From positions 1,407 to 65,406 of the forward strand of contig JBHOQK010000029.1 in NCBI GenBank assembly GCA_042408205.1: a DNA stretch of 64,000 nucleotides, given 5' to 3'. Every line of letters starts with the position of its first letter. Position 1 is the first letter of the stretch. Below, piece by piece: positions 1 to 64,000 of the stretch. The translations under genes and the position numbers were made by a program. Below the pieces are notes generated by a model. The model made no database searches and had not been told where the DNA came from. It saw only the letters and a list, made by a program, of their open reading frames with translations. This DNA comes from Dehalococcoidia bacterium. GTDB taxonomy: Bacteria > Chloroflexota > Dehalococcoidia > GIF9 > DYGU01.

Positions 1-273
1 TTAGGGTGGACTCCTTGCGTTGGTCCAATTCTTGGGGCAATCTTGACTCTCGCCCTAAGTTCTCAAACTTTAAGTTATGGTGGGACTCTCCTTGGTATTT
101 ACTCTTTAGGCTTAGGTACCCCCTTCATCTTGATGGGATTGGCTTTTGGTGCCCTAATGCCACTATGGAAAACTTTTAACCGCTATTCAAGTATCACCTC
201 TTTAGCCAGTGGATTTTTATTGATAGTCTTGGGAGCCTTTGTCGTCGCTAACAAATTATCTTGGTTCATATAA
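1..273 (+). CDS. ccdA: cytochrome c-type biogenesis / thiol-disulfide transporter CcdA (DsbD family), C-terminal fragment; gene runs off the 5' window edge
   Basis: Frame of the 43..273 ORF is open back to nt 1 (LGWTPCVGPILGAILTLALS...). It carries the conserved CcdA/DsbD second-Cys motif TPCVGP followed by hydrophobic helices, and is followed directly by a TlpA/ResA-type thioredoxin, as in ccdA-resA pairs. Confidence 0.7.
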   Translation, partial: LGWTPCVGPILGAILTLALSSQTLSYGGTLLGIYSLGLGTPFILMGLAFGALMPLWKTFNRYSSITSLASGFLLIVLGAFVVANKLSWFI

Positions 274-310
274 TTTACTACCGTTCCAAGCAAATAGAAA
301 GGAGAAAACT

Positions 311-814
311 ATGACCCAGCTTAAGACATTAATCCCTATTATTCCAGTTCTTCTATTGTTAATTGTTAGTTGCACCCGTTTTCAAGCCATCCCTCCCAGT
401 AGTCCTCAAGAAAGCAAAATAGCGCCCGATTTCACCTTGACCGATTTAAAGGGAGAAAGTGTTTCTTTAAAAGCGTTTAAGGGAAAACCAATATTACTTA
501 ATTTTTGGGCAAGTTGGTGTGGAGCTTGTCGCTATGAAATGCCTTATTTTCAGACAATTTTTACCGAAAAGACTGAAGTAATATTACTCACTATTAATAT
601 AAAGGAAAGTCAGCACACTGTTTCCGATTTTATGAAAAGAAATAACTACACTTTTCCAGTGCTACTAGATAGCGATGGCAAGGTTTCTCAGAAATACCAA
701 ATTCAAGCCATTCCAGTTACTTTCCTTATTGATAAAAATGGTATTATTAAAGGAGTTAAAGTCGGTGCCTTCCAGAATAAAGCCGAAATAGAGGATTTCC
801 TTAAGGGATTATAA
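311..814 (+). CDS. TlpA/ResA-like thiol-disulfide oxidoreductase (thioredoxin fold), lipoprotein
   Basis: WCGAC CxxC active site and AhpC/TSA-type fold motifs (LLNFWASWCGACRYEMP). The N-terminus MTQLKTLIPIIPVLLLLIVSC has a lipobox-like LIVSC. GGAGAAAA Shine-Dalgarno lies 5-6 nt before ATG 311; the longer 239 start in the ORF track has no Shine-Dalgarno. Confidence 0.8.
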   Translation: MTQLKTLIPIIPVLLLLIVSCTRFQAIPPSSPQESKIAPDFTLTDLKGESVSLKAFKGKPILLNFWASWCGACRYEMPYFQTIFTEKTEVILLTINIKESQHTVSDFMKRNNYTFPVLLDSDGKVSQKYQIQAIPVTFLIDKNGIIKGVKVGAFQNKAEIEDFLKGL

Positions 815-2551
815 CTCTTCTTCGTCCTGACTAAATTCAACAATTTTCTTATTTTGGCGTAACCAGGTTAAGGCTTGATTAATATCAACTTCTTTCCAAC
901 CAGAGAAAGATAAAACCCGTTTTACGAATTCAAAACTTGCCTCATACTCCGGACTTATCAGCTCTACTACACCCAAGTCCTTAAGTAAATTAACTTCTTT
1001 AATTCGATGAGCTCGAGCTATAATTTTGAGTTTAGGATTTATCTTTAAAGCATTCTGGATTGTAGTGACTATTGCCAAAGGATCGGGAAAGGTTACCACC
1101 AGTATCTTAGCCTTAATTAAATTAATACGAGAAAGCACATGAAAATTACTGGCATCCCCATACATACAAGCTTTCTTTTGACATCGAAGGTCAAAAATAA
1201 GTTCTGGGTCAATTTCAATAACACTATAAGGTATACCTAACTTATCCAGACCCCGGGCAATATTTCGACCAATTGTTCCATAACCGGCAATGACCACAGG
1301 GCTTTCTACCTGCTCCATCTCAGACCCAGTTAGGGAAGAAACAGGTCTAGTTACCGAGGGCACGCGGGGCAGGGCTACAGCCAGCTTATGGGATAGCCAG
1401 GATACTAAATTCATAGACAGGGGTGTCAACAGCATAGTGATAATAGCCATACTGACAATTGAGAAATAAAATTCCTCAGAAACAAGACGCATTTCCACCC
1501 CAGCTCGTGCCAGGATAAAGCTAAATTCACCAATTTGAAATAAACCTGCGCTTGTTAGAAGAGCTATTCTGCTGCCATAACCAAAAAATCTGACAATGCT
1601 GAAAACAACCACCATTTTTATGAGAATTGCAATAGCCACTGCTATTCCTATCAATGACCAATTTTTGACCACAAACTGGGGACTTAAAAGCATGCCTAAA
1701 GAAACAAAGAACAGAGTAGCAAAGATATCCCTTAAAGGAGTAATTTCTGCCAGCGCTTGATGAACAAACTTCGACTCTCGCAGCACCAAACCAATCAGGA
1801 AAGCACCAAAAACAATTGAAAGTCCGAAAATATAAGTACCTAAAGCTGCTCCTAAACACAAAACCAGAATTGTGAGCAAAAACAATTCCCGGGATCGAAC
1901 TCCACCAATCTTGCCCATTAGCCACGGAAGTATCCAAACACCGGAAACAATCGCCACACCAATAAATAAAACTGCCTTGCCTACGGTCACACCCAGAGTA
2001 AATAACAGATTTCTTTCCAGTTCACCCAAAAGAGGTACAATCACCACCATAAAAACTACACTGATATCCTGGAGAATAAGAATAGCAATCATAATCCGCC
2101 CATGAGCTGAATCCAATTCACCCCGATCCATTAATATTTTGAGGCAAACCATTGTGCTACTCAGAGAGATAATGAGCCCAAACAAAATAGCTTGAAGAAG
2201 GGACCACGAGAAAAGAACTTTGCTCGCTATAACGCCAAAAACAAAGGTAGCTAAAATCTGGGCAATACCCCCATACAACCCTACCTTTCCCATCTGTCTT
2301 AATTGTCCAAAAGAAACTTCTAAGCCTAAAGTGAACATTAGCAGAGCTACACCGATAGTGGCAGCAACTTCAATCAGAGCTAAATCCCTTACTAAGCCGA
2401 GGGCATGAGGACCTACAATAACTCCGACAATAAGATAACCGAGAATGATTGGCTGCCGCAGCCGGTGGGCTATCATTCCTCCCACTAAAGCTGCGGCTAA
2501 TACTATAGCTAAATCAACGGCTGAACGTACCGGAGATACAGCTTCAATCAT
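809..2551 (-). CDS. CPA2-family monovalent cation:proton antiporter (KefB/YbaL-like) with C-terminal RCK/TrkA-N and TrkA-C domains
   Basis: About 12 hydrophobic helices, then a Rossmann GxGxxG (VVIAGYGTIGRNIARGL) and a TrkA-C-like tail over 580 aa. Internal ORFs 1527..1937(-), 1872..2105(+) and 2220..2408(+) are alternative-frame artefacts. Confidence 0.85.
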   Translation of the reverse strand: MIEAVSPVRSAVDLAIVLAAALVGGMIAHRLRQPIILGYLIVGVIVGPHALGLVRDLALIEVAATIGVALLMFTLGLEVSFGQLRQMGKVGLYGGIAQILATFVFGVIASKVLFSWSLLQAILFGLIISLSSTMVCLKILMDRGELDSAHGRIMIAILILQDISVVFMVVIVPLLGELERNLLFTLGVTVGKAVLFIGVAIVSGVWILPWLMGKIGGVRSRELFLLTILVLCLGAALGTYIFGLSIVFGAFLIGLVLRESKFVHQALAEITPLRDIFATLFFVSLGMLLSPQFVVKNWSLIGIAVAIAILIKMVVVFSIVRFFGYGSRIALLTSAGLFQIGEFSFILARAGVEMRLVSEEFYFSIVSMAIITMLLTPLSMNLVSWLSHKLAVALPRVPSVTRPVSSLTGSEMEQVESPVVIAGYGTIGRNIARGLDKLGIPYSVIEIDPELIFDLRCQKKACMYGDASNFHVLSRINLIKAKILVVTFPDPLAIVTTIQNALKINPKLKIIARAHRIKEVNLLKDLGVVELISPEYEASFEFVKRVLSFSGWKEVDINQALTWLRQNKKIVEFSQDEEEL

Positions 2552-2853
2552 CCAAAATTAAGCATACCTATTCTATCATAAAGTTTTGTTCTCTATATGA
2601 AATTTATGGCAAAGAATTGGTCTTGAGACGAAATTTAAAGAAACTCGTTACCTTATGCTCATCGGATAGAAGTTACATGACAAAGTTTTTATTCCCAAGC
2701 AGTCTTCCCAGGCAAAAAACATCTATTTAACCAACCCAATTTAAACAAAATCTCTTTTTAGGGACTTCTACAAGGGAGAACAGTCAAATTTTAACTAAAA
2801 GTTAATGAGAAGAATAAAATCTTGGGGGATGAATTTTTCGTATTTCTATAAAA

Positions 2854-2927
2854 TCGGGGTGAGAGGATTTGAACCTCCGACCACCTGAACCCCATTCAGG
2901 TGCGCTACCAGGCTGCGCCACACCCCG
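2854..2927 (-). tRNA. tRNA-Pro (anticodon GGG)
   Basis: Reverse complement folds as a cloverleaf. Acceptor CGGGGTG/CACCCCG; D-stem GCGC/GCGC; anticodon stem CCTGA/TCAGG with loop ATGGGGT (U33, GGG at 34-36, G37); T-arm GGAGG-TTCAAAT-CCTCT; discriminator A. CCA is not encoded. Confidence 0.85.
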
Positions 2928-2997
2928 TCGCCTTATCTTTAATAATATGTTATCATAATCCAGATAATTAATACAATTTCAGATTCGGAGCCTTCCT

Positions 2998-4263
2998 GTG
3001 GCAAAAAAGAGCAAAAAAGTTGAACTTAAGCCAGCACTCACCAAGCGCCAATTAGCTAAATGGCAGCGGCAACAACGATGGCAGCACATAACTATAGCCA
3101 TTGGAGGTCTCTTCTTAGTCTTTATCTTAAGCTATGTTAGTTACGGATATTACACTAATGAAATTGCGCCATTACGTCAGCCAATAACTAAGGTGAATGA
3201 TACTGTTTTTACTATGGATTATTACCTGGAAGCCCTTCGTTTTTATAGCCGCGGTCAACAGCCTTCTGTAGTTTCTTTTTTAGCACATAGAATTGTTGGC
3301 ATTATTCAAGATAACGAGTTGATAAAACAAGGAGCCGAAAAGTTAGGAATTATGATAAAAGAGGAAGAAATAGACCGAGAGCTCAAAAGATTTAAATTGA
3401 CTAATAACCAGGCAGTTAGAGACATCATCCGGGGGCAATTATTACGAGAAAAGTTAATGAAGGAGTATTTTTCGGCTAAAATTCCCCCAGTGGGAGAACA
3501 AGTTAAAATTCAAGCTATCTTTTTGGAAAGCAAGAAAACTGCTGCGGAAGTAATTGCTAAAATAGAAGAAGGAGAAGACTTTGTCTTTTTGGCAAAAGAA
3601 TTTTCCCAGGAAACCCAAACGCGAACTAAAGGTGGTGACTTAGGCTGGCTACCTAAAGGACTGGCTAAGATTCTATTTGGAAGTTCTCTCCTTGAGGAAA
3701 TTGCCTTTTCTTTAGAGCCAGGAAAATTAAGCCAACCGGTATATGATGCCGAGGTTACCAAGAATAGTGGCTACTGGCTCATAAAAATGCTGGATAAAAA
3801 AGATAAGGAAAATGTACACATAAAAGTAATGCTACTGGGAACTGAAGAAGAAGCTGAAAAAATAAAAGCCAAATTAGAAGCAGGGGAAGATTTTGACAAT
3901 TTAGCTAAAGAACTTTCTCAACATCTGGAGAGTAAGGACAAAGGGGGCGATTTAGGCTGGAAGACCAAGGAAGAATTAGAGACTATTGGGATTAGATTCA
4001 GTAAAGTTACCCTGGCTTTAGAAAAAGGACAAGTTAGCGAACCAGTCAGGGATGGCAGTGTCCAAACTAAAGGAGGTTATTGGTTAATCAAAGTTTTAGA
4101 CAAAGACCAAAATCGACAAATTGAGGCGGATGCCTTAGAGAAATTAAAAAATCAAGCCTTTAATGACTGGTTCTCGGAATTAAAGGACAATAGTAAATTA
4201 GAAAATTATGTAGATGAAAAGAAAAGGTCCTGGGCAATAGCCCGTATTAGTAAAGGAGGATGA
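2998..4263 (+). CDS. peptidyl-prolyl cis-trans isomerase, SurA/PrsA-like, with two parvulin (rotamase) domains and an N-terminal membrane anchor
   Basis: N-terminal TM helix (ITIAIGGLFLVFILSYV). Two repeated parvulin cores each carry GGDLGW...GYWLIK. GTG start with GGAG upstream. Confidence 0.8.
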   Translation: MAKKSKKVELKPALTKRQLAKWQRQQRWQHITIAIGGLFLVFILSYVSYGYYTNEIAPLRQPITKVNDTVFTMDYYLEALRFYSRGQQPSVVSFLAHRIVGIIQDNELIKQGAEKLGIMIKEEEIDRELKRFKLTNNQAVRDIIRGQLLREKLMKEYFSAKIPPVGEQVKIQAIFLESKKTAAEVIAKIEEGEDFVFLAKEFSQETQTRTKGGDLGWLPKGLAKILFGSSLLEEIAFSLEPGKLSQPVYDAEVTKNSGYWLIKMLDKKDKENVHIKVMLLGTEEEAEKIKAKLEAGEDFDNLAKELSQHLESKDKGGDLGWKTKEELETIGIRFSKVTLALEKGQVSEPVRDGSVQTKGGYWLIKVLDKDQNRQIEADALEKLKNQAFNDWFSELKDNSKLENYVDEKKRSWAIARISKGG

Positions 4264-5567
4264 AAATAACCATGGTTAGCAAGAAGGCTATTGGTATTGG
4301 TTTGATGGGCTTAGGGGTAATTGGTAGTGGTGTAGCAAAGGTCTTGATGGGAAAGGGAGATATTTTAGCTAAGCAAGTTGGTAGCCCGTTAGTGTTGAAG
4401 AAAGTTTTAGAAAAAGATTTAACCAAGCATGGCTCCTTAGGAATTGAGCTAAACCTTTTCACCACTAATTTTTCTGACATAATTAATCATCCTGAGATAG
4501 ATATAGTTATTGAACTCATTGGCGGTGAATATCCAGCTGTTGACTATATAAAAGAAGCTCTCATATCTGGTAAGCACGTAGTTACTGCTAATAAAGAAGT
4601 TATGGCTAAGCATGGCTACGAATTACTGTCTTTAGCCCAACAACACCAGGTAGCTCTTCGCTTTGAAGCCAGTGTTGGGGGAGGCATACCTTTAATTGCC
4701 CCATTTCAGGAGGACTTGGTAGCCAATGATATCTCCGCTATTTATGGCATCGTTAATGGCACGACTAACTATATTTTAACTCAGATGGAACAGGGGTTAG
4801 ACTTTTCTGTAGCTTTGAAACAAGCTCAAGAATTAGGTTATGCGGAGCGAGACCCGAGTAAGGACATTGAAGGGTTGGATGCGGCTTACAAAATAGCCAT
4901 ATTATCTACCTTAGCTTTTCGGACTAAGGTAACCCCGGAGGATGTTTACTGTGAAGGGATTTCACGCCTGGAAACCAAAGACTTCCGCTATGCCAGAGAA
5001 TTAGGTTATGCCATCAAGTTGCTGGCTATTGCTAAAAAAAGTAATCAGACAATAGAAGTTAGGGTTCATCCCGTTTTTATCCCAGAAAATTTTTTACTGG
5101 CTAAAGTCAGCGGTGTTTATAATGCTGTACAAGTAGAGGGAGATTTGGTGGGCAAGATAATATTTTATGGTCAGGGTGCCGGTCCTTTGCCCACTTCCAG
5201 TGCTGTTATTGCTGATGTAATAGCTATAGCCCAGGGCATCAACTACGGGATAAGTCATTACCCCAGGTTATCCTTTGGTTCTTCTAAAACTATAAAACCT
5301 ATATCTCAATTAGAAACACGCTACTATTTCCGAATGAATGTCGCCGACCGCCCTGGTGTCTTGGCACAGATATCAAAGATCCTCGGAGACCACCTGATTA
5401 GTATTTCTGCAGTAATACAGAAAGAAAGTGACCCGGTAGCTCAAACAGCTGAAATTGTCATCATGACTCACCCGGCTAAGGAGCAAGCCGTCCAAGAAGC
5501 TTTAAAGGAAATGGAAAAATTGCCTGTGGTTAAGAAAATTAACAATTTAGTCAGGGTAGAAACTTAA
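4260..5567 (+). CDS. hom: homoserine dehydrogenase with C-terminal ACT domain
   Basis: NAD-binding N-terminus (GIGLMGLGVIGSGV), Hom catalytic core and a C-terminal ACT-like segment. ATG 4260 overlaps the upstream TGA (ATGA coupling); ATG 4272 is an alternative start 11-12 nt after GGAGGA. Confidence 0.9.
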   Translation: MKITMVSKKAIGIGLMGLGVIGSGVAKVLMGKGDILAKQVGSPLVLKKVLEKDLTKHGSLGIELNLFTTNFSDIINHPEIDIVIELIGGEYPAVDYIKEALISGKHVVTANKEVMAKHGYELLSLAQQHQVALRFEASVGGGIPLIAPFQEDLVANDISAIYGIVNGTTNYILTQMEQGLDFSVALKQAQELGYAERDPSKDIEGLDAAYKIAILSTLAFRTKVTPEDVYCEGISRLETKDFRYARELGYAIKLLAIAKKSNQTIEVRVHPVFIPENFLLAKVSGVYNAVQVEGDLVGKIIFYGQGAGPLPTSSAVIADVIAIAQGINYGISHYPRLSFGSSKTIKPISQLETRYYFRMNVADRPGVLAQISKILGDHLISISAVIQKESDPVAQTAEIVIMTHPAKEQAVQEALKEMEKLPVVKKINNLVRVET

Positions 5568-6617
5568 ATGAGAGGTGTCTTATTCAAATACAAAGATTTT
5601 TTGCCCATTACCCCTAAAACACCCCTTATTACCCTTGGTGAAGGAGATACTCCTTTAGTTAGGTCTAATACTTTAGAAAAAGAAATTAACTGTGGTGAGC
5701 TTTACTTTAAACTGGAAGGATGCAATCCTACCGGCTCATTCAAAGACCGGGGCATGGTAGTAGCGGTAGCCAAAGCGATGGAACAAGGCAGCTTAAGCCT
5801 AATTTGTGCTTCCACAGGTAATACCAGTGCCTCAGCAGCAGCTTATGGTGCTCGCTTTGGTCTTAAGGTTATTGTAATAGTACCTAAAGGGAAAATAGCT
5901 ATGGGGAAATTTGCCCAAGCTATCGCCTATGGAGCCAAAATAGTCAGTCTAAAAGGTAATTTTGACCAAGCGCTTAAAATAGTTCGCAATTTAGCCCAAA
6001 AACATCCCCTTACCTTAGTTAATTCAGTAAATCCTTATCGGATTGAAGGTCAAAAGACAGCCGCCTTTGAAATTATTGACAGCCTTGGCGAGGCTCCTGA
6101 TTATCTTTTTATCCCAGTAGGGAATGCTGGTAACATTACCGCTTATTGGAAAGGCTTTAAAGAATATTACCAGGCAGGCAAGGCAAAAAAAACACCCAGA
6201 ATGATGGGGTTTCAGGCTGAGGGGGCAGCTCCTATTGTCCAAGGAAAAGTCATTGAACGCCCTAAAACTATAGCCACCGCTATCCGAATTGGCAATCCAG
6301 CAAGCTGGCAAGGAGCTGTAACCGCTCGGGATGAATCAAAAGGGGTTATCGATTGTGTAAGTGACGAAGAAATTTTGACTGCTTACAAGCTCTTAGCTGT
6401 AAAAGAAGGTATCTTTGGGGAATTAGCTTCGGCAGCTTCTGTAGCCGGTTTAATTAAAATGGTAAAACAGGGTCTCGATTTAAGAGGTAAAAAAGTAGTC
6501 TGTATTATTACCGGCAATGGGCTGAAAGATCCAAGTATCCCTATTAGACATGCGGAACCATTTTTGGAACTACCACCTGATATAGCTACCATTGAGCAAG
6601 CTTTCGGCTGGAACTAA
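5568..6617 (+). CDS. thrC: threonine synthase
   Basis: PLP-lysine motif [10 protein letters not shown] and overall ThrC architecture. ATG follows directly on the hom stop. Confidence 0.92.
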
Positions 6618-6630
6618 AAGGAGGAAAAAC

Positions 6631-7215
6631 ATGACTAAAATAGTTACCGAAAATATTGGCGAGTTTTATCAGCATTATCCAAAAGTAGCAGCTATAGTTA
6701 CAGCACAGGCGGGGACAAAGAAAAATGCTATGGCAGCTGCCTGGCATAGTGCTATCTCCTTTAAACCACCTCTCTACGGTGTATCTATTTCCCCCAAAAG
6801 ATTTACTTATCCCCTTATTGTGGAAAGCCGAGAGTTTGGGATCAATTTTGTCCCTTTTGAGTTAGCTGAACTTATCGCTTCTGTCGGTGGGAGTAAAGGG
6901 GAAAAGATAAATAAATTCGAAAAATTTAATATCCTTGAAGACAAACCTATAAAAACCACTGCCCCAATATTGAAAGAGGCTTACGCTGCTTACGAATGTA
7001 AATTAATTGACCACCAAGTATATGGTGACCATGTTTGGGTGGTTGGAGAGATTGTAGCAGTTCATTTTCAAAAAGAAGCTTTTACTACTAAGCAAGTTAT
7101 TGATCTTGAACGAGTGAAGCCAGCCCTTTACCTCGGGGCTGACCTTTATACCACAATAGATAAAAATAGTCTTCGGCTTCTGGAACGAGAAACCTACGGA
7201 AGAAGAGGAGGCTAA
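6631..7215 (+). CDS. flavin reductase-like (FMN-binding split-barrel) domain protein
   Basis: Flavin reductase-like domain signature (AAWHSAISFKPPLYGVSI...). AAAGGAGGAAAAAC Shine-Dalgarno precedes ATG 6631, so the 6592 start in the ORF track is probably too long. Confidence 0.7.
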   Translation: MTKIVTENIGEFYQHYPKVAAIVTAQAGTKKNAMAAAWHSAISFKPPLYGVSISPKRFTYPLIVESREFGINFVPFELAELIASVGGSKGEKINKFEKFNILEDKPIKTTAPILKEAYAAYECKLIDHQVYGDHVWVVGEIVAVHFQKEAFTTKQVIDLERVKPALYLGADLYTTIDKNSLRLLERETYGRRGG

Positions 7216-7216
7216 A

Positions 7217-7783
7217 TTGGTTGATGTTAAAAAAGTTGAGACAGCTGTTTCATCGATCCTTGAAGCTATTGGGGAAAATCCCCACCGGGAAGGGATAGCG
7301 GAGACCCCACGCCGAATTGCGGAAATGTATGCCGAACTTTTCTCGGGAATAGACAAAGACCCGAAAGTAGAATTAATGACTGAGTTTGAAGAAGGTCACC
7401 GAGAGATGATAATTCTGAAAGACATTCCCTTTTACTCTATGTGTGAACATCACTTGTTACCTTTTTATGGAATAGTCCACATCGGATATATTCCAAACAA
7501 AAATGGGCGAGTGGTTGGGATAAGCAAATTAGCTCGAGTTGTCGAGATTTTGGCTCGGCGTCCTCAACTTCAAGAGCGAATGACAACCCAAATTGCCGAT
7601 ACTATTCTTCAAGCTCTCCAGCCTGATGGAGTAGCCGTAATTATTCAGGCGGAGCATTTATGCATGATCATGAGAGGGATCAAAAAGCCGGGTAGTTACG
7701 TAATTACTTCAGCCACCAGGGGACTTTTCCGGACTAAAGCTGCGACTCGAGCTGAATTTTTAGCCTTAGTTCAGGGAAAATAA
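7217..7783 (+). CDS. folE: GTP cyclohydrolase I (FolE type I)
   Basis: Zinc/active-site motif CEHHLLPF, conserved GISKLARVVE and size (188 aa). Confidence 0.92.
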   Translation: MVDVKKVETAVSSILEAIGENPHREGIAETPRRIAEMYAELFSGIDKDPKVELMTEFEEGHREMIILKDIPFYSMCEHHLLPFYGIVHIGYIPNKNGRVVGISKLARVVEILARRPQLQERMTTQIADTILQALQPDGVAVIIQAEHLCMIMRGIKKPGSYVITSATRGLFRTKAATRAEFLALVQGK

Positions 7784-7841
7784 TCTTATAGAACTCTGGG
7801 AAAATTTTTAAAGAAAGTTTTACCGGGCTTACGACCTCCCC

Positions 7842-9089
7842 TTATTCATAGCGTAAAGCTTGGATTGGATCAAGTCGAGAAGCTCTAAAAGCCGGATAAA
7901 AACCAGAAGCTAAGCCAACAAATACAGCTACCGCCAAAGCAATAAGGACAATGTCAGGGGACATAGGAGCTTTAACAGGATAAGGACCGATTCGTACCCC
8001 AGTAATTAAGCGAGTTCCTATGGCAGCTATCAAAACGCCTATAGCGCCTCCAGTAAGACTAAGAGTAGCTGCTTCCACCAAAAATTGACGCAAGATATCT
8101 CGATTTTTAGCTCCAACCGCCTTGCGAATACCAATTTCCCGAGTTCGCTCAGCTACAGAGACAAGCATTATATTCATAATGCCAATGCCTCCAACAAGCA
8201 AAGAGATGCCACCAACACTACCCAAGAACACCTGAAAAATAGCTAGTACCTCCCTCATCCGATTAAGGATCTCCTGCATATTAAAGATGGCAAAATCATC
8301 ATCTTCACCCTCTTTGATCCGATGACGTTGACGTAGAATAGAGGTAATTTCTTCACTGGCAGTATTTAAATGGTTAATACTTATCGGCTTAACTGCAATG
8401 GCTTGAACGGGTTGTCCTCGAGGAGTAGTCACCCCTAAGATTTTGGCTTGCATAGTCGATAAAGGGATTATAACAAAGTCATCCATAGCTGCCATAAAAG
8501 CTCCCTTCTTTTCTAAAACCCCGATGACTTCAAAGTTGCGCCCATTAATTTTAATTTTCTCTCCAAGAGGATTTCGGCTACCAAAAAGGTCCTTAGCTGT
8601 TTTATCCCCGAGAACAGCCACACTAGCTTTTCTTTTTTCATCCTCTTCAGAAATGAAAACACCTTTAGCCATGGAATATCTTAATATATGCAAAGCTTCA
8701 GAAGTAGTTCCAATGATGGTAGTCGTAGTGTTTTCCTTTTCAAAGGATAAGTTACCCATACTTTGAATGATGGGGGTGACTAAACTGATAGAAGGAGCCT
8801 TGACAGGATCCTTGAGGGCTTTTGCATCTTCCAGAGTAAGAGAGGCAGTAGCACCAGTCATTTCCTGTAATGCCTGAGTTGTTACGCTCTTGGCTCCTGT
8901 AACATAAAGGAGGTCAGCTCCCATACTCTCAAAGACAGCCGTAACATTAGCCTGGTGTCCTCGTCCAAAAGATACCAGAAAGACAACAGCGCTAACACCA
9001 ATTATGATGCCAAGTATGGTCAGAGCTGAACGCAATTTATTAACCAGTAAAGCCCGCCAGGCGGTGATAAAGCTCTCCCAAAGACTCAT
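7842..9089 (-). CDS. MacB/FtsX-family ABC transporter permease (MacB-like periplasmic domain plus 4-TM FtsX core)
   Basis: N-terminal TM, then a large extracytoplasmic MacB_PCD-like domain, then the C-terminal FtsX 3-TM bundle. 4-nt overlap with the upstream ATPase gene. Confidence 0.85.
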   Translation of the reverse strand: MSLWESFITAWRALLVNKLRSALTILGIIIGVSAVVFLVSFGRGHQANVTAVFESMGADLLYVTGAKSVTTQALQEMTGATASLTLEDAKALKDPVKAPSISLVTPIIQSMGNLSFEKENTTTTIIGTTSEALHILRYSMAKGVFISEEDEKRKASVAVLGDKTAKDLFGSRNPLGEKIKINGRNFEVIGVLEKKGAFMAAMDDFVIIPLSTMQAKILGVTTPRGQPVQAIAVKPISINHLNTASEEITSILRQRHRIKEGEDDDFAIFNMQEILNRMREVLAIFQVFLGSVGGISLLVGGIGIMNIMLVSVAERTREIGIRKAVGAKNRDILRQFLVEAATLSLTGGAIGVLIAAIGTRLITGVRIGPYPVKAPMSPDIVLIALAVAVFVGLASGFYPAFRASRLDPIQALRYE

Positions 9090-9781
9090 CTTTTTACTTC
9101 ACTCACTATCTGTCCATCCCGTAGGTAAATAGTTCGTCGGGTATAAGCAACTATATCGGTTTCATGAGTCACAACCACAATGGTAATTCCTTTCTGATTC
9201 AACTCCCTCAAGATGAGCATAATCTCGTTACTTGTTTTACTGTCCAGATTTCCTGTAGGTTCATCGGCTAAAATTAAGGAGGGATTATTGACTAAAGCCC
9301 GAGCAATAGCTACCCGCTGCTGCTCTCCCCCGGATAACTGGCTGGGAAGGTGATGAGCCCGGTGAGCTAAGCCCACCAATTCCAAGGCATTAAGGGCAAG
9401 CTTACGTCGATTATGAACTCCACCATAAATTAAGGGCAATTCCACGTTAGCTAAAGCATTAACTCGGGGTAATAAATTAAAAAATTGGAAGACAAAGCCT
9501 ATTTTCTTATTCCTTATTTCAGCTAACTGGTCTTCTTTTAACCAACTGACATCCATGCCTTCAAATTCATACTTCCCTGAAGTAGGTCTATCAAGACAGC
9601 CAAGGATATGCATCAGGGTAGACTTACCTGAACCTGAAGGTCCTAAAATAGAAATAAATTCACCTTCTTCTATTTGAAGGTTCACTCCATTTAAGGCTCT
9701 GACTTCTACAGCCCCTGTTTTATAGACCTTTACTATATTCTCTAACTTAATCATGCTAAAAGAACCGGGGCACTGGGGCAC
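9086..9781 (-). CDS. ABC transporter ATP-binding protein, MacB/LolD-type
   Basis: Walker [10 protein letters not shown], signature LSGGEQQR, Walker B ILADEPT, H-loop. Confidence 0.9.
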
Positions 9782-10997
9782 GGGGTGCTGTCACTACTAC
9801 CCTCTCCCCCTCAACTAAACCGGACAAAATTTCGGTGTTTTTAAGGTCACTGTCTCCAATGACTACTTGTCTGGGCTCAATTACTCCGTTTTTGACCACT
9901 TCCACCCAATAATTTCCGTGTGTTCCTTTTATAGCCCCTTTAGGCACTAAGAGTACATTCTCTTTCCGAGTAACAATGAATTTAGCTGTAGCCGTCATAC
10001 CGTCTTTAAGATCAATGTTTGTCGAATGTTCTAAATTTAAGATAACCTCGTAAGAGACGACACCAGCCTGAATCAGGGCAATAGGAGAGATAAATTTTAC
10101 CTTTCCTCTTAGCTCAACTTCAGGCAAAGCATCTAGACTAATTATAGCTTCTTGCCCCAATTTTATTTTAGGAATATCTATTTCGTCCACAAAAGCTTTC
10201 ATCTCTACCACTTTGGGATCAACCAAGTGAACAACTATAATAGTAGCATAATTAAATGGGGATAATTTATCTCCTTCTTTAGCCCCTACATTAGCCACAA
10301 TCCCATCAAAAGGAGCGACAATAAATGCCTTTTGAAGTTCTATCTTAGCTTTCTCTAAGGCCAACATGGCTTTGTCAACTTGTAATTCAGCCAACTTGAG
10401 TGAAAGGGGATAGGTAAACCACTTTCCTTTTAGCTTATATTGAGCTGAAGTCAGTTTCTCTTGAGCTAATTCAAGGCATTCTTGAGCTTGGCTGACTTTC
10501 CCGGAAGCTAATAACTTTCCTAATTCAGTTAATAAATCTTCAATTTCCTTTAAAATGCTTTGAGCACCTGGAATATCGGTACCATAAACAATAGTATAGT
10601 CCGGACGAACCTTTGCCCAGCCAGGTGGGGTAAGTCCAGCCGTTTGCATAAGAGTATATTCAGCTATTTCTAAGTCAGTCTGGGCTACTTTTAAAGCTAA
10701 TTCAAGGGAGGTGGTGTCTAGTTTAGCTAATAATTGACCTTTAGTTACTTCATCCCCTTTTTTAACCTTTATTTGCTCAATAGTACCGGTAGTATCAAAA
10801 GCTAATTTAGCCTGATTTGGCATAGACAGGTTACCATCAGCCTCAACACTGACTATCAAATCACCCCGTTTTACTTCGACTATCTGCCTTTGTTCGAATG
10901 TCTTTTCCTCAGAAGACTGGCAGGAAATTAGACTACTTACAGCTATTAAGGCAATTACGACTGCTATTTGACCACATAAAATTCTTCGTCCTCTCAT
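9756..10997 (-). CDS. HlyD/MacA-family periplasmic adaptor (membrane fusion protein) of the tripartite ABC exporter
   Basis: Lipoprotein-like N-terminus (LISCQSS), biotinyl/lipoyl-like and long coiled-coil segment, beta-barrel C-terminal part. Overlaps the downstream ATPase gene. Confidence 0.8.
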   Translation of the reverse strand: MRGRRILCGQIAVVIALIAVSSLISCQSSEEKTFEQRQIVEVKRGDLIVSVEADGNLSMPNQAKLAFDTTGTIEQIKVKKGDEVTKGQLLAKLDTTSLELALKVAQTDLEIAEYTLMQTAGLTPPGWAKVRPDYTIVYGTDIPGAQSILKEIEDLLTELGKLLASGKVSQAQECLELAQEKLTSAQYKLKGKWFTYPLSLKLAELQVDKAMLALEKAKIELQKAFIVAPFDGIVANVGAKEGDKLSPFNYATIIVVHLVDPKVVEMKAFVDEIDIPKIKLGQEAIISLDALPEVELRGKVKFISPIALIQAGVVSYEVILNLEHSTNIDLKDGMTATAKFIVTRKENVLLVPKGAIKGTHGNYWVEVVKNGVIEPRQVVIGDSDLKNTEILSGLVEGERVVVTAPRAPVPRFF

Positions 10998-11026
10998 TTT
11001 TTGTTATACCTTTCTACCTACCTTAA

Positions 11027-12607
11027 TTACTTTTCCTTTAAGAGCTCAGGAACAGTGACAAAATCAAAGCCTTTTCCTTTAAGAGTTTCAATTATCTGAG
11101 GTAAGGCTTGGAGCATTTGACTCCGGTCATAATCCAGTCTACTACCACGACCATCATGTAAAACGATTATTCCTCCTGGTTTTACCCGTCTTACAATAGC
11201 CGAAGTAATTTCTTCGGCGGATTTGCTCGATTTCCAGTCGCTAGTCATGTTGTCCCAAGTAATTACAGTGTAGCCAAGCTGCTTAGCAGTACGCACCAAC
11301 CAGGGGGTACGAAAGCCGTAAGGAGGACGGAAAAGTTTTTGTTGTAATCCAGTATAGTGATAAATTAGTTGCTGGGTTTGCTCCAGTTCAAGAGCAATTG
11401 TTTTTGGTGACCGTAGACATAGCAACTTCTGGTGATAAAAAGAATGATTCCCTAAAGTATGCCCACTAGCCACTATTTGACGGCAAACTTCTGGATAACG
11501 CTGAACATTTTGGCCAATGACAAAGAAAGTAGCTTTTATGTTATATTTTTCCAGTATATTAAGAACTTCACAAGTGTACCATCCATTGGGACCATCATCA
11601 AAAGTCAAAGCAATCCGATACCCATTGCGGTTACCATTAGACCAAATCTTACCGTAAAGCTTAGAGCGAGGATTAACACCATGAAAAATAAGGAAAAACC
11701 CTAATACAGCAACCTCAATAGCGTAAAGAAATTTCCCTAATGCTACAATCAACACATTCATATGCAACCAAATTAAGCCAAAGAGAAAGAAAACATATTT
11801 AAAAGATAAACTAATTCTTTGCCAAGAAAAATAGGCTGCCACTGTTTGCCACACCTTAACAGGCAAATCTTCCAGTTTTTCGGGGAGGGGTTTATTCCAA
11901 AAAAGGACCAAGAAATAGTCCACAATCCAGTTCCAATATTGGGTTATTATACCAAGCTTCTTTATCCGACGAGCTGAGGTAAGCACAAATAACCAAGGAA
12001 TAATACCACCCTTACCAACCTTCCTTAGTCGCAGAGAAAGCTCATATTCTTCACCATAAAATTTGATGCTGGTATCAAAGCCACCTACAGCCAATAACGC
12101 CGAACGGCGCACAGCAAAGTTAGAGCCCCACAAGGCACCGCCTTTCCTAAAAACAAAACGGAAAAACTGATCTAAACAGATGAATATAAAGTTACTAAGA
12201 TAAGAGACAATTTTAACCAATCTACCAGCATCAAAGTAAGCATAAGGTCCACTAACTACTACCAGACGCGGCTCTTTAAGGAAACGACGAACAATAGTTG
12301 AGAGCCAATAAGGTGGTGCCTGCGTATCAGCGTCAATAAAAGCAATTATCTCTCCCTTGGCTGTTTCAGCTCCCTTCTGCCGGGCACAAGCGGGACTCCT
12401 TTTACTTTCATAAACAACTTTGGCACCCCAATTTATAGCTACCTTTGCAGTGTTATCAGTACTCGCATTGTCAACTACAATTACCTCGTACTCCCCAGGA
12501 TAATTTTGCTTGTTTATGGATTTCAGACAAAGAGGTAAATATATCTCTTCATTATAAGCGGGGATGACTACAGAGACATAGGGTAACGTCTTTTTTAAGG
12601 TGACCAA
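11027..12607 (-). CDS. fusion protein: N-terminal GT2 glycosyltransferase (DPM1/ArnC/GtrB-like) + central TM helices + C-terminal CE4/NodB polysaccharide deacetylase
   Basis: GT-A signature VSVVIPAYNEE and DxD (FIDADTQ) in aa 1-230. Hydrophobic helices at about aa 240-310. CE4 motifs TFDDGP, GNHSFYH (HxxxH), RPPYG and LHDG in aa 320-526. Confidence 0.8.
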   Translation of the reverse strand: MVTLKKTLPYVSVVIPAYNEEIYLPLCLKSINKQNYPGEYEVIVVDNASTDNTAKVAINWGAKVVYESKRSPACARQKGAETAKGEIIAFIDADTQAPPYWLSTIVRRFLKEPRLVVVSGPYAYFDAGRLVKIVSYLSNFIFICLDQFFRFVFRKGGALWGSNFAVRRSALLAVGGFDTSIKFYGEEYELSLRLRKVGKGGIIPWLFVLTSARRIKKLGIITQYWNWIVDYFLVLFWNKPLPEKLEDLPVKVWQTVAAYFSWQRISLSFKYVFFLFGLIWLHMNVLIVALGKFLYAIEVAVLGFFLIFHGVNPRSKLYGKIWSNGNRNGYRIALTFDDGPNGWYTCEVLNILEKYNIKATFFVIGQNVQRYPEVCRQIVASGHTLGNHSFYHQKLLCLRSPKTIALELEQTQQLIYHYTGLQQKLFRPPYGFRTPWLVRTAKQLGYTVITWDNMTSDWKSSKSAEEITSAIVRRVKPGGIIVLHDGRGSRLDYDRSQMLQALPQIIETLKGKGFDFVTVPELLKEK

Positions 12608-12685
12608 TTAGTTAACCTCCGGTCACCTATATTAAAGCAAACTCTAAAGATAAAGTAATACTTACCCTTAGGAAAATTAGGAGTT

Positions 12686-12829
12686 TTAGTCTGAAGACGG
12701 AATTGGTCGGGGTTCCTGAACAACCATTTCCTTATCACAGCAAGTAACAGTACCTTCCCCAGCTTTAGTACAGAGGACTTCAGTGCCACAAAGTTCACAG
12801 CGGTACCTTTTGCCTAATTGATTTGCCAT
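12686..12829 (-). CDS. desulforedoxin-like small Cys4 metal-binding protein (47 aa), below the ORF-track size cutoff
   Basis: Translated by hand: MANQLGKRYRCELCGTEVLCTKAGEGTVTCCDKEMVVQEPRPIPSSD. Spacing CxxC...CC and the MANQ.GK.Y.C N-terminus match desulforedoxin (rubredoxin-like) proteins. GGAGGTAA Shine-Dalgarno 5 nt upstream. Confidence 0.6.
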   Translation of the reverse strand: MANQLGKRYRCELCGTEVLCTKAGEGTVTCCDKEMVVQEPRPIPSSD

Positions 12830-12847
12830 AGAATTACCTCCGGGGTT

Positions 12848-12967
12848 CTATTTCTTTAGTTCCATAGGTTGTCCGCAACAACTAAGGGTGCCTTCACCAC
12901 CTCTGGTGACTATAAATTCGCTGCCACACTTAGTGCAAATATACCTTTTGCCTACTTGATTTGCCAT
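12848..12967 (-). CDS. desulforedoxin-like small Cys4 metal-binding protein (39 aa), tandem paralog
   Basis: Translated by hand: MANQVGKRYICTKCGSEFIVTRGGEGTLSCCGQPMELKK, with the same CxxC...CC pattern. GGAG Shine-Dalgarno upstream. Lies in tandem with the preceding gene. Confidence 0.6.
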   Translation of the reverse strand: MANQVGKRYICTKCGSEFIVTRGGEGTLSCCGQPMELKK

Positions 12968-13042
12968 GGTTGTAACTCCTACTACAATCTCTACAATCTA
13001 AAGTATAAAATCCCTCAGAATTAATGTCAACTATAGCTTTAG

Positions 13043-13894
13043 CTATTTACTGGCTATCATCTTCTTCACTGCGTTAACAATTTGTGGCAGAATGTGACCA
13101 GTTTTTCCCTGAATTAAATAATCAGAAATTTTCTCTTTTGTTAAGGGGGTTGGCTCAGCGTTTATTTCAATTATCGTTGGCGCCAATTTAACTAAATATA
13201 ATCCCGACACCGTCAAGCTTTCCCTTTCTACTGCTCTTACCTTGGCTATTCTGGGTAAATTAGCAAAAGGATAAACAACTGCTGAAGTTCCACAAATTAG
13301 CATCAAATCACATTTCAAAACCTCCTCTTCGGCTCGCCTTGCCACATCTCCAGGAATTGGCTCCCCAAAATGAACTACATCTGCCTTCATTGCCTTTTGG
13401 CAAAGAGGACAGAGGGGTGGTAATTTCCCTTCTTCTTTTAATTTTTTAAGGTCATACATCTTTGAATCAAATCTACTGCCACAATTCGGGCATCTCAATT
13501 TAAAGGCATTTCCATGATATTCCAAAACGTTTTTGCTTCCAGCTTTACGATGAAGGTTATCCACGTTCTGGGTAATAATACCCTTCAGAATTCCCATCTT
13601 TTCTAGTTCAGCTAAAGCATAATGCCCAGGATTTGGTTCTATCTTTGATAAATCTCCCCAGAGAGAAGGACTAGTCAATCTTTCTTCCCAATATTCCCTG
13701 GGATTAGTCAGAAATTTATAATAAGCCTGATAAGCCCTCCTCTCGGCTTCAGGATTCTTAGTCCAAATCCCATTCGGTCCTCTAAAATCAGGAATTCCGG
13801 ATTCTGTGGAAATTCCAGCCCCAGTCAAAGCAATAGCATATTTGGAGTTAATTAAATCTCTAGCTACTCTTATGATTAGTTCTTCCACTTTCAA
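13043..13894 (-). CDS. NAD-dependent protein deacylase, Sir2 family
   Basis: GAGISTESGIPDFRG NAD-binding motif, Zn ribbon CPNC...CPLC, QNVDNLH. Confidence 0.88.
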   Translation of the reverse strand: MKVEELIIRVARDLINSKYAIALTGAGISTESGIPDFRGPNGIWTKNPEAERRAYQAYYKFLTNPREYWEERLTSPSLWGDLSKIEPNPGHYALAELEKMGILKGIITQNVDNLHRKAGSKNVLEYHGNAFKLRCPNCGSRFDSKMYDLKKLKEEGKLPPLCPLCQKAMKADVVHFGEPIPGDVARRAEEEVLKCDLMLICGTSAVVYPFANLPRIAKVRAVERESLTVSGLYLVKLAPTIIEINAEPTPLTKEKISDYLIQGKTGHILPQIVNAVKKMIASK

Positions 13895-13958
13895 CTCCTT
13901 TAGAAATCCAGAAAATTTAAGACTAACTCGTTGAATCCCAGAACAGGAGCCAGCGGTT

Positions 13959-14375
13959 TTATTCCCCGATCACTTGAATCAGAACCTCCCTTGACCTGGG
14001 ACGAGTGTCAAAGTCAATTAAGACTATTTGCTGCCAGGTGCCTAAAGTGAGAGCTTTATTAATAACAGGAATGGTTAAAGAAGCCCCCAAGAGAGAAGCT
14101 CTAAGATGTGAAAAACCATTAGCCTCTCCCCAAGCCTGGTCATGACGGTAAGGAATATCTTTTGGGATTAATTTGTTCCACATATTCTGAAAATCTTCAA
14201 TAAGCCCTGGCTCAAATTCCATAGTGGTTAATCCAGCGGTTGAGCCAACTACGAATATAGTAGCAATACCATTGCTGACATTAGTGTCAGCAACTTCTTT
14301 AGTTACCTGAGGAGTAATATTGATAATATCGCAACGCCCTGCCGTTTTAAAACTAATTTTGCGCGTCACTACCAT
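13959..14375 (-). CDS. YjbQ/UPF0047 family protein (secondary thiamine-phosphate synthase-like)
   Basis: Characteristic UPF0047 N-terminus (ISFKTAGRCDIINITPQV) and size (138 aa). Confidence 0.65.
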   Translation of the reverse strand: MVVTRKISFKTAGRCDIINITPQVTKEVADTNVSNGIATIFVVGSTAGLTTMEFEPGLIEDFQNMWNKLIPKDIPYRHDQAWGEANGFSHLRASLLGASLTIPVINKALTLGTWQQIVLIDFDTRPRSREVLIQVIGE

Positions 14376-14387
14376 TTTGCCTCCCGC

Positions 14388-15158
14388 CTACAACTTTATT
14401 TCATCCCATAAAATCTCATTTAGTTCAAAAATAGGTCCGTCACGGCAAACTTGCTTTACACCATGTTTAGTTTTTAGACTACAACCATAGCAAGCACCAA
14501 TACCACAGCCCATTCTCAACTCCAGGGAAACCTGAATAGATAATTTATTTTGAAAAGGTACTAACTTTTGGTACATAGCTACTGGACCACAGGCAAAGAT
14601 TTGGTGACACCAATTAATAAACTCAGGTAAAAGTTCAGTAACTAACCCTTTTCTGCCAGCACTTCCATCTTCAGTAACAAGAAAATATTTAATTCCTTTA
14701 GGTAAAAGACTTATAGGATAAAGTTGTTCAGCAGTAGCCGCACCTAAAAGTAAGACTACTGATTTTTTTTGAATTAAAGCTTGATGGGCTAAAAAAAGTA
14801 ATGGGGCAATGCCGATACCCCCCGCTATTAAAAGTAAGTTTTTTGCTTTTGCTTCAAGAGTAAAGCCATTCCCTAATGGTCCTACTATATCTACCTTATC
14901 ACCTTCTTTAAGTCGAGATAACCAGGCAGTACCTCTCCCAACTATAGTAAAAAGGAATGAGATTTCCCCAGTTTCAGGATAAACCTGATGGATACTAAAA
15001 GGGCGTCGTAAAATAAATTCTGCGCCTTGCCCACAACGCACCATAAGGAACTGCCCTGGACGAGCTTCTATAGCAATATCAGGAGCTCTTACCTGAATTA
15101 AGTGAACTTGAGGCATAACTTCCTTATTTAAAAGAACAGTAGATAAAATTTGCTTCAA
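14388..15158 (-). CDS. pyrK: dihydroorotate dehydrogenase (class 1B) electron-transfer subunit PyrK (FAD/NAD-binding, 2Fe-2S)
   Basis: Ferredoxin-reductase-like fold with a C-terminal Cys cluster (CGIGACYGC), directly downstream of carB in the pyr operon. Confidence 0.85.
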   Translation of the reverse strand: MKQILSTVLLNKEVMPQVHLIQVRAPDIAIEARPGQFLMVRCGQGAEFILRRPFSIHQVYPETGEISFLFTIVGRGTAWLSRLKEGDKVDIVGPLGNGFTLEAKAKNLLLIAGGIGIAPLLFLAHQALIQKKSVVLLLGAATAEQLYPISLLPKGIKYFLVTEDGSAGRKGLVTELLPEFINWCHQIFACGPVAMYQKLVPFQNKLSIQVSLELRMGCGIGACYGCSLKTKHGVKQVCRDGPIFELNEILWDEIKL

Positions 15159-15176
15159 AAATGCTCCAAAGTTTAA

Positions 15177-18100
15177 TTATCCTGCGTGTCTTGGCTTACT
15201 CAGGTATTCTCTTAACGGCTGAACGGTAAAAATTTGTCCGCCATTGACAAGAGCCTCCACTGCCACCCTAAAGGTATCCAATGAGGTAAAGCAAGGGATC
15301 CTCTTTTCTGCAGCAGCACGTCTAATATAAAATCCATCTTGGTAAGATATCCTTCCCCCAGTGATAGTATTAACTATTCCATCCACTATCCCTTCATTAA
15401 TAATGTCAATTACGTTAGGATGCCCTTCGCTTAGTTTTTTGCTGATCATTTTTACCGAAAGACCATTTGCCTTAAGCATTGTCGCAGTGCCTTCAGTAGC
15501 ATAAAGTTTATAACCTATAGAATAAAGTTTTTTAATTATAGGCAAAGCCTCAGCTTTATCCCGGTCAGCAATACTTAGGAGAAGACTCCCTTTTTGAGGG
15601 AGCATAAGCCCCGAAGCTAAGAGGGCTTTAACCAAAGCTGCTTCAAAAGTGTAATCAATTCCCATGACTTCCCCAGTAGATTTCATTTCTGGTCCAAGAT
15701 AAGTATCAACACCTATCAGTTTAGACATGGAAAATACAGGGGCTTTAATGGCTACCAATTTCTGTTTCTTCCACAAACCCGTCTCATATCCTTGTTCTTT
15801 AAGGGTTATCCCAAACATTACTTTGGTAGCAATTTTAACCAGGGGTACTCCAGTGACTTTAGATATGAAAGGTACAGTTCGGCTGGAACGAGGGTTTACT
15901 TCAAGAACATAAACACAAGACGAATCGTTCCTACTCCCCCGAGTAATAACAAACTGAACATTCATTAGACCTTTAATTTGGAGAGCTAAAGCGATTTTAA
16001 TAGTATAGTCAACAATAGTGTTTACTTCAGCTTCAGTAAGATTTAAACCAGGATAGACAGCTATAGAATCACCACTATGAACCCCAGCCCGCTCTATATG
16101 CTCCATTATGCCTGGAATGAGGACCCGCTCCCCATCGCTAACAGCATCTACTTCAACTTCTTTACCTTCAAGATATTTATCAATCAATATTGGATGTTTG
16201 TTATCTAATTCTAAGGCAAGGGACATGTAGCGAATTAATTCACTTTCATTGTGAACAATTTCCATAGCTCTGCCACCAAGAACATAGCTTGGGCGCACCA
16301 GTACTGGATAACCAAGACGCTTAGCGATATTAAGCCCAGCGTCTATGGAGGTTACCCCCGCCCCTGGCGGCTGAGGAATGCCTAATCGGCTTAAGAAATC
16401 CTCAAAGCGGTGACGGTCTTCAGCTATATCTATAGCTTCAGCAGTTGAACCAAGAATAGGTAGACCACTTCGGGCTAAAGGCTCAGCCAAGTTAATAGCC
16501 GTCTGCCCGCCAAATTGAACAATAGAAGGTGGGGGAGAGTTAGAATTCCCCAGCGAGTTAAGACTTTCATTTTCAATAATATCTCGGACACTTTCCTCAT
16601 CTAAAGCTTCAAAGTAAAGACGGTCACTGGTATCAAAGTCAGTAGACACTGTTTCTGGATTACAGTTGACCATTATACTCTTAACACTTATTTCCCTAAG
16701 CGCCCAAGCAGAATGGACACTGCAATAATCAAACTCAATGCCTTGCCCAATCCGTATTGGACCACTGCCAATAACTATAGCTTTTGCTTCTTTTATCGGT
16801 TCCGTCTCATTTTCCGTTTCGTAAGCACTATAAAAATAGGGGGTTTCGGCATCAAATTCAGCAGCACAGGTATCTACCATTTTATATACTGGTTTAATTT
16901 GCCAATAATGTCTCAGCTGCCTTACTTGTTCCGGTAATCTATCGGCTAAGATACCAATTTGCTCATCAGAAAAGCCAAGACGTTTCGCTTCCCATAATAG
17001 TTCTGGAGTTAAGGTTTCTTTGAGAAGGCGTTTTTCCATCTCAACAATATTGAGAAATTTATATATAAACCAGGGGTCAATACCAGTATGTCGAGCTAAT
17101 TCCTCCGGGGTAAAGCCCCGTCTTAAAGCTGCCATAATTGCCCATAACCTTAGGTCGTTAGGGTGAAGAGGAAAATCATTTAGGTTTTTGGCTAATGCCC
17201 AACGACTGTCTTCCCATAACAAGGATCTTTTACCAAATTCCAAAGAGCGGACAGCTTTTTGTAAAGCAGCTTCAAAACACCTGCCAATTGCCATGACTTC
17301 CCCTGTCCCTTTCATTTGGGTGCCTATAGTTCTATCCCCTAAAGGAAATTTGTCAAAGGGCCAACGGGGAATTTTAACTACACAGTAGTCAAGAGCTGGT
17401 TCAAAAGCGGCGGTAGTTTTCCCAGTAATTCGATTAGCAATTTCATCCAGTCTTTTACCCACCGCAATTTTAGCCGCCACCCGAGCAATAGGATAGCCAG
17501 TGGCTTTACTGGCTAAAGCGGAACTTCGGCTCACCCTAGGATTAACCTCAATAACATAATAATGGCTATTTTTAACATTTAATTGGTCTGGTGCCCATTT
17601 CTCGGCAACTATAGGATGAGGAGTAAGGGCAAACTGAATATTACACCCACCTTCAATACCTAAGGCTCGAATGATCCTGAGACTGGCAGAACGAAGCATC
17701 TGATATTCTTTATCAGTCAAAGTCTGACTTGGAGCTACTACAATACTATCACCTGTGTGAACTCCCATCGGGTCTATGTTTTCCATATTACAGACTGTAA
17801 TACAGTTGTCAGCTCCATCCCTCATTACTTCATATTCAACCTCTTTCCAACCTAGAACCGATTTTTCTACCAAGACTTCATGATTCAAGCTGGCAGCCAA
17901 TCCCTGGGCCACAATCTTGTCTAATTCTTCTAAAGTGTGAGCAATACCTCCCCCAGTACCACCTAAAGTGTAAGAAGGACGGATAACTACTGGCAAACCA
18001 AGCCTTTTCACTAACTGTCGAGCCTCTTCTACTGAACGCACTGTGTCGCTTTCAGGAACAGGCTCACCAATATTTATAAGTAATTTCTTGAACAAAGACC

Positions 18101-18479
18101 TTTCCTCAGCTTTTTTAATCGTTTCCAAAGGAGTTCCCAAAAGCCTAACGCCATATTTGTCAAGAATGCCAGCATCGGCTAATTCCACAGCCAAGTTAAG
18201 CCCAGTTTGCCCCCCTAAAGTAGGCAAAAGGCCATCGGGACGCTCCCGTTCTATTATACGGGCTAAAACTTCAACTGTTAGCGGCTCAATATAAACAATA
18301 TCAGCAATCCCTTCATCAGTCATGATAGTTGCCGGGTTCGAATTTACTAATACTGTAGTGATGCCTTCCTCCCGAAGAGCTTTACAAGCTTGGGTACCCG
18401 AGTAGTCAAACTCGGCTGCTTGCCCAATAATTATTGGTCCCGAACCAATCACAAGAACCTTATTTACCTTAGCTTTCAC
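15177..18479 (-). CDS. carB: carbamoyl-phosphate synthase large subunit
   Basis: 1100 aa with duplicated ATP-grasp halves plus an MGS-like C-terminal domain, located in the pyrimidine operon. Confidence 0.97.
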
Positions 18480-19569
18480 TTCTCACCATCTCCAAAAATT
18501 TTTCAAACAAATACTCATTATCCTTCGGTCCCGGAGAAGCTTCAGAGTGGTACTGAATAGTCAAGATAGGCAGCTCTTGGTGGCGCAGACCTTCGACAGT
18601 ACCATCATTTAAATTTATGTGACTAACTTCAAGTCCGCCTCTTAGACTATCAGCATCGACAGCATAACCATGGTTTTGAGCCGTAATATAGACTCTATTA
18701 GTAGTCAGGTCACGAACTGGATGGTTGCCACCTCGGTGACCAAATTTTAGTTTGAAAGTCTTCGCGCCAAAAACACGCCCAATTAGCTGATGCCCAAGAC
18801 AAATGCCCATAATTGGTTTCTTACCTACCAGCTCTTTCACTGTTTCCTCCATATAACTAAGAAGAGCTGGATCCCCTGGACCAGGAGAAAGCACAATACC
18901 GTCAGGATTAAGTCGCAAAATATCTTCAGCAGAGGTAGTACAAGGAACAGTAGTGACTAAACAGCCAAGATGACTTAATAGACGCAAAATATTATATTTG
19001 ACACCCAAATCAACTACTACAATATGATAAATAATATCTGACTTGCCTTTTAAGGTATCTGATATCCATTGGCGTATTTCTGTAGTGGTAACCTCTTTGA
19101 CAAAGTCGATAGAATCATATCGGGGTAATTTTTTGAGTTCTTTTAGAGCTTCTTCAGAGGTCATTTCCGAAGTGAGGATGCCCATCATAACTCCCACGGA
19201 GCGGAGACGGCGAGTTAAAGCCCTGGTATCAACACCACTAATCCCTGGGATACCATAAAACAGGAGAAATTCATGTAAGGTTCTTCGACTTTGCCAATGG
19301 CTCGGAGTAAGACAATACTCCCTAATGACAAAGCCTCTTACCTGAATTTGTTTTGATTCAAAATCCTGATCGTTAATCCCATAATTACCAATAAGCGGAA
19401 AAGTAGAAACCAAAATCTGCCCGGCATAAGAAGGATCGGTTAACATCTCTTGATACCCAGTCATACTGGTATTAAAGACAACTTCACCATAAGTAGTAGT
19501 TTGAGCACCAAAGGAATAGCCTTCATAAGTGGAACCATCTTCTAAGACTAAGATCCCTTTTTTGTTCAT
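18469..19569 (-). CDS. carA: carbamoyl-phosphate synthase small (glutaminase) subunit
   Basis: Class-I glutamine amidotransferase catalytic Cys (GICLGHQ) plus the CPSase small-chain N-domain. Confidence 0.95.
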
Positions 19570-20912
19570 TGTCCTGGTCTCACTAAGATTGATTCATCTT
19601 TATATACTATTTTGCCACCCCATATAGTTACCATTATTTTGCCTTTAAACCGACAACCATCAAAGGGGGTATTCCTGCCTTTAGAAGCAAAGTGATGACT
19701 GTCTACTATCCATTCTTTATTCGGATCAAAAAGAATAATATCCGCCTGAGTTCCTATCTTAAGGGTGCCGAGTTCTCCGTATTTTGTGCCAATAATTTTG
19801 GCAGGCTCAATAGTTAATTTTGAGATTAAGGTAGTTAAGTCTAATTTGTCTTGATGCACTAAGCTCATCAGACAGCCAAAAGCTGTTTCCAAACCACTGA
19901 TACCAAAAGCAGCCAAACCAAACTCGCACATCTTGTCTACCAAAGTATGAGGGGCATGATCTGTAGCAATGGCATCAATTATGCCTAATTTTAGCCCCCG
20001 GAGTAAGGCATCAATGTCTTTTTGGGTTCGCAAAGGTGGATTTATTTTGGCATTAGTATCATAGATGATATTATCTTTACCCCCATGCCAACCCATGACT
20101 CTTTCTTCGGTCAAAAGAAGGTGATGGGGAGTAACTTCAGCAGTAACTTTAACCCCTTTATCTTTAGCCCTATGGATGAGATCCACAGAACCCTCAGTGG
20201 TGACATGGGCAATATGAAGCTTGCCTTTGGTTAACTGGGCTAAAGCTAAATCCCGAGCCACCATAATTTCCTCAGCAGCTGCTGGTATCCCTTTCAAACC
20301 AAGGCGAACTGAAACCCAGCCTTCATTTATAAGACCACCTTCACTCAAAGTCTTATCCTCACAATGGTCAATAATCGTCAAACCTAAGCCAGAAGCATAA
20401 TCCAGAGCATGACATAAAATAGCTGAACTTCTTACCGGTTCCCCATCATCACTAAAGGCGATAACCCCAGCTTCAGCCAGTTCAGCCATTTCTGTCAATT
20501 CTTTCCCTTCCCTCCCTTTAGTTACACACCCTATAGGCAAAACCCGAATACTCCCTTCCGTTTCAGCTTTAGCTATCACATATTCAACCGTTGACCGATT
20601 ATCCAAAGGAGGGTTAGTATTGGGCATGCAACAAACTGTAGTAAAGCCCCCTTTAGCCGCGGCTTTAGTCCCAGTAGCAATAGTTTCCTTTTCTTCAAAG
20701 CCAGGCTCCCGAAGATGACAATGAAGATCAATAAAGCCGGGACAAACAACTAAGCCAGAAGCGTCAAGAACTGGAAAACCTTGGTTTAGGATTGCCCCCT
20801 TTTCTCCTAACTTAGCAATCTTACCATCCATAATAAGGAGGTCACCAATTCTATCTATTCCTTGCCCCGGATCAAGAATACGCCCACCTTTTATCAGCAT
20901 CCCTATAGACAT
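19566..20912 (-). CDS. pyrC: dihydroorotase
   Basis: Metal-binding DLHCHLREPG motif and amidohydrolase fold; 448 aa. Confidence 0.9.
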   Translation of the reverse strand: MSIGMLIKGGRILDPGQGIDRIGDLLIMDGKIAKLGEKGAILNQGFPVLDASGLVVCPGFIDLHCHLREPGFEEKETIATGTKAAAKGGFTTVCCMPNTNPPLDNRSTVEYVIAKAETEGSIRVLPIGCVTKGREGKELTEMAELAEAGVIAFSDDGEPVRSSAILCHALDYASGLGLTIIDHCEDKTLSEGGLINEGWVSVRLGLKGIPAAAEEIMVARDLALAQLTKGKLHIAHVTTEGSVDLIHRAKDKGVKVTAEVTPHHLLLTEERVMGWHGGKDNIIYDTNAKINPPLRTQKDIDALLRGLKLGIIDAIATDHAPHTLVDKMCEFGLAAFGISGLETAFGCLMSLVHQDKLDLTTLISKLTIEPAKIIGTKYGELGTLKIGTQADIILFDPNKEWIVDSHHFASKGRNTPFDGCRFKGKIMVTIWGGKIVYKDESILVRPGQ

Positions 20913-20915
20913 TGC

Positions 20916-21925
20916 CTACCTTTTACCCCCAGCAATTAAATACAATAAAGCCATCCGCACCGCTACACCATTAGTCACCTGCTCTTCAATGACTGATTGG
21001 ACGCCATGAGCTACTTCAGGGGAAATTTCAATATTCTCATTTACTGGGCCGGGATGAAGTACCAAGGCGTTAGGTTTGGCTAAAGATAATCTTGCCGAGT
21101 TTAGCTGATAAAGCCGAACATACTCCCTTAAGCTGGGTAAAAGACCAACTTGTTGTCTTTCCATTTGCAAGCGAAGAGGCATAATAGCATCAGCTTCTTT
21201 TAGAGCCTTTTCCAGGCTGGTTTCATAGCTAATAGTGGATAAATGACAACGGTTAACAAAGTTATCTAATTCCCGAGGTAAAAGGGTAGGGGGAGCACAA
21301 AGAACTACTTGACAACCCATAAGATTCATTCCCCAGATATTAGAACGAGCTACCCGACTATGTAGAATATCACCAATGATTACTACCTTTAACCCAGATA
21401 GTTCACCAAAATGGCGCCGAAGCGTGTAAAGATCGAGAAGAGCTTGAGTTGGATGAGCATGGCAGCCATCACCACCGTTTATTACACTTATATCTAAATA
21501 TTGGGCAGCCAGATATGGAGCCCCAGCTTGATAGTGGCGCAAAACTATAATATCAGCACCTAAAGCCTGTAAAGTTCGGAGAGTATCAAGAAATGATTCC
21601 CCTTTAACAACACTGCTCTTTGACACATCAAGATTGATTACATCAGCACTTAGGCTCTTCGCTGCCAATTCAAAAGAAGCCCGAGTCCGGGTACTTGGCT
21701 CGTAAAAAACTGTAGCTATAGTAGTACCCCGTAATGTGGGCACCTTCTTAACTTCCCTCGCCAGCACTTCCATCATGGCATCAGCTATTTCAAAAACAAG
21801 GTTTATTTCTTCTTTAGTAAAATCATCTAAATCAAGGATATGTCGATGCCGCCATACATTTATTGGTGGAGGAGAGACTTCAGTCGTTGTTTTAGATTTA
21901 TCTCTTGACAATGCTTTCACCTCCA

Positions 21926-21926
<1 letters not shown>
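20916..21926 (-). CDS. pyrB: aspartate carbamoyltransferase catalytic subunit
   Basis: STRTR carbamoyl-phosphate motif and HPxQ. The N-terminus is about 25 aa longer than typical, so the true start may lie further in. Confidence 0.9.
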
Positions 21927-22580
<654 letters not shown>

Positions 22581-22651
22581 AAGGTTTAACTCAATAAATA
22601 ATATACCACAATTTTTCAAAGGATACAAGCTGCCAACAATAATAATTAAAA

Positions 22652-23284
22652 TTGACCGAAAAAATAACCTATGTTATGATTGCCCCAGTGTCAGCCTTAA
22701 ACGAGCTCTATCGCCAGATTGAGCGTTGCCAAAGATGTGAGTTACATAAATACCGGACCCGAGTCGTCCCTGGCGAAGGTCCAGAAACAGCTCGCCTTTT
22801 CTTCATCGGGGAAGCTCCCGGATGGCATGAAGACCAACAAGGACGTCCTTTTGTCGGACCCGCCGGGCAGTTTCTGGAAGAACTCCTGGCTTCTATCAAC
22901 TTAAAACGAGACGAAGTTTATATTGCTAATGTGATTAAATGCCGACCACCCGGAAATAGAGACCCCTTACCTGGGGAAATCCAAGCCTGCTCCAAATGGC
23001 TGGACCAACAATTAGAAATAATTAAACCAAAAATGATCATTACTTTAGGCCGTTATTCTATGGCAAAATTTTTCCCTGGAGAAAGTATTAGTAAAATCCA
23101 TGGTAAAGCTAAAAAGCAGAACAATATGATTTATTATGCCATGTACCACCCCGCAGCAGCCCTCCACCAAGGTAGCTTACGCAAAATCATTGAAGCTGAT
23201 ATGCGCCGGATCCCAGAAATATTGGCTCAAATAGATAAAATACCTGAAGCTGACGCTGAACCTCACCAGCTAAGTTTATTTTAG
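22652..23284 (+). CDS. uracil-DNA glycosylase, family 4 (UdgA-type, 4Fe-4S)
   Basis: N-terminal CxxC (CQRCELHKYR), GEAPG motif and a HPAA-like C-terminal motif. ATG 22673 is an alternative start. Confidence 0.85.
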   Translation: MTEKITYVMIAPVSALNELYRQIERCQRCELHKYRTRVVPGEGPETARLFFIGEAPGWHEDQQGRPFVGPAGQFLEELLASINLKRDEVYIANVIKCRPPGNRDPLPGEIQACSKWLDQQLEIIKPKMIITLGRYSMAKFFPGESISKIHGKAKKQNNMIYYAMYHPAAALHQGSLRKIIEADMRRIPEILAQIDKIPEADAEPHQLSLF

Positions 23285-23476
23285 GTAACCATCACGAATA
23301 TGCCAATGACATCATCATAATCGATGCGGGGCTCATGTTTCGAGAACAAGAAATGCCTGGTGCAGAGTGGGGATTTATTAATACTAAAGTAAAAGATATT
23401 TTGACTAAATTTTTTTATAATGAAATAAGACACTGTTCCATGACTTTACCTATAACTGTTAAAGTTTGAGTTCAAC

Positions 23477-25567
23477 TTGCCTAATAAAAAGAAAAATCAG
23501 CAAACTTATCAAAAGACAAAAAAACAGCGCCACCTTGGCGTGACTTCGCCATTTTTATGGCGATTTCTATTATTAATTACCACCATCATCTTACTGTACT
23601 GGCTCACTCCTTATATCATTAATTTGACAATTTCTACCTGGCAGGCTCTTTTGGAACTATTCGGAGTCGGTTTGGCTCTAATCGCTTTGGCTATAGGCTT
23701 TCTTATCTGGGCAATTTGGAGCAAGCGATTCTCAGCTCTATTAAAGCACTGGAACTGGTGCTTTGGCGTTATTGCCTGGATTTTAGCCTTGTGGGGAATA
23801 TTTACTTTCTTCAACCCAGGCGAAGGAATTCTAAATAGAGCCTCCTTAGGTGGCAATTTTGGTAGAAAACTAATTGGGAATCCTGACATTATTGGCGGAC
23901 TGAAAATAGTGGGGCTTATCCTATTAGGTATTTTGCTCATAGCCCCACGACAAAGCTGGCAAACCATTGTCACCTTGGCTAAAGCTTTGACTAAGACTAA
24001 AGCTAAACGCCCCACAATCACAAAGATAGCCGAAGCTAAAGAGGAGACCATTACTTCCCCTACTCTTACTGAAACCCCAGAGAGAGAAGTGACTCCCAAG
24101 CCAGAAAGAACGCCAATACTCACCGTTGGTGGCTGGCAATTACCTTCTATTGACATCTTAGACAAAGCCACCGAAACCGAACTAAGTCAATCCGATGTAG
24201 AAAAGCGAGCCCAATTGATAGAAGAAGCCTTAAAAAGCTACGGTGTTGAGGCTAAAGTAGTCCAGATAAATGTCGGTCCTACGGTTACCCAATTTGGTGT
24301 TGAGCCCGGCTGGGACCGAAAATATAAACAAATCAAAGAAAGAGATAAAGATGGTAATCTTAAGATCCGCCTTCAAGAAGTATCCAAAACCCGGGTTAAG
24401 GTAGAACGCATTAGTTCTCTGGCTAACGACTTAGCTTTAGCCTTAGCCGCCCCCTCGATAAGAATTGAAGCTCCAGTACCTGGGAAACCAGTGGTAGGCA
24501 TTGAAGTTCCTAATACTACTTTTGGTTCGGTAAATCTCCGGAGTGTTATTGAAACCGCTGCTTTCCAAAAAATTAAAGCCCGGTCAAAACTGGCTCTTGC
24601 TTTAGGTAAAGGTGCTGGAGGTGAGGCAGTAGCTGCTGATTTAGCTAAAATGCCTCATCTCCTCATTGCCGGAGCTACCGGAAGCGGCAAGACTGTTTGC
24701 CTCAATTCCATTATCTGTTGCTTACTCCTCCATAATACCCCCGATGAGGTAAAATTTGTTATGATTGACCCAAAGCGAGTTGAGTTAATTATTTATAACA
24801 GTCTTCCCCACTTAGTTTGCCCAGTAATTGTAGATACCGACAAAGCTATACGAGTTTTGCGCTGGCTCAATCAAGAAATGGACAACCGCTATCGGATATT
24901 CGCTCAAGAGGGAGCCCGTAATATCGAAAGTTACAATAGAGACAAACATCCCGGTGCAGGCATGCCTTATCTAATACTCATTATCGATGAACTGGCTGAC
25001 TTGATGATGGCAGCCTTCGATGAAGTGGAGCACACTTTATGCCGCTTGGCTCAATTAGCTCGGGCTACCGGCATCCACTTAGTTGTAGCTACTCAACGCC
25101 CTTCAGTAGATATAGTCACTGGGCTGATTAAAGCCAATTTCCCAACCCGAATCAGTTTTGCCGTAACTTCCCAGGTAGATTCCCGAACTATCCTTGATAC
25201 TGTGGGAGCCGAAAAATTATTAGGCAAAGGAGATATGCTCTATATGCCCACAGAGGCTACCAGACCAAAACGCCTCCAAGGCACCTTAGTTACTGACCAC
25301 GAAATTCAAAGTTTGGTCTCCTTTTGGGCTAATCAACGAAAACCAGGGGTAACTCCAATTAAATTTGAGGATATAATAGAAACTCCCCCTACTCTTGATA
25401 AAGCCCCAGAAGACCCCTTATTAGAGGAGGCACGACGCTTAGCCCAAGAACATAAGCACATCTCCATCTCCTTCCTTCAAAGACGCCTCCGCATTGGTTA
25501 TCCCCGCGCTGCCCGCCTCATGGAAATATTAGAACAAGAAGGTTTCGGTAAGCAGAAAGAAAATTAA
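23477..25567 (+). CDS. ftsK: DNA translocase FtsK/SpoIIIE
   Basis: N-terminal TM helices, Pro/Thr-rich linker, Walker A AGATGSGKT in the motor domain, C-terminal gamma winged-helix. Confidence 0.92.
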   Translation: MPNKKKNQQTYQKTKKQRHLGVTSPFLWRFLLLITTIILLYWLTPYIINLTISTWQALLELFGVGLALIALAIGFLIWAIWSKRFSALLKHWNWCFGVIAWILALWGIFTFFNPGEGILNRASLGGNFGRKLIGNPDIIGGLKIVGLILLGILLIAPRQSWQTIVTLAKALTKTKAKRPTITKIAEAKEETITSPTLTETPEREVTPKPERTPILTVGGWQLPSIDILDKATETELSQSDVEKRAQLIEEALKSYGVEAKVVQINVGPTVTQFGVEPGWDRKYKQIKERDKDGNLKIRLQEVSKTRVKVERISSLANDLALALAAPSIRIEAPVPGKPVVGIEVPNTTFGSVNLRSVIETAAFQKIKARSKLALALGKGAGGEAVAADLAKMPHLLIAGATGSGKTVCLNSIICCLLLHNTPDEVKFVMIDPKRVELIIYNSLPHLVCPVIVDTDKAIRVLRWLNQEMDNRYRIFAQEGARNIESYNRDKHPGAGMPYLILIIDELADLMMAAFDEVEHTLCRLAQLARATGIHLVVATQRPSVDIVTGLIKANFPTRISFAVTSQVDSRTILDTVGAEKLLGKGDMLYMPTEATRPKRLQGTLVTDHEIQSLVSFWANQRKPGVTPIKFEDIIETPPTLDKAPEDPLLEEARRLAQEHKHISISFLQRRLRIGYPRAARLMEILEQEGFGKQKEN

Positions 25568-25721
25568 AAAGAGGTTAATTTAAAACTCACAAAAACCTTA
25601 ACTCTATATGACATAGTAGGTATTGAACACATCCAAATCTTTATAATAATAATAGTCTGGGTGAATATTAGAAAAAGAAATTTAATTTCATAAAATTCCA
25701 TAACAAACTTTTCCGGAGGTA

Positions 25722-27179
25722 ATGAAAATGAAAACGGGTAAGGAATACATTGATAGTCTTAAAAAATTGAAACCGGTCGTTTATTACATGGGTAAGAAAA
25801 TAGATAATATAACTGATCATTTAGCCATTTGCCCTCATATAAATGCTGCCGCAACTACTTATGATATGGCTCACGACCCATTTTACCAAGAACTTTTTAC
25901 GGCAACTTCCCATCTTACTGGTGAAAGAATTAATCGCTTCACCCATATCCCCCAGAACACTGATGACCTTGCTAAAAAGGTAAAAATGCTCCGCGTTCTT
26001 GGTCAAAACACAGGTACCTGCTTCCAACGCTGTGTGGGTATGGACGGCTTAATTGCCGTTTATGGAACTACTTATGAGATAGACCAGCAAAAGGGCACTA
26101 ACTATCATCAACGCTTCATAGAATACTTGAAAATGGTTCAGACGGAAGACTTAATGGTTGCTGGTGCCATGACAGACACTAAAGGAGATCGCAGTTTATC
26201 TCCAAACCAGCAAGCAGACCCAGACCTCTATGTGCACATTGTCGAAAAACGTCAGGATGGTATTGTAGTTCGTGGAGCTAAGGCACACATTACCGGAGCT
26301 GTCAATTCCCACGAAATATTGGTTATGCCAACAAGAGCTATGAGTCCTGAAGAATCAGATTATGCCGTTGCTTTTGCCATTCCTACTGATGTACCAGGCA
26401 TAATCTTTATCTTTGGGCGCCAGACTAATGATATCCGAAAAGAAACTTGCCACATCGACCAAGGTAATGTCCAATTTGGTACGGTGGGTGGGGAAGCCTT
26501 AATCATTTTCAATGATGTCTTTGTACCTTGGGAAAGAGTATTTATGTGCGGTGAATATGAATTTACTGGCTTATTAGTCGAAAGATTTGCTACTTATCAT
26601 CGCCAAAATTATGGTGGCTGCAAGACAGGAGTGGCTGATGTACTCATCGGAGCTGCTTTCACTCTTGCCCAATATCAAGGGACTGAAAAAGCCGCCCATA
26701 TAAGAGATAAAGTTGCCGAGATGGTACATCTGGCAGAAACTCTTTATGCTGGCTCTATTGCCTGTTCCAGAGAAGGATATCGGTTAGCCTCCGGTCAATA
26801 TTTTCCTGACCCTCTCCTGGCAAACATCACTAAATTAAACACAACCCGATTTATGTATGAAATATCCCGTTTAGCCCACGATATCACCGGAGGGCTTCTC
26901 GCTACCTTACCGTCTGAAGAAGACTTTAAACACCCCGAGATTGGCAAATATATAGAAAAATATTTTAAAGGAGTAGCTAATGTACCCACAGAAAACCGAA
27001 TTCGCATCGTCAGACTAATTGAAAATATGACTGGAAGCACAGCCCTAGCAGAAGCCATGCACGGCGCCGGTTCACCTCAAGCTCAAAAAATTATGATTCT
27101 AAGGCAAGCTAATTTAGAACACAAAAAACACCTGGCTACCAGATTAGCTGGAATAAAGGAGCCGAAAAAAAGCGCCTGA
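25722..27179 (+). CDS. abfD: 4-hydroxybutyryl-CoA dehydratase / vinylacetyl-CoA delta-isomerase (AbfD family; FAD + [4Fe-4S])
   Basis: Conserved cluster-ligand motif GTCFQRCVGMDG, AMTDTKGDR, PDLYVHIVEKRQDGIVVRGAKAH and C-terminal MHGAGSPQAQKIMI, all typical of AbfD. Confidence 0.85.
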   Translation: MKMKTGKEYIDSLKKLKPVVYYMGKKIDNITDHLAICPHINAAATTYDMAHDPFYQELFTATSHLTGERINRFTHIPQNTDDLAKKVKMLRVLGQNTGTCFQRCVGMDGLIAVYGTTYEIDQQKGTNYHQRFIEYLKMVQTEDLMVAGAMTDTKGDRSLSPNQQADPDLYVHIVEKRQDGIVVRGAKAHITGAVNSHEILVMPTRAMSPEESDYAVAFAIPTDVPGIIFIFGRQTNDIRKETCHIDQGNVQFGTVGGEALIIFNDVFVPWERVFMCGEYEFTGLLVERFATYHRQNYGGCKTGVADVLIGAAFTLAQYQGTEKAAHIRDKVAEMVHLAETLYAGSIACSREGYRLASGQYFPDPLLANITKLNTTRFMYEISRLAHDITGGLLATLPSEEDFKHPEIGKYIEKYFKGVANVPTENRIRIVRLIENMTGSTALAEAMHGAGSPQAQKIMILRQANLEHKKHLATRLAGIKEPKKSA

Positions 27180-27458
27180 GTTTTAAATTTTGAATTTCTA
27201 CTACCTATCAAATCGTTTAAGTGGATAACCCAACTTCAGGTTAGGTTATTGACTCATAAAAGATGTAATATGGAGTTTCGGGGATACCCGTTTAAATAAT
27301 TTTAAATCGATTTATTGACAAATTAAAAAGGTTGATGTACTTTAATATAGTTCTTTGCAATTTTACTATTCCAAAAGACAGGGGGTGATGTGAAGCAGAA
27401 CAAGAACAACCAACTTCTCAAAAGTACAAGACATGCCCTGTTTTAAAGGAGGTAGAAA

Positions 27459-28760
27459 GTGAAACGAGGGTTGTTAATATTTATCGCTTTATTTTTTGTA
27501 ATTGGTTTAGTCTTCGGCTGTGCCCCAAAACCAGCTCCGCCACCAGCACCGATCACACCACCAAAGCCTTTAGGTGTAGATGTAATTAAGATTGGTGGTC
27601 AAGGGGTTACATCAGGTGCTCATGCTGATTATGGGTGGCAAATGATAGCTGGCGCCACTTTAGCTATAGAGGAAATCAATGCTGCCGGTGGCATCTTAGG
27701 TAGTAAGCTTGAGCTTAAATTTATGGATGAAGAGCTGAAGCCAGCGGTAGCTGTTAAGAATGTTCGCTATCTTGTAACCGAATGGGGAGCACATTTCCTC
27801 TTTGGGGTAGATTCAAGTGGTTGTGCTATGGCAGTAGGTCCAGTATTAAAAGAGCTTGATCGGATTAACCTATTTTGTCACGCAGCCACCCATAGGTTAA
27901 CTGAAGAGCTTGTCTACAAAGAGGGAATAAAACAGATTTTCCGAATGACAGTCCCAGTGTATCAAGATGGTATCCTGCCAGCCATAATTTTCGCTGACAG
28001 AGTAAGGTTTCCTGAAATTAAGAGATGGGCATTCATACCCTGTGCTTATGAATATGGTTATGTCAGCAGAGACCTATTTAAAGCCACTCTCAAAAAGCTT
28101 CGTCCCGAAGTAGAATTTGTAGCTGAAGCAGAAGCACCCTTCTGGACTATGGACTTTACACCGCATCTTTCTGCAGTTATGGCGGCAAAGCCTGATGGGA
28201 TTCACGCCACCCCATGGGCAGGCGAAGGAGTGATGCTTTTAAGACAAGCCTTGACACTCGGTGTCTTCGACAAAATTGGAGTTTGGTGGCAGTGTATGGG
28301 GGGCTCAGTAGACTTATTGGAAGGGATAGCTAGAGAAGTTGAGGCTGATAAATTTAAAGGAAAACTGTGGGCTACTGCTCGTTATATCCATAATTGGCCA
28401 GATACAGCCGAAAACAAGGCTTTTGTTACCGCTTTTATGAAGAGATGGGGAGGCAGGTATCCTAACTATTCAGCTGAAGCTTCTTATTCAACCATATATG
28501 TTTTAAAGGCAGCTATAGAAAAGGCAAAGAGTCTGGAAACAGCCAAGATAATAGCAGCATTGGAAGGGATGGAAATTATGACTCCAGCAGGTAAGAGATT
28601 CTTTAGACCGGAAGACCACCAAGCAATCTACACTGTGCCTGCTGGTAGAGTCATTCGTGATCCAGCTTACCGTATTCCCATTCTCGGCGATTTGATAGTG
28701 GTGCCGGCTAAAGACTATTATAGGGCTCCACCCTTCCCACCCATTGAGGCTCCAAAGTAA
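27459..28760 (+). CDS. livK: branched-chain amino acid ABC transporter substrate-binding lipoprotein (LivK/LivJ-like, type-1 PBP)
   Basis: Signal peptide with lipobox (LVFGCAP), type-1 periplasmic binding-protein fold, followed by a livHMGF-type gene set. GTG start with AAAGGAGG Shine-Dalgarno. Confidence 0.8.
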   Translation: MKRGLLIFIALFFVIGLVFGCAPKPAPPPAPITPPKPLGVDVIKIGGQGVTSGAHADYGWQMIAGATLAIEEINAAGGILGSKLELKFMDEELKPAVAVKNVRYLVTEWGAHFLFGVDSSGCAMAVGPVLKELDRINLFCHAATHRLTEELVYKEGIKQIFRMTVPVYQDGILPAIIFADRVRFPEIKRWAFIPCAYEYGYVSRDLFKATLKKLRPEVEFVAEAEAPFWTMDFTPHLSAVMAAKPDGIHATPWAGEGVMLLRQALTLGVFDKIGVWWQCMGGSVDLLEGIAREVEADKFKGKLWATARYIHNWPDTAENKAFVTAFMKRWGGRYPNYSAEASYSTIYVLKAAIEKAKSLETAKIIAALEGMEIMTPAGKRFFRPEDHQAIYTVPAGRVIRDPAYRIPILGDLIVVPAKDYYRAPPFPPIEAPK

Positions 28761-28805
28761 TTTTGAATTTTTGGGGAGTCAGTTAATAACTGGCTCCCCA
28801 AAAAA

Positions 28806-29690
28806 TTGATAATTAAAGTTACCCCAAAAATGCTGGAAATAATTGGATATCAAGGATTAATTGGCATAAGTTATGCTATGTATCTATGGCTAATTGCCGC
28901 TGGTCTTACTATTGTCTTTGGCGTCCTTGGAATAGTTAATTTCGCCCACGGTAGTTTGTTCATGCTTGGTGCTTACTTTGCTTTTACCTTTTATGGGCTT
29001 ATGGGCATAAATTTTTGGCTGGCTATAACCTTAAGTTTCGCTTGTGTTGGTATTGTCGGTTTGATAATGGAGCGCTTCTTCCTACGCTATATCTACCATT
29101 TAGACCTACCCTATCAGCTTATTTTAACTTTTGGCTTTGTCCTTATCTTTGATGACGCAGTAAAAATGGTATGGGGGGGAGTAGCTAAGATCCCCCCCAT
29201 ACCAGCTTTTCTTGATGGTACAATACTTATATTTGGTAGGGCTTTTCCTATTTATAATTTATTTATTATCGGTGCTGGAATATTAGTAGCTGTTGGACTT
29301 TGGCTTCTTTTCGAAAAGACTTGGTGGGGTAAAATAGTTAGGGCTTCAGCTTCAGATAGAGAAATGGCAAGTGCTATTGGTATCAATATTCCTACGTTAT
29401 TTCTATTAGTATTTGCCTTTTGTGCTGCTTTAGCTGCCTTGGGGGGTGCTTTAGGTACACCAGTCAGAGTAGTGGCTCCTGGGATCGGAGTGGCGATGAT
29501 TATCCAAGCTTTTATTATTACTGTGATTGGTGGACTAGGAAATTTAAAAGGAGCTTTTGTTGGAGCATTAATTGTCGGTATCTTCAGCGCCTATGGCACT
29601 CTATTTTTCCCAGTTTTTGAGCTTTTCTTTATATATGTGATAATGGCAGCAGTTTTACTATTAAGACCCCAAGGGTTGTTTGGTAAATGA
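28806..29690 (+). CDS. livH: branched-chain amino acid ABC transporter permease LivH
   Basis: Polytopic membrane protein with LivH-like conserved segments (FAHGSLFMLGAY). ATG 28836 is an alternative start. Confidence 0.8.
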   Translation: MIIKVTPKMLEIIGYQGLIGISYAMYLWLIAAGLTIVFGVLGIVNFAHGSLFMLGAYFAFTFYGLMGINFWLAITLSFACVGIVGLIMERFFLRYIYHLDLPYQLILTFGFVLIFDDAVKMVWGGVAKIPPIPAFLDGTILIFGRAFPIYNLFIIGAGILVAVGLWLLFEKTWWGKIVRASASDREMASAIGINIPTLFLLVFAFCAALAALGGALGTPVRVVAPGIGVAMIIQAFIITVIGGLGNLKGAFVGALIVGIFSAYGTLFFPVFELFFIYVIMAAVLLLRPQGLFGK

Positions 29691-30688
29691 GGCCACGTTA
29701 CTTGCCTAAATTAACCTATAGACATATTCCGCTAGTTCTGCTCTTATTATTAATTATTTTCTTATTTCTTATTCCTCAATTTGCCGGTAAATATATTACT
29801 TACATGACGATTCATATTTTAATCTTGTCGTTATTTGCTTTGAGCTTTAATCTCCTCCTCGGCTATACTGGATTGCTTTCCTTCGGTCAAGCTGCTTTTT
29901 ATGCTGTTGGTGCCTATACTTGTGCCAAAATCCTTATAGCGATACCTTCTCTTTTATTAGGGCTAATTGGTGGCCTATTACTTTCCGGAATAACAGCAAT
30001 TATCTTGGGGTTTCTTTGCGTCCGACATACTGCCATTTATTTCGCCTTGCTCACGCTAAGCTTCGGAATGATGATATATTCTATAGCTTGGAAATGGCGA
30101 GCTTTTACCGGTGGCGATGATGGCTTAGTCGGCATTCCCAGGGCTCCGTTAGAAATACCCGGTATCTTTAGTATTGATATGAGCCCAATGGAGAATTATT
30201 ATTACTTTGTCTTAATTGTTTCGTTACTTGCTATATTTATTTTTTATCGAATTGTCAATTCACCTTTTGGGTTAGTTCTTCAAGGTATCCGCGATAGCGA
30301 AAGCCGAATTGCTTTCGCTGGTATTTCTGTAAGGAACTATCGGCTCATGGCTTTTGTAATTGCTGGATTATATGCTGGATTAGCCGGGTCGCTTTTGCCA
30401 CCTTTAGAAAATACGGTTACCCCACCCGTTGCCCATTGGTCTCATTCTGCAGAACCAGTACTAGTCACTCTCCTCGGTGGGATTTATACCTTTAGCGGTC
30501 CTATAGTCGGCTCACTCCTTTTCTATCTTATAAAGGATATTATAGTCCGATTTACTGAATATTGGCTGATTTGGCTTGGAGCTATTGTCCTGATTTTGGT
30601 ACTTGGTTTCCGTGGTGGTGTAGTTAGTGTGTTTCAAGATAGACTTTTACCGTGGCTCAAATTAAGGCTGATTAAGACAAGTGAATAA
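29687..30688 (+). CDS. livM: branched-chain amino acid ABC transporter permease LivM
   Basis: Polytopic permease with LivM-type motif (LSFGQAAFYAVGAY); 4-nt overlap with livH. Confidence 0.8.
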   Translation: MRPRYLPKLTYRHIPLVLLLLLIIFLFLIPQFAGKYITYMTIHILILSLFALSFNLLLGYTGLLSFGQAAFYAVGAYTCAKILIAIPSLLLGLIGGLLLSGITAIILGFLCVRHTAIYFALLTLSFGMMIYSIAWKWRAFTGGDDGLVGIPRAPLEIPGIFSIDMSPMENYYYFVLIVSLLAIFIFYRIVNSPFGLVLQGIRDSESRIAFAGISVRNYRLMAFVIAGLYAGLAGSLLPPLENTVTPPVAHWSHSAEPVLVTLLGGIYTFSGPIVGSLLFYLIKDIIVRFTEYWLIWLGAIVLILVLGFRGGVVSVFQDRLLPWLKLRLIKTSE

Positions 30689-31440
30689 TGGGAAAGTTAC
30701 TCACAACACAAAAACTTAAAAAATACTTCAGTGAAGTTCACGCCGTTGATGAGCTTGACCTGAGCCTTGAAGAAGGCATTATTACTTCCATAATTGGACC
30801 TAATGGGGCTGGAAAAACGACTTTAATTAATCTTCTGACAGGAAGCTTGCTTCCTGATTCAGGGAAGATATTTTTTAAGGGAGAAGATATCACTATGCTT
30901 CCTGTTCATTTGAGAGTTAAAAAGGGAATATCTCGTTCCTTCCAGATAATGAACATTTTTCCAAAACTGACTGTATTCCAAAACATTCTAATCCCTGTAC
31001 TATCCCTATCAGGGAAGACTCTAAACGTCTTTTCTCGAATCAGCGATCAAAAGACGGCTATAGTTGAAGCTGAAACAATTTTAAAAGTAGTGGGATTGTG
31101 GGATAAAAAAAATTTGTTAGCTGGACAATTATCCCACGGCGACCAAAGACTCTTAGAAATGGGTATTGCCATAGCTGTTAAACCAGAGTTATGTTTTTTA
31201 GACGAGCCCACCTCCGGCATGAATCCCATAGAAAGAGTTGCTGTCCTTGAGACTATAAAAAGGTTGTCGGCAGAAAAAAAGACAACCTTTGTTGTTGTTG
31301 AACATGATATGGATGTTGTCTTCTCTTTATCCGACCGTATAATAGTCATGAATCGCGGCAAAGTGCTTGCTGAAGGAAAACCAAGTGAAATTAAGGAGAA
31401 TAAAGAAGTCCGCGAAATCTATTTGGGGGAGGAAGTATAA
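30688..31440 (+). CDS. livG: branched-chain amino acid ABC transporter ATP-binding protein LivG
   Basis: Walker A GPNGAGKTT, signature LSHGDQRLLE, Walker B LDEPTSG. Confidence 0.85.
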   Translation: MGKLLTTQKLKKYFSEVHAVDELDLSLEEGIITSIIGPNGAGKTTLINLLTGSLLPDSGKIFFKGEDITMLPVHLRVKKGISRSFQIMNIFPKLTVFQNILIPVLSLSGKTLNVFSRISDQKTAIVEAETILKVVGLWDKKNLLAGQLSHGDQRLLEMGIAIAVKPELCFLDEPTSGMNPIERVAVLETIKRLSAEKKTTFVVVEHDMDVVFSLSDRIIVMNRGKVLAEGKPSEIKENKEVREIYLGEEV

Positions 31441-31442
31441 CT

Positions 31443-32147
31443 TTGCTCCTGGAAGTAAATAATATCGTTACTTTTTATGGATTGAGTTTAGCCCTTGATG
31501 GAGTATCCTTAAGTATTGACAAAGGTGAAGTAGTATCTTTGTTAGGAAGAAATGGTGCTGGTAAAACCACCACTTTAAAGAGCATCATGGGATTAGTAAT
31601 TCCAAAATTTGGCAGCATTAAATTCAAAGGTAATGAAATAGTTGGCAAAAAACCCTTTGAAATTGCTCGAATGGGAATCGGATATATGCCTGATGATAGA
31701 CGCATATTTCCAGACTTAACTGTAGAGGAAAATTTAGAGATAAGCCGGCGAACACGTACCAAAAACCAGGAAAAGTGGACGATCCAAGCAGTATATGAAT
31801 TATTTCCTACCCTTAAGGAATTAAGAACAAGAAAAGGTATACATTTGAGTGGTGGTGAGCAGAAAATGTTGGCTATAGGTAGAGCCTTAATGAAAAGCCC
31901 CGATCTCCTATTATTAGATGAGCCAGCTGAAGGTCTTAGTCCTTTAATTGTACAAAGTCTTATCGAAGCAATTCTCAAAATCAAACAACAAGGTGTTACC
32001 ATACTTGTGGCTGACCAAAATTTAAGATTTTGCCGAAAAATTGCTGACCGCGGTTATATAATTGATAGAGGCACCATCTGTTATCAAGGTAGTTTAAATG
32101 AAATCTGGCAAAACGAAGAAATAGTCAAGAAATATTTAGCAGTATAA
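31443..32147 (+). CDS. livF: branched-chain amino acid ABC transporter ATP-binding protein LivF
   Basis: Walker A GRNGAGKTT, signature LSGGEQKML, Walker B LLDEPAEG. TTG start. Confidence 0.85.
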   Translation: MLLEVNNIVTFYGLSLALDGVSLSIDKGEVVSLLGRNGAGKTTTLKSIMGLVIPKFGSIKFKGNEIVGKKPFEIARMGIGYMPDDRRIFPDLTVEENLEISRRTRTKNQEKWTIQAVYELFPTLKELRTRKGIHLSGGEQKMLAIGRALMKSPDLLLLDEPAEGLSPLIVQSLIEAILKIKQQGVTILVADQNLRFCRKIADRGYIIDRGTICYQGSLNEIWQNEEIVKKYLAV

Positions 32148-32227
32148 GTCGTAAAGCTATAGTTACTAGAGTTATAAAGGTTATACTTCTCTCACCAAAA
32201 ATGATTATTTTGTGGAGGTAGAGATTA

Positions 32228-33556
32228 ATGAAGCAGTCAGCAGAATTCTACCATCCTGAAATTGAGACTATGTCTAGAGAAGCTTTAAACAAACTGCAAT
32301 TTGAGCGTCTTAAGTGGCAACTTAACCGGTGCTATCAAAATTCGGAATTTTACCGGGAAAAATTTGACCGAGCTGGCATTAAACCGCAAGATCTAAAATC
32401 ATTATCAGACTTGATTAAATTTCCCATAGTAACAAAGCAGGAACTTCGTGAAGAACAGGCAAAATATCCCCCTTATGGTAGATATACTGTTTCACCACAG
32501 AAAGACTGGAGAGAAGTTCACCCCACTACTGGGACTACTGGAGCACCAGTCTACAACATATGGTCTGAAGAGGATATTAAAAATATTACTTCTTGGACAG
32601 CAAGGACTTTATGGAATTTTGGAGTTCGCCCTGGAGACATAATTCAGAATGCTTTTAGCTATGGACTTTGGGTTGCTGGTTTATCATGTCATTATGGTGC
32701 CCGAGAATTAGGCTGCCTTGTTATTCCGATTGGTGCTACTCCAGTAGATAGACAAATTGATTATCTTATTAACACCCGTGCTACAGTCCTTTTGGCTACG
32801 CCTTCCTTCGCTATATATTTGGCAGAAAGACTGAGAGAAAGAGGTATCTCACCCGAGGACATAGCATTGCGCATAGGTTGCTTTGGCGGTGAGCCTGGAG
32901 CAGCAGTAGAATCAACACGGAAAAAGATTGAGACAGGCTTGGGAATAGATGCCTTTGATTATTATGGACTGGCCGAAATTGGACCAACCTGCGCTTCTGA
33001 ATGTCCCGAAAAGGCAGGAATTCACTGGGCAGAAGACCATATTTTTATCGAAGTAGTCAATCCAGAAACAAGAGAATGGTGTAAACCCGGTGAAATTGGT
33101 GTTTTAGTTATGACTCATCTGACAAAAGAAGCTACCCCAATGATCAGATACTGGACAAATGACCTTGCTCGCCTTGACTTGGAAAAATGTGCTTGTGGCA
33201 GAACTCATGCCAGGTCACCAGGAGGAATACTGGGAAGAGCTGACGATATGATTGTATATAGAGGTGCTAAGTTTTACCCCGCCCAGGTAGAAAAGGTATT
33301 ACGAACATTTAAAGAACTTAGTGATGAATATCGAATACAACTTACTACAGACGAAAAATTGGGTACCGATGTCTGCACTATAGTGGCTGAATATTTGAAA
33401 GAGGATATAAATAAAGAACAACTGATAGAAAATATACGGATGGCACTCCGCGAAGAGCTTCAAGTTACCCCCCGTGTTGAGTTGGTAAAATTCGGCTCGT
33501 TAGAGAGAACTACCTTTAAAGCAAAAAGATTAGAAGACAAAAGGAAAAAAGCTTAA
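32228..33556 (+). CDS. paaK: phenylacetate-CoA ligase-like (PaaK family) adenylate-forming acyl-CoA synthetase
   Basis: PaaK-type N-terminus (SREALNKLQFERLKWQLNRCYQNSEFYREKFDRAGIKPQDLKSLSDL...PIVTKQELRE), adenylation core and size of 442 aa. Confidence 0.75.
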   Translation: MKQSAEFYHPEIETMSREALNKLQFERLKWQLNRCYQNSEFYREKFDRAGIKPQDLKSLSDLIKFPIVTKQELREEQAKYPPYGRYTVSPQKDWREVHPTTGTTGAPVYNIWSEEDIKNITSWTARTLWNFGVRPGDIIQNAFSYGLWVAGLSCHYGARELGCLVIPIGATPVDRQIDYLINTRATVLLATPSFAIYLAERLRERGISPEDIALRIGCFGGEPGAAVESTRKKIETGLGIDAFDYYGLAEIGPTCASECPEKAGIHWAEDHIFIEVVNPETREWCKPGEIGVLVMTHLTKEATPMIRYWTNDLARLDLEKCACGRTHARSPGGILGRADDMIVYRGAKFYPAQVEKVLRTFKELSDEYRIQLTTDEKLGTDVCTIVAEYLKEDINKEQLIENIRMALREELQVTPRVELVKFGSLERTTFKAKRLEDKRKKA

Positions 33557-33621
33557 AATTATTTTCCTTTAATTAATTGTGCTTTGATTCTTGACTTTAA
33601 CTAATTCGAAGAGGCTAAAAG

Positions 33622-35394
33622 ATTAAAGGATTTTTCAACAAAGCGCTGCATATAAATCTAACCTCTTCAGAATATTGGGCAGAAGAAATAAAAGACGATG
33701 TTTTATCCTCTTGGCTCGGAGGGAGAGGTCTTGGATGCTATCTCTTATGGAGAAATTTAAAGAAAGGCACCGACCCTTTATCACCGGAGAATGTTATTAT
33801 CTTCGCCACTGGACCAGCTACTGGAACAAAGATGTTCGGCTCCAGCCGTTATGGTGTCTATACCAAATCACCTTTAACTAACTTCTTTGCTGACTCCTAC
33901 GCCGGCGGTTATGTGGCTCCAGCAATGAAAAGAACAGGTTATGATGCCATAGTCATTCATGGCTCTTCACCTTCACCAATTTTCCTTGAAATTTCACCAA
34001 ATAATGTTAAATTTTGGGATGCTTCAGACCTGTGGGGCAAAGACACTCACCAAACTGAAGACGAATGTCTAAAAAAAGTTAACGTCCCAGGAGCTCAGGC
34101 AATTGTCATTGGACCAGCAGGGGAAAATCTGGTGAGATTTGCTTGTATCGTGAATAACTATTGGCGGAATGCTGGTAGGACTGGCGTTGGTGCAGTGATG
34201 GGTTCTAAAAAGCTAAAAGCTATTGTATTTTGTGGAAATAAACAGCCTGAAATAGCCGATCCCCAGCTTTTAGAAAGCTTAGTCCAAGAACTCCTTGAAA
34301 AAGGGAAAGTCGATCCGGTAGCTCGGCGCTATAAAGAATTAGGAACGCCAATGTTAGTCAGAATAACTAATGAAGCTGGTGCTTTCCCGGCAGAATACTG
34401 GTCCAAGGGAAAAATAGAGGGTTGGGAAAATATTTCTGCCGAAACTTTACTCAAGAGATTTAAAGTAAGACCTAAAGCCTGTCCCAGGTGTTTCCTTAGT
34501 TGTGGAAAGTTAACCACCATAACTGAAGGCAGACATAAAGGATTAATCATTGAGGGACCTGAGTATGAAACTATTTACAGTTTTGGGGGATTGTGTAAGA
34601 TTTTAGATTTGGCTGAAATTGCTTATTTAAACGATATTTGCGATAGATTGGGCATGGATACTATAACCGTTGGTAACCTTATAGCTTTGTGCATGGAGTT
34701 ATCCCGAAGGGGAAGACTTACCCAAAAGGTAGAATACGGAAATGCTGACCAGGCTGCCCAATTATTATTCAAAATCTGTCATAAAGAAGGCATAGGAGAT
34801 ATTTTAGCCGAAGGAATAAGAAAAGCCAGTCAAACTTTGAACGCATTAGATTTGGCTATTCATGTTAAAGGATTAGAGCCAGCTGGATATGACCCAAGGG
34901 TACTTAAAGGTATGGCACTTAGTTATGCTACCTCACCTCGTGGAGCTTGTCACTTGCCAGCAACTTTCTATATATTTGAATTACGCCGTGTTATTGAACC
35001 TTCCCAGATTGAAGGTAAAGCAGAGCTCTATATTAAATATGAAGACCGACTTACTATTATGGATACAATGATTTTATGCCGTTTCTTTAGAGACTTGATA
35101 GGCTGGAAAGAACTAATCCAATTAATAAGAGCCACTACCGGGTTAGAATTTGATGAAGGGCAGCTTAGAAAGATAGCTAATAACATCACTACCTTGAGAC
35201 GCTTAATAAACCTGCGCGAAGGATTAACAAAACAAGATGATATGTTGCCAGAACGTTTTTTTATTGAGCCAAGGAGTGATGATGGCATTAAAGTGGAAAA
35301 GGAAGAATTCCTTTATATGCTGGAAAAATATTACTATTTGCGTGGTTGGGATAGTCAAGGAAATCCCCTAATGCTTGACTCTCTTAATTGTTAA
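33622..35394 (+). CDS. aor: aldehyde:ferredoxin oxidoreductase (tungsten-containing AOR family); probable non-canonical ATT start
   Basis: The ORF track starts at M33832. The same frame stays open back to a TAA at 33616-18, and the extension encodes the conserved AOR N-terminal domain (FNKALHINLTSSEYWAEEIKDDVLSSWLGGRGLGCYLLWRNLKKGTDPLSPENVIIFATGPATGT). No ATG/GTG/TTG lies in that stretch; ATT 33622 sits 7 nt after GAAGAGG. Downstream AOR motifs are present. Confidence 0.75.
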   Translation: MKGFFNKALHINLTSSEYWAEEIKDDVLSSWLGGRGLGCYLLWRNLKKGTDPLSPENVIIFATGPATGTKMFGSSRYGVYTKSPLTNFFADSYAGGYVAPAMKRTGYDAIVIHGSSPSPIFLEISPNNVKFWDASDLWGKDTHQTEDECLKKVNVPGAQAIVIGPAGENLVRFACIVNNYWRNAGRTGVGAVMGSKKLKAIVFCGNKQPEIADPQLLESLVQELLEKGKVDPVARRYKELGTPMLVRITNEAGAFPAEYWSKGKIEGWENISAETLLKRFKVRPKACPRCFLSCGKLTTITEGRHKGLIIEGPEYETIYSFGGLCKILDLAEIAYLNDICDRLGMDTITVGNLIALCMELSRRGRLTQKVEYGNADQAAQLLFKICHKEGIGDILAEGIRKASQTLNALDLAIHVKGLEPAGYDPRVLKGMALSYATSPRGACHLPATFYIFELRRVIEPSQIEGKAELYIKYEDRLTIMDTMILCRFFRDLIGWKELIQLIRATTGLEFDEGQLRKIANNITTLRRLINLREGLTKQDDMLPERFFIEPRSDDGIKVEKEEFLYMLEKYYYLRGWDSQGNPLMLDSLNC

Positions 35395-35416
35395 ACTTAA
35401 TTGACGGGAGGTAACC

Positions 35417-36184
35417 ATGATTTTAGATAAATATCATTTAGATGGTAAAGTAGCCTTGATTACTGGTGGCTCCAGAGGCATTGGTAAAGCGATTGCTCAA
35501 GGCTTTGCTGAGGCTGGAGCTGATATAGTTATTGCCAGCCGCAAACTCCCTGACCTTGAAAAAGCAGCTACGGAAATTTCAGCCACAGGAAGGCGTTGTA
35601 TACCTATAGCTGCTCATGCGGCAAAAAAAGAAGAACTGGACAATCTGGTGAATAAAACTATGGCAGAATTTGGTCGGATTGACATCTTAGTCAATAATGC
35701 TGGTACCAATCCTTATTTCGGGGAAATCATCAACGCTGAAGAATGGGCATGGGATGCTATCATGAATCTTAATTTAAAAGGTTATTTTCTGTTAAGCCAA
35801 GCCGTAGCCAAAATAATGATAAAGCAAGGAGGCGGCTGTATTATCAATATAGCTTCAGCAGCCGGTATTAGACCCTTTCCCGGACTGGGAATATATTCTA
35901 TTAGTAAAGCTGGCGTCATTATGCTTACCCAAGTACTGGCTATGGAATTGGGTAAATACAACATAAGGGTTAACGCCATCGCCCCAGGAACAACCAAAAC
36001 CCGGTTAGCTCAATTTTTAGTAGAAACCCCCGAGATATCCAAAAGGATAACTGAACATACTGCCTTAGGTAGAATTGGTGAACCTGAGGATATAGTCGGG
36101 GCAGCTCTCCTCTTAGCTTCTGATGCCTCACGCCATATTACCGGACAAACCATTACTGTCGATGGTGGTTTAATCACTTTTTAA
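35417..36184 (+). CDS. short-chain dehydrogenase/reductase (FabG-like NAD(P)-dependent oxidoreductase)
   Basis: TGGSRGIGKAIA cofactor motif, NNAG, and the catalytic S...YxxxK (YSISKAG). Confidence 0.85.
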   Translation: MILDKYHLDGKVALITGGSRGIGKAIAQGFAEAGADIVIASRKLPDLEKAATEISATGRRCIPIAAHAAKKEELDNLVNKTMAEFGRIDILVNNAGTNPYFGEIINAEEWAWDAIMNLNLKGYFLLSQAVAKIMIKQGGGCIINIASAAGIRPFPGLGIYSISKAGVIMLTQVLAMELGKYNIRVNAIAPGTTKTRLAQFLVETPEISKRITEHTALGRIGEPEDIVGAALLLASDASRHITGQTITVDGGLITF

Positions 36185-36328
36185 GATAGACCTTTTGATA
36201 AAGAAGGTGTCGGATAACGAAAAAGTTATCCTTTGCGCTCATACCTACCTTCTGGTAACCCGGCGTGTGACAGAAGTAACATAAACACGAAGCACACCAA
36301 CGAATGAGAGTCATTGTGCCAATTAGGA

Positions 36329-38335
36329 TTACTTAGGCTTAACTAGAGGTGCCAGAAGTTCCTCATCTTTTCTTAATTCAATAATACGGTCGCGGAGTAA
36401 AGCTGCCTTCTCAAACTCAAGGTTTTTAGCTGCTTTCTTCATCTGTGATTCCAGTTCCTTAATAAGGCGAGCCACTTCTTCCTTAGAAATAGGTACTGGC
36501 GTATAAGGGGCTCGAGTCTCCGCCACTACCTTAATCCTTTCCGTAATGTCTTTAATAGCTTTCTTTATCCCCTGAGGAGTAATGCCATGCTCTTTATTAT
36601 AAGCCTCTTGGATTCGCCGCCGCCGGTATGTCTCGTCAATAGCTTCCTTCATAGCTGGCGTTATAGTATCAGCATACATAATAACATGCCCATCTACATG
36701 CCGAGCCGCTCGCCCCATAGTCTGAATTAAAGCTTCCTTCGACCTGAGATAGCCTTCTTTATCAGCATCTAAAATAGCCACTAAACTCACCTCAGGTAAA
36801 TCAAGCCCCTCCCGAAGGAGATTTATACCCACCACCACATCATAAACCCCCAAACGTAAGTCTCGTAAAATCTCCACCCGCTCCAAAGTTTCAATCTCAG
36901 AATGAAGATAATGCGTCTTTATTTCCATTTCCCTTAGATAATCAGCCAGTTCCTCTGCCATCCTTTTCGTCAAGGTAGTTACTAGACAGCGCTCCCCTTT
37001 TTCCACTCGTTTTCTTATCTGATAAATCAGGTCATCAATTTGCCCTTTAGTTGGTTTGACTTCAATAGTCGGCTCCAAAAGCCCAGTGGGACGGATTAAT
37101 TGCTCCACTATTTGTTGACTATGCTCATATTCATAATCCCCTGGTGTGGCAGAAACATAAATAACCTGATTAATCCTTTGTTCAAATTCTTCAAAGCTTA
37201 AGGGGCGATTATCTAAGGCAGAGGGCAAACGAAAGCCATAATCTACTAATGTCTGCTTCCGAGAAATATCACCATGATACATACCTCGTATCTGGGGAAG
37301 AGTCATATGAGACTCGTCAATAAAAAGCAGGAAATCATCAGGGAAATAATCAAGCAACGTCCAAGGGGGACTCCCGGGAGGTCGTCTCTGGAGATGTCGA
37401 GAGTAATTTTCAATACCATTACAATAGCCCACCTCCCGAAGCATTTCAATATCATAATTGGTGCGAGCCTCAAGCCGAGCCGCTTCTAAAAGCTTCCCCT
37501 GACTTCTTAATTCCTTTAACCTCTCAGCTAATTCAGCTTTAATATCCTCAATAGCTGCCATTAATTTATCATAAGAAGTAACAAAGTGCTTTGCCGGATA
37601 AATATCAACCCTCTCCCGCTCGGCTAATAACTCACCCGTAAGAGGGTCAACCTCAACAATTCTTTCCACATCGTCTCCCCAAAATTCAATCCTAATCGCT
37701 GTTTCTTCATAAGAGGGTTGTATTTCTAAGGTATCACCCCGAATCCGAAACTTGCCTCGGGTAAAGTCAAAATCATTCCTCTCATACTGCATATCAACTA
37801 AACGGCGGAGTAGCTTATCCCGATTGCACCTTTCTCCCTTCTTTACTGTCACCACAAAACTGCGATATTCTTCAGGAGAGCCCAGGCTATAAATGCAGGA
37901 AACTGAAGCCACAATAATCACATCTCTCCGCTCAAAAAGAGCCCGGGTGGCAGCATGTCTTAGCTTATCAATTTCTTCATTTATATCTGTTTCCTTTTCA
38001 ATATAAGTATCCGTTTGAGGTATATAGGCTTCTGGTTGATAATAATCGTAATAACTAACAAAGTATTCTACCGCATTATTAGGGAAAAACTCCTTAAATT
38101 CAGTACACAGCTGAGCAGCTAAAGTCTTATTATGACAGATAACCAAGGTTGGTTTTTGCACCCTTTCAATGACATTAGCCATAGTGAAGGTCTTACCACT
38201 ACCAGTCACCCCCAGTAAAGTCTGACGGCGATAACCTTTCCTTATCCCCTCAACCAGTTTCTCTACCGCCTGTGGCTGGTCACCCGTGAGACGAAAATCG
38301 GAAACAATCTTAAACTCAGACACTGGTCTCCTCAT
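36329..38335 (-). CDS. uvrB: excinuclease ABC subunit B
   Basis: Walker A GVTGSGKT, helicase motifs, C-terminal UVR domain; 668 aa. Confidence 0.95.
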
Positions 38336-38807
38336 TTTTTATGTCAACTTCTTCAGCAATACCAATTCTTTTCACGGAAAGAGGTATATAGTTAACTTGT
38401 TTAGCTTCGATTAGTTCCTTCAGTTTCCTTTCGTCCTCTGTAAGCCGAAACTTACCTGTCTTAACCTCGATAAAGTCTACGCTTTCGCCATACTTAATGC
38501 CCACAAAGTTAATAGGCTCTCCAAGATAAAAAAGCCTATCATACTGGGTTAACTCAAAGGTAGCCAGAAGCTCACTCAGCTTTCCTGTTGGTTTAGCTAA
38601 ACTGGCGGTCAAACTTTTTACTATATCCAGCGGCAATTTCTCCAGAATCTCCTGAACTTCCTTCAAAGATTTCTCCGAAGCCAAAGCAAACAATAGCTTC
38701 TTTTCCAAGTCCTCAATTGCTGGCACTGCCACCTTTCTGGGTCTGACCAGCAAAATAATAATTATTACTAACAGTGCCAAAATAATGATGTATAAATATA
38801 TCTCCAT
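38316..38807 (-). CDS. membrane-anchored PD-(D/E)xK nuclease-fold protein (Hjc/NERD-like), hypothetical
   Basis: N-terminal TM helix ([15 protein letters not shown]), then a coiled/linker region, then a C-terminal core [30 protein letters not shown] resembling the Hjc-type D...E-x-K motif. 20-nt overlap with the uvrB start. Confidence 0.45.
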
Positions 38808-38894
38808 ATATTAAACTCCTAAATTACCGTCTAATATTGTCATGAAATCTTTTTTTAAACCCATTTGGGAAAGAAGTTTAAAGAAAAACCCTAA

Positions 38895-39479
38895 TTACTT
38901 TTTACCCAACTGTTGCAGTGCCAGTTTAACCTTTTCTTCCAAACTTAATTCTGGAGATGAAGGTAAAGCTGAGACAGCCTGGGTGGCTTCTTTAAGAGAA
39001 TAGCCAAGATTAGTCAGAGCCGCCACAATATCAGCTGTTTCCGCAGCCAAAGGCAAAGCTACTGTCCCTTTCCACCCTTTCTCCAGCTTGCCTTTCAGCT
39101 CCAAAACAACACGGCTAGCTATTTTCTTACCAATACCAGGAACCTGACTCAGAATATCAATACTACCATTAACAATGGCCAAAACCAATTGCTCCGGAGT
39201 CAAAGAGGAAAGCAAAGCTAAAGCTGCCTTGGGACCAACCCCAGAAACCGAAAGAAGACTTTGAAATAGCCCCAACTCTTCTATAGAAGCAAAACCATAA
39301 AGGGCAATATTGTCTTCCCTCACATAGAGGTAAGTATGGAGTTGAACTTTATCCCCAACACTCCCTAACTGGTCTAAAGTAGAGCTGGGAGTGTAAACTC
39401 TTAAGCTCACTGGTCCAGCCTTTATTACCACTGCGTCAATTTCGTGACGCTCCAAGATACCTTCTAAAGCTACAATCAT
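38895..39479 (-). CDS. ruvA: Holliday junction DNA helicase subunit RuvA
   Basis: OB-fold N-domain, two HhH motifs (VSGVGPKAAL, VPGIGKKIASR) and the C-terminal RuvB-interaction domain. Confidence 0.92.
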   Translation of the reverse strand: MIVALEGILERHEIDAVVIKAGPVSLRVYTPSSTLDQLGSVGDKVQLHTYLYVREDNIALYGFASIEELGLFQSLLSVSGVGPKAALALLSSLTPEQLVLAIVNGSIDILSQVPGIGKKIASRVVLELKGKLEKGWKGTVALPLAAETADIVAALTNLGYSLKEATQAVSALPSSPELSLEEKVKLALQQLGKK

Positions 39480-39986
39480 CTAACTTTCCTTTTTCTCAGC
39501 CAGAAGGCGTTCCAGATGGGTCTGACGAAGATGGCAAATAGCTATAGCTAAAGCATCAGCAGCATCCTTAGGATAAGGAAATTGAGACAGGCCAAGCTGA
39601 ATCTTAACCATCTCCAGCACTTGTTCCTTACTGCTACTCCCATAATTCGTTATTTGCCGCTTTATTTGAGCCGGAGAATAACAGTAGAGAGGCAATTCTC
39701 GATTACCAGCAACTAACATAGCTATAGCTTGAGCCCTGCCTACAGCCAGAGCTGCCCGACGAATATTCGGAGCTATAAAAGGCTCCTCCACGGCTACTTC
39801 ATCCGGCTGATACTGGTCTATAATCTGGTTTAGATAATGGTATAAAGAACTTAATCTTTTCTCTATAGGAATTTGTGCTGAAACCGCCAATACCCCACAA
39901 TCAACTAAAGTCATCCCCTCTTCCCCCTCATCTACTATGCCATAGCCAAGGGTAAAAGTACCGGGGTCTATACCAAGAACACGCAT
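39480..39986 (-). CDS. ruvC: crossover junction endodeoxyribonuclease RuvC
   Basis: RNase-H-like fold with MRVLGIDPGTFTLGYGI and catalytic acidic residues; 168 aa. Confidence 0.92.
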   Translation of the reverse strand: MRVLGIDPGTFTLGYGIVDEGEEGMTLVDCGVLAVSAQIPIEKRLSSLYHYLNQIIDQYQPDEVAVEEPFIAPNIRRAALAVGRAQAIAMLVAGNRELPLYCYSPAQIKRQITNYGSSSKEQVLEMVKIQLGLSQFPYPKDAADALAIAICHLRQTHLERLLAEKKES

Positions 39987-39998
39987 AACTGCCCTTCT

Positions 39999-40751
39999 TC
40001 AAACTTGGGCGCGCAATTTCTCTAAGACAACATCAGAGTAATCCACATTAGAAAAAACGCGCTGCACATCGTCTAATTCTTCCAGATGATCCAGAAGCTT
40101 TAAAGTCTGAAGGGCTTCTTTTTCGCCAAGCATGACCGTGGACTTAGGCACTAAAGATATCTCAGCCGAAACTACTGGCTTCTTTTGCTCTATAGCTTTT
40201 CTCACTGCTTCCAGATCCCGAGGTGAAGTATAAATTTCGAGATAACCCTTTTCTATCTTGACATCCTCAGCACCGGCATCTATAGCCAACAAAGCTAATT
40301 CCTCAGCACCAGCCGCATCTGTTTCAACAGTAATTACACCCCGGCTTTCAAAAAGCCAAGCCACACAACCACTTTCCCCCAAACTACCCCCATGCTTAGC
40401 AAAAACATTCCTCACTTCTTGAATAGTCCGATTCCGATTATCGGTCATAGCTTCCACAATAATAGCTACCCCATTAGGACCATAACCTTCCAGACTTATT
40501 TCCGTTAAGGTAGAGGCTTCCACTCCCCCACTACCCCTCTTTATAGCTCGCTCAATATTTTCCATAGGCATATTATTATCCCGAGCCTTCTGGATAGCTA
40601 AACGAAGCCTAAAATTAGCCTCAGGGTTAGCCCCACCCTGACGCACCGCTACCATAATCTCTCGAGTCAATTTGGTAAAAAGCTGCCCCCGCCGGGCATC
40701 AGCTATCCCTTTTTGCCGCTTAATCTGCGCCCACTTAGAATGCCCAGACAT
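39999..40751 (-). CDS. yebC: YebC/PmpR-family probable transcriptional regulator
   Basis: Hallmark N-terminus MSGHSKWAQIKRQKG and size of 250 aa. Confidence 0.92.
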   Translation of the reverse strand: MSGHSKWAQIKRQKGIADARRGQLFTKLTREIMVAVRQGGANPEANFRLRLAIQKARDNNMPMENIERAIKRGSGGVEASTLTEISLEGYGPNGVAIIVEAMTDNRNRTIQEVRNVFAKHGGSLGESGCVAWLFESRGVITVETDAAGAEELALLAIDAGAEDVKIEKGYLEIYTSPRDLEAVRKAIEQKKPVVSAEISLVPKSTVMLGEKEALQTLKLLDHLEELDDVQRVFSNVDYSDVVLEKLRAQV

Positions 40752-41370
40752 AATAAACCACTTCTTAATTTTATCATTCTAAACTTTGTTCTTACAACCC
40801 GAATCTAAGGAGAATATTAAACAACAGACCCACCCCAATTACCAACCTTTCTTCCCCCTCGTAAGAATGTCCTCTTCGTTAACACCGGTAAAGCTTATCC
40901 CAATAGTCTCTCGGGTTTCCAAAACAGCCACTTGGTAGCCCAACTGGACTTACCTTCCAGCTCCCCTATTTCAACCTTATATTCGCTAGCTTAGTTTTAG
41001 CTATAGTAAAGGTTACTAACTGTTTTTCGTAAATAGTTACCATTTCCCCTTCTATAGCTATGGGTAGGCTAATGCGTGGTTGGTGGTAGGACCGAGAAGT
41101 TGCCGCCCAAAAAATCTATTTAATAAACTATCTTTTTAGCTTTAAGTTCTTTCAAATACCCTTCATTTTGCAGAAAGCGGCAGAAGTGAGGTGAACTTCG
41201 ATGAAAGCCGGTAGTTACCGAAGTCCCGGGAGAAAGAATAAACCTTGAAGAGGAAACAATCTCCAAAGCGTTTATAATGCCAAGGTTGACGCTGCTTCGA
41301 ATGCTGGTGAACTCCTCGAGGCCTAAGGCTCATTTGGAAAAAAGACTACGCCGGAAAAGCATAGACTCCT

Positions 41371-41407
41371 CTAAAAAAGTAAACAACCTGCGGGATAATC
41401 CCGCAGG
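41371..41407 (-). terminator. intrinsic terminator downstream of ssrA (perfect 8-bp GC-rich hairpin plus U-tract); hairpin is symmetric and could act bidirectionally
   Basis: CCTGCGGG-ATAAT-CCCGCAGG at 41387-41407. On the minus strand it is followed by UUGUUUACUUUUUUAG, located 13 nt after the tmRNA 3' CCA. Confidence 0.7.
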
Positions 41408-41419
41408 TTGAGAACACTC

Positions 41420-41766
41420 TGGTGGAGGCGGGGGAGAGTCGAACTCCCCGTCCAGAAGAGAACTACCAGAATCCCCTACAGGCTTAGTCAGCTCTTTTAT
41501 CTCGTCTAACTGTCCTCAGCTGACCAAGTCCAGTTAGACCAGTCGATAACTCTTAGCCAGCCCCTATCGACTTCAGGACTGGAGCACCCCGACTCATCGG
41601 CGCCCAATCCCAACCCATCGGGGCGAGGTCAGGTTGGACGGGCAACCTTAATTAGGCTGCGACAGGAACTGCTTCGGCAGTTGTCTTTGCCCTTTGTTTT
41701 ATGAGGTTAAGGGCACCTCAGCCTGCTATTCTGTTCGTTCCTCCTCTGTCGAACCCACGCGCCCCC
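41420..41766 (-). ncRNA. ssrA: tmRNA (SsrA), about 347 nt, CCA encoded
   Basis: Minus-strand 5' end GGGGGCGCGUGGGUUCGACAGAGGAGG... pairs as a tRNA-like acceptor with the 3' end ...GGACGGGGAGUUCGACUCUCCCCCGCCUCCACCA (T-arm plus CGCCUCC-A-CCA). Internal ORF GCA AAG ACA ACU GCC GAA GCA GUU CCU GUC GCA GCC UAA gives tag AKTTAEAVPVAA ending in AA. Lies 15 nt downstream of smpB. Confidence 0.85.
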
Positions 41767-41781
41767 ATTTAAGCTAAGTTT

Positions 41782-42240
41782 TTAATGTGCTCGCCACCTT
41801 TTTAAGGCTCGCTCTACTTCCCTTTCGACATCGCGTCGGGCAATAGCTTGGCGCTTATCATAAAGTTTCTTGCCCCGAGCCACGCCTAACTCTACTTTAG
41901 CTATACCATCTTTAATATACAGCCGGAGAGGAACTAAAGTCAAATTTTTCTGAGTTATTTTACCTATAAGACTATCTATCTGCTGGCGATGAAGTAAAAG
42001 TTTTCGAGGACGGGTTGGCTCATGATTATAGTGGCTACCAGCTTCATATCGAGCAATATGAGCATTAAACAACCATAATTCACCCTCATCGGGATGAGCA
42101 TAAGCTTCCCGTAGATTCACCCTCCCAGCCCTGATAGACTTAATTTCAGTACCGGTAAGAACAATACCGGCCTCCACGGTCTCTAAAATATCGTAATTGT
42201 GATATGCTTTTCGATTAACAGTGATTGTTTTAATCTCCAT
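41782..42240 (-). CDS. smpB: SsrA-binding protein SmpB
   Basis: SmpB fold motifs (KTITVNRKAYHNYDILE...GTEIKS), 152 aa, immediately upstream of ssrA. Confidence 0.93.
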   Translation of the reverse strand: MEIKTITVNRKAYHNYDILETVEAGIVLTGTEIKSIRAGRVNLREAYAHPDEGELWLFNAHIARYEAGSHYNHEPTRPRKLLLHRQQIDSLIGKITQKNLTLVPLRLYIKDGIAKVELGVARGKKLYDKRQAIARRDVEREVERALKRWRAH

Positions 42241-42316
42241 ACCCCTGTTACAATTTTAGCACGCCACCACCTTAAAAAGAAACAAAAAATCGTTTATCTC
42301 AAAGGGGAGAACCAAA

Positions 42317-42826
42317 ATGACAAAGTTAATGGATAAGTTATGGATAGCTCTCATCCTTTTCTTAGTAGTTAGCATCGTTTCCGGGGGCATTATCCTAATA
42401 ATTAAGCAGACCGGAAACAAACCAGTAGAATTAATTATCGCCCCGCCAAAGGTTATTCACTACTACGGGCAAATTCATATTAATGGAGCCGTGACTAACC
42501 CTGGATACTATTCCTGGAAAGATGGGGATACCCTCCAAGCCCTGCTTCAAGGAGCTGGGCTTAAACCAGAAGCTGATCTTAACCGACTTAAAATTTATGT
42601 ACCCAAAGTTGGTGAAACTTATCCACCCCAGAAAATCAATATCAACCGAGCTGAAGCTTGGTTGCTCCAAGCCCTCCCTGAAATTGGTCAGGTAAGAGCT
42701 AAAGCAATCATAAACTACCGGAATGAAAAAGGACCTTTCCTTCGCCCCGAAGACCTGCTTAAAGTAGAAGGTATTGGTTACCGCACTTATAATCGCATAA
42801 AAGACCTCATTACTGTTGAAGATTAA
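42317..42826 (+). CDS. comEA: ComEA-family DNA-binding competence protein (membrane anchor plus helix-hairpin-helix)
   Basis: N-terminal TM, then a SLBB-like domain, then C-terminal HhH (ININRAEAWLLQALPEIGQVRAKAII...GIG). Confidence 0.85.
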   Translation: MTKLMDKLWIALILFLVVSIVSGGIILIIKQTGNKPVELIIAPPKVIHYYGQIHINGAVTNPGYYSWKDGDTLQALLQGAGLKPEADLNRLKIYVPKVGETYPPQKININRAEAWLLQALPEIGQVRAKAIINYRNEKGPFLRPEDLLKVEGIGYRTYNRIKDLITVED

Positions 42827-42836
42827 AGGAAATTAA

Positions 42837-45263
42837 ATGCCTCTCCTTTATCTTAGCTCTGCTTGGCTTTTAGGTACCTATTTAGGAGCTAAAATCCTTT
42901 TTCCAATGACTGTTCTTTTTTTAGGTTTAATTCCCCTTTGTCTGCTTATTTTCTTACCCCATCACCGAAAACAGTTACTTCTCCTCAGTTTCTGCCTCTT
43001 GGCTTTCTTTGGGGCTACTTTTCGTTTTCAGACGACTCAGTTAATAGTCAATGAACAACATTTGTCTTTTTACCATAACCGAGAAATAGTAGAAATTACC
43101 GGTATCGTTTCCAGCGACCCCGAAATTAAGGATAATGCCCAGTTTATCCAGCTTTCAATCTCAGAAATAAGAGTAAATAATGAAACCAAGAAAGTTTCAG
43201 GTAAAGCCCTTATAAGAACTTCCAGATACCCAGACTATTCCTACGGAGATATTCTTAGAGTAACGGGTAAATTAGAAGCACCTCCAAATCTCTATAATTT
43301 CGACTATAAAGCTTATCTAGAAAGACAGGGGATTTATTCCCTAATTTATTACCCGAAAATTGAGATATTAGACAGAGGGAAAGGTCATAAACTTCTTCAA
43401 TGGCTTTATTCTTTAAGACACCGTTTATCTCAAATCCTAACCATGACCCTCCCCGAACCCCAAGGAGCTTTAGCCAAAAGCATTGTTCTGGGCATCAGGG
43501 GTGATATACCTCCTTCCCTTAATCAGGCTTTTTCCCGAACCGGGACCGCTCATCTTCTGGCTATCTCCGGCCTTCATCTAAGTATTATCCTCGGGATGTT
43601 TCTAAGTCTTAATTTGTGGCTATGGGGAAAAAGATATTCTTTATACATCTGGTTAGCCCTTTTGGCTATCTGGCTTTATGCTTTTCTCACTGCTGCCCGC
43701 CCTCCAATAGTTCGAGGAGCAATTATGGGCAGTTTGTTTTTACTGGCTGAATATTTTGGTAGACAAAGGAATGCCATTATAGCTCTGGTCTTTGCCGCTG
43801 CCCTAATGGTAGCAATTAAACCTCTGATATTGTGGGATGCCTCTTTTCAACTTAGTTTCTTGGCTATGGCAGGGCTCATCTTTCTCTCCCCACTTCTTCA
43901 AAACTCAGGGAAAAACTGGCTATTAGCTATCTTCAATAATAAAGGTATAGCCTCGGTAGCTAACCTAGTTATCAATAGTTTTGCCGTAACTCTGGGTGCT
44001 ATTATGACTACTTTCCCTTTGATAGCCTATTACTTTGGTACTGCTTCCTTAGTTAGTCTTCCAGCTACCTTTTTAACTCTCCTCGCCTTGCCAGGCATTA
44101 TTGTTATGACTATTTTGACTTGCTTTCTGGGACTATTGTTTCTGCCTTTAGCTCAAGTCTTAGCCTGGGTGGATTGGCTTTTTCTTAGCTATTTCCTTCT
44201 CATCATCCGAATTTATGATTTTCTACCCCTGTCTTCCTTCCCCATAGATAGTATCCACCCCTGGCAAGTATGGGCTTACTATGTCTGTCTTGCCCTTACT
44301 CTGAGCCTTGCCAGCTCTAAAAAACAAGTGGCTGGATTTTTGTCTAAAACCTTTTCCTACCTCCAGCAATTAGCCCAAAATCTGGTTAATTTCCTTTTTC
44401 ACCTGCCTAAGAAATGGATTATTCCTCCTTTATTAGTAATAGCCATTTTACTCTGGACAGCTATCCTCACCCTGCCTGATAACCGACTTCATGTTAGCTT
44501 CCTTAACGTCGGTCAAGGGGATGCCATCCTCATTCAAACCCCAAATCGTCAGGATATTCTCATTGATGGTGGACCAAGCCCCCAAGCTATAAATTTAGAA
44601 TTAAGTAAAAAGCTCCCTTTCTGGGACAGAACTATTGACCTTGTGATACTAACCCAGCCCGAGGCGGACCACGTCACTGGCTTAGTTGAAGTGCTCCATC
44701 GCTACCAGGTCAAGCAGGTACTTGAACCTGGAACAACCTCCAATACCCCTGCTTATCAGGAGTGGCGAAGAGTTGTTTTGCGAAAACAAATTAGCCACAA
44801 CTTAGCTCAAGCCGGACAAATTATTGACTTAGGGAAAGGAATTAGCTTAGAAGTCCTTAACCCCCCATCACCCCTCCTCCAAGGTACCGCTGATGATATT
44901 GATAATAATGGAATAGTGCTACGATTAACCTGGGGTGAAATCAGTTTTCTTTTTACTGCCGATATTCAGGAAGAAGCTGAGTTAAAACTTATTGCCCGTC
45001 GAGCCCATTTGAAGAGTACAGTGTTAAAAGTGGCTCATCATGGTAGTCGGACTTCCACTTCACCAGAATTCTTAGCTTTGGTTGCACCACAAATAGCTGT
45101 TATTTGTGTCAGCAAGGACAATAGGTTTAGTCACCCCCACCCCGAAGTAATAGAAAGGTTAAAAACAAAGCTTAACGAAGGCAGTATCTATCTTACCGCA
45201 AAATACGGAACTATCGAGTTTATTACTGATGGCAAAAGGTTATGGGCAAAAACTGGTCTTTAA
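42837..45263 (+). CDS. comEC: DNA internalization competence protein ComEC/Rec2 (competence domain plus metallo-beta-lactamase domain)
   Basis: Polytopic ComEC/DUF4131 N-region and a C-terminal MBL domain with a metal motif (AHHGS). 808 aa, directly downstream of comEA. Confidence 0.88.
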   Translation: MPLLYLSSAWLLGTYLGAKILFPMTVLFLGLIPLCLLIFLPHHRKQLLLLSFCLLAFFGATFRFQTTQLIVNEQHLSFYHNREIVEITGIVSSDPEIKDNAQFIQLSISEIRVNNETKKVSGKALIRTSRYPDYSYGDILRVTGKLEAPPNLYNFDYKAYLERQGIYSLIYYPKIEILDRGKGHKLLQWLYSLRHRLSQILTMTLPEPQGALAKSIVLGIRGDIPPSLNQAFSRTGTAHLLAISGLHLSIILGMFLSLNLWLWGKRYSLYIWLALLAIWLYAFLTAARPPIVRGAIMGSLFLLAEYFGRQRNAIIALVFAAALMVAIKPLILWDASFQLSFLAMAGLIFLSPLLQNSGKNWLLAIFNNKGIASVANLVINSFAVTLGAIMTTFPLIAYYFGTASLVSLPATFLTLLALPGIIVMTILTCFLGLLFLPLAQVLAWVDWLFLSYFLLIIRIYDFLPLSSFPIDSIHPWQVWAYYVCLALTLSLASSKKQVAGFLSKTFSYLQQLAQNLVNFLFHLPKKWIIPPLLVIAILLWTAILTLPDNRLHVSFLNVGQGDAILIQTPNRQDILIDGGPSPQAINLELSKKLPFWDRTIDLVILTQPEADHVTGLVEVLHRYQVKQVLEPGTTSNTPAYQEWRRVVLRKQISHNLAQAGQIIDLGKGISLEVLNPPSPLLQGTADDIDNNGIVLRLTWGEISFLFTADIQEEAELKLIARRAHLKSTVLKVAHHGSRTSTSPEFLALVAPQIAVICVSKDNRFSHPHPEVIERLKTKLNEGSIYLTAKYGTIEFITDGKRLWAKTGL

Positions 45264-46213
45264 GTTGACCTGATTTCTTCTCGCATAAACTTTATATATG
45301 AAACAGCAAAGCATAGGGAAGATAAAGCAATAAGACTGGTCAAATGAGGCCAGATTAATAACAAACTTTGCTCAAAGGGCAAAGGAGTGGGTAACATTTT
45401 CTCTACCTGAGTAATCAGTAAGGGACTCAAACTCCTTATGGAAGGTACTAGTAAAACAATGATTGCCTCTTCATAAAGGGTGCTTGGAGAAAAACGCTCA
45501 ATCATTCCCTTAAATTCCTCATGTCTCACGCGTAATTCAGGTGGTGAATCAGGAGTAACCGGAACTACCGCATCAGCAATAACACCAGAAATCATAAACA
45601 AGAAAAAGAAAAGGAATATCCATAAAGATATCGATGCCAAAGCCGAAGTAGCGGTTCGTTCAAAAAGGAGAGAAAAAAGAATCGCCAAAGCTAACCAGAA
45701 GGCTCCATAAACTATACTGGTGAGAAGAAAAACCATAAGCCTTAAAGCCTCTTCGGAACTGGGGGGGACACCAATCATCCTCAACCCCATTCCGGCAACC
45801 AGGACAATTATGCTGGTAAGGAGAATAGTTAAAGTAGCCAGCCCAGCCAAAAACTTACCATTAATAACCGAATCTCGATAGATGGGTTGAGACAAAAGCC
45901 GACTCAAATTACCGCTGGCTCGTTCACTATTTATAGCATCAAACCCCAGAGTTATACCTATTATGGGAATTAAGAAAGTAAGGAAGGTCAGGAACGGTGG
46001 CAGTATTCCCCCTGAAGTAGTAAATAATTTAAGAAAAATAAATTCAGTAGTCTCCGTTACCTCACTTCTTATAGTCTGAGCGGCTATATAAGTAGCAGCT
46101 ATCCCAGCTAAATAAACCAAAAGAAATAATATTATAAACCTTTTACTGCTAAAATGGTCAGCTAACTCTTTCCGAAAAATAGGCATTAATCCGGGCATTT
46201 TAGCCTTCACCAA
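45260..46213 (-). CDS. ABC-2 family transporter permease
   Basis: Six predicted TM helices, no ATPase motifs, ABC-2-like, downstream of and overlapping an ABC ATPase gene. Confidence 0.7.
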   Translation of the reverse strand: MVKAKMPGLMPIFRKELADHFSSKRFIILFLLVYLAGIAATYIAAQTIRSEVTETTEFIFLKLFTTSGGILPPFLTFLTFLIPIIGITLGFDAINSERASGNLSRLLSQPIYRDSVINGKFLAGLATLTILLTSIIVLVAGMGLRMIGVPPSSEEALRLMVFLLTSIVYGAFWLALAILFSLLFERTATSALASISLWIFLFFFLFMISGVIADAVVPVTPDSPPELRVRHEEFKGMIERFSPSTLYEEAIIVLLVPSIRSLSPLLITQVEKMLPTPLPFEQSLLLIWPHLTSLIALSSLCFAVSYIKFMREEIRST

Positions 46214-47126
46214 AATACTTTCGGTAAATTTCTTCTATACTATATTCTTCAATTTTCATCTCCATTAACGAAGCACCACTATCTACGATGGTTTTAGCTA
46301 TTTGAGGTCTCAAATCTGTGTCACAGCTAATCAAAAACACCCCCTCCGATTCTTCCACATTTAGAACACCTTCAATTTGCTTTAAAGAGTTAATTAGCCC
46401 CGGAACTGATTCCATTACCTTAACCTCGACCCTATACCGCCCGCCAGCTATGGCTTCCTTACCTAAACGATCTATGGCTCCTTCTACCACCAGTCGCCCC
46501 TTTGCCATTATACCGATACGAGTACAAATTCTCTGTACATGGTGGAGCAAATGAGAGCAAAAGACTAAGGTTATTCCTCTTTTTTTCATATCATTAATAA
46601 GTTCCAGAATTTCATCAACCCCCTTTGGGTCTATCCCCGCGGTAGGCTCATCTAAAAAGACTACTTTCGGCTCTTTAACCAATACATCGGCTATCCCTAA
46701 CCGCTGCTTCATCCCCCGGGAGAATTGACTTACTTTTTGGTCGGCTACATTTAACAAACCCACCCTCTCCAAAACTTCATTGATTCTCCGGCGAGCTTCT
46801 GATTCCTCTATACCATTAAGACGAGTTGTATATTGCAAGTTTTCCTTAGCCGTCAGGTCTTCATAAAAGCCCACTTTTTCCGGAAGATAACCAATAAGTC
46901 GTTTTACTTTTAAAGGTTCTTTAGTTGAATTGTAACCATAAACTCGAGCCATCCCCGAGGTAGGTTCAGTAAGCCCCAGTAACATTAGTAAGGTTGTCGT
47001 TTTTCCCGCCCCATTAGGACCAAGAAAACCAAAAGCTTCCCCCTCTTCAATAGAAAGGTTAAGCTGATCTACTGCAGTGAAATTTCCATATTTCTTGGTT
47101 AAATTTACTGCTTCAATAGCCAGCAC
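46200..47126 (-). CDS. ABC transporter ATP-binding protein (ABC-2 / DrrA-like exporter ATPase)
   Basis: Walker A GPNGAGKTT, signature FSRGMKQRL, Walker B FLDEPTAG, H-loop. Confidence 0.88.
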   Translation of the reverse strand: MLAIEAVNLTKKYGNFTAVDQLNLSIEEGEAFGFLGPNGAGKTTTLLMLLGLTEPTSGMARVYGYNSTKEPLKVKRLIGYLPEKVGFYEDLTAKENLQYTTRLNGIEESEARRRINEVLERVGLLNVADQKVSQFSRGMKQRLGIADVLVKEPKVVFLDEPTAGIDPKGVDEILELINDMKKRGITLVFCSHLLHHVQRICTRIGIMAKGRLVVEGAIDRLGKEAIAGGRYRVEVKVMESVPGLINSLKQIEGVLNVEESEGVFLISCDTDLRPQIAKTIVDSGASLMEMKIEEYSIEEIYRKYFGEG

Positions 47127-47127
47127 T

Positions 47128-48021
47128 TTACCGTCTACCTAAGCGTAAGAAAATAACCGCTAAACCAGCTATTACAGCGGCGACAATACCAACCCCGACC
47201 CATCCCCAGATAGTTGGTGTTAATACAGTCACCCGAATATCAAGCCGGTCAAAAGCAAGCATGCTTTCTTCATCAATTTTTAAAGCTATCATATAATCAC
47301 CAGCTATTGTCTTTCGGGGCGGTTTTATTTTTACCTCAACTTCCTGCTCCGCTCCCGCTGCCAGCGTATCTATAGTCTCAGGTTTGAAAGTTATACTCCA
47401 GCCCCCTGGTTTTTCTGTAGAAAAAGTAATCTTTTTCAAAGGAGCAGTGCCCGTATTGGTAATAATAATAGGCAGAGGGTTTTCTTCCCCAGCAGTAGCC
47501 TTCGTGTTAAGTCTGCCCTCCAAAATACCCCCGGTTTTGGCTTTGAGACCGTATTTAGCTGTGATAATAGCTTTAAGATTAATACTACTTGATAGTTCCT
47601 TGACCTCTTTAGAACTAACAAACAAAGTAACCACATACTCCCCGGGCTCAGGCAGTTTCTCAGTAAATAACAAGAAAATCGGAGTGAGCACCACTTTAAC
47701 CGTATCAGGATAAGCTTTACCTGGGTCAAGACGAATTGAAGCTATTTCTTTAGCCTCATAACCCGGACGAATGGAAACATAAAAACCAGGTGGCGCCTTA
47801 GCTGAAAGGTCAAAGACCCGAGATTCCTTCCCTGTATATTTTAGTTCCACTTCAAATTCAAAAGTCGAACCTGCTGTGCCCCGAAGTTCCGGATAACGGG
47901 CTTCAAGTTTAATTTCTTCTTTTGGCGGAGCTTGCGCCAGAATTGGTTGGCTTATCCCACTAAACATTAATAAAAATAACAGGAGAAAAAATACCAAAAT
48001 AGCACCCCTCAATCGCCTCAT
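47128..48021 (-). CDS. secreted, C-terminally membrane-anchored protein with two tandem beta-sandwich (NEW3/CARDB-like) repeats; hypothetical
   Basis: Signal peptide (ILVFFLLLFLLMFSGISQPILAQA). Two about-100-aa repeats of similar pattern (E.K.E.RYP...AGS..EFEVELK / ...AGAEQEVEVKIKPP) and a C-terminal TM helix plus RR tail. First gene of a 3-gene minus-strand unit with the ABC-2 ATPase and permease. Confidence 0.5.
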   Translation of the reverse strand: MRRLRGAILVFFLLLFLLMFSGISQPILAQAPPKEEIKLEARYPELRGTAGSTFEFEVELKYTGKESRVFDLSAKAPPGFYVSIRPGYEAKEIASIRLDPGKAYPDTVKVVLTPIFLLFTEKLPEPGEYVVTLFVSSKEVKELSSSINLKAIITAKYGLKAKTGGILEGRLNTKATAGEENPLPIIITNTGTAPLKKITFSTEKPGGWSITFKPETIDTLAAGAEQEVEVKIKPPRKTIAGDYMIALKIDEESMLAFDRLDIRVTVLTPTIWGWVGVGIVAAVIAGLAVIFLRLGRR

Positions 48022-48230
48022 AAAACTTAACCTCCTTTAATAATGGACTAATTTACCTCGCTTAATTCAATTCCTAAACTTTATCTAACTTCCCTTAAAC
48101 TGTCAAATTCTAACGACGCCTTTAACCATTTCCTAAAGCACCAATACATTAGTTTATGATAAGGAACAAACTATTTGAAATAAATCAAAAATAGTAGTAA
48201 ATTTATAGGCAGTTTTAATGGAGGCTGGAT

Positions 48231-48431
48231 ATGAGATTTCTGGGATTAGGTGTTTGGGAATGGCTGATAATATTGTTGATTATAGCTTTAATCTTCGGTG
48301 CCAGCAGGTTGGCTAATATTGGACCAGCCCTGGGCAAAAGTATCCGTGGTTTTCGCAAAGCCTTAAAAGGTGAAGAAGAGACCCAAGAACCACCCCAGAC
48401 TGGTAAAACCCAAGAAAACAAAAAGTCATAA
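48231..48431 (+). CDS. tatA: twin-arginine translocase subunit TatA/E
   Basis: Canonical TatA N-terminus: TM helix, hinge FG (IFGASRL) and amphipathic helix. GGAGG Shine-Dalgarno upstream. Confidence 0.88.
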   Translation: MRFLGLGVWEWLIILLIIALIFGASRLANIGPALGKSIRGFRKALKGEEETQEPPQTGKTQENKKS

Positions 48432-48462
48432 TTCTTAAAGACTTTAGCTTAAGGTTAATCTC

Positions 48463-48672
48463 ATGGACTTCCTTGGTATTGGCTTTGCTGAAATATTACT
48501 AATAGTTATCCTTATTTTCCTGGTTTTCGAGGTTGATAAAATGCCACAAATAGCAGAGACATTAGGTAAACTAGTCAGACAGATAAAACAAGCTTCAACC
48601 CAATTTTTTACCGAACTAATCAAAGAAACTAAAAGAATTGAAGAAGAAGTTAAAAAGAATGACCATGAGTAA
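48463..48672 (+). CDS. twin-arginine translocase subunit, second TatA/TatB-family paralog
   Basis: TM helix plus amphipathic helix (MDFLGIGFAEILLIVILIFLVF...KLVRQIK); 69 aa. Confidence 0.75.
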   Translation: MDFLGIGFAEILLIVILIFLVFEVDKMPQIAETLGKLVRQIKQASTQFFTELIKETKRIEEEVKKNDHE

Positions 48673-49408
48673 TGACAAAAAAATGTCTCTAATTGAACAT
48701 CTAAAAGAATTAAGACACCGCTTACTCCTCTGTGTAGTGGTAGTAATCGGAACCACCAGCATTTCTTTCTTCCTCACTAAGTACGTCTTCGATTTCTTCA
48801 GATCGAGAGCGCCGGGAATCCAATTGGTTTACATTAACTTAACCGAAATGCTGTCTACTTACTTTAAAGTATCTTTATATTTGGGCATAGCTTTAGCACT
48901 ACCTCTCATAATGTACCAAATGCTATTGTTCGCCTCACCCGGTCTTACCCCAAGGGAAAGAAAAAATGCTTACCTTTTCCTGCTGAGTGGTAGCTTATTC
49001 TTTGTTTGTGGTGTTGCTTTTTCCTATTTCATCCTCCTCCCTCCCGCCTTAAAATTTCTCCTTAATTTTGGTAACGACATTGCTAAACCAATGATAAGTG
49101 TCGGTAGTTATGTATCGGTTCTGACACAACTTCTTTTTTGGACAGGCATTGTCTTTGAAATACCTTTAATAATGTACTTTTTAAGCCGTTTAGGTATAGT
49201 TAATCCTAATTTTTTTTCTAATAAAAGGAAGTGGGCAATTGTAGCTGCCTTTATCCTTGCCGCCTTAATTACCCCCACTGTTGACCCTATCAACCAAACC
49301 ATCTTGGCAACACCTATTATCTTGCTTTATGAAATTGGTATCTGGTCATCCAAACTAGCTTGGGGTCGAAAACAAGCCCAAATAGTAGTTGCCAAAACTC
49401 AACCCTAA
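48668..49408 (+). CDS. tatC: twin-arginine translocase subunit TatC
   Basis: TatC N-terminal motif (MSLIEHLKELRHRLL) and 6 TM helices. Start ATG 48668 makes an ATGA overlap with the upstream stop; the ORF track lists 48638. Confidence 0.88.
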   Translation, partial: SNDKKMSLIEHLKELRHRLLLCVVVVIGTTSISFFLTKYVFDFFRSRAPGIQLVYINLTEMLSTYFKVSLYLGIALALPLIMYQMLLFASPGLTPRERKNAYLFLLSGSLFFVCGVAFSYFILLPPALKFLLNFGNDIAKPMISVGSYVSVLTQLLFWTGIVFEIPLIMYFLSRLGIVNPNFFSNKRKWAIVAAFILAALITPTVDPINQTILATPIILLYEIGIWSSKLAWGRKQAQIVVAKTQP

Positions 49409-49432
49409 TCCTATACCTTTTCAAGACCGAGC

Positions 49433-52400
49433 ATGAACTTTTCTGGATTGTTGACTTTACTTAAAAATACCCCCCCTTACCAACAACTGATCCAGAAACT
49501 CTGCCAAGAAAACAAAACTCAGTTAGTGCTTCTTGACGCCGCCAAACCTTTCTTGATAGCTGCTTTGCATCAAGAATTCTGTTGCCCTATCCTCGTCTTA
49601 AAAGCTGAACCTAAAGAGTCAAGAAAATACTATGATGAGCTGGAGAGTTGGTCCCCAGATTCCTCCCATCTATACCTTTTCCCCGAACCCGATGTCTTAC
49701 CTTATGAAGAGCTATCCCCAGACATTACTACTACCATAGAAAGACTCCGGATTCTCTCAGCCTTGACGCTTGGTGACCCCAAAACACCTTTAATAGTCAC
49801 CTCTGCCATTGCCATAACCAGCAAAACTCTAAATCCAGAAGATTTTGCTACCGCTTGCCATACTGTTTACACTGGAATGAATATTGACCTTTTTCACCTC
49901 TTAGCTAAAGGGCAAGCTATTGGCTACGAACTTGAGGAAATAGTAGAAATTCCAGGAACAATTAGCCACAGGGGCGGTATTGTGGATATCTTCCCTCCTG
50001 CTTATCAACTACCCATTAGAATAGAGTTCTATGGTAACCAAATAGAAAGTATTCGATTTTTCGACCCGCAAAGCCAGAAATCTTTAAAGTCAATATCTTC
50101 AGTAACTATTACTCCAGCTAAAGAAAACTTAAATAATAAACCAAACACAGCTTCTATTCTCGATTATCTGCCCGAAAACACACTTCTTATCATCGATAAT
50201 CCCGAGGACATTAAAGTTACCATAGAAGAACTGGACAAGAAAGTTAATGACCTGCTTCAGAAAAAAAGGGAGAATGGGATTATCCAAAGTCTCCCAAAAC
50301 CTTATTTCACTTGGCTTGAACTTTGGGAAAAATTAACTAAAGCCAAAAGAAAACTAATTCTTTGGTCCTGGGACACCACCCAGGAAAGTTCTGATTTTAG
50401 TCCGTCCTTTCCTTTTATTTCAGCCCCCAGTTACGGAGGAAAACTTGACCTTTTAGTTAAAGATGTAAATACAGCCCTAAAAAAGAACGAAACGATAGTC
50501 ATAGTCAGCCATCAAGCACAGCGCTTAAGCGAATTTTTCCAGGAAAAAGACCTTCTAATTCCAGTAATACAACAAATAGAAAAGCCACCTCCACCAGGCT
50601 CAGCAAACCTCGTTCAAGGTTTTTTAGCCGAAGGTTGGGCAATGAAAGGAGGTTTAACCCTTATTACTGATAGGGAAATTTTTGGTTTTGTGAAACAACG
50701 ACGTCTAACTAAAAAGCGTCCGGTGAAACGGCAATGGTTTCTGTCACAAATTCTACCCGGTGACTATGTGGTTCATATTGAACATGGTATTGGTAAATTC
50801 ACTGGACTTACCACAATGTCTGTAAATGGAAATGAACGGGAATATCTGGTTATTGAATATGCTGCCGGAGACCGCCTTTATGTCCCTACCGACCAAATCG
50901 ACCGGGTCACCCGGTATATTGGTGCCACCGATTCACCCCCAGCTTTGAGCCGGCTTGGGACCCAGGAATGGGCACGAACTAAACAAAGGATTAAAAATTC
51001 AGTAACTAACATTGCCCAAGAACTTTTGACTCTTTACGCCACCCGAGAAGTAATTCCCGGCTTTGCTTTCTCCCCTGATTCTATTTGGCAGCAAGAATTA
51101 GAAGCTTCTTTCCCTTATCAGGAAACACCCGACCAGCTTGAAGCTATCCGTGCCGTAAAAGAAGATATGGAAAAAGCCAAGCCTATGGATAGACTGGTTT
51201 GTGGTGATGTGGGTTATGGTAAAACGGAAGTAGCTTTGCGAGCTGCCTTTAAAGCAGTAATGGACAATAAACAGGTAGCTTTTTTAGTACCAACCACAGT
51301 ATTAGCCCAGCAGCATTTCAATACCTTTAGCCAAAGATTAAAAGCCTTCCCCATAAGAGTTGAAATGCTAAGCCGGTTTTGCTCTGAAAAAGAACAGCAA
51401 ACCATCCTCGAAGGATTAGCCAGCGGAGCCGTTGATATCTGCATTGGCACTCACCGCCTCCTACAAAAAGATGTTTCCTTTAAAAATCTGGGTTTGGTAA
51501 TCATTGATGAAGAGCAACGTTTTGGTGTAATTCATAAAGAAAGATTAAAGCAAATGCGTCAAGAAGTAGACGTCTTGACTCTCAGCGCCACCCCCATCCC
51601 CAGGACGCTTCATATGTCTTTGACTGGAATTAAAGATATAAGCATTATGGAAACTCCTCCTGAAGAGCGTTTGCCTATTAAGACCTATGTTGGTCATTAC
51701 AATGAGCAACTAATCAAGGAAGCAATTCTTCGCGAACTGGAGCGGAACGGTCAAGTCTTCTTCGTTCACAATCGCATTCAGACTATCAGTGACATAGCCA
51801 AAAAACTAAAAGACTTAGTTCCCGAAGCCAAAATAGCTATAGCTCATGGGCGAATGCCCGAAGAAGAATTAGAAAAGGTAATGCTGGATTTCAGTAACGG
51901 TCAAATTGACATATTGGTATCGACTACTATTATTGAATCAGGATTGGATATGCCCAACGTTAACACCTTGATTGTTAATCAGGCTGACCGGTTAGGTTTA
52001 ACCCAGCTTTATCAGTTGCGGGGCAGAGTCGGTCGAGGTAGCCACCGGGCTTATGCTTATTTTCTCTTTGATAAAGGTAAACGCCTAACTCCTCAGGCTC
52101 AAAAACGACTTAGAACTATTTTCGAAGCCACTGAATTAGGTGCTGGTTTTAACATCGCTATGAAAGACCTGGAAATCCGCGGCGCCGGAAATCTTCTCGG
52201 AGTAGAACAAAGTGGACACATTGCCGCTGTCGGTTTTGACCTTTATTGCCGCCTCTTGGCTGAAGCTGTCGAAGAGCTAAAAGCAAAACAATCAGGCAAA
52301 ACTTTAGATAAAAAGACAGAATTTCAGCCGACTATAGATTTACCTTTACCTGCTTATATCCCAGAAAAATACGTTCCTGATCCTAATACCAGAATAAGAT

Positions 52401-52729
52401 TATATTATAGATTAGCCAGAATCAGCCAAAAACAAGAAATAGATGATATTACTCAAGAGTTAAAGGATAGATTTGGCAGCTTACCACCCCAAGTTAAAAA
52501 TTTATTAGACATGCTGGAAATAAAGCTACTCGCTATCGCCAGCGGTGTTGAATCCATTACCTCAGAAGCAAGGGAGATAATAATTAAATTAAACAAGGAA
52601 GGAAAAAAACTACCGTTAGATCTGGCAGGAATCAAAGTAGGAACAAGTCAAATAAGACTTAACAAAGATTACTTTGGAAGTAGGTGGCGGGAAGAGCTCA
52701 AAAAAATACTCCAGAAAATAGCCACTTAG
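49433..52729 (+). CDS. mfd: transcription-repair coupling factor Mfd
   Basis: UvrB-homology N-region, RNAP-interacting domain, DEAD/DEAH helicase motifs (GDVGYGKTEVA, DEEQRFG) and a TRG motif region; 1098 aa. Confidence 0.95.
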   Translation: MNFSGLLTLLKNTPPYQQLIQKLCQENKTQLVLLDAAKPFLIAALHQEFCCPILVLKAEPKESRKYYDELESWSPDSSHLYLFPEPDVLPYEELSPDITTTIERLRILSALTLGDPKTPLIVTSAIAITSKTLNPEDFATACHTVYTGMNIDLFHLLAKGQAIGYELEEIVEIPGTISHRGGIVDIFPPAYQLPIRIEFYGNQIESIRFFDPQSQKSLKSISSVTITPAKENLNNKPNTASILDYLPENTLLIIDNPEDIKVTIEELDKKVNDLLQKKRENGIIQSLPKPYFTWLELWEKLTKAKRKLILWSWDTTQESSDFSPSFPFISAPSYGGKLDLLVKDVNTALKKNETIVIVSHQAQRLSEFFQEKDLLIPVIQQIEKPPPPGSANLVQGFLAEGWAMKGGLTLITDREIFGFVKQRRLTKKRPVKRQWFLSQILPGDYVVHIEHGIGKFTGLTTMSVNGNEREYLVIEYAAGDRLYVPTDQIDRVTRYIGATDSPPALSRLGTQEWARTKQRIKNSVTNIAQELLTLYATREVIPGFAFSPDSIWQQELEASFPYQETPDQLEAIRAVKEDMEKAKPMDRLVCGDVGYGKTEVALRAAFKAVMDNKQVAFLVPTTVLAQQHFNTFSQRLKAFPIRVEMLSRFCSEKEQQTILEGLASGAVDICIGTHRLLQKDVSFKNLGLVIIDEEQRFGVIHKERLKQMRQEVDVLTLSATPIPRTLHMSLTGIKDISIMETPPEERLPIKTYVGHYNEQLIKEAILRELERNGQVFFVHNRIQTISDIAKKLKDLVPEAKIAIAHGRMPEEELEKVMLDFSNGQIDILVSTTIIESGLDMPNVNTLIVNQADRLGLTQLYQLRGRVGRGSHRAYAYFLFDKGKRLTPQAQKRLRTIFEATELGAGFNIAMKDLEIRGAGNLLGVEQSGHIAAVGFDLYCRLLAEAVEELKAKQSGKTLDKKTEFQPTIDLPLPAYIPEKYVPDPNTRIRLYYRLARISQKQEIDDITQELKDRFGSLPPQVKNLLDMLEIKLLAIASGVESITSEAREIIIKLNKEGKKLPLDLAGIKVGTSQIRLNKDYFGSRWREELKKILQKIAT

Positions 52730-53583
52730 CGCGCTAAAGGCTGAAACATATACCACTGGTCAACAAACTGCCTCACCCTCCTTTCTAAAGCATTAACAAT
52801 ATGTTGGGTAAATTCTTTAATATCCTTCTTTAAATTGCCACTGGGATAGAATTTAATACGTTCGCCAATAAAGGCATAAAAAGTATTATTAGATAAACGC
52901 ACCAACCCACAGGGAAGGACTTTAGCTCCAGTTCTGAGAGCTAAAGTGGCTGCCCCACTTGGTATTGTAGCAGAACGGTCACCAAATCTGACTTCTACTC
53001 CATTTTTATGTTTATTATGGTCAATCAGAAGTGCTAAAAGCTCGTTTCGCCGCAAGACCTCTACCATTTTTGTTATCCCTTCTTTAGTGGCAATAACCTT
53101 TACTCCTAAATTAGCTCGCAATTTCACGGCAAATTCGTCCAAATGTTTTAATTTAAAAGTCTCGACAATAACACTGAGGCGATAACCCAGTCGGCTGAGA
53201 GCCTTTACACCCAAATCCCAATTTCCTATATGAAAGCTAACCAAGATTGCCCCTTTCCCTTCCCTTAAAGCCAAATCAATATTTTCTAAACCACAAATAA
53301 TCACTTTCTCTTTGGTAATTTTAGTTTTAGAACCGGAGAAACGAAGGAAATCAACACAATATTTGCAAAAATTTCGCATCACCTGCTTAGTTATGTTTAC
53401 GGCTACTTTATCATTAGCTTGGTCACCCAAAACTAAGGCAACATTTTGGAGCATACTTTTTCGACCCCTTGACCAAATCCCATAAAGAATATCCCCCACC
53501 CTATTAGCCAAAAAATAGCAAAAGGAAGACGGTAATCGATTAACTACAAATTGGCAAAATTTGAGGAAATAATAAACTGGCAT
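52726..53583 (-). CDS. lysophospholipid/lipid-A-type acyltransferase (LPLAT, HtrB/LpxL-like family)
   Basis: HX4D acyltransferase motif (FHIGNWD) and LpxL/HtrB-like architecture; 285 aa. Confidence 0.7.
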   Translation of the reverse strand: MPVYYFLKFCQFVVNRLPSSFCYFLANRVGDILYGIWSRGRKSMLQNVALVLGDQANDKVAVNITKQVMRNFCKYCVDFLRFSGSKTKITKEKVIICGLENIDLALREGKGAILVSFHIGNWDLGVKALSRLGYRLSVIVETFKLKHLDEFAVKLRANLGVKVIATKEGITKMVEVLRRNELLALLIDHNKHKNGVEVRFGDRSATIPSGAATLALRTGAKVLPCGLVRLSNNTFYAFIGERIKFYPSGNLKKDIKEFTQHIVNALERRVRQFVDQWYMFQPLAR

Positions 53584-53748
53584 TTATTCAACAACACCAA
53601 AGGTAATTCCTAAAAAGCTACATTTGTAATCTAACAGAGCTTGCCTAAAGTCAATTAGGAAATTAAGCCAGAGCAGTAAGCCTTGATTGCTAATTTTTCT
53701 AAGTTTGAGTTATACTTTTACAGGGCGGTAGCTGTTTGTCTTTAAAAG

Positions 53749-53892
53749 TTATTCTTTTATCGTGAATACCCCGATAAAGGCTAAGATAGCAGCTATCGCT
53801 CCGAAAATTATATCATCCCAAGTAGCTTTAACAAAGGAATTAAAAAATACCCAGACACCTAAAGAACATATCGCTAAACTTAGCCACTTCAT
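53749..53892 (-). CDS. small hydrophobic membrane protein (47 aa), hypothetical; below the ORF-track cutoff
   Basis: Hand translation: MKWLSLAICSLGVWVFFNSFVKATWDDIIFGAIAAILAFIGVFTIKE (two TM-like segments). Strong Shine-Dalgarno GAAAGGAGGTGAAACAGG directly upstream of the ATG. The overlapping plus-strand 76-aa ORF 53762..53992 has no Shine-Dalgarno and low-complexity content. Confidence 0.5.
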   Translation of the reverse strand: MKWLSLAICSLGVWVFFNSFVKATWDDIIFGAIAAILAFIGVFTIKE

Positions 53893-54038
53893 CCTGTTTC
53901 ACCTCCTTTCTGTTCTATTTCTAAAGAACAAGGCAATACTGCCCTGGCTTCAAAGTATTATACCTCGGATAACTATGCTCAGCTTAGCATAAAAATTTTC
54001 ATTAGTCAAGTCTCTAAGACCCTCCTTATTATTTCCCT

Positions 54039-54066
54039 TGTTCAACTTATATTACCTTGTTATAAT
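54039..54066 (+). promoter_or_regulatory. candidate sigma-70-type promoter for proBA (TTGTTC-16 nt-TATAAT), predicting a leaderless or near-leaderless proB mRNA
   Basis: TTGTTC at 54039-44 and a perfect TATAAT at 54061-66. The best proB start (ATG 54074, MSYQRIVAKFGTS...) lies 8 nt downstream with no Shine-Dalgarno. Confidence 0.35.
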
Positions 54067-54073
54067 GAAACCA

Positions 54074-55195
54074 ATGTCCTATCAACGTATAGTAGCCAAG
54101 TTCGGCACAAGTCTGCTCACTGGAGGTACTGAACGCCTTGACCTGGAAATTATGGCAAGCCTGGTTGGGCAAGTAGCCCAGCTTCGCCAGCAGGGAAAAG
54201 AAATTATAATTGTTTCTTCAGGGGCTATTGCCGCCGGCAAGCAAAAGCTTGGCTTACTCAAAGAGCGTAAGGACATACCTTTTAAACAAGTATTAGCCTC
54301 TGTAGGACAAAGCCACTTAATGCATGCTTATGAACAGCTTTTTAGCTGGCACAATATCATAGTAGCTCAAGCCCTTCTTACCAAAATCGATATTTCTGAT
54401 CGAGCTGGTTATTTAAATGCTCGCAATACACTGTTGACTCTCCTTGAATTAGGTGTTGTTTGCATTGTTAACGAGAATGATGTGGTAGCCATTGACGAAA
54501 TTGAAGGTGCTACTTTTGGTGACAATGACAACCTTTCAGCCATGGTATGTAATTTAATCGATGCTGACCTCTTGGTACTGCTTACCGATGTAGAGGGTCT
54601 TTATTCCGCTGACCCCCATCACGAGCCCAATGCCCGCCTCATATCCAGAGTAGATAAAATTGATGCTGAGATTGAGCGGATAGCAAGTATTGCCTTCAGC
54701 TCCCAAGGTACCGGGGGAATGAAAACCAAAATTGAAGCAGCTAAACTGGCAACAGCTTCAGGAACGACTGTGGTCATTGCTAACGGCAGACAACCTAATG
54801 TTCTCGTTAGAATTGTCAAAGGAGAGCCAATCGGTACTTTATTTACCCCCAGGGTAAGCAAGTTGGAAAGTAAGAAGCGGTGGTTAATTAGTCAGCTATC
54901 TTCTAAAGGTAAACTAATTCTTGATGCTGGGGCTACCAAAGCTATTAAAGAGCAAGGCAAAAGCTTACTCCCAGCAGGAATTATCAGTGCCGAAGGTAAT
55001 TTTCAACGAGGCGATGTGATAGCTATCTTCGACCAAAATAATAACCAGCTTGGCTGTGGTATAGTTAATTATAGTAGTAAAGACATTAATCTTATTAAGG
55101 GTGTCCACTCAGATAAAATTGTGACGATCCTCGGCTATGAATATGGTAGTGAAGTAATCCATCGCAACAATATGGTAGTCTTAGACAAAGACTAA
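54074..55195 (+). CDS. proB: glutamate 5-kinase with C-terminal PUA domain
   Basis: N-terminus IVAKFGTSLLTGG matches the ProB family (…VVKLGTSVLTGG). Amino-acid kinase fold plus PUA. The ORF track starts earlier, at 54038. Confidence 0.9.
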   Translation: MSYQRIVAKFGTSLLTGGTERLDLEIMASLVGQVAQLRQQGKEIIIVSSGAIAAGKQKLGLLKERKDIPFKQVLASVGQSHLMHAYEQLFSWHNIIVAQALLTKIDISDRAGYLNARNTLLTLLELGVVCIVNENDVVAIDEIEGATFGDNDNLSAMVCNLIDADLLVLLTDVEGLYSADPHHEPNARLISRVDKIDAEIERIASIAFSSQGTGGMKTKIEAAKLATASGTTVVIANGRQPNVLVRIVKGEPIGTLFTPRVSKLESKKRWLISQLSSKGKLILDAGATKAIKEQGKSLLPAGIISAEGNFQRGDVIAIFDQNNNQLGCGIVNYSSKDINLIKGVHSDKIVTILGYEYGSEVIHRNNMVVLDKD

Positions 55196-55219
55196 TAAGC
55201 TTCTGCGGAGAAAAGCTTA

Positions 55220-56509
55220 ATGATTGAAAAGAAAACCGAACAAGCTATAAAAGAACTGGAAGAAAAAGGGGAATTAGCTAAAAAAGCCTCCAAAAAGCTG
55301 GCTTTCCTTTCTACAGAAATCAAAAATAGAGCTTTGCTTGCCATTGCTGAAGCCCTTATAACTAAAAAGGATGAAATTCTTGCGGCAAATGCCCTTGATT
55401 GTCAGAAAGCCAAAATCTCTGGAATGAGTTTAGCTATGATTGACCGCCTCCTCTTATCACCAAGCCGGCTGGAGGCTATAAGTCAGGATGTAAAAGCAGT
55501 AGCTGCCCTACCTGACCCGGTAGGAGAAATTTATGAAATGCGAACTTTACCCAATGGTTTACAAGTAGGTAAAAAACGAGTCCCTTTAGGGGTTATTGGT
55601 GCTATATATGAAAGCCGACCTAATGTCACTGTTGATATTTCAGTTCTCTGCCTCAAATCAGGTAATAGCGTTATTCTCCGTGGCGGTAAGGAAGCCATTA
55701 ATTCCAATTTAGCTCTGGCAAAAGTAGTTCAGGAAGCAGCTTATCAAGCTGGGATCCCGGAAGGAGCGGTGCAGTTTATTGAATCAACCGACCGAGCTTT
55801 AGTTAATCACATGCTTAAAATGAGACATATTATTGATTTATTAATTCCAAGAGGTGGGGCAGAGTTAATAAAATTTGTGACGGATAATGCCACTATGCCT
55901 GTGGTTGCTGGTGGTATTGGTGTCTGTCATACCTATGTAGACAAAAGCACCAACATAGATAAAGCAGTAGCCATTGCCTATAATGCTAAAGTGCAACGCC
56001 CTACTGTTTGTAATGCTTTAGATACTTTACTTGTCCATAAAGATATTGCCGAGCAATTTTTACCCTTAATTGCCCAAGAATGGGCAAAGGCTGGAGTAGA
56101 GATGCGTTGTGATGAACAGGCTTTGTCCATTCTAAAATCTATTCCTTCCTTAAAACTTGTGCCAGCAACCGAAAATGATTGGGGGAAAGAATTTTTAGCG
56201 CTGATTGCAGCAGTAAAGATAGTTAACTCCCTGGATGAAGCCTTATACCATATAGAAAAATATGGTTCCGGACATTCAGAAGCTATAGTCACTGAAGATT
56301 ATTCTGCCGCTATGCGTTTTATCAACGAAGTCGATGCTGCCTGTGTTTATGTTAATGCCAGCACTCGCTTTACTGATGGTAGTCAGCTTGGTTTAGGCAC
56401 TGAAGTGGGAATAAGCACCCAGAAGTTCCACGCCCGGGGTCCTATGGGGCTAAAGGAATTAACTAGCTATAAATGGATTATCCTTGGCAGTGGTCAAGTG
56501 CGCCTATAA
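55220..56509 (+). CDS. proA: gamma-glutamyl phosphate reductase
   Basis: Aldehyde dehydrogenase fold with catalytic Cys region ([13 protein letters not shown]); follows proB. Confidence 0.92.
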
Positions 56510-57212
56510 CTCGCTTCTGAATCTGAAACAATTCTTTTATGCCCTTTTCAGCTAAAGACAGTAAAGAATCCATAATCTCGCGGGAAAAAGGTCTAGTCTC
56601 GGCTGTTCCTTGGATTTCAACAAATTCCCCTTTATCGGTCATAACCACATTAAAATCAACTTCAGCCCGGTAATCTTCATCATAGCAGAGGTCGAGAAGA
56701 ACTTCTCCATCCACAATACCTACACTAACCGCAGCTACAGCCGCTTTTAACGGAATTTCTTCCAAGACCCCTTTCTTCTTCAAATTAGACAAAGCCTGGA
56801 ATAGAGCCACATAGCCCCCAGTAATAGCTGCGGTTCGAGTGCCACCATCCGCTTGTAACACATCACAATCCACAATAAGAGTCCTTTCACCTAAAGTTGA
56901 TAAATCAACAACAGCCCTGAGACTACGACCAATAAGGCGTTGAATTTCTTGACTCCTGCCAGCAATCCTCCCGGAAACAATATCTCTCGGAGTTCGAGTA
57001 ATAGTAGAACGGGGTAACATAGCATACTCGGCTGTAATCCAACCGCTACCCTGACCTTTAAGAAACCCGGGTACCCTTTCCTCAACACTCACCGCACACA
57101 AAACTCGGGTCTTCCCCTGTTCAATCAAAACCGAACCTTCAGCAAAGGCTTGATAACCCAAAGTAATCTGTACCGGACGTAATTCATCTTTGGCTCGACC
57201 ATCAATCCTCAT
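56478..57212 (-). CDS. rph: ribonuclease PH
   Basis: [17 protein letters not shown]... aligns with the RNase PH N-terminus (MRPAGR..VRPV). The ORF track extends 12 codons further, to 57248. Confidence 0.9.
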
Positions 57213-57329
57213 TAACCTAAGTATAGCAATTGTCCTCCAGGACAACAATTTGGCTTGCTTTCGCCAACACTATTAGTTACAATTTCATCAGTTACCAGAA
57301 GCAAGCCTGGAAAGGAAGGTTGCTGAAAT

Positions 57330-58991
57330 ATGGTCACACGAGCTAAAAGTAAACAAGAATGGTATGAAACTACTTTTGTTCCATCTCTAAAGCGACTCCC
57401 AGAACGGCAGGAAAAGTTTAAAACAACCTCCGACATAGAAATTGAACCCGTCTACACCCCCGAAGACCTTCAGGATTTCAACTATGACACTGATTTGGGT
57501 TATCCCGGAGAATATCCTTTTACTCGGGGTATCCAACCTACCATGTATCGGAGTAGACTATGGACTATGCGCCAGTATGCCGGTTTTGGCACTGCCGAGG
57601 AATCAAATCGCCGTTACCGCTATCTATTAGAGCAAGGACAAACTGGATTAAGTGTTGCCTTTGACCTGCCAACTCAAATTGGCTATGACTCCGACCATCC
57701 TTTAGCTCGGGGAGAGGTCGGGAAAGTTGGAGTGGCTATAGATACTCTCCGAGACATGGAAATTTTGTTTGATAACATTCCATTGGATAAAGTCAGCACT
57801 TCTATGACCATCAATGCTACAGCTCCTATTTTGTTAGCTATGTATATTGCTTTGGCTAAAAAGCAAGGAGTTGACCCAGCTAAACTTGAGGGCACTACCC
57901 AAAACGATATCCTTAAAGAATATATTGCCCGAGGAACCTATATCTTTCCACCCCGCCCATCAATGCGCCTCACCACAGATATTTTCGCTTATTGTAGTAA
58001 ATATCTTCCCCGGTGGAATACTATCAGCATTAGTGGTTATCACATTAGAGAAGCCGGAGCCACCGCTGTCCAAGAAATTGCCTTCACCTTAGCCAATGGT
58101 ATTGCTTATGTCCAAGCTGCCATTGAGGCAGGTCTAGATGTGGATACCTTTGCCGGCAGATTATCCTTCTTTTTTGACAGCCATAATAATCTTTTTGAAG
58201 AAGTAGCTAAATTCCGGGCGGCTCGTCGCCTCTGGGCAAAAATTATGCGAGAGCGATTTAAAGCTAAAGACCCTCGCTCCTGGATGCTCCGGTTTCATAC
58301 CCAAACTGCTGGCTGTACCCTAACCGCCCAACAACCTTTTAACAATATTATCCGAGTCACCATCCAAGCCTTAGCTGCTGTCTTAGGCGGAACCCAATCT
58401 TTGCATACCAATTCCTATGACGAGGCTTATGCCCCACCTTGCGAAGAAGCAGTGACAATAGCTTTACGCACTCAGCAAATCTTAGCTTATGAAAGTGGTA
58501 TTGGTGATGTCATCGACCCCTTGGGGGGTGCTTACTTTATTGAAAAGCTTACCAATACCTTAGAAAAAGAAGCAACTCAATATATTGCTAAAATTGACAG
58601 CCTCGGCGGTGCTGTCGCTGCTATTGAACAGGGATTTCAGCAACGAGAGATTCAAGAAAGCTCTTACCAATATCAAAGAGAGGTTGAGAAGGGGCAACGA
58701 ATTATAGTGGGTGTCAACAAATTCATCTCTCCATTCCCAAAAATTTCTGGATTGCTCCGGGTTGATATTGAACAAGAAAAAAGACAACTAGCACGCCTAA
58801 GTCAGGTAAAAAAGGAAAGAGACAATGCCCTAGTAGCTAAAACCCTTATGGAATTGGAAGAGGTTGCCAAAAGCCAGGAAAATATAATGCCAGCTCTCAT
58901 CCAATGTGTGGAAAGTTACGCCACCATTGGGGAAATATGCAATGTTTTGCGTAAAGTCTTCGGTACACAGAAAGAATACCTTGTCTTTTAA
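57330..58991 (+). CDS. B12-dependent acyl-CoA mutase large (catalytic, TIM-barrel) subunit, methylmalonyl-CoA mutase-like, lacking a fused B12-binding domain
   Basis: MCM substrate-barrel motifs ([58 protein letters not shown]). 553 aa with no C-terminal DxHxxG B12 domain. AAGGAAGG Shine-Dalgarno upstream. Confidence 0.88.
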
Positions 58992-59002
58992 GGAGACAAA
59001 AG

Positions 59003-60142
59003 ATGGATTTTGAGCTTACTGAAGAACAAAAAATGTTCCAACTTATGGTACGTGACTTTGCCACTAAAGAGGTAAAACCGAAAGCTGCCCAAGTTGACGA
59101 AGAGGAAATGTTCCCAGCTGAAAATATTAAAAAAATGGCTGAATTAGGGCTTTTTGGAGTTTGCATTCCTGAAAAGTATGGAGGCAGTGGGGGGGACTTT
59201 ATCTGTATGACTATAGCCACCGAAGAATTATCTCGCGCCTGTGGTAGTACTGGAGCCATTTATTTAGCAGCTCATTCCCTATCTAGCTATCCAATATATA
59301 AATTTGGCAACGAAGAGCAAAGACAGCGCTTTGTCCCTCGCCTGACTAAAGGTGAAATTTTAGCTTGCTTTGCCCTTACTGAACCTGGAGCTGGCAGTGA
59401 TGCCGGTGCCTTAGAAACTACGGCTACTCGAGAAAAGGACAGTTTTGTCCTTAATGGAACTAAAATTTTTATCACTAATGGCGCTGAAGCAGGGGTAGCC
59501 CTGGTTTTTGCCACCATCGACCGCTCTCTGGGACACCGCGGTATCACTGCCTTTATTGTCGAAAAAGGAACCCCAGGTTTTTCAGTAGGCAAGCGGGAGA
59601 AAAAATTTGGCATCAGGGGCTCTTCCACCGTCGAGTTAATCTTTGAAAACTGCCGAATACCAGCTCTTAACCAAATAGGTGAAACCGGACGAGGACTCAG
59701 GTTAGCTTTAGAAGCTATAGATGGCAGTCGGATAAATGTTGCCGCTCAAGCTGTTGGAATTGCCCAAGCAGCTCTTGATGACTCTCTAAAGTACGCTAAG
59801 GAACGAAAGCAGTTTGGTCAACCCATTATTAATTTCCAGGCTATTCAGTGGATGTTAGCTGATATGGCAACAGGCATTGAAGCTGCTCGGCTTCTTACTT
59901 ACAAAGCCGCTTTCCTAAAAGACAAAGATAAGCCTTTTGTAAAGGAAGCAGCTATGGCAAAAGTTTTTGCCGCTGAAGTTGCCCGAATGGTTACCAACAA
60001 TGCTATCCAAATTCATGGTGGTTACGGATATTGTAAAGATTACCCTGTAGAACGCTACCTGCGTGATGCTAAAATAACCGAAATATATGAAGGAACTTCA
60101 GAAATGCAGAGGATGACTATCATCCGAAATCTGATGCAGTAA
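59003..60142 (+). CDS. acyl-CoA dehydrogenase (short/branched-chain type)
   Basis: ACAD fold with catalytic-base region YEGTSEMQRM and a FAD-binding middle domain; 379 aa. Confidence 0.9.
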   Translation: MDFELTEEQKMFQLMVRDFATKEVKPKAAQVDEEEMFPAENIKKMAELGLFGVCIPEKYGGSGGDFICMTIATEELSRACGSTGAIYLAAHSLSSYPIYKFGNEEQRQRFVPRLTKGEILACFALTEPGAGSDAGALETTATREKDSFVLNGTKIFITNGAEAGVALVFATIDRSLGHRGITAFIVEKGTPGFSVGKREKKFGIRGSSTVELIFENCRIPALNQIGETGRGLRLALEAIDGSRINVAAQAVGIAQAALDDSLKYAKERKQFGQPIINFQAIQWMLADMATGIEAARLLTYKAAFLKDKDKPFVKEAAMAKVFAAEVARMVTNNAIQIHGGYGYCKDYPVERYLRDAKITEIYEGTSEMQRMTIIRNLMQ

Positions 60143-60164
60143 TTTCAAAGGCGAAGGGGGAACG

Positions 60165-60566
60165 ATGATAAGAAAAGTTGACCATATAGCCATTGTGGTG
60201 AAAAATTTAGACGAAGCTCTTCAACTTTATGAAAAACTATTGGGAGTAAAGCCAGCTAAAATTGAAACCATATCTCAGCAAGGAGTAAAAGCAGCTCTCC
60301 TCCCTTTAGCTGAAGGGGGTGAAATTGAGCTTATAGAACCTATTAACCCGGAAAGTGGTGTCGCCAAATTTTTAGAAAGCCGTGGGGAAGGTCTTCACCA
60401 TATTTGCCTTGAAGTTGACAACGTTGATCAAGAGCTGTCTCTTTTAGCTGAGAAAGGTGTCCATTTAATAGACAAACAAGGACGCCCTGGTCTTGCCGGT
60501 AAAGTTGGCTTTATTCACCCTAAAGCAACTAAAGGGGTACTTATTGAGCTTGCCCAGAAAGTATAA
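60165..60566 (+). CDS. methylmalonyl-CoA epimerase (VOC/glyoxalase family)
   Basis: 133-aa VOC fold, VDHIAIVV...HHICLEVDN metal-ligand pattern typical of MCEE, positioned inside the mutase gene set. Confidence 0.8.
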   Translation: MIRKVDHIAIVVKNLDEALQLYEKLLGVKPAKIETISQQGVKAALLPLAEGGEIELIEPINPESGVAKFLESRGEGLHHICLEVDNVDQELSLLAEKGVHLIDKQGRPGLAGKVGFIHPKATKGVLIELAQKV

Positions 60567-60602
60567 TTTACCTTAAAAAGCTTTCGGGAGGTGATTTATT
60601 TT

Positions 60603-61019
60603 ATGAAAGGAAGCAAAATAAGAGTTTTGGTAGCAAAGCCAGGACTTGATGGGCATGACCGGGGGGCTAAAGTAGTTGCCCGAGCCCTTCGCGATGCTGG
60701 CATGGAGGTTATTTACACCGGAATTCGACAAACTCCCCAAATGATTGTTGAAGCTGCCATCCAAGAAGATGTGGATGTGGTTGGCTTAAGTATTCTTTCC
60801 GGAGCTCACTTAGAACTTTTCCCCCCCATTATTGAAGGCTTAAAGAAAAAAGGAAAAGGTGACGTTTTGATTGTTGCTGGCGGTATAATCCCTGATGAAG
60901 ATATCCCAATCCTTAAGGAAATGGGAGTAAAAGCCGTTTTTGGTCCTGGTACTTCTACAGATACAATTGTGGAGTTCATCAAGCAAGAAATAGAAGCTAA
61001 AAAGTCCCAAACAGGTTAA
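60603..61019 (+). CDS. acyl-CoA mutase B12-binding (small) subunit
   Basis: Canonical cobalamin-binding motif [25 protein letters not shown] (DxHxxG). GGGAGGTG Shine-Dalgarno lies 11 nt before ATG 60603; the GTG 60591 start in the ORF track sits inside the Shine-Dalgarno. Confidence 0.88.
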
Positions 61020-61942
61020 TTTCGAGCTACACCTATAAGGTCGGTGATCTTTGATATTTTCTCCCTTTCCATAAAAGCTTTTATTTCTTCCACAATATCC
61101 AGAGCTATACCGGGATGACTAAAATTAGCTGTGCCAACTTGAACTGCCGTCGCTCCAGCCATTAAAAATTCTATAGCATCATTACCACTCCTAATCCCCC
61201 CACAACCCACTACCGGAATATCTACAGCTTCCGAAACCTTATACACCAGGTACAAAGCTATAGGCTTAATCCCAGGACCAGAAAGCCCACCAGTAATATT
61301 GCCCAAGACAGGTTTTCTTTTAAATACATCAATTGCCATCCCTCTAATTGTATTAATCAAAGAGATGGCGTCAGCCCCCGCTTCCATTACTGCTAAAGCA
61401 ATCTCAGTTATATCTGTTACATTAGGACTCAGTTTGACTAATACTGGAAGGCTTGTTTTAGCTTTGACTATTGCCGTTACTTTAGCTGCCAGCTTTGGAT
61501 TTGTGCCAAACTCTATTCCCCCCGCCTCAATATTAGGACAACTAATGTTTACCTCTATTCCTTTTATACCAGGAGTTCCCTCTAATCTGGAAGCTATTTC
61601 CCCATATTCTTCTATAGTCTCCCCAGCAATATTAACTATTACTGGAACTTGCCACCTTGCCCAAATTGGTGCCTTTTCGTTAATTAAAGCATCAACACCA
61701 ATATTTTCTAAACCTATAGAATTAAGCAAGCCAAAGGGAGTTTCAACCAAACGCGGTTGAGGATTACCTTCCTTCGGTTTAAGGGTAGTCCCCTTACATA
61801 CAATAGCACCCAACTTTTGAATATCCACAAGCTGGCTATACTCTATACCATAACCAAAAGTCCCCGCCGCCGTCATTACTGGATTGGCTAAAAGAAGTCC
61901 CTTGGGGTGTTTTGGGGCTAACTGAACTGAAAGGTCTATCAA
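61016..61942 (-). CDS. pyrD: dihydroorotate dehydrogenase catalytic subunit (class 1B, PyrD)
   Basis: Class-1 DHOD TIM barrel with catalytic Cys (NISCPN) and FMN-binding motifs ([11 protein letters not shown]). Confidence 0.88.
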
Positions 61943-61955
61943 CTTGACTCTTACT

Positions 61956-62276
61956 CTAAACTTTAACCTCAGGTAATAAATTCTGAACTGCCTTAACTTT
62001 ATCTTTTATTGTTTGCCACTTATCTCGGCGGTCATCTATTTTAAGGGTGGTAACTACCCGGGATACCCCTAATTGAAAGGGAACTTCATGCATCTCTTGA
62101 ACTATCTCTAAAATCTGCTTTAAAGGACCTTGTATAATCGTTCCCATAGCTGTCAGTTGATAAACCAGCCCCCTCCTTTCTAATTTCTCCACACAAGCCG
62201 CAACGTAACGACTAAGTCCAGTTTCTCCGGTGCCTATAGGAATAATACTCAGCTCGGCAATGACTTCTCTTTCCAT
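61956..62276 (-). CDS. MTH1187/YkoF-family (DUF77) small thiamine/ligand-binding protein
   Basis: Family-typical N-terminus ELSIIPIGTGETGLSRYVA and size of about 100 aa. Confidence 0.7.
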   Translation of the reverse strand: MEREVIAELSIIPIGTGETGLSRYVAACVEKLERRGLVYQLTAMGTIIQGPLKQILEIVQEMHEVPFQLGVSRVVTTLKIDDRRDKWQTIKDKVKAVQNLLPEVKV

Positions 62277-62295
62277 ATTAAACCTCTGTTAGTTT

Positions 62296-62595
62296 TTAAA
62301 AACCTTTAATAATTGTCCAGATTCCATAAGCTATAAGATAAATTCCTAACAAGTAAGGAACTAACTTGGGCTGGGTTATAACGATAATCCCTAAAACAAT
62401 ACTTAAAACTCCAAAAATAAGGGTCAATGACGGAAAAGGACCTAATTCAATTAACATTCTATTCCTCCTCAACTCCAGAGCTATTCCCAGTATAGCAAAA
62501 TAGTCTTCTGGCGCAAAGATTGCCCCTAGTCTATTCCCTTTGATGTCACTAATCAAAAGATGTGATAAAATTTTGTAATACTTGGAGCAAATCAT
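62296..62595 (-). CDS. small DUF308-like (HdeD-like) membrane protein
   Basis: Two TM helices with a C-terminal YLIAYGIWTIIKGF-type motif. The true start may be the internal M (MLIELGP...). Confidence 0.5.
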   Translation of the reverse strand: MICSKYYKILSHLLISDIKGNRLGAIFAPEDYFAILGIALELRRNRMLIELGPFPSLTLIFGVLSIVLGIIVITQPKLVPYLLGIYLIAYGIWTIIKGF

Positions 62596-63247
62596 GCCTT
62601 ACACTACACGCCCAATGCGAGAGGAAGACATCCCTCAGGTAATTGAAATTGACCGGGAAGCTTTCCCAACTCAATGGCCCCATCCCTCTTATACCTCCTT
62701 AAAGCGCGACCTCCAAAATCAGTTAATCCACTATGTAGTAGCTTGTAAGGAACAAAACAAAAAAGAAACAATTAGCCAAAATACACACCAGAGTCTTTGG
62801 CAACTATTTTGGTCTAAACTTTTTGCTACTACTCCAAAACAATATAAATCTGGTCGTGATTACATAGTTGGCTATGCTGGCTTCTGGACAATGGTAGATG
62901 AAGCTCATCTGACCACCATTGCTGTTCGGGATGCCTATCGGCGCCGGGGACTGGGAGAACTCCTTCTCCTCTCCATTATCCATTGGGCTATGAAACTTAA
63001 TGCCAAAATAATAACTTTAGAAGTACGAGTATCTAACAAAGCTGCCCAAGCCCTTTACGAAAAATATGGTTTTAAACCCGTTGGACTTCGCCGTGGCTAT
63101 TACTCCGATAATGGTGAAGATGCTCTCCTCATGAGTACTGAGCCTATAACCACAGCCTCCTTCCAAAGCCATTTCCAACAATTAAAACAGGCTCATGCTC
63201 AGAAATGGGGTAAAACCTTTGATTACACTTTTTTAAACCGGGTTTAA
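62594..63247 (+). CDS. rimI: ribosomal-protein-alanine N-acetyltransferase RimI-like GNAT acetyltransferase
   Basis: GNAT acetyl-CoA motif (RRRGLGELLL), RimI-like N-terminus (IRPMREEDIPQVIEIDREAFP). Contains an insertion relative to a minimal RimI. The ORF track lists 62582. Confidence 0.75.
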   Translation: MPYTTRPMREEDIPQVIEIDREAFPTQWPHPSYTSLKRDLQNQLIHYVVACKEQNKKETISQNTHQSLWQLFWSKLFATTPKQYKSGRDYIVGYAGFWTMVDEAHLTTIAVRDAYRRRGLGELLLLSIIHWAMKLNAKIITLEVRVSNKAAQALYEKYGFKPVGLRRGYYSDNGEDALLMSTEPITTASFQSHFQQLKQAHAQKWGKTFDYTFLNRV

Positions 63248-63248
63248 T

Positions 63249-63836
63249 ATGGGAGAAATCAAAAGCGCCTGGGAAAAAGCTCTGGAAAAAGTAGAAAAGT
63301 TGGGTAAGCCTTCGGAAGAAGAGCTCAAATCTTTGGAATATGTCCCCTTAGGCAATACTTTAGCTGCTCGGTATCTAAAGGAAGCTGATTTTGACCTCGA
63401 GACTGAGCTTGTTCGTTACAAAGGTAGTGGCGTCAGAAAATATATAATTGAAGGGATCCAGGAAATTCTTATCCGAAACATAGTTTTACCTCGGAATGAA
63501 CAACATAAAGAACTTACTAAAAAAGCTATGAATGGTCTCAAACTAATAAAGCAAAACCAAAAGCAGCTTCAATCAGTTTTCGACCTTATAGAAAATTTAT
63601 TCCATTACTACGAGCAAGCCCGGCGTCAAGCTTACTGGCAACTAAGACAAAACTTTGAAGACAAATTGCAAGAGGTAACCAAAGCTATCCAGCAACAGTT
63701 AGGGGCTAAAGTTACAATCCAACCAGAGCTCCAGCCCCAGTTTCAAGAAGAATGGCGAAAACTCAGCGCTCAACTTGATGCCCAGTACGAAAAAGTCCTC
63801 GACCAACATAAAGAACAGATACTAAAAATAGCTTAA
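63249..63836 (+). CDS. hypothetical coiled-coil protein
   Basis: Charged, heptad-rich 195-aa ORF with no recognisable catalytic motif. Followed by a hairpin plus T-run. Confidence 0.5.
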   Translation: MGEIKSAWEKALEKVEKLGKPSEEELKSLEYVPLGNTLAARYLKEADFDLETELVRYKGSGVRKYIIEGIQEILIRNIVLPRNEQHKELTKKAMNGLKLIKQNQKQLQSVFDLIENLFHYYEQARRQAYWQLRQNFEDKLQEVTKAIQQQLGAKVTIQPELQPQFQEEWRKLSAQLDAQYEKVLDQHKEQILKIA

Positions 63837-63857
63837 AAGCAAAACCTCACTGGTACC

Positions 63858-63886
63858 CCAAGGGAATTCGAATCCCTGTTTTTAGC
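63858..63886 (+). terminator. putative intrinsic terminator after the coiled-coil gene
   Basis: Palindrome AGGGA-ATTCGAA-TCCCT (63861-63877) followed by GTTTTT. Confidence 0.4.
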
Positions 63887-64000
63887 GCTCCCACCAAAAC
63901 CTAAAACTTAAGGAAGCAGGCTAAACACTATGGACATGAATCGTCATCCAGACAAACATAACCAGTTAATCGGCTTTGATTTCTCTTTTTACCTGTTGTA

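Follow-up and report, generated by a model that had tools for sequence, protein, structure and literature searches.

A candidate AUU initiation codon, recurrent among orthologs, in an aldehyde:ferredoxin oxidoreductase gene of Dehalococcoidia

Introduction

Where does translation of an oxidoreductase gene begin if its conserved N-terminus lies upstream of every ATG, GTG, and TTG in its reading frame? This question is raised by a locus in a 64-kb stretch of DNA (64,000 nt; hereafter, the window) from a Dehalococcoidia bacterium. To our knowledge, confirmed AUU-initiated genes of bacteria are very few, and a first-pass annotation of the window had offered two readings of the locus: a rare gene initiated at AUU, or a recent pseudogene made by a start-codon point mutation or a sequencing error. 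In E. coli, infC and pcnB are the only confirmed AUU-initiated genes (bioRxiv 10.1101/063800). Here, we describe the gene, its leader, and its orthologs, and weigh initiation at AUU against other readings.

Identity of the gene product

The gene in question is the following:

33622-35394, + strand: coding sequence of the aldehyde:ferredoxin oxidoreductase (AOR) family, 590 codons plus stop, first codon ATT (from translation, Pfam, alignment with 1aor, and ortholog lengths)

Translation of the frame showed a TAA (33616-33618), AAG, and the ATT (33622-33624), after which it stays open until the stop at 35392-35394. Both parts of an AOR-family protein were recovered by Pfam: AFOR_N (PF02730) at residues 8-206, which span positions 2-198 of the 199-position profile (E = 1.5e-77), and AFOR_C (PF01314; domains 2 and 3) at residues 221-583 (E = 4.6e-116). 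The earlier statement that the 70 codons upstream of the called start encode the N-terminal domain was therefore correct. In an alignment with the AOR of Pyrococcus furiosus (1aor), query residues 4-582 matched residues 3-590 (E = 3.8e-115), and query residue 4 stood opposite residue 3 of the 1aor chain, placing the ATT codon on Met1. The CxxCxxxC motif, the distal Cys, the EGPEYE Glu, and the active-site His all aligned (paired segments kaCprCflsCg/kpCyaCpigCg, ilCrf/glClf, iEGPEYE/tEGPEYE, and gaCHl/ggCHi); in the P. furiosus enzyme, we take the [4Fe-4S] ligands to be C288, C291, C295, and C494 and the active site to include E313 and H448 (1AOR numbering). On the strength of its homology to solved AORs, the predicted product, a member of the tungsten/molybdenum-pterin AOR family, is a putative tungsten-type (tungstopterin/[4Fe-4S]) aldehyde:ferredoxin oxidoreductase. 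By that homology, it would bind a tungsten bis-pterin and use ferredoxin in aldehyde oxidation. Residues 2-70 of this product contain the tryptic peptides ALHINLTSSEYWAEEIK and GTDPLSPENVIIFATGPATGTK.

The start region and its leader

The features at the 5' end of the gene are:

33608-33614, + strand: Shine-Dalgarno (SD)-like GAAGAGG, 7 nt 5' of the ATT (sequence, duplex energy)
33616-33618, + strand: in-frame stop TAA, two codons ahead of the ATT (sequence)
33622-33624, + strand: ATT, the predicted initiation codon (AUU read by initiator tRNA), matching Met1 of 1aor and M1 of orthologs that begin MKGFFNK
33625-33831, + strand: codons 2-70, first part of the N-terminal domain, without a canonical start codon (pN/pS against orthologs)
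33832-33834, + strand: internal ATG (Met71), miscalled as the start by ORF callers (520-aa public protein P0001)

Several observations of the first-pass annotation were confirmed. The ORF lister does start the oxidoreductase at the internal Met (33832), giving 520 aa, and no ATG, GTG, or TTG lies between the TAA and the domain: the interval from the TAA to the conserved Lys2 holds AAG and ATT only, and from 33616 onward the first canonical start in the frame is ATG 33832, codon 71. Since the AFOR_N match runs from residue 8 and the first canonical start is at codon 71, the domain begins upstream of any canonical start. AUU thus stands at the homologous N-terminus, and no canonical start is able to yield the full protein. 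The GAAGAGG was likewise found exactly 7 nt upstream of the ATT, as had been noted, and its duplex with the 16S rRNA tail (-5.8 kcal/mol) equals the median of the window's genes. An ATG in another frame, followed by a frameshift, was rejected as the source of the N-terminus because there is no ATG in any frame within 33557-33621 and the homologs are without an N-terminal extension.

This arrangement was the only one of its kind in the window. Of the ORFs that are 120 codons or longer and bear a recognisable domain, the AOR gene had a 71-codon leader without canonical starts, vs. 25 or fewer codons in the rest. A canonical start precedes the Pfam domains in each of the ten ORFs that, AOR aside, have the longest such leaders. 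Within that scope (ORFs of at least 120 codons, with a Pfam check of the ten longest leaders), no other gene in the 64 kb is without a canonical start.

Recurrence of ATT and ATC among orthologs

The first-pass annotation had proposed a search of orthologous loci for an ATG-to-ATT change at 33622. For this comparison, the closest ortholog clade was taken at 69% identity or more, and the ATT count includes the window gene. ATT occupies the start position in nine members of the clade and ATC in one, while 12 begin with Met; one further start is unknown since the contig of that locus (L094, P0017) ends before the start region, leaving 22 informative members. Besides the window gene, ATT was found at the homologous codon of L004, L005, L006, L007, L008, L009/L010, L091, and L092, and ATC at that of L001 (MAG CAVVVB01), the ATT/ATC genes being drawn from at least eight independent assemblies. 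A scan of a genome collection had yielded three loci, two of them informative, and a metagenome scan returned, among the matches listed, homologs of 35-58% identity, which formed a background set and added no members to the clade.

In seven of the nine ATT genes (the window gene included) and in the ATC gene, an in-frame stop lies 2-10 codons upstream, and the interval contains no canonical start. L004 and L005 may do without AUU initiation, since each has a canonical alternative nearby (an in-frame ATG 11 codons upstream and a TTG directly before the ATT, respectively). By comparison, none of the 77 more distant AOR loci among the matches listed lacks a canonical start (Fisher P ~1e-11 for the ATT/ATC clade against these loci, in a sample biased towards suspects). 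The nearest relative of the window gene, L093 (81% identity), has ATG in a leader clearly homologous to that of the window (ggctaaaacgATG vs. ggctaaaagATT), while the sister locus L091 has ATT. Fitch parsimony on 100 bootstrapped NJ trees gave 5-8 switches between canonical and ATT/ATC starts, with a mode of 6. Since ATT/ATC was gained or lost at least five times in this clade and nowhere else among the family members listed, selection appears to tolerate or favour these codons for the AOR gene.

Two properties of the alignment fit a start at the ATT. Conservation with three-base periodicity sets in at the ATT, and the sole conserved element upstream of it is a purine-rich GGAGG/GAAAGG block, present 4-8 nt upstream in all orthologs. 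SDs were not significantly stronger in the ATT/ATC genes, as compensation for the start codon might have led one to expect (median -8.1 vs. -6.9 kcal/mol; P = 0.11).

Intactness, purifying selection, and rival readings of the start

In all 12 orthologs for which DNA was available, the ORF is intact and measures 587-590 codons from the homologous codon. Between orthologs, codons 2-70 gave pN of 0.04-0.23 and pS of 0.12-1.06, mostly saturated; this constraint matches that on the rest of the gene, with dN/dS ~0.05-0.3 wherever it was computable. The non-canonical start is thus common to orthologs whose codons 2-70 are under purifying selection.

These data bear directly on a start further downstream. 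If the true product were the 520-aa protein from ATG 33832, or began at CTG 33646 or ATA 33652, the codons before it would be untranslated. Met71 is indeed an invariant internal residue across the clade, and public annotation uses it as the start; however, codons 2-70 are conserved as protein while their synonymous sites are saturated, they form the beginning of the AFOR_N domain, and no SD precedes 33832 (best duplex, -3.3 kcal/mol). The CTG (codon 9) and ATA (codon 11), which the first pass had placed correctly and listed as weaker alternatives, lie 31-37 nt from the SD. As start candidates they were rejected because orthologs differ freely at both codons (CTG/CTA/CTC/TTG and ATA/GTA/GTT/ATT/GTG, respectively), i.e., they are variable Leu and Ile/Val codons. 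We therefore regard a downstream start as highly improbable.

An equally small chance attaches to the reading of the ATT as a sequencing or assembly error, or as a very recent ATG-to-ATT mutation that has made the gene a fresh pseudogene. The ATG of L093, in the homologous leader of the closest relative, would fit such an event. Nevertheless, ATT is present in eight other orthologs from independent assemblies, sister L091 included, the reading frame runs uninterrupted for 590 codons, and purifying selection acts on those before Met71. Signs of decay (frameshifts, stops, dN/dS near 1, or a private lesion) were not found at the locus, and the non-canonical codon is common to nine other genomes. 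Since ATT is common to many related genomes, it is a maintained feature rather than an error. The pseudogene branch of the first-pass annotation is thereby effectively excluded; its other branch, an AUU-initiated gene, gains support from the same eight ATT orthologs, the ATC ortholog, their intact ORFs, and the selection on the upstream codons.

A broader possibility is that start-codon discrimination is generally relaxed in the host lineage and that AOR is one visible case, of no gene-specific meaning. Repeated switching between ATG and ATT/ATC shows these genomes to tolerate the codon well, every ATT/ATC case falls in one group of related uncultured Chloroflexota, and the view of the host genome is one of 64 kb. 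Yet no other gene of the window needs a non-canonical start, the more distant AOR homologs named Chloroflexi or Chloroflexota have full-length, Met-initiated products, and random scatter would not hit the same ortholog in ~10 genomes with saturated synonymous sites. Taken together, these observations make general relaxation quite unlikely.

An N-terminal ATT that recurs in intact genes under purifying selection is best explained, in our judgment very probably correctly, by an intact, functional AOR gene at 33622-35394 of this Chloroflexota genome whose translation would begin at the near-cognate AUU at 33622. The GAAGAGG would position the AUU, 7 nt downstream, for an initiator fMet-tRNA that reads it with a third-position mismatch. 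Which tRNA initiates, and how strongly the gene is expressed, we infer; if E. coli infC and pcnB are a guide, output would probably be low or IF3-sensitive, or both, in line with the low or regulated translation that the first-pass annotation suggested from infC.

Genomic context and RNA structure

The neighbors of the AOR gene and a helix predicted near its start are:

32228-33556, + strand: gene for a phenylacetate-CoA-ligase-like AMP-binding enzyme, upstream and co-directional (Pfam AMP-binding, AMP-binding_C_2)
33565-33574, + strand: 5' arm of a 10-bp helix pairing with 33621-33630, which would mask the AUU (MFE structure; window-specific)
35417-36184, + strand: short-chain dehydrogenase gene, downstream and co-directional, 22 nt past the AOR stop (Pfam adh_short_C2; SD CGGGAGGUA)

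The ligase and AOR genes are probably co-transcribed; no promoter-like or terminator-like site was found in the 65-nt gap between them. A TTGACT at 33591 was considered as a promoter, but it has no acceptable -10 element, and a leaderless or short-leader transcript was dropped for this reason. Neither a riboswitch nor a leader RNA was found near the AOR gene with Rfam, and a Moco/Wco riboswitch would not fit into the gap.

The helix between 33565-33574 and 33621-33630 has a duplex energy of -10.9 kcal/mol (z = -3.7 against shuffles). It is not conserved in the orthologs and stands out in the window only, where the whole 5' region folds no better than shuffles (z = +0.57). Two local properties of the window weigh against AUU initiation, namely the SD, of only median strength, and this 10-bp helix, which may mask the AUU.

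An overlapping mini-ORF and possible translational coupling

Upstream of the ATT, and overlapping it, lies one more candidate feature:

33591-33626, + strand: possible mini-ORF of TTG, ten codons, and TAA, in the +2 frame, its stop overlapping the ATT (ATTAA) (sequence; proposed role)

Here, as in translational coupling, an upstream ORF with a canonical start ends in a stop that overlaps the downstream start. Mini-ORFs whose stops overlap the ATT (ATTAA or ATTAG) occur in eight of the nine ATT genes vs. none of three ATG/ATC orthologs. They begin with ATG in L091, L007, L009, L006, L092, and L008, with GTG in L005, and with TTG in the window, whose mini-ORF is the weakest example among the orthologs. 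This pattern suggests termination-reinitiation coupling at the ATT.

AUU initiation fed by termination-reinitiation from the mini-ORF would refine the preferred reading rather than replace it, and we consider it somewhat unlikely. Ribosomes would start at the canonical codon of the +2-frame mini-ORF, read across the SD, terminate at a UAA or UAG that takes its first base from the U of AUU, and reinitiate one nucleotide further on, so that the weak start codon would depend on the mini-ORF or be regulated through it. Among AOR loci with canonical starts, a +2-frame ORF that has a canonical start and reads into the start codon was seen in 14 of 53, and one with ATG in 4 of 53. With L006 and L092 merged, the ATT genes exceed both frequencies (7/8 vs. 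14/53, Fisher P = 0.0016; ATG starts only, 5/8 vs. 4/53, P = 0.001), and shuffling gave expectations of ~0.45 for any start and 0.23 for ATG (P ~0.02). In L005, the upstream gene's stop and the mini-ORF's GTG overlap (TAGTG) and so form a relay, and only a start codon with U as its last base permits the 5-nt AUUAA overlap. Against this, the observation is post hoc and comes from a small sample of related sequences; any ATT with AAA or AGA as the next codon creates the stop trivially; L004 (ATT) and L001 (ATC) are without a mini-ORF; and neither the length nor the sequence of the mini-ORFs is conserved. Most mini-ORF starts are without an SD, which makes their translation itself uncertain, and that of the window (TTG 33591 to TAA 33624-33626) has no SD of its own and begins 35 nt past the stop of the previous gene. 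Reinitiation is not known to relax codon choice, since in E. coli it continues to rely on initiator tRNA and is subject to inhibition by IF3 (PMC2268962).

A bolder proposal, which we consider unlikely, is that the ATT and the overlapping mini-ORF stop form a selected translational device in which AUU initiation is driven or gated by termination-reinitiation and, in the window, perhaps gated by the helix as well. Ribosomes finishing the ligase gene may melt the pairing of 33565-33574 with 33621-33630 and so gate the AUU. If this were true, single-base toggling between ATG and ATT would recur in evolution as a dial that sets, in Dehalococcoidia, the dose of a tungsten enzyme with an expensive cofactor.

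Consequences for annotation and significance

Since standard gene finders consider ATG, GTG, and TTG only, the AOR protein is truncated or mis-extended in at least nine public records; the public annotations of the window gene and eight orthologs have wrong starts. Seven of the nine records are 517-583 aa long and run from an internal start, whereas in P0006 (599 aa) and P0013 (591 aa) an upstream ATG or adjacent TTG was called; counting from the ATT gives 587-590 aa. The mis-called records will count as fragments or domain-incomplete enzymes in metabolic reconstructions of Dehalococcoidia. In the literature, we found no mention of ATT starts for AOR genes or for Chloroflexi. The case is that of a metabolic enzyme family with a rare start codon common to many genomes and switched at least five times, and it lends itself, as a natural series, to the questions of why selection favours weak start codons and whether ribosomes are helped to use them by overlapping mini-ORFs.

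Comparison with known systems

The AOR of P. furiosus (PDB 1AOR) and other AOR-family enzymes share the AFOR_N and AFOR_C architecture with the window's protein and align with it end to end; the P. furiosus gene and all 77 more distant homologs listed start with ATG, GTG, or TTG, whereas the window gene has ATT.

Overlapping stops and starts are known from translational coupling at AUGA and UAAUG, as in M13 genes V-VII and MS2 coat-lysis (PMC2268962, PMC3592434, PMC10666635). The AOR loci resemble these systems in that the stop overlaps the downstream start and the SD lies inside the upstream frame. They differ in that the upstream frame is a putative mini-ORF of 6-24 codons rather than a gene, and in that the overlap is a 5-nt AUUAA or AUUAG, which needs a start codon ending in U.

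The infC gene, encoding IF3, starts with AUU in E. coli and many other bacteria (PMC9723500, PMC3592434, bioRxiv 10.1101/063800). As in infC, the AUU of the AOR gene is at the true N-terminus with normal SD spacing, orthologs have the non-canonical codon in common, and initiation would, by analogy, be IF3-sensitive and inefficient. However, IF3 regulates its own AUU in a feedback loop, which an oxidoreductase cannot, and the near-universal AUU of infC contrasts with the patchy ATT of the AOR gene, present in about half of the clade with 5-8 switches. The pcnB gene, encoding poly(A) polymerase I, belongs to an unrelated protein family and host, and its AUU is experimentally confirmed, whereas that of the AOR gene is deduced from comparative sequence. 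The two are alike in being enzyme genes, and the start codon of pcnB likewise varies among lineages, with an output thought to be capped by inefficient AUU initiation (bioRxiv 10.1101/063800).

Start codon and reading frame of the AOR gene

In the frame of the aldehyde:ferredoxin oxidoreductase (AOR) gene, a TAA (33616-33618) is followed by AAG, ATT (33622-33624) and AAA, after which the frame is open until the stop codon at 35392-35394. The earliest ATG, GTG or TTG in this frame is ATG 33832 (codon 71), which has no Shine-Dalgarno (SD) sequence and at which a mechanical ORF listing begins the gene (520 aa). GAAGAGG (33608-33614) lies 7 nt upstream of the ATT and, at -5.8 kcal/mol, is of median SD strength for the host genome; the first-pass annotation had described this layout exactly. 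Its claim that the N-terminal domain is encoded upstream of ATG 33832 was borne out by Pfam, where AFOR_N matched residues 8-206 (profile positions 2-198 of 199, E = 1.5e-77) and AFOR_C residues 221-583. When aligned by phmmer with 1aor, the P. furiosus AOR crystal structure (E = 3.8e-115), query residue 4 lay opposite chain residue 3, so that the ATT codon corresponds to Met1 of the crystallised enzyme, and the [4Fe-4S] cysteines and catalytic Glu and His were also aligned. Judged by these alignments, the 70 codons without a canonical start are required by the AOR protein, and we consider the start position, with an SD at functional spacing, to be established at the sequence level.

Start codons of orthologs

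The database protein identical to the window product (P0001) is the 520-aa truncated form, and most close homologs start MKGFFNK..., in the same register as IKGFFNK... of the window. Since several close homologs had odd annotated N-termini, we fetched their DNA. This comparison, which had been suggested as a check, found ATT at the homologous codon of eight ortholog loci (L004, L005, L006, L007, L008, L009/L010, L091 and L092), ATC in L001, and ATG in L002 and L093. The window, L006, L007, L008, L009, L091, L092 and L001 each carry an in-frame stop 2-10 codons upstream of that codon, and no ATG, GTG or TTG intervenes. L004 and L005 are ambiguous as ATT-start cases: in L004 an ATG occurs in frame 11 codons upstream, yet AAGGAGG lies 8 nt before its ATT, and in L005 a TTG in the AOR frame immediately precedes the ATT. 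In L092, ATT AAT AGC TTT (614-625; I-N-S-F) replaces the ATT AAA GGC TTT (I-K-G-F) of its close relative L006; the ATT and leader are the same in both, but Lys2-Gly3, almost invariant elsewhere, carries two substitutions.

At least eight sequencing projects and assemblers are represented among the ortholog sequences. Counted without bias, the close clade (≥69% identity) had 10 non-canonical starts, 12 Met starts and one unreadable at a contig end. Of the more distant AOR loci among the matches listed (77, at 35-58% identity), every one had ATG, GTG or TTG at or a few codons from the homologous position. By this comparison, ATT is not a private lesion of the window gene. A further protein, P0084 (Carboxydothermus islandicus, AOR family), is annotated as 561 aa starting MEKIGGKGLG..., ~26 residues shorter than its C. 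pertinax counterpart P0042 (MMKGFYGK...); it could be a further AOR with a misplaced start or a frameshift, here from a cultured genus.

Uninterrupted ORFs of 587-590 codons ran from the homologous codon in all 12 orthologs with DNA. Across codons 2-70, non-synonymous differences per site were 0.04-0.23 versus 0.12-1.06 for synonymous ones (mostly saturated), as in the rest of the gene, with dN/dS ~0.05-0.3 where computable. In the ortholog DNA alignment, three-base periodic conservation starts at the ATT, and a purine-rich SD block is the only conserved element upstream of it. The coding sequence is intact and constrained. The first-pass annotation had left open either ATT initiation or a mutation or sequencing error creating a recent pseudogene; ATT or ATC shared among orthologs, intact ORFs and constraint in codons 2-70 support the former and led us to reject the latter. 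CTG 33646 and ATA 33652, its alternative starts, were discarded, being codons that vary freely as Leu and Ile/Val in the orthologs.

On a neighbor-joining tree, ATT and Met-initiated members were intermixed. The window grouped with L091 (ATT) in 81/100 bootstrap replicates, this pair joined L093 (ATG) in 69, and L001 (ATC) grouped with L002 and P0011 (ATG/Met) in all 100. By Fitch parsimony, 100 bootstrapped trees required 5-8 changes (mode 6) between canonical and ATT/ATC starts, so this gene has changed its start codon repeatedly. The rest of the family (77 more distant loci, among the matches listed) showed no comparable switching.

Among window ORFs with a recognisable protein domain, AOR has by far the longest leader lacking canonical starts (71 codons versus at most 25), and for the ten next-longest leaders in the window Pfam domains begin downstream of the first canonical start. 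More distant AOR homologs named Chloroflexi or Chloroflexota are full-length and Met-initiated. The host is a Chloroflexota, probably of the Dehalococcoidia: UvrB encoded on the 139-kb contig that also carries P0001 shares 85-94% identity with UvrB of MAGs so named, and the named relatives of the AOR point the same way. With 64 kb of the host genome covered, lineage-wide relaxation of start-codon choice seems unlikely, being hard to reconcile with the recurrence of the non-canonical start at one ortholog in about ten genomes.

Genomic context

The AOR gene belongs to a co-directional cluster whose Liv-type transporter comprises five genes (a binding protein, two permeases and two ATPases):

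25722-36184, forward strand: HpaB-like enzyme, Liv-type ABC transporter, PaaK-like CoA ligase, AOR, short-chain dehydrogenase (SDR)

No promoter-like or terminator-like site was found between the ligase-like gene and AOR, and AOR is probably in an operon with the transporter, ligase and SDR. From its gene content, the cluster may serve to take up and degrade amino acids or aromatic acids. Gene order is not kept around the orthologs, where neighbours include DctM, Amidohydro_2, DUF362, DHO_dh with Fer4, and AMP-binding genes. RNA features elsewhere in the window were:

41420-41766, reverse strand: tmRNA gene (Rfam RF00023, 161.5 bits), tag peptide AEAVPVAA* (ARAGORN)
2854-2927, reverse strand: tRNA-Pro (GGG), the sole tRNA gene in the window
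22458-22588, reverse strand: PyrR binding-site RNA (RF00515, 56.1 bits, narrowly exceeding the gathering cutoff of 54)

The PyrR RNA lies immediately upstream of a PyrR/UPRTase-like gene (21926-22459) followed by co-directional genes, including a 1101-aa ORF (15177-18482), an arrangement likely to represent a pyrimidine operon regulated by attenuation.

Expected translation from the AUU start

When initiator fMet-tRNA pairs with AUU, the third base is mismatched, and IF3 discriminates against such complexes. From this established knowledge, the AOR AUU would be decoded by fMet-tRNA in the same way, and AOR output would be expected to be low and IF3-sensitive. In E. coli reporters, AUU output was put at 1-2% (range 0.02-3%) of the AUG level (bioRxiv 10.1101/063800), or at six- to eight-fold below it (PMC3592434). 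SDs were not significantly stronger in ATT/ATC orthologs than in canonical-start AOR loci (P = 0.11).

Of the ATT genes, 8/9 have a short canonical-start ORF in the +2 frame whose stop (TAA or TAG) begins with the final T of the ATT (ATTAA/ATTAG); the window mini-ORF runs from TTG 33591 to TAA 33626. None was present in the three ATG/ATC orthologs examined. With near-duplicates L006 and L092 merged, a post hoc test on related sequences gave mini-ORFs in 7/8 ATT genes versus 14/53 canonical-start AOR loci in which an ORF in the +2 frame, itself canonically initiated, enters the start codon (P = 0.0016), and ATG-initiated ones in 5/8 versus 4/53 (P = 0.001). Against shuffled leaders, P was ~0.02. 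Most mini-ORF starts lack an SD, and the weakest case is that of the window (TTG, no SD). The stop/ATT overlap has the same geometry as termination-reinitiation coupling; that AUU initiation is so coupled to the mini-ORF seems to us a tentative and rather unlikely reading. In L005 (1483-1506), the TAG of an upstream amidohydrolase gene overlaps a GTG (TAGTG) opening a 7-codon mini-ORF, whose own TAG overlaps the AOR ATT, a possible relay from amidohydrolase stop to mini-ORF to AOR.

The window start may also be paired:

33565-33574 with 33621-33630, predicted pairing: 10-bp A/U-rich helix of UCCUUUAAUU with GAUUAAAGGA

This duplex (-10.9 kcal/mol; z = -3.7 versus shuffled upstream sequence) would mask the AUU and following codons. 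It is conserved in none of the orthologs and is private to the window. Since its 5' arm starts 9 nt downstream of the ligase-like stop codon, we speculate that ribosomes terminating there could open it.

Annotation and comparison with known AUU starts

Public start annotations are wrong for the window gene and at least eight orthologs, because gene callers ignore ATT and ATC. The called start is an internal Met, GTG or TTG in P0001, P0003, P0014, P0018, P0019, P0020, P0024 and P0025 (517-583 aa), an upstream ATG in P0006 and the adjacent TTG in P0013. Full-text searches returned no paper linking AOR genes or Chloroflexi with ATT starts. AUU initiation itself is a known phenomenon, as in infC and pcnB; what is new is its probable occurrence in a tungstopterin oxidoreductase family and in uncultured Dehalococcoidia, the repeated switching between ATG and ATT/ATC, and a possible link to an overlapping mini-ORF.
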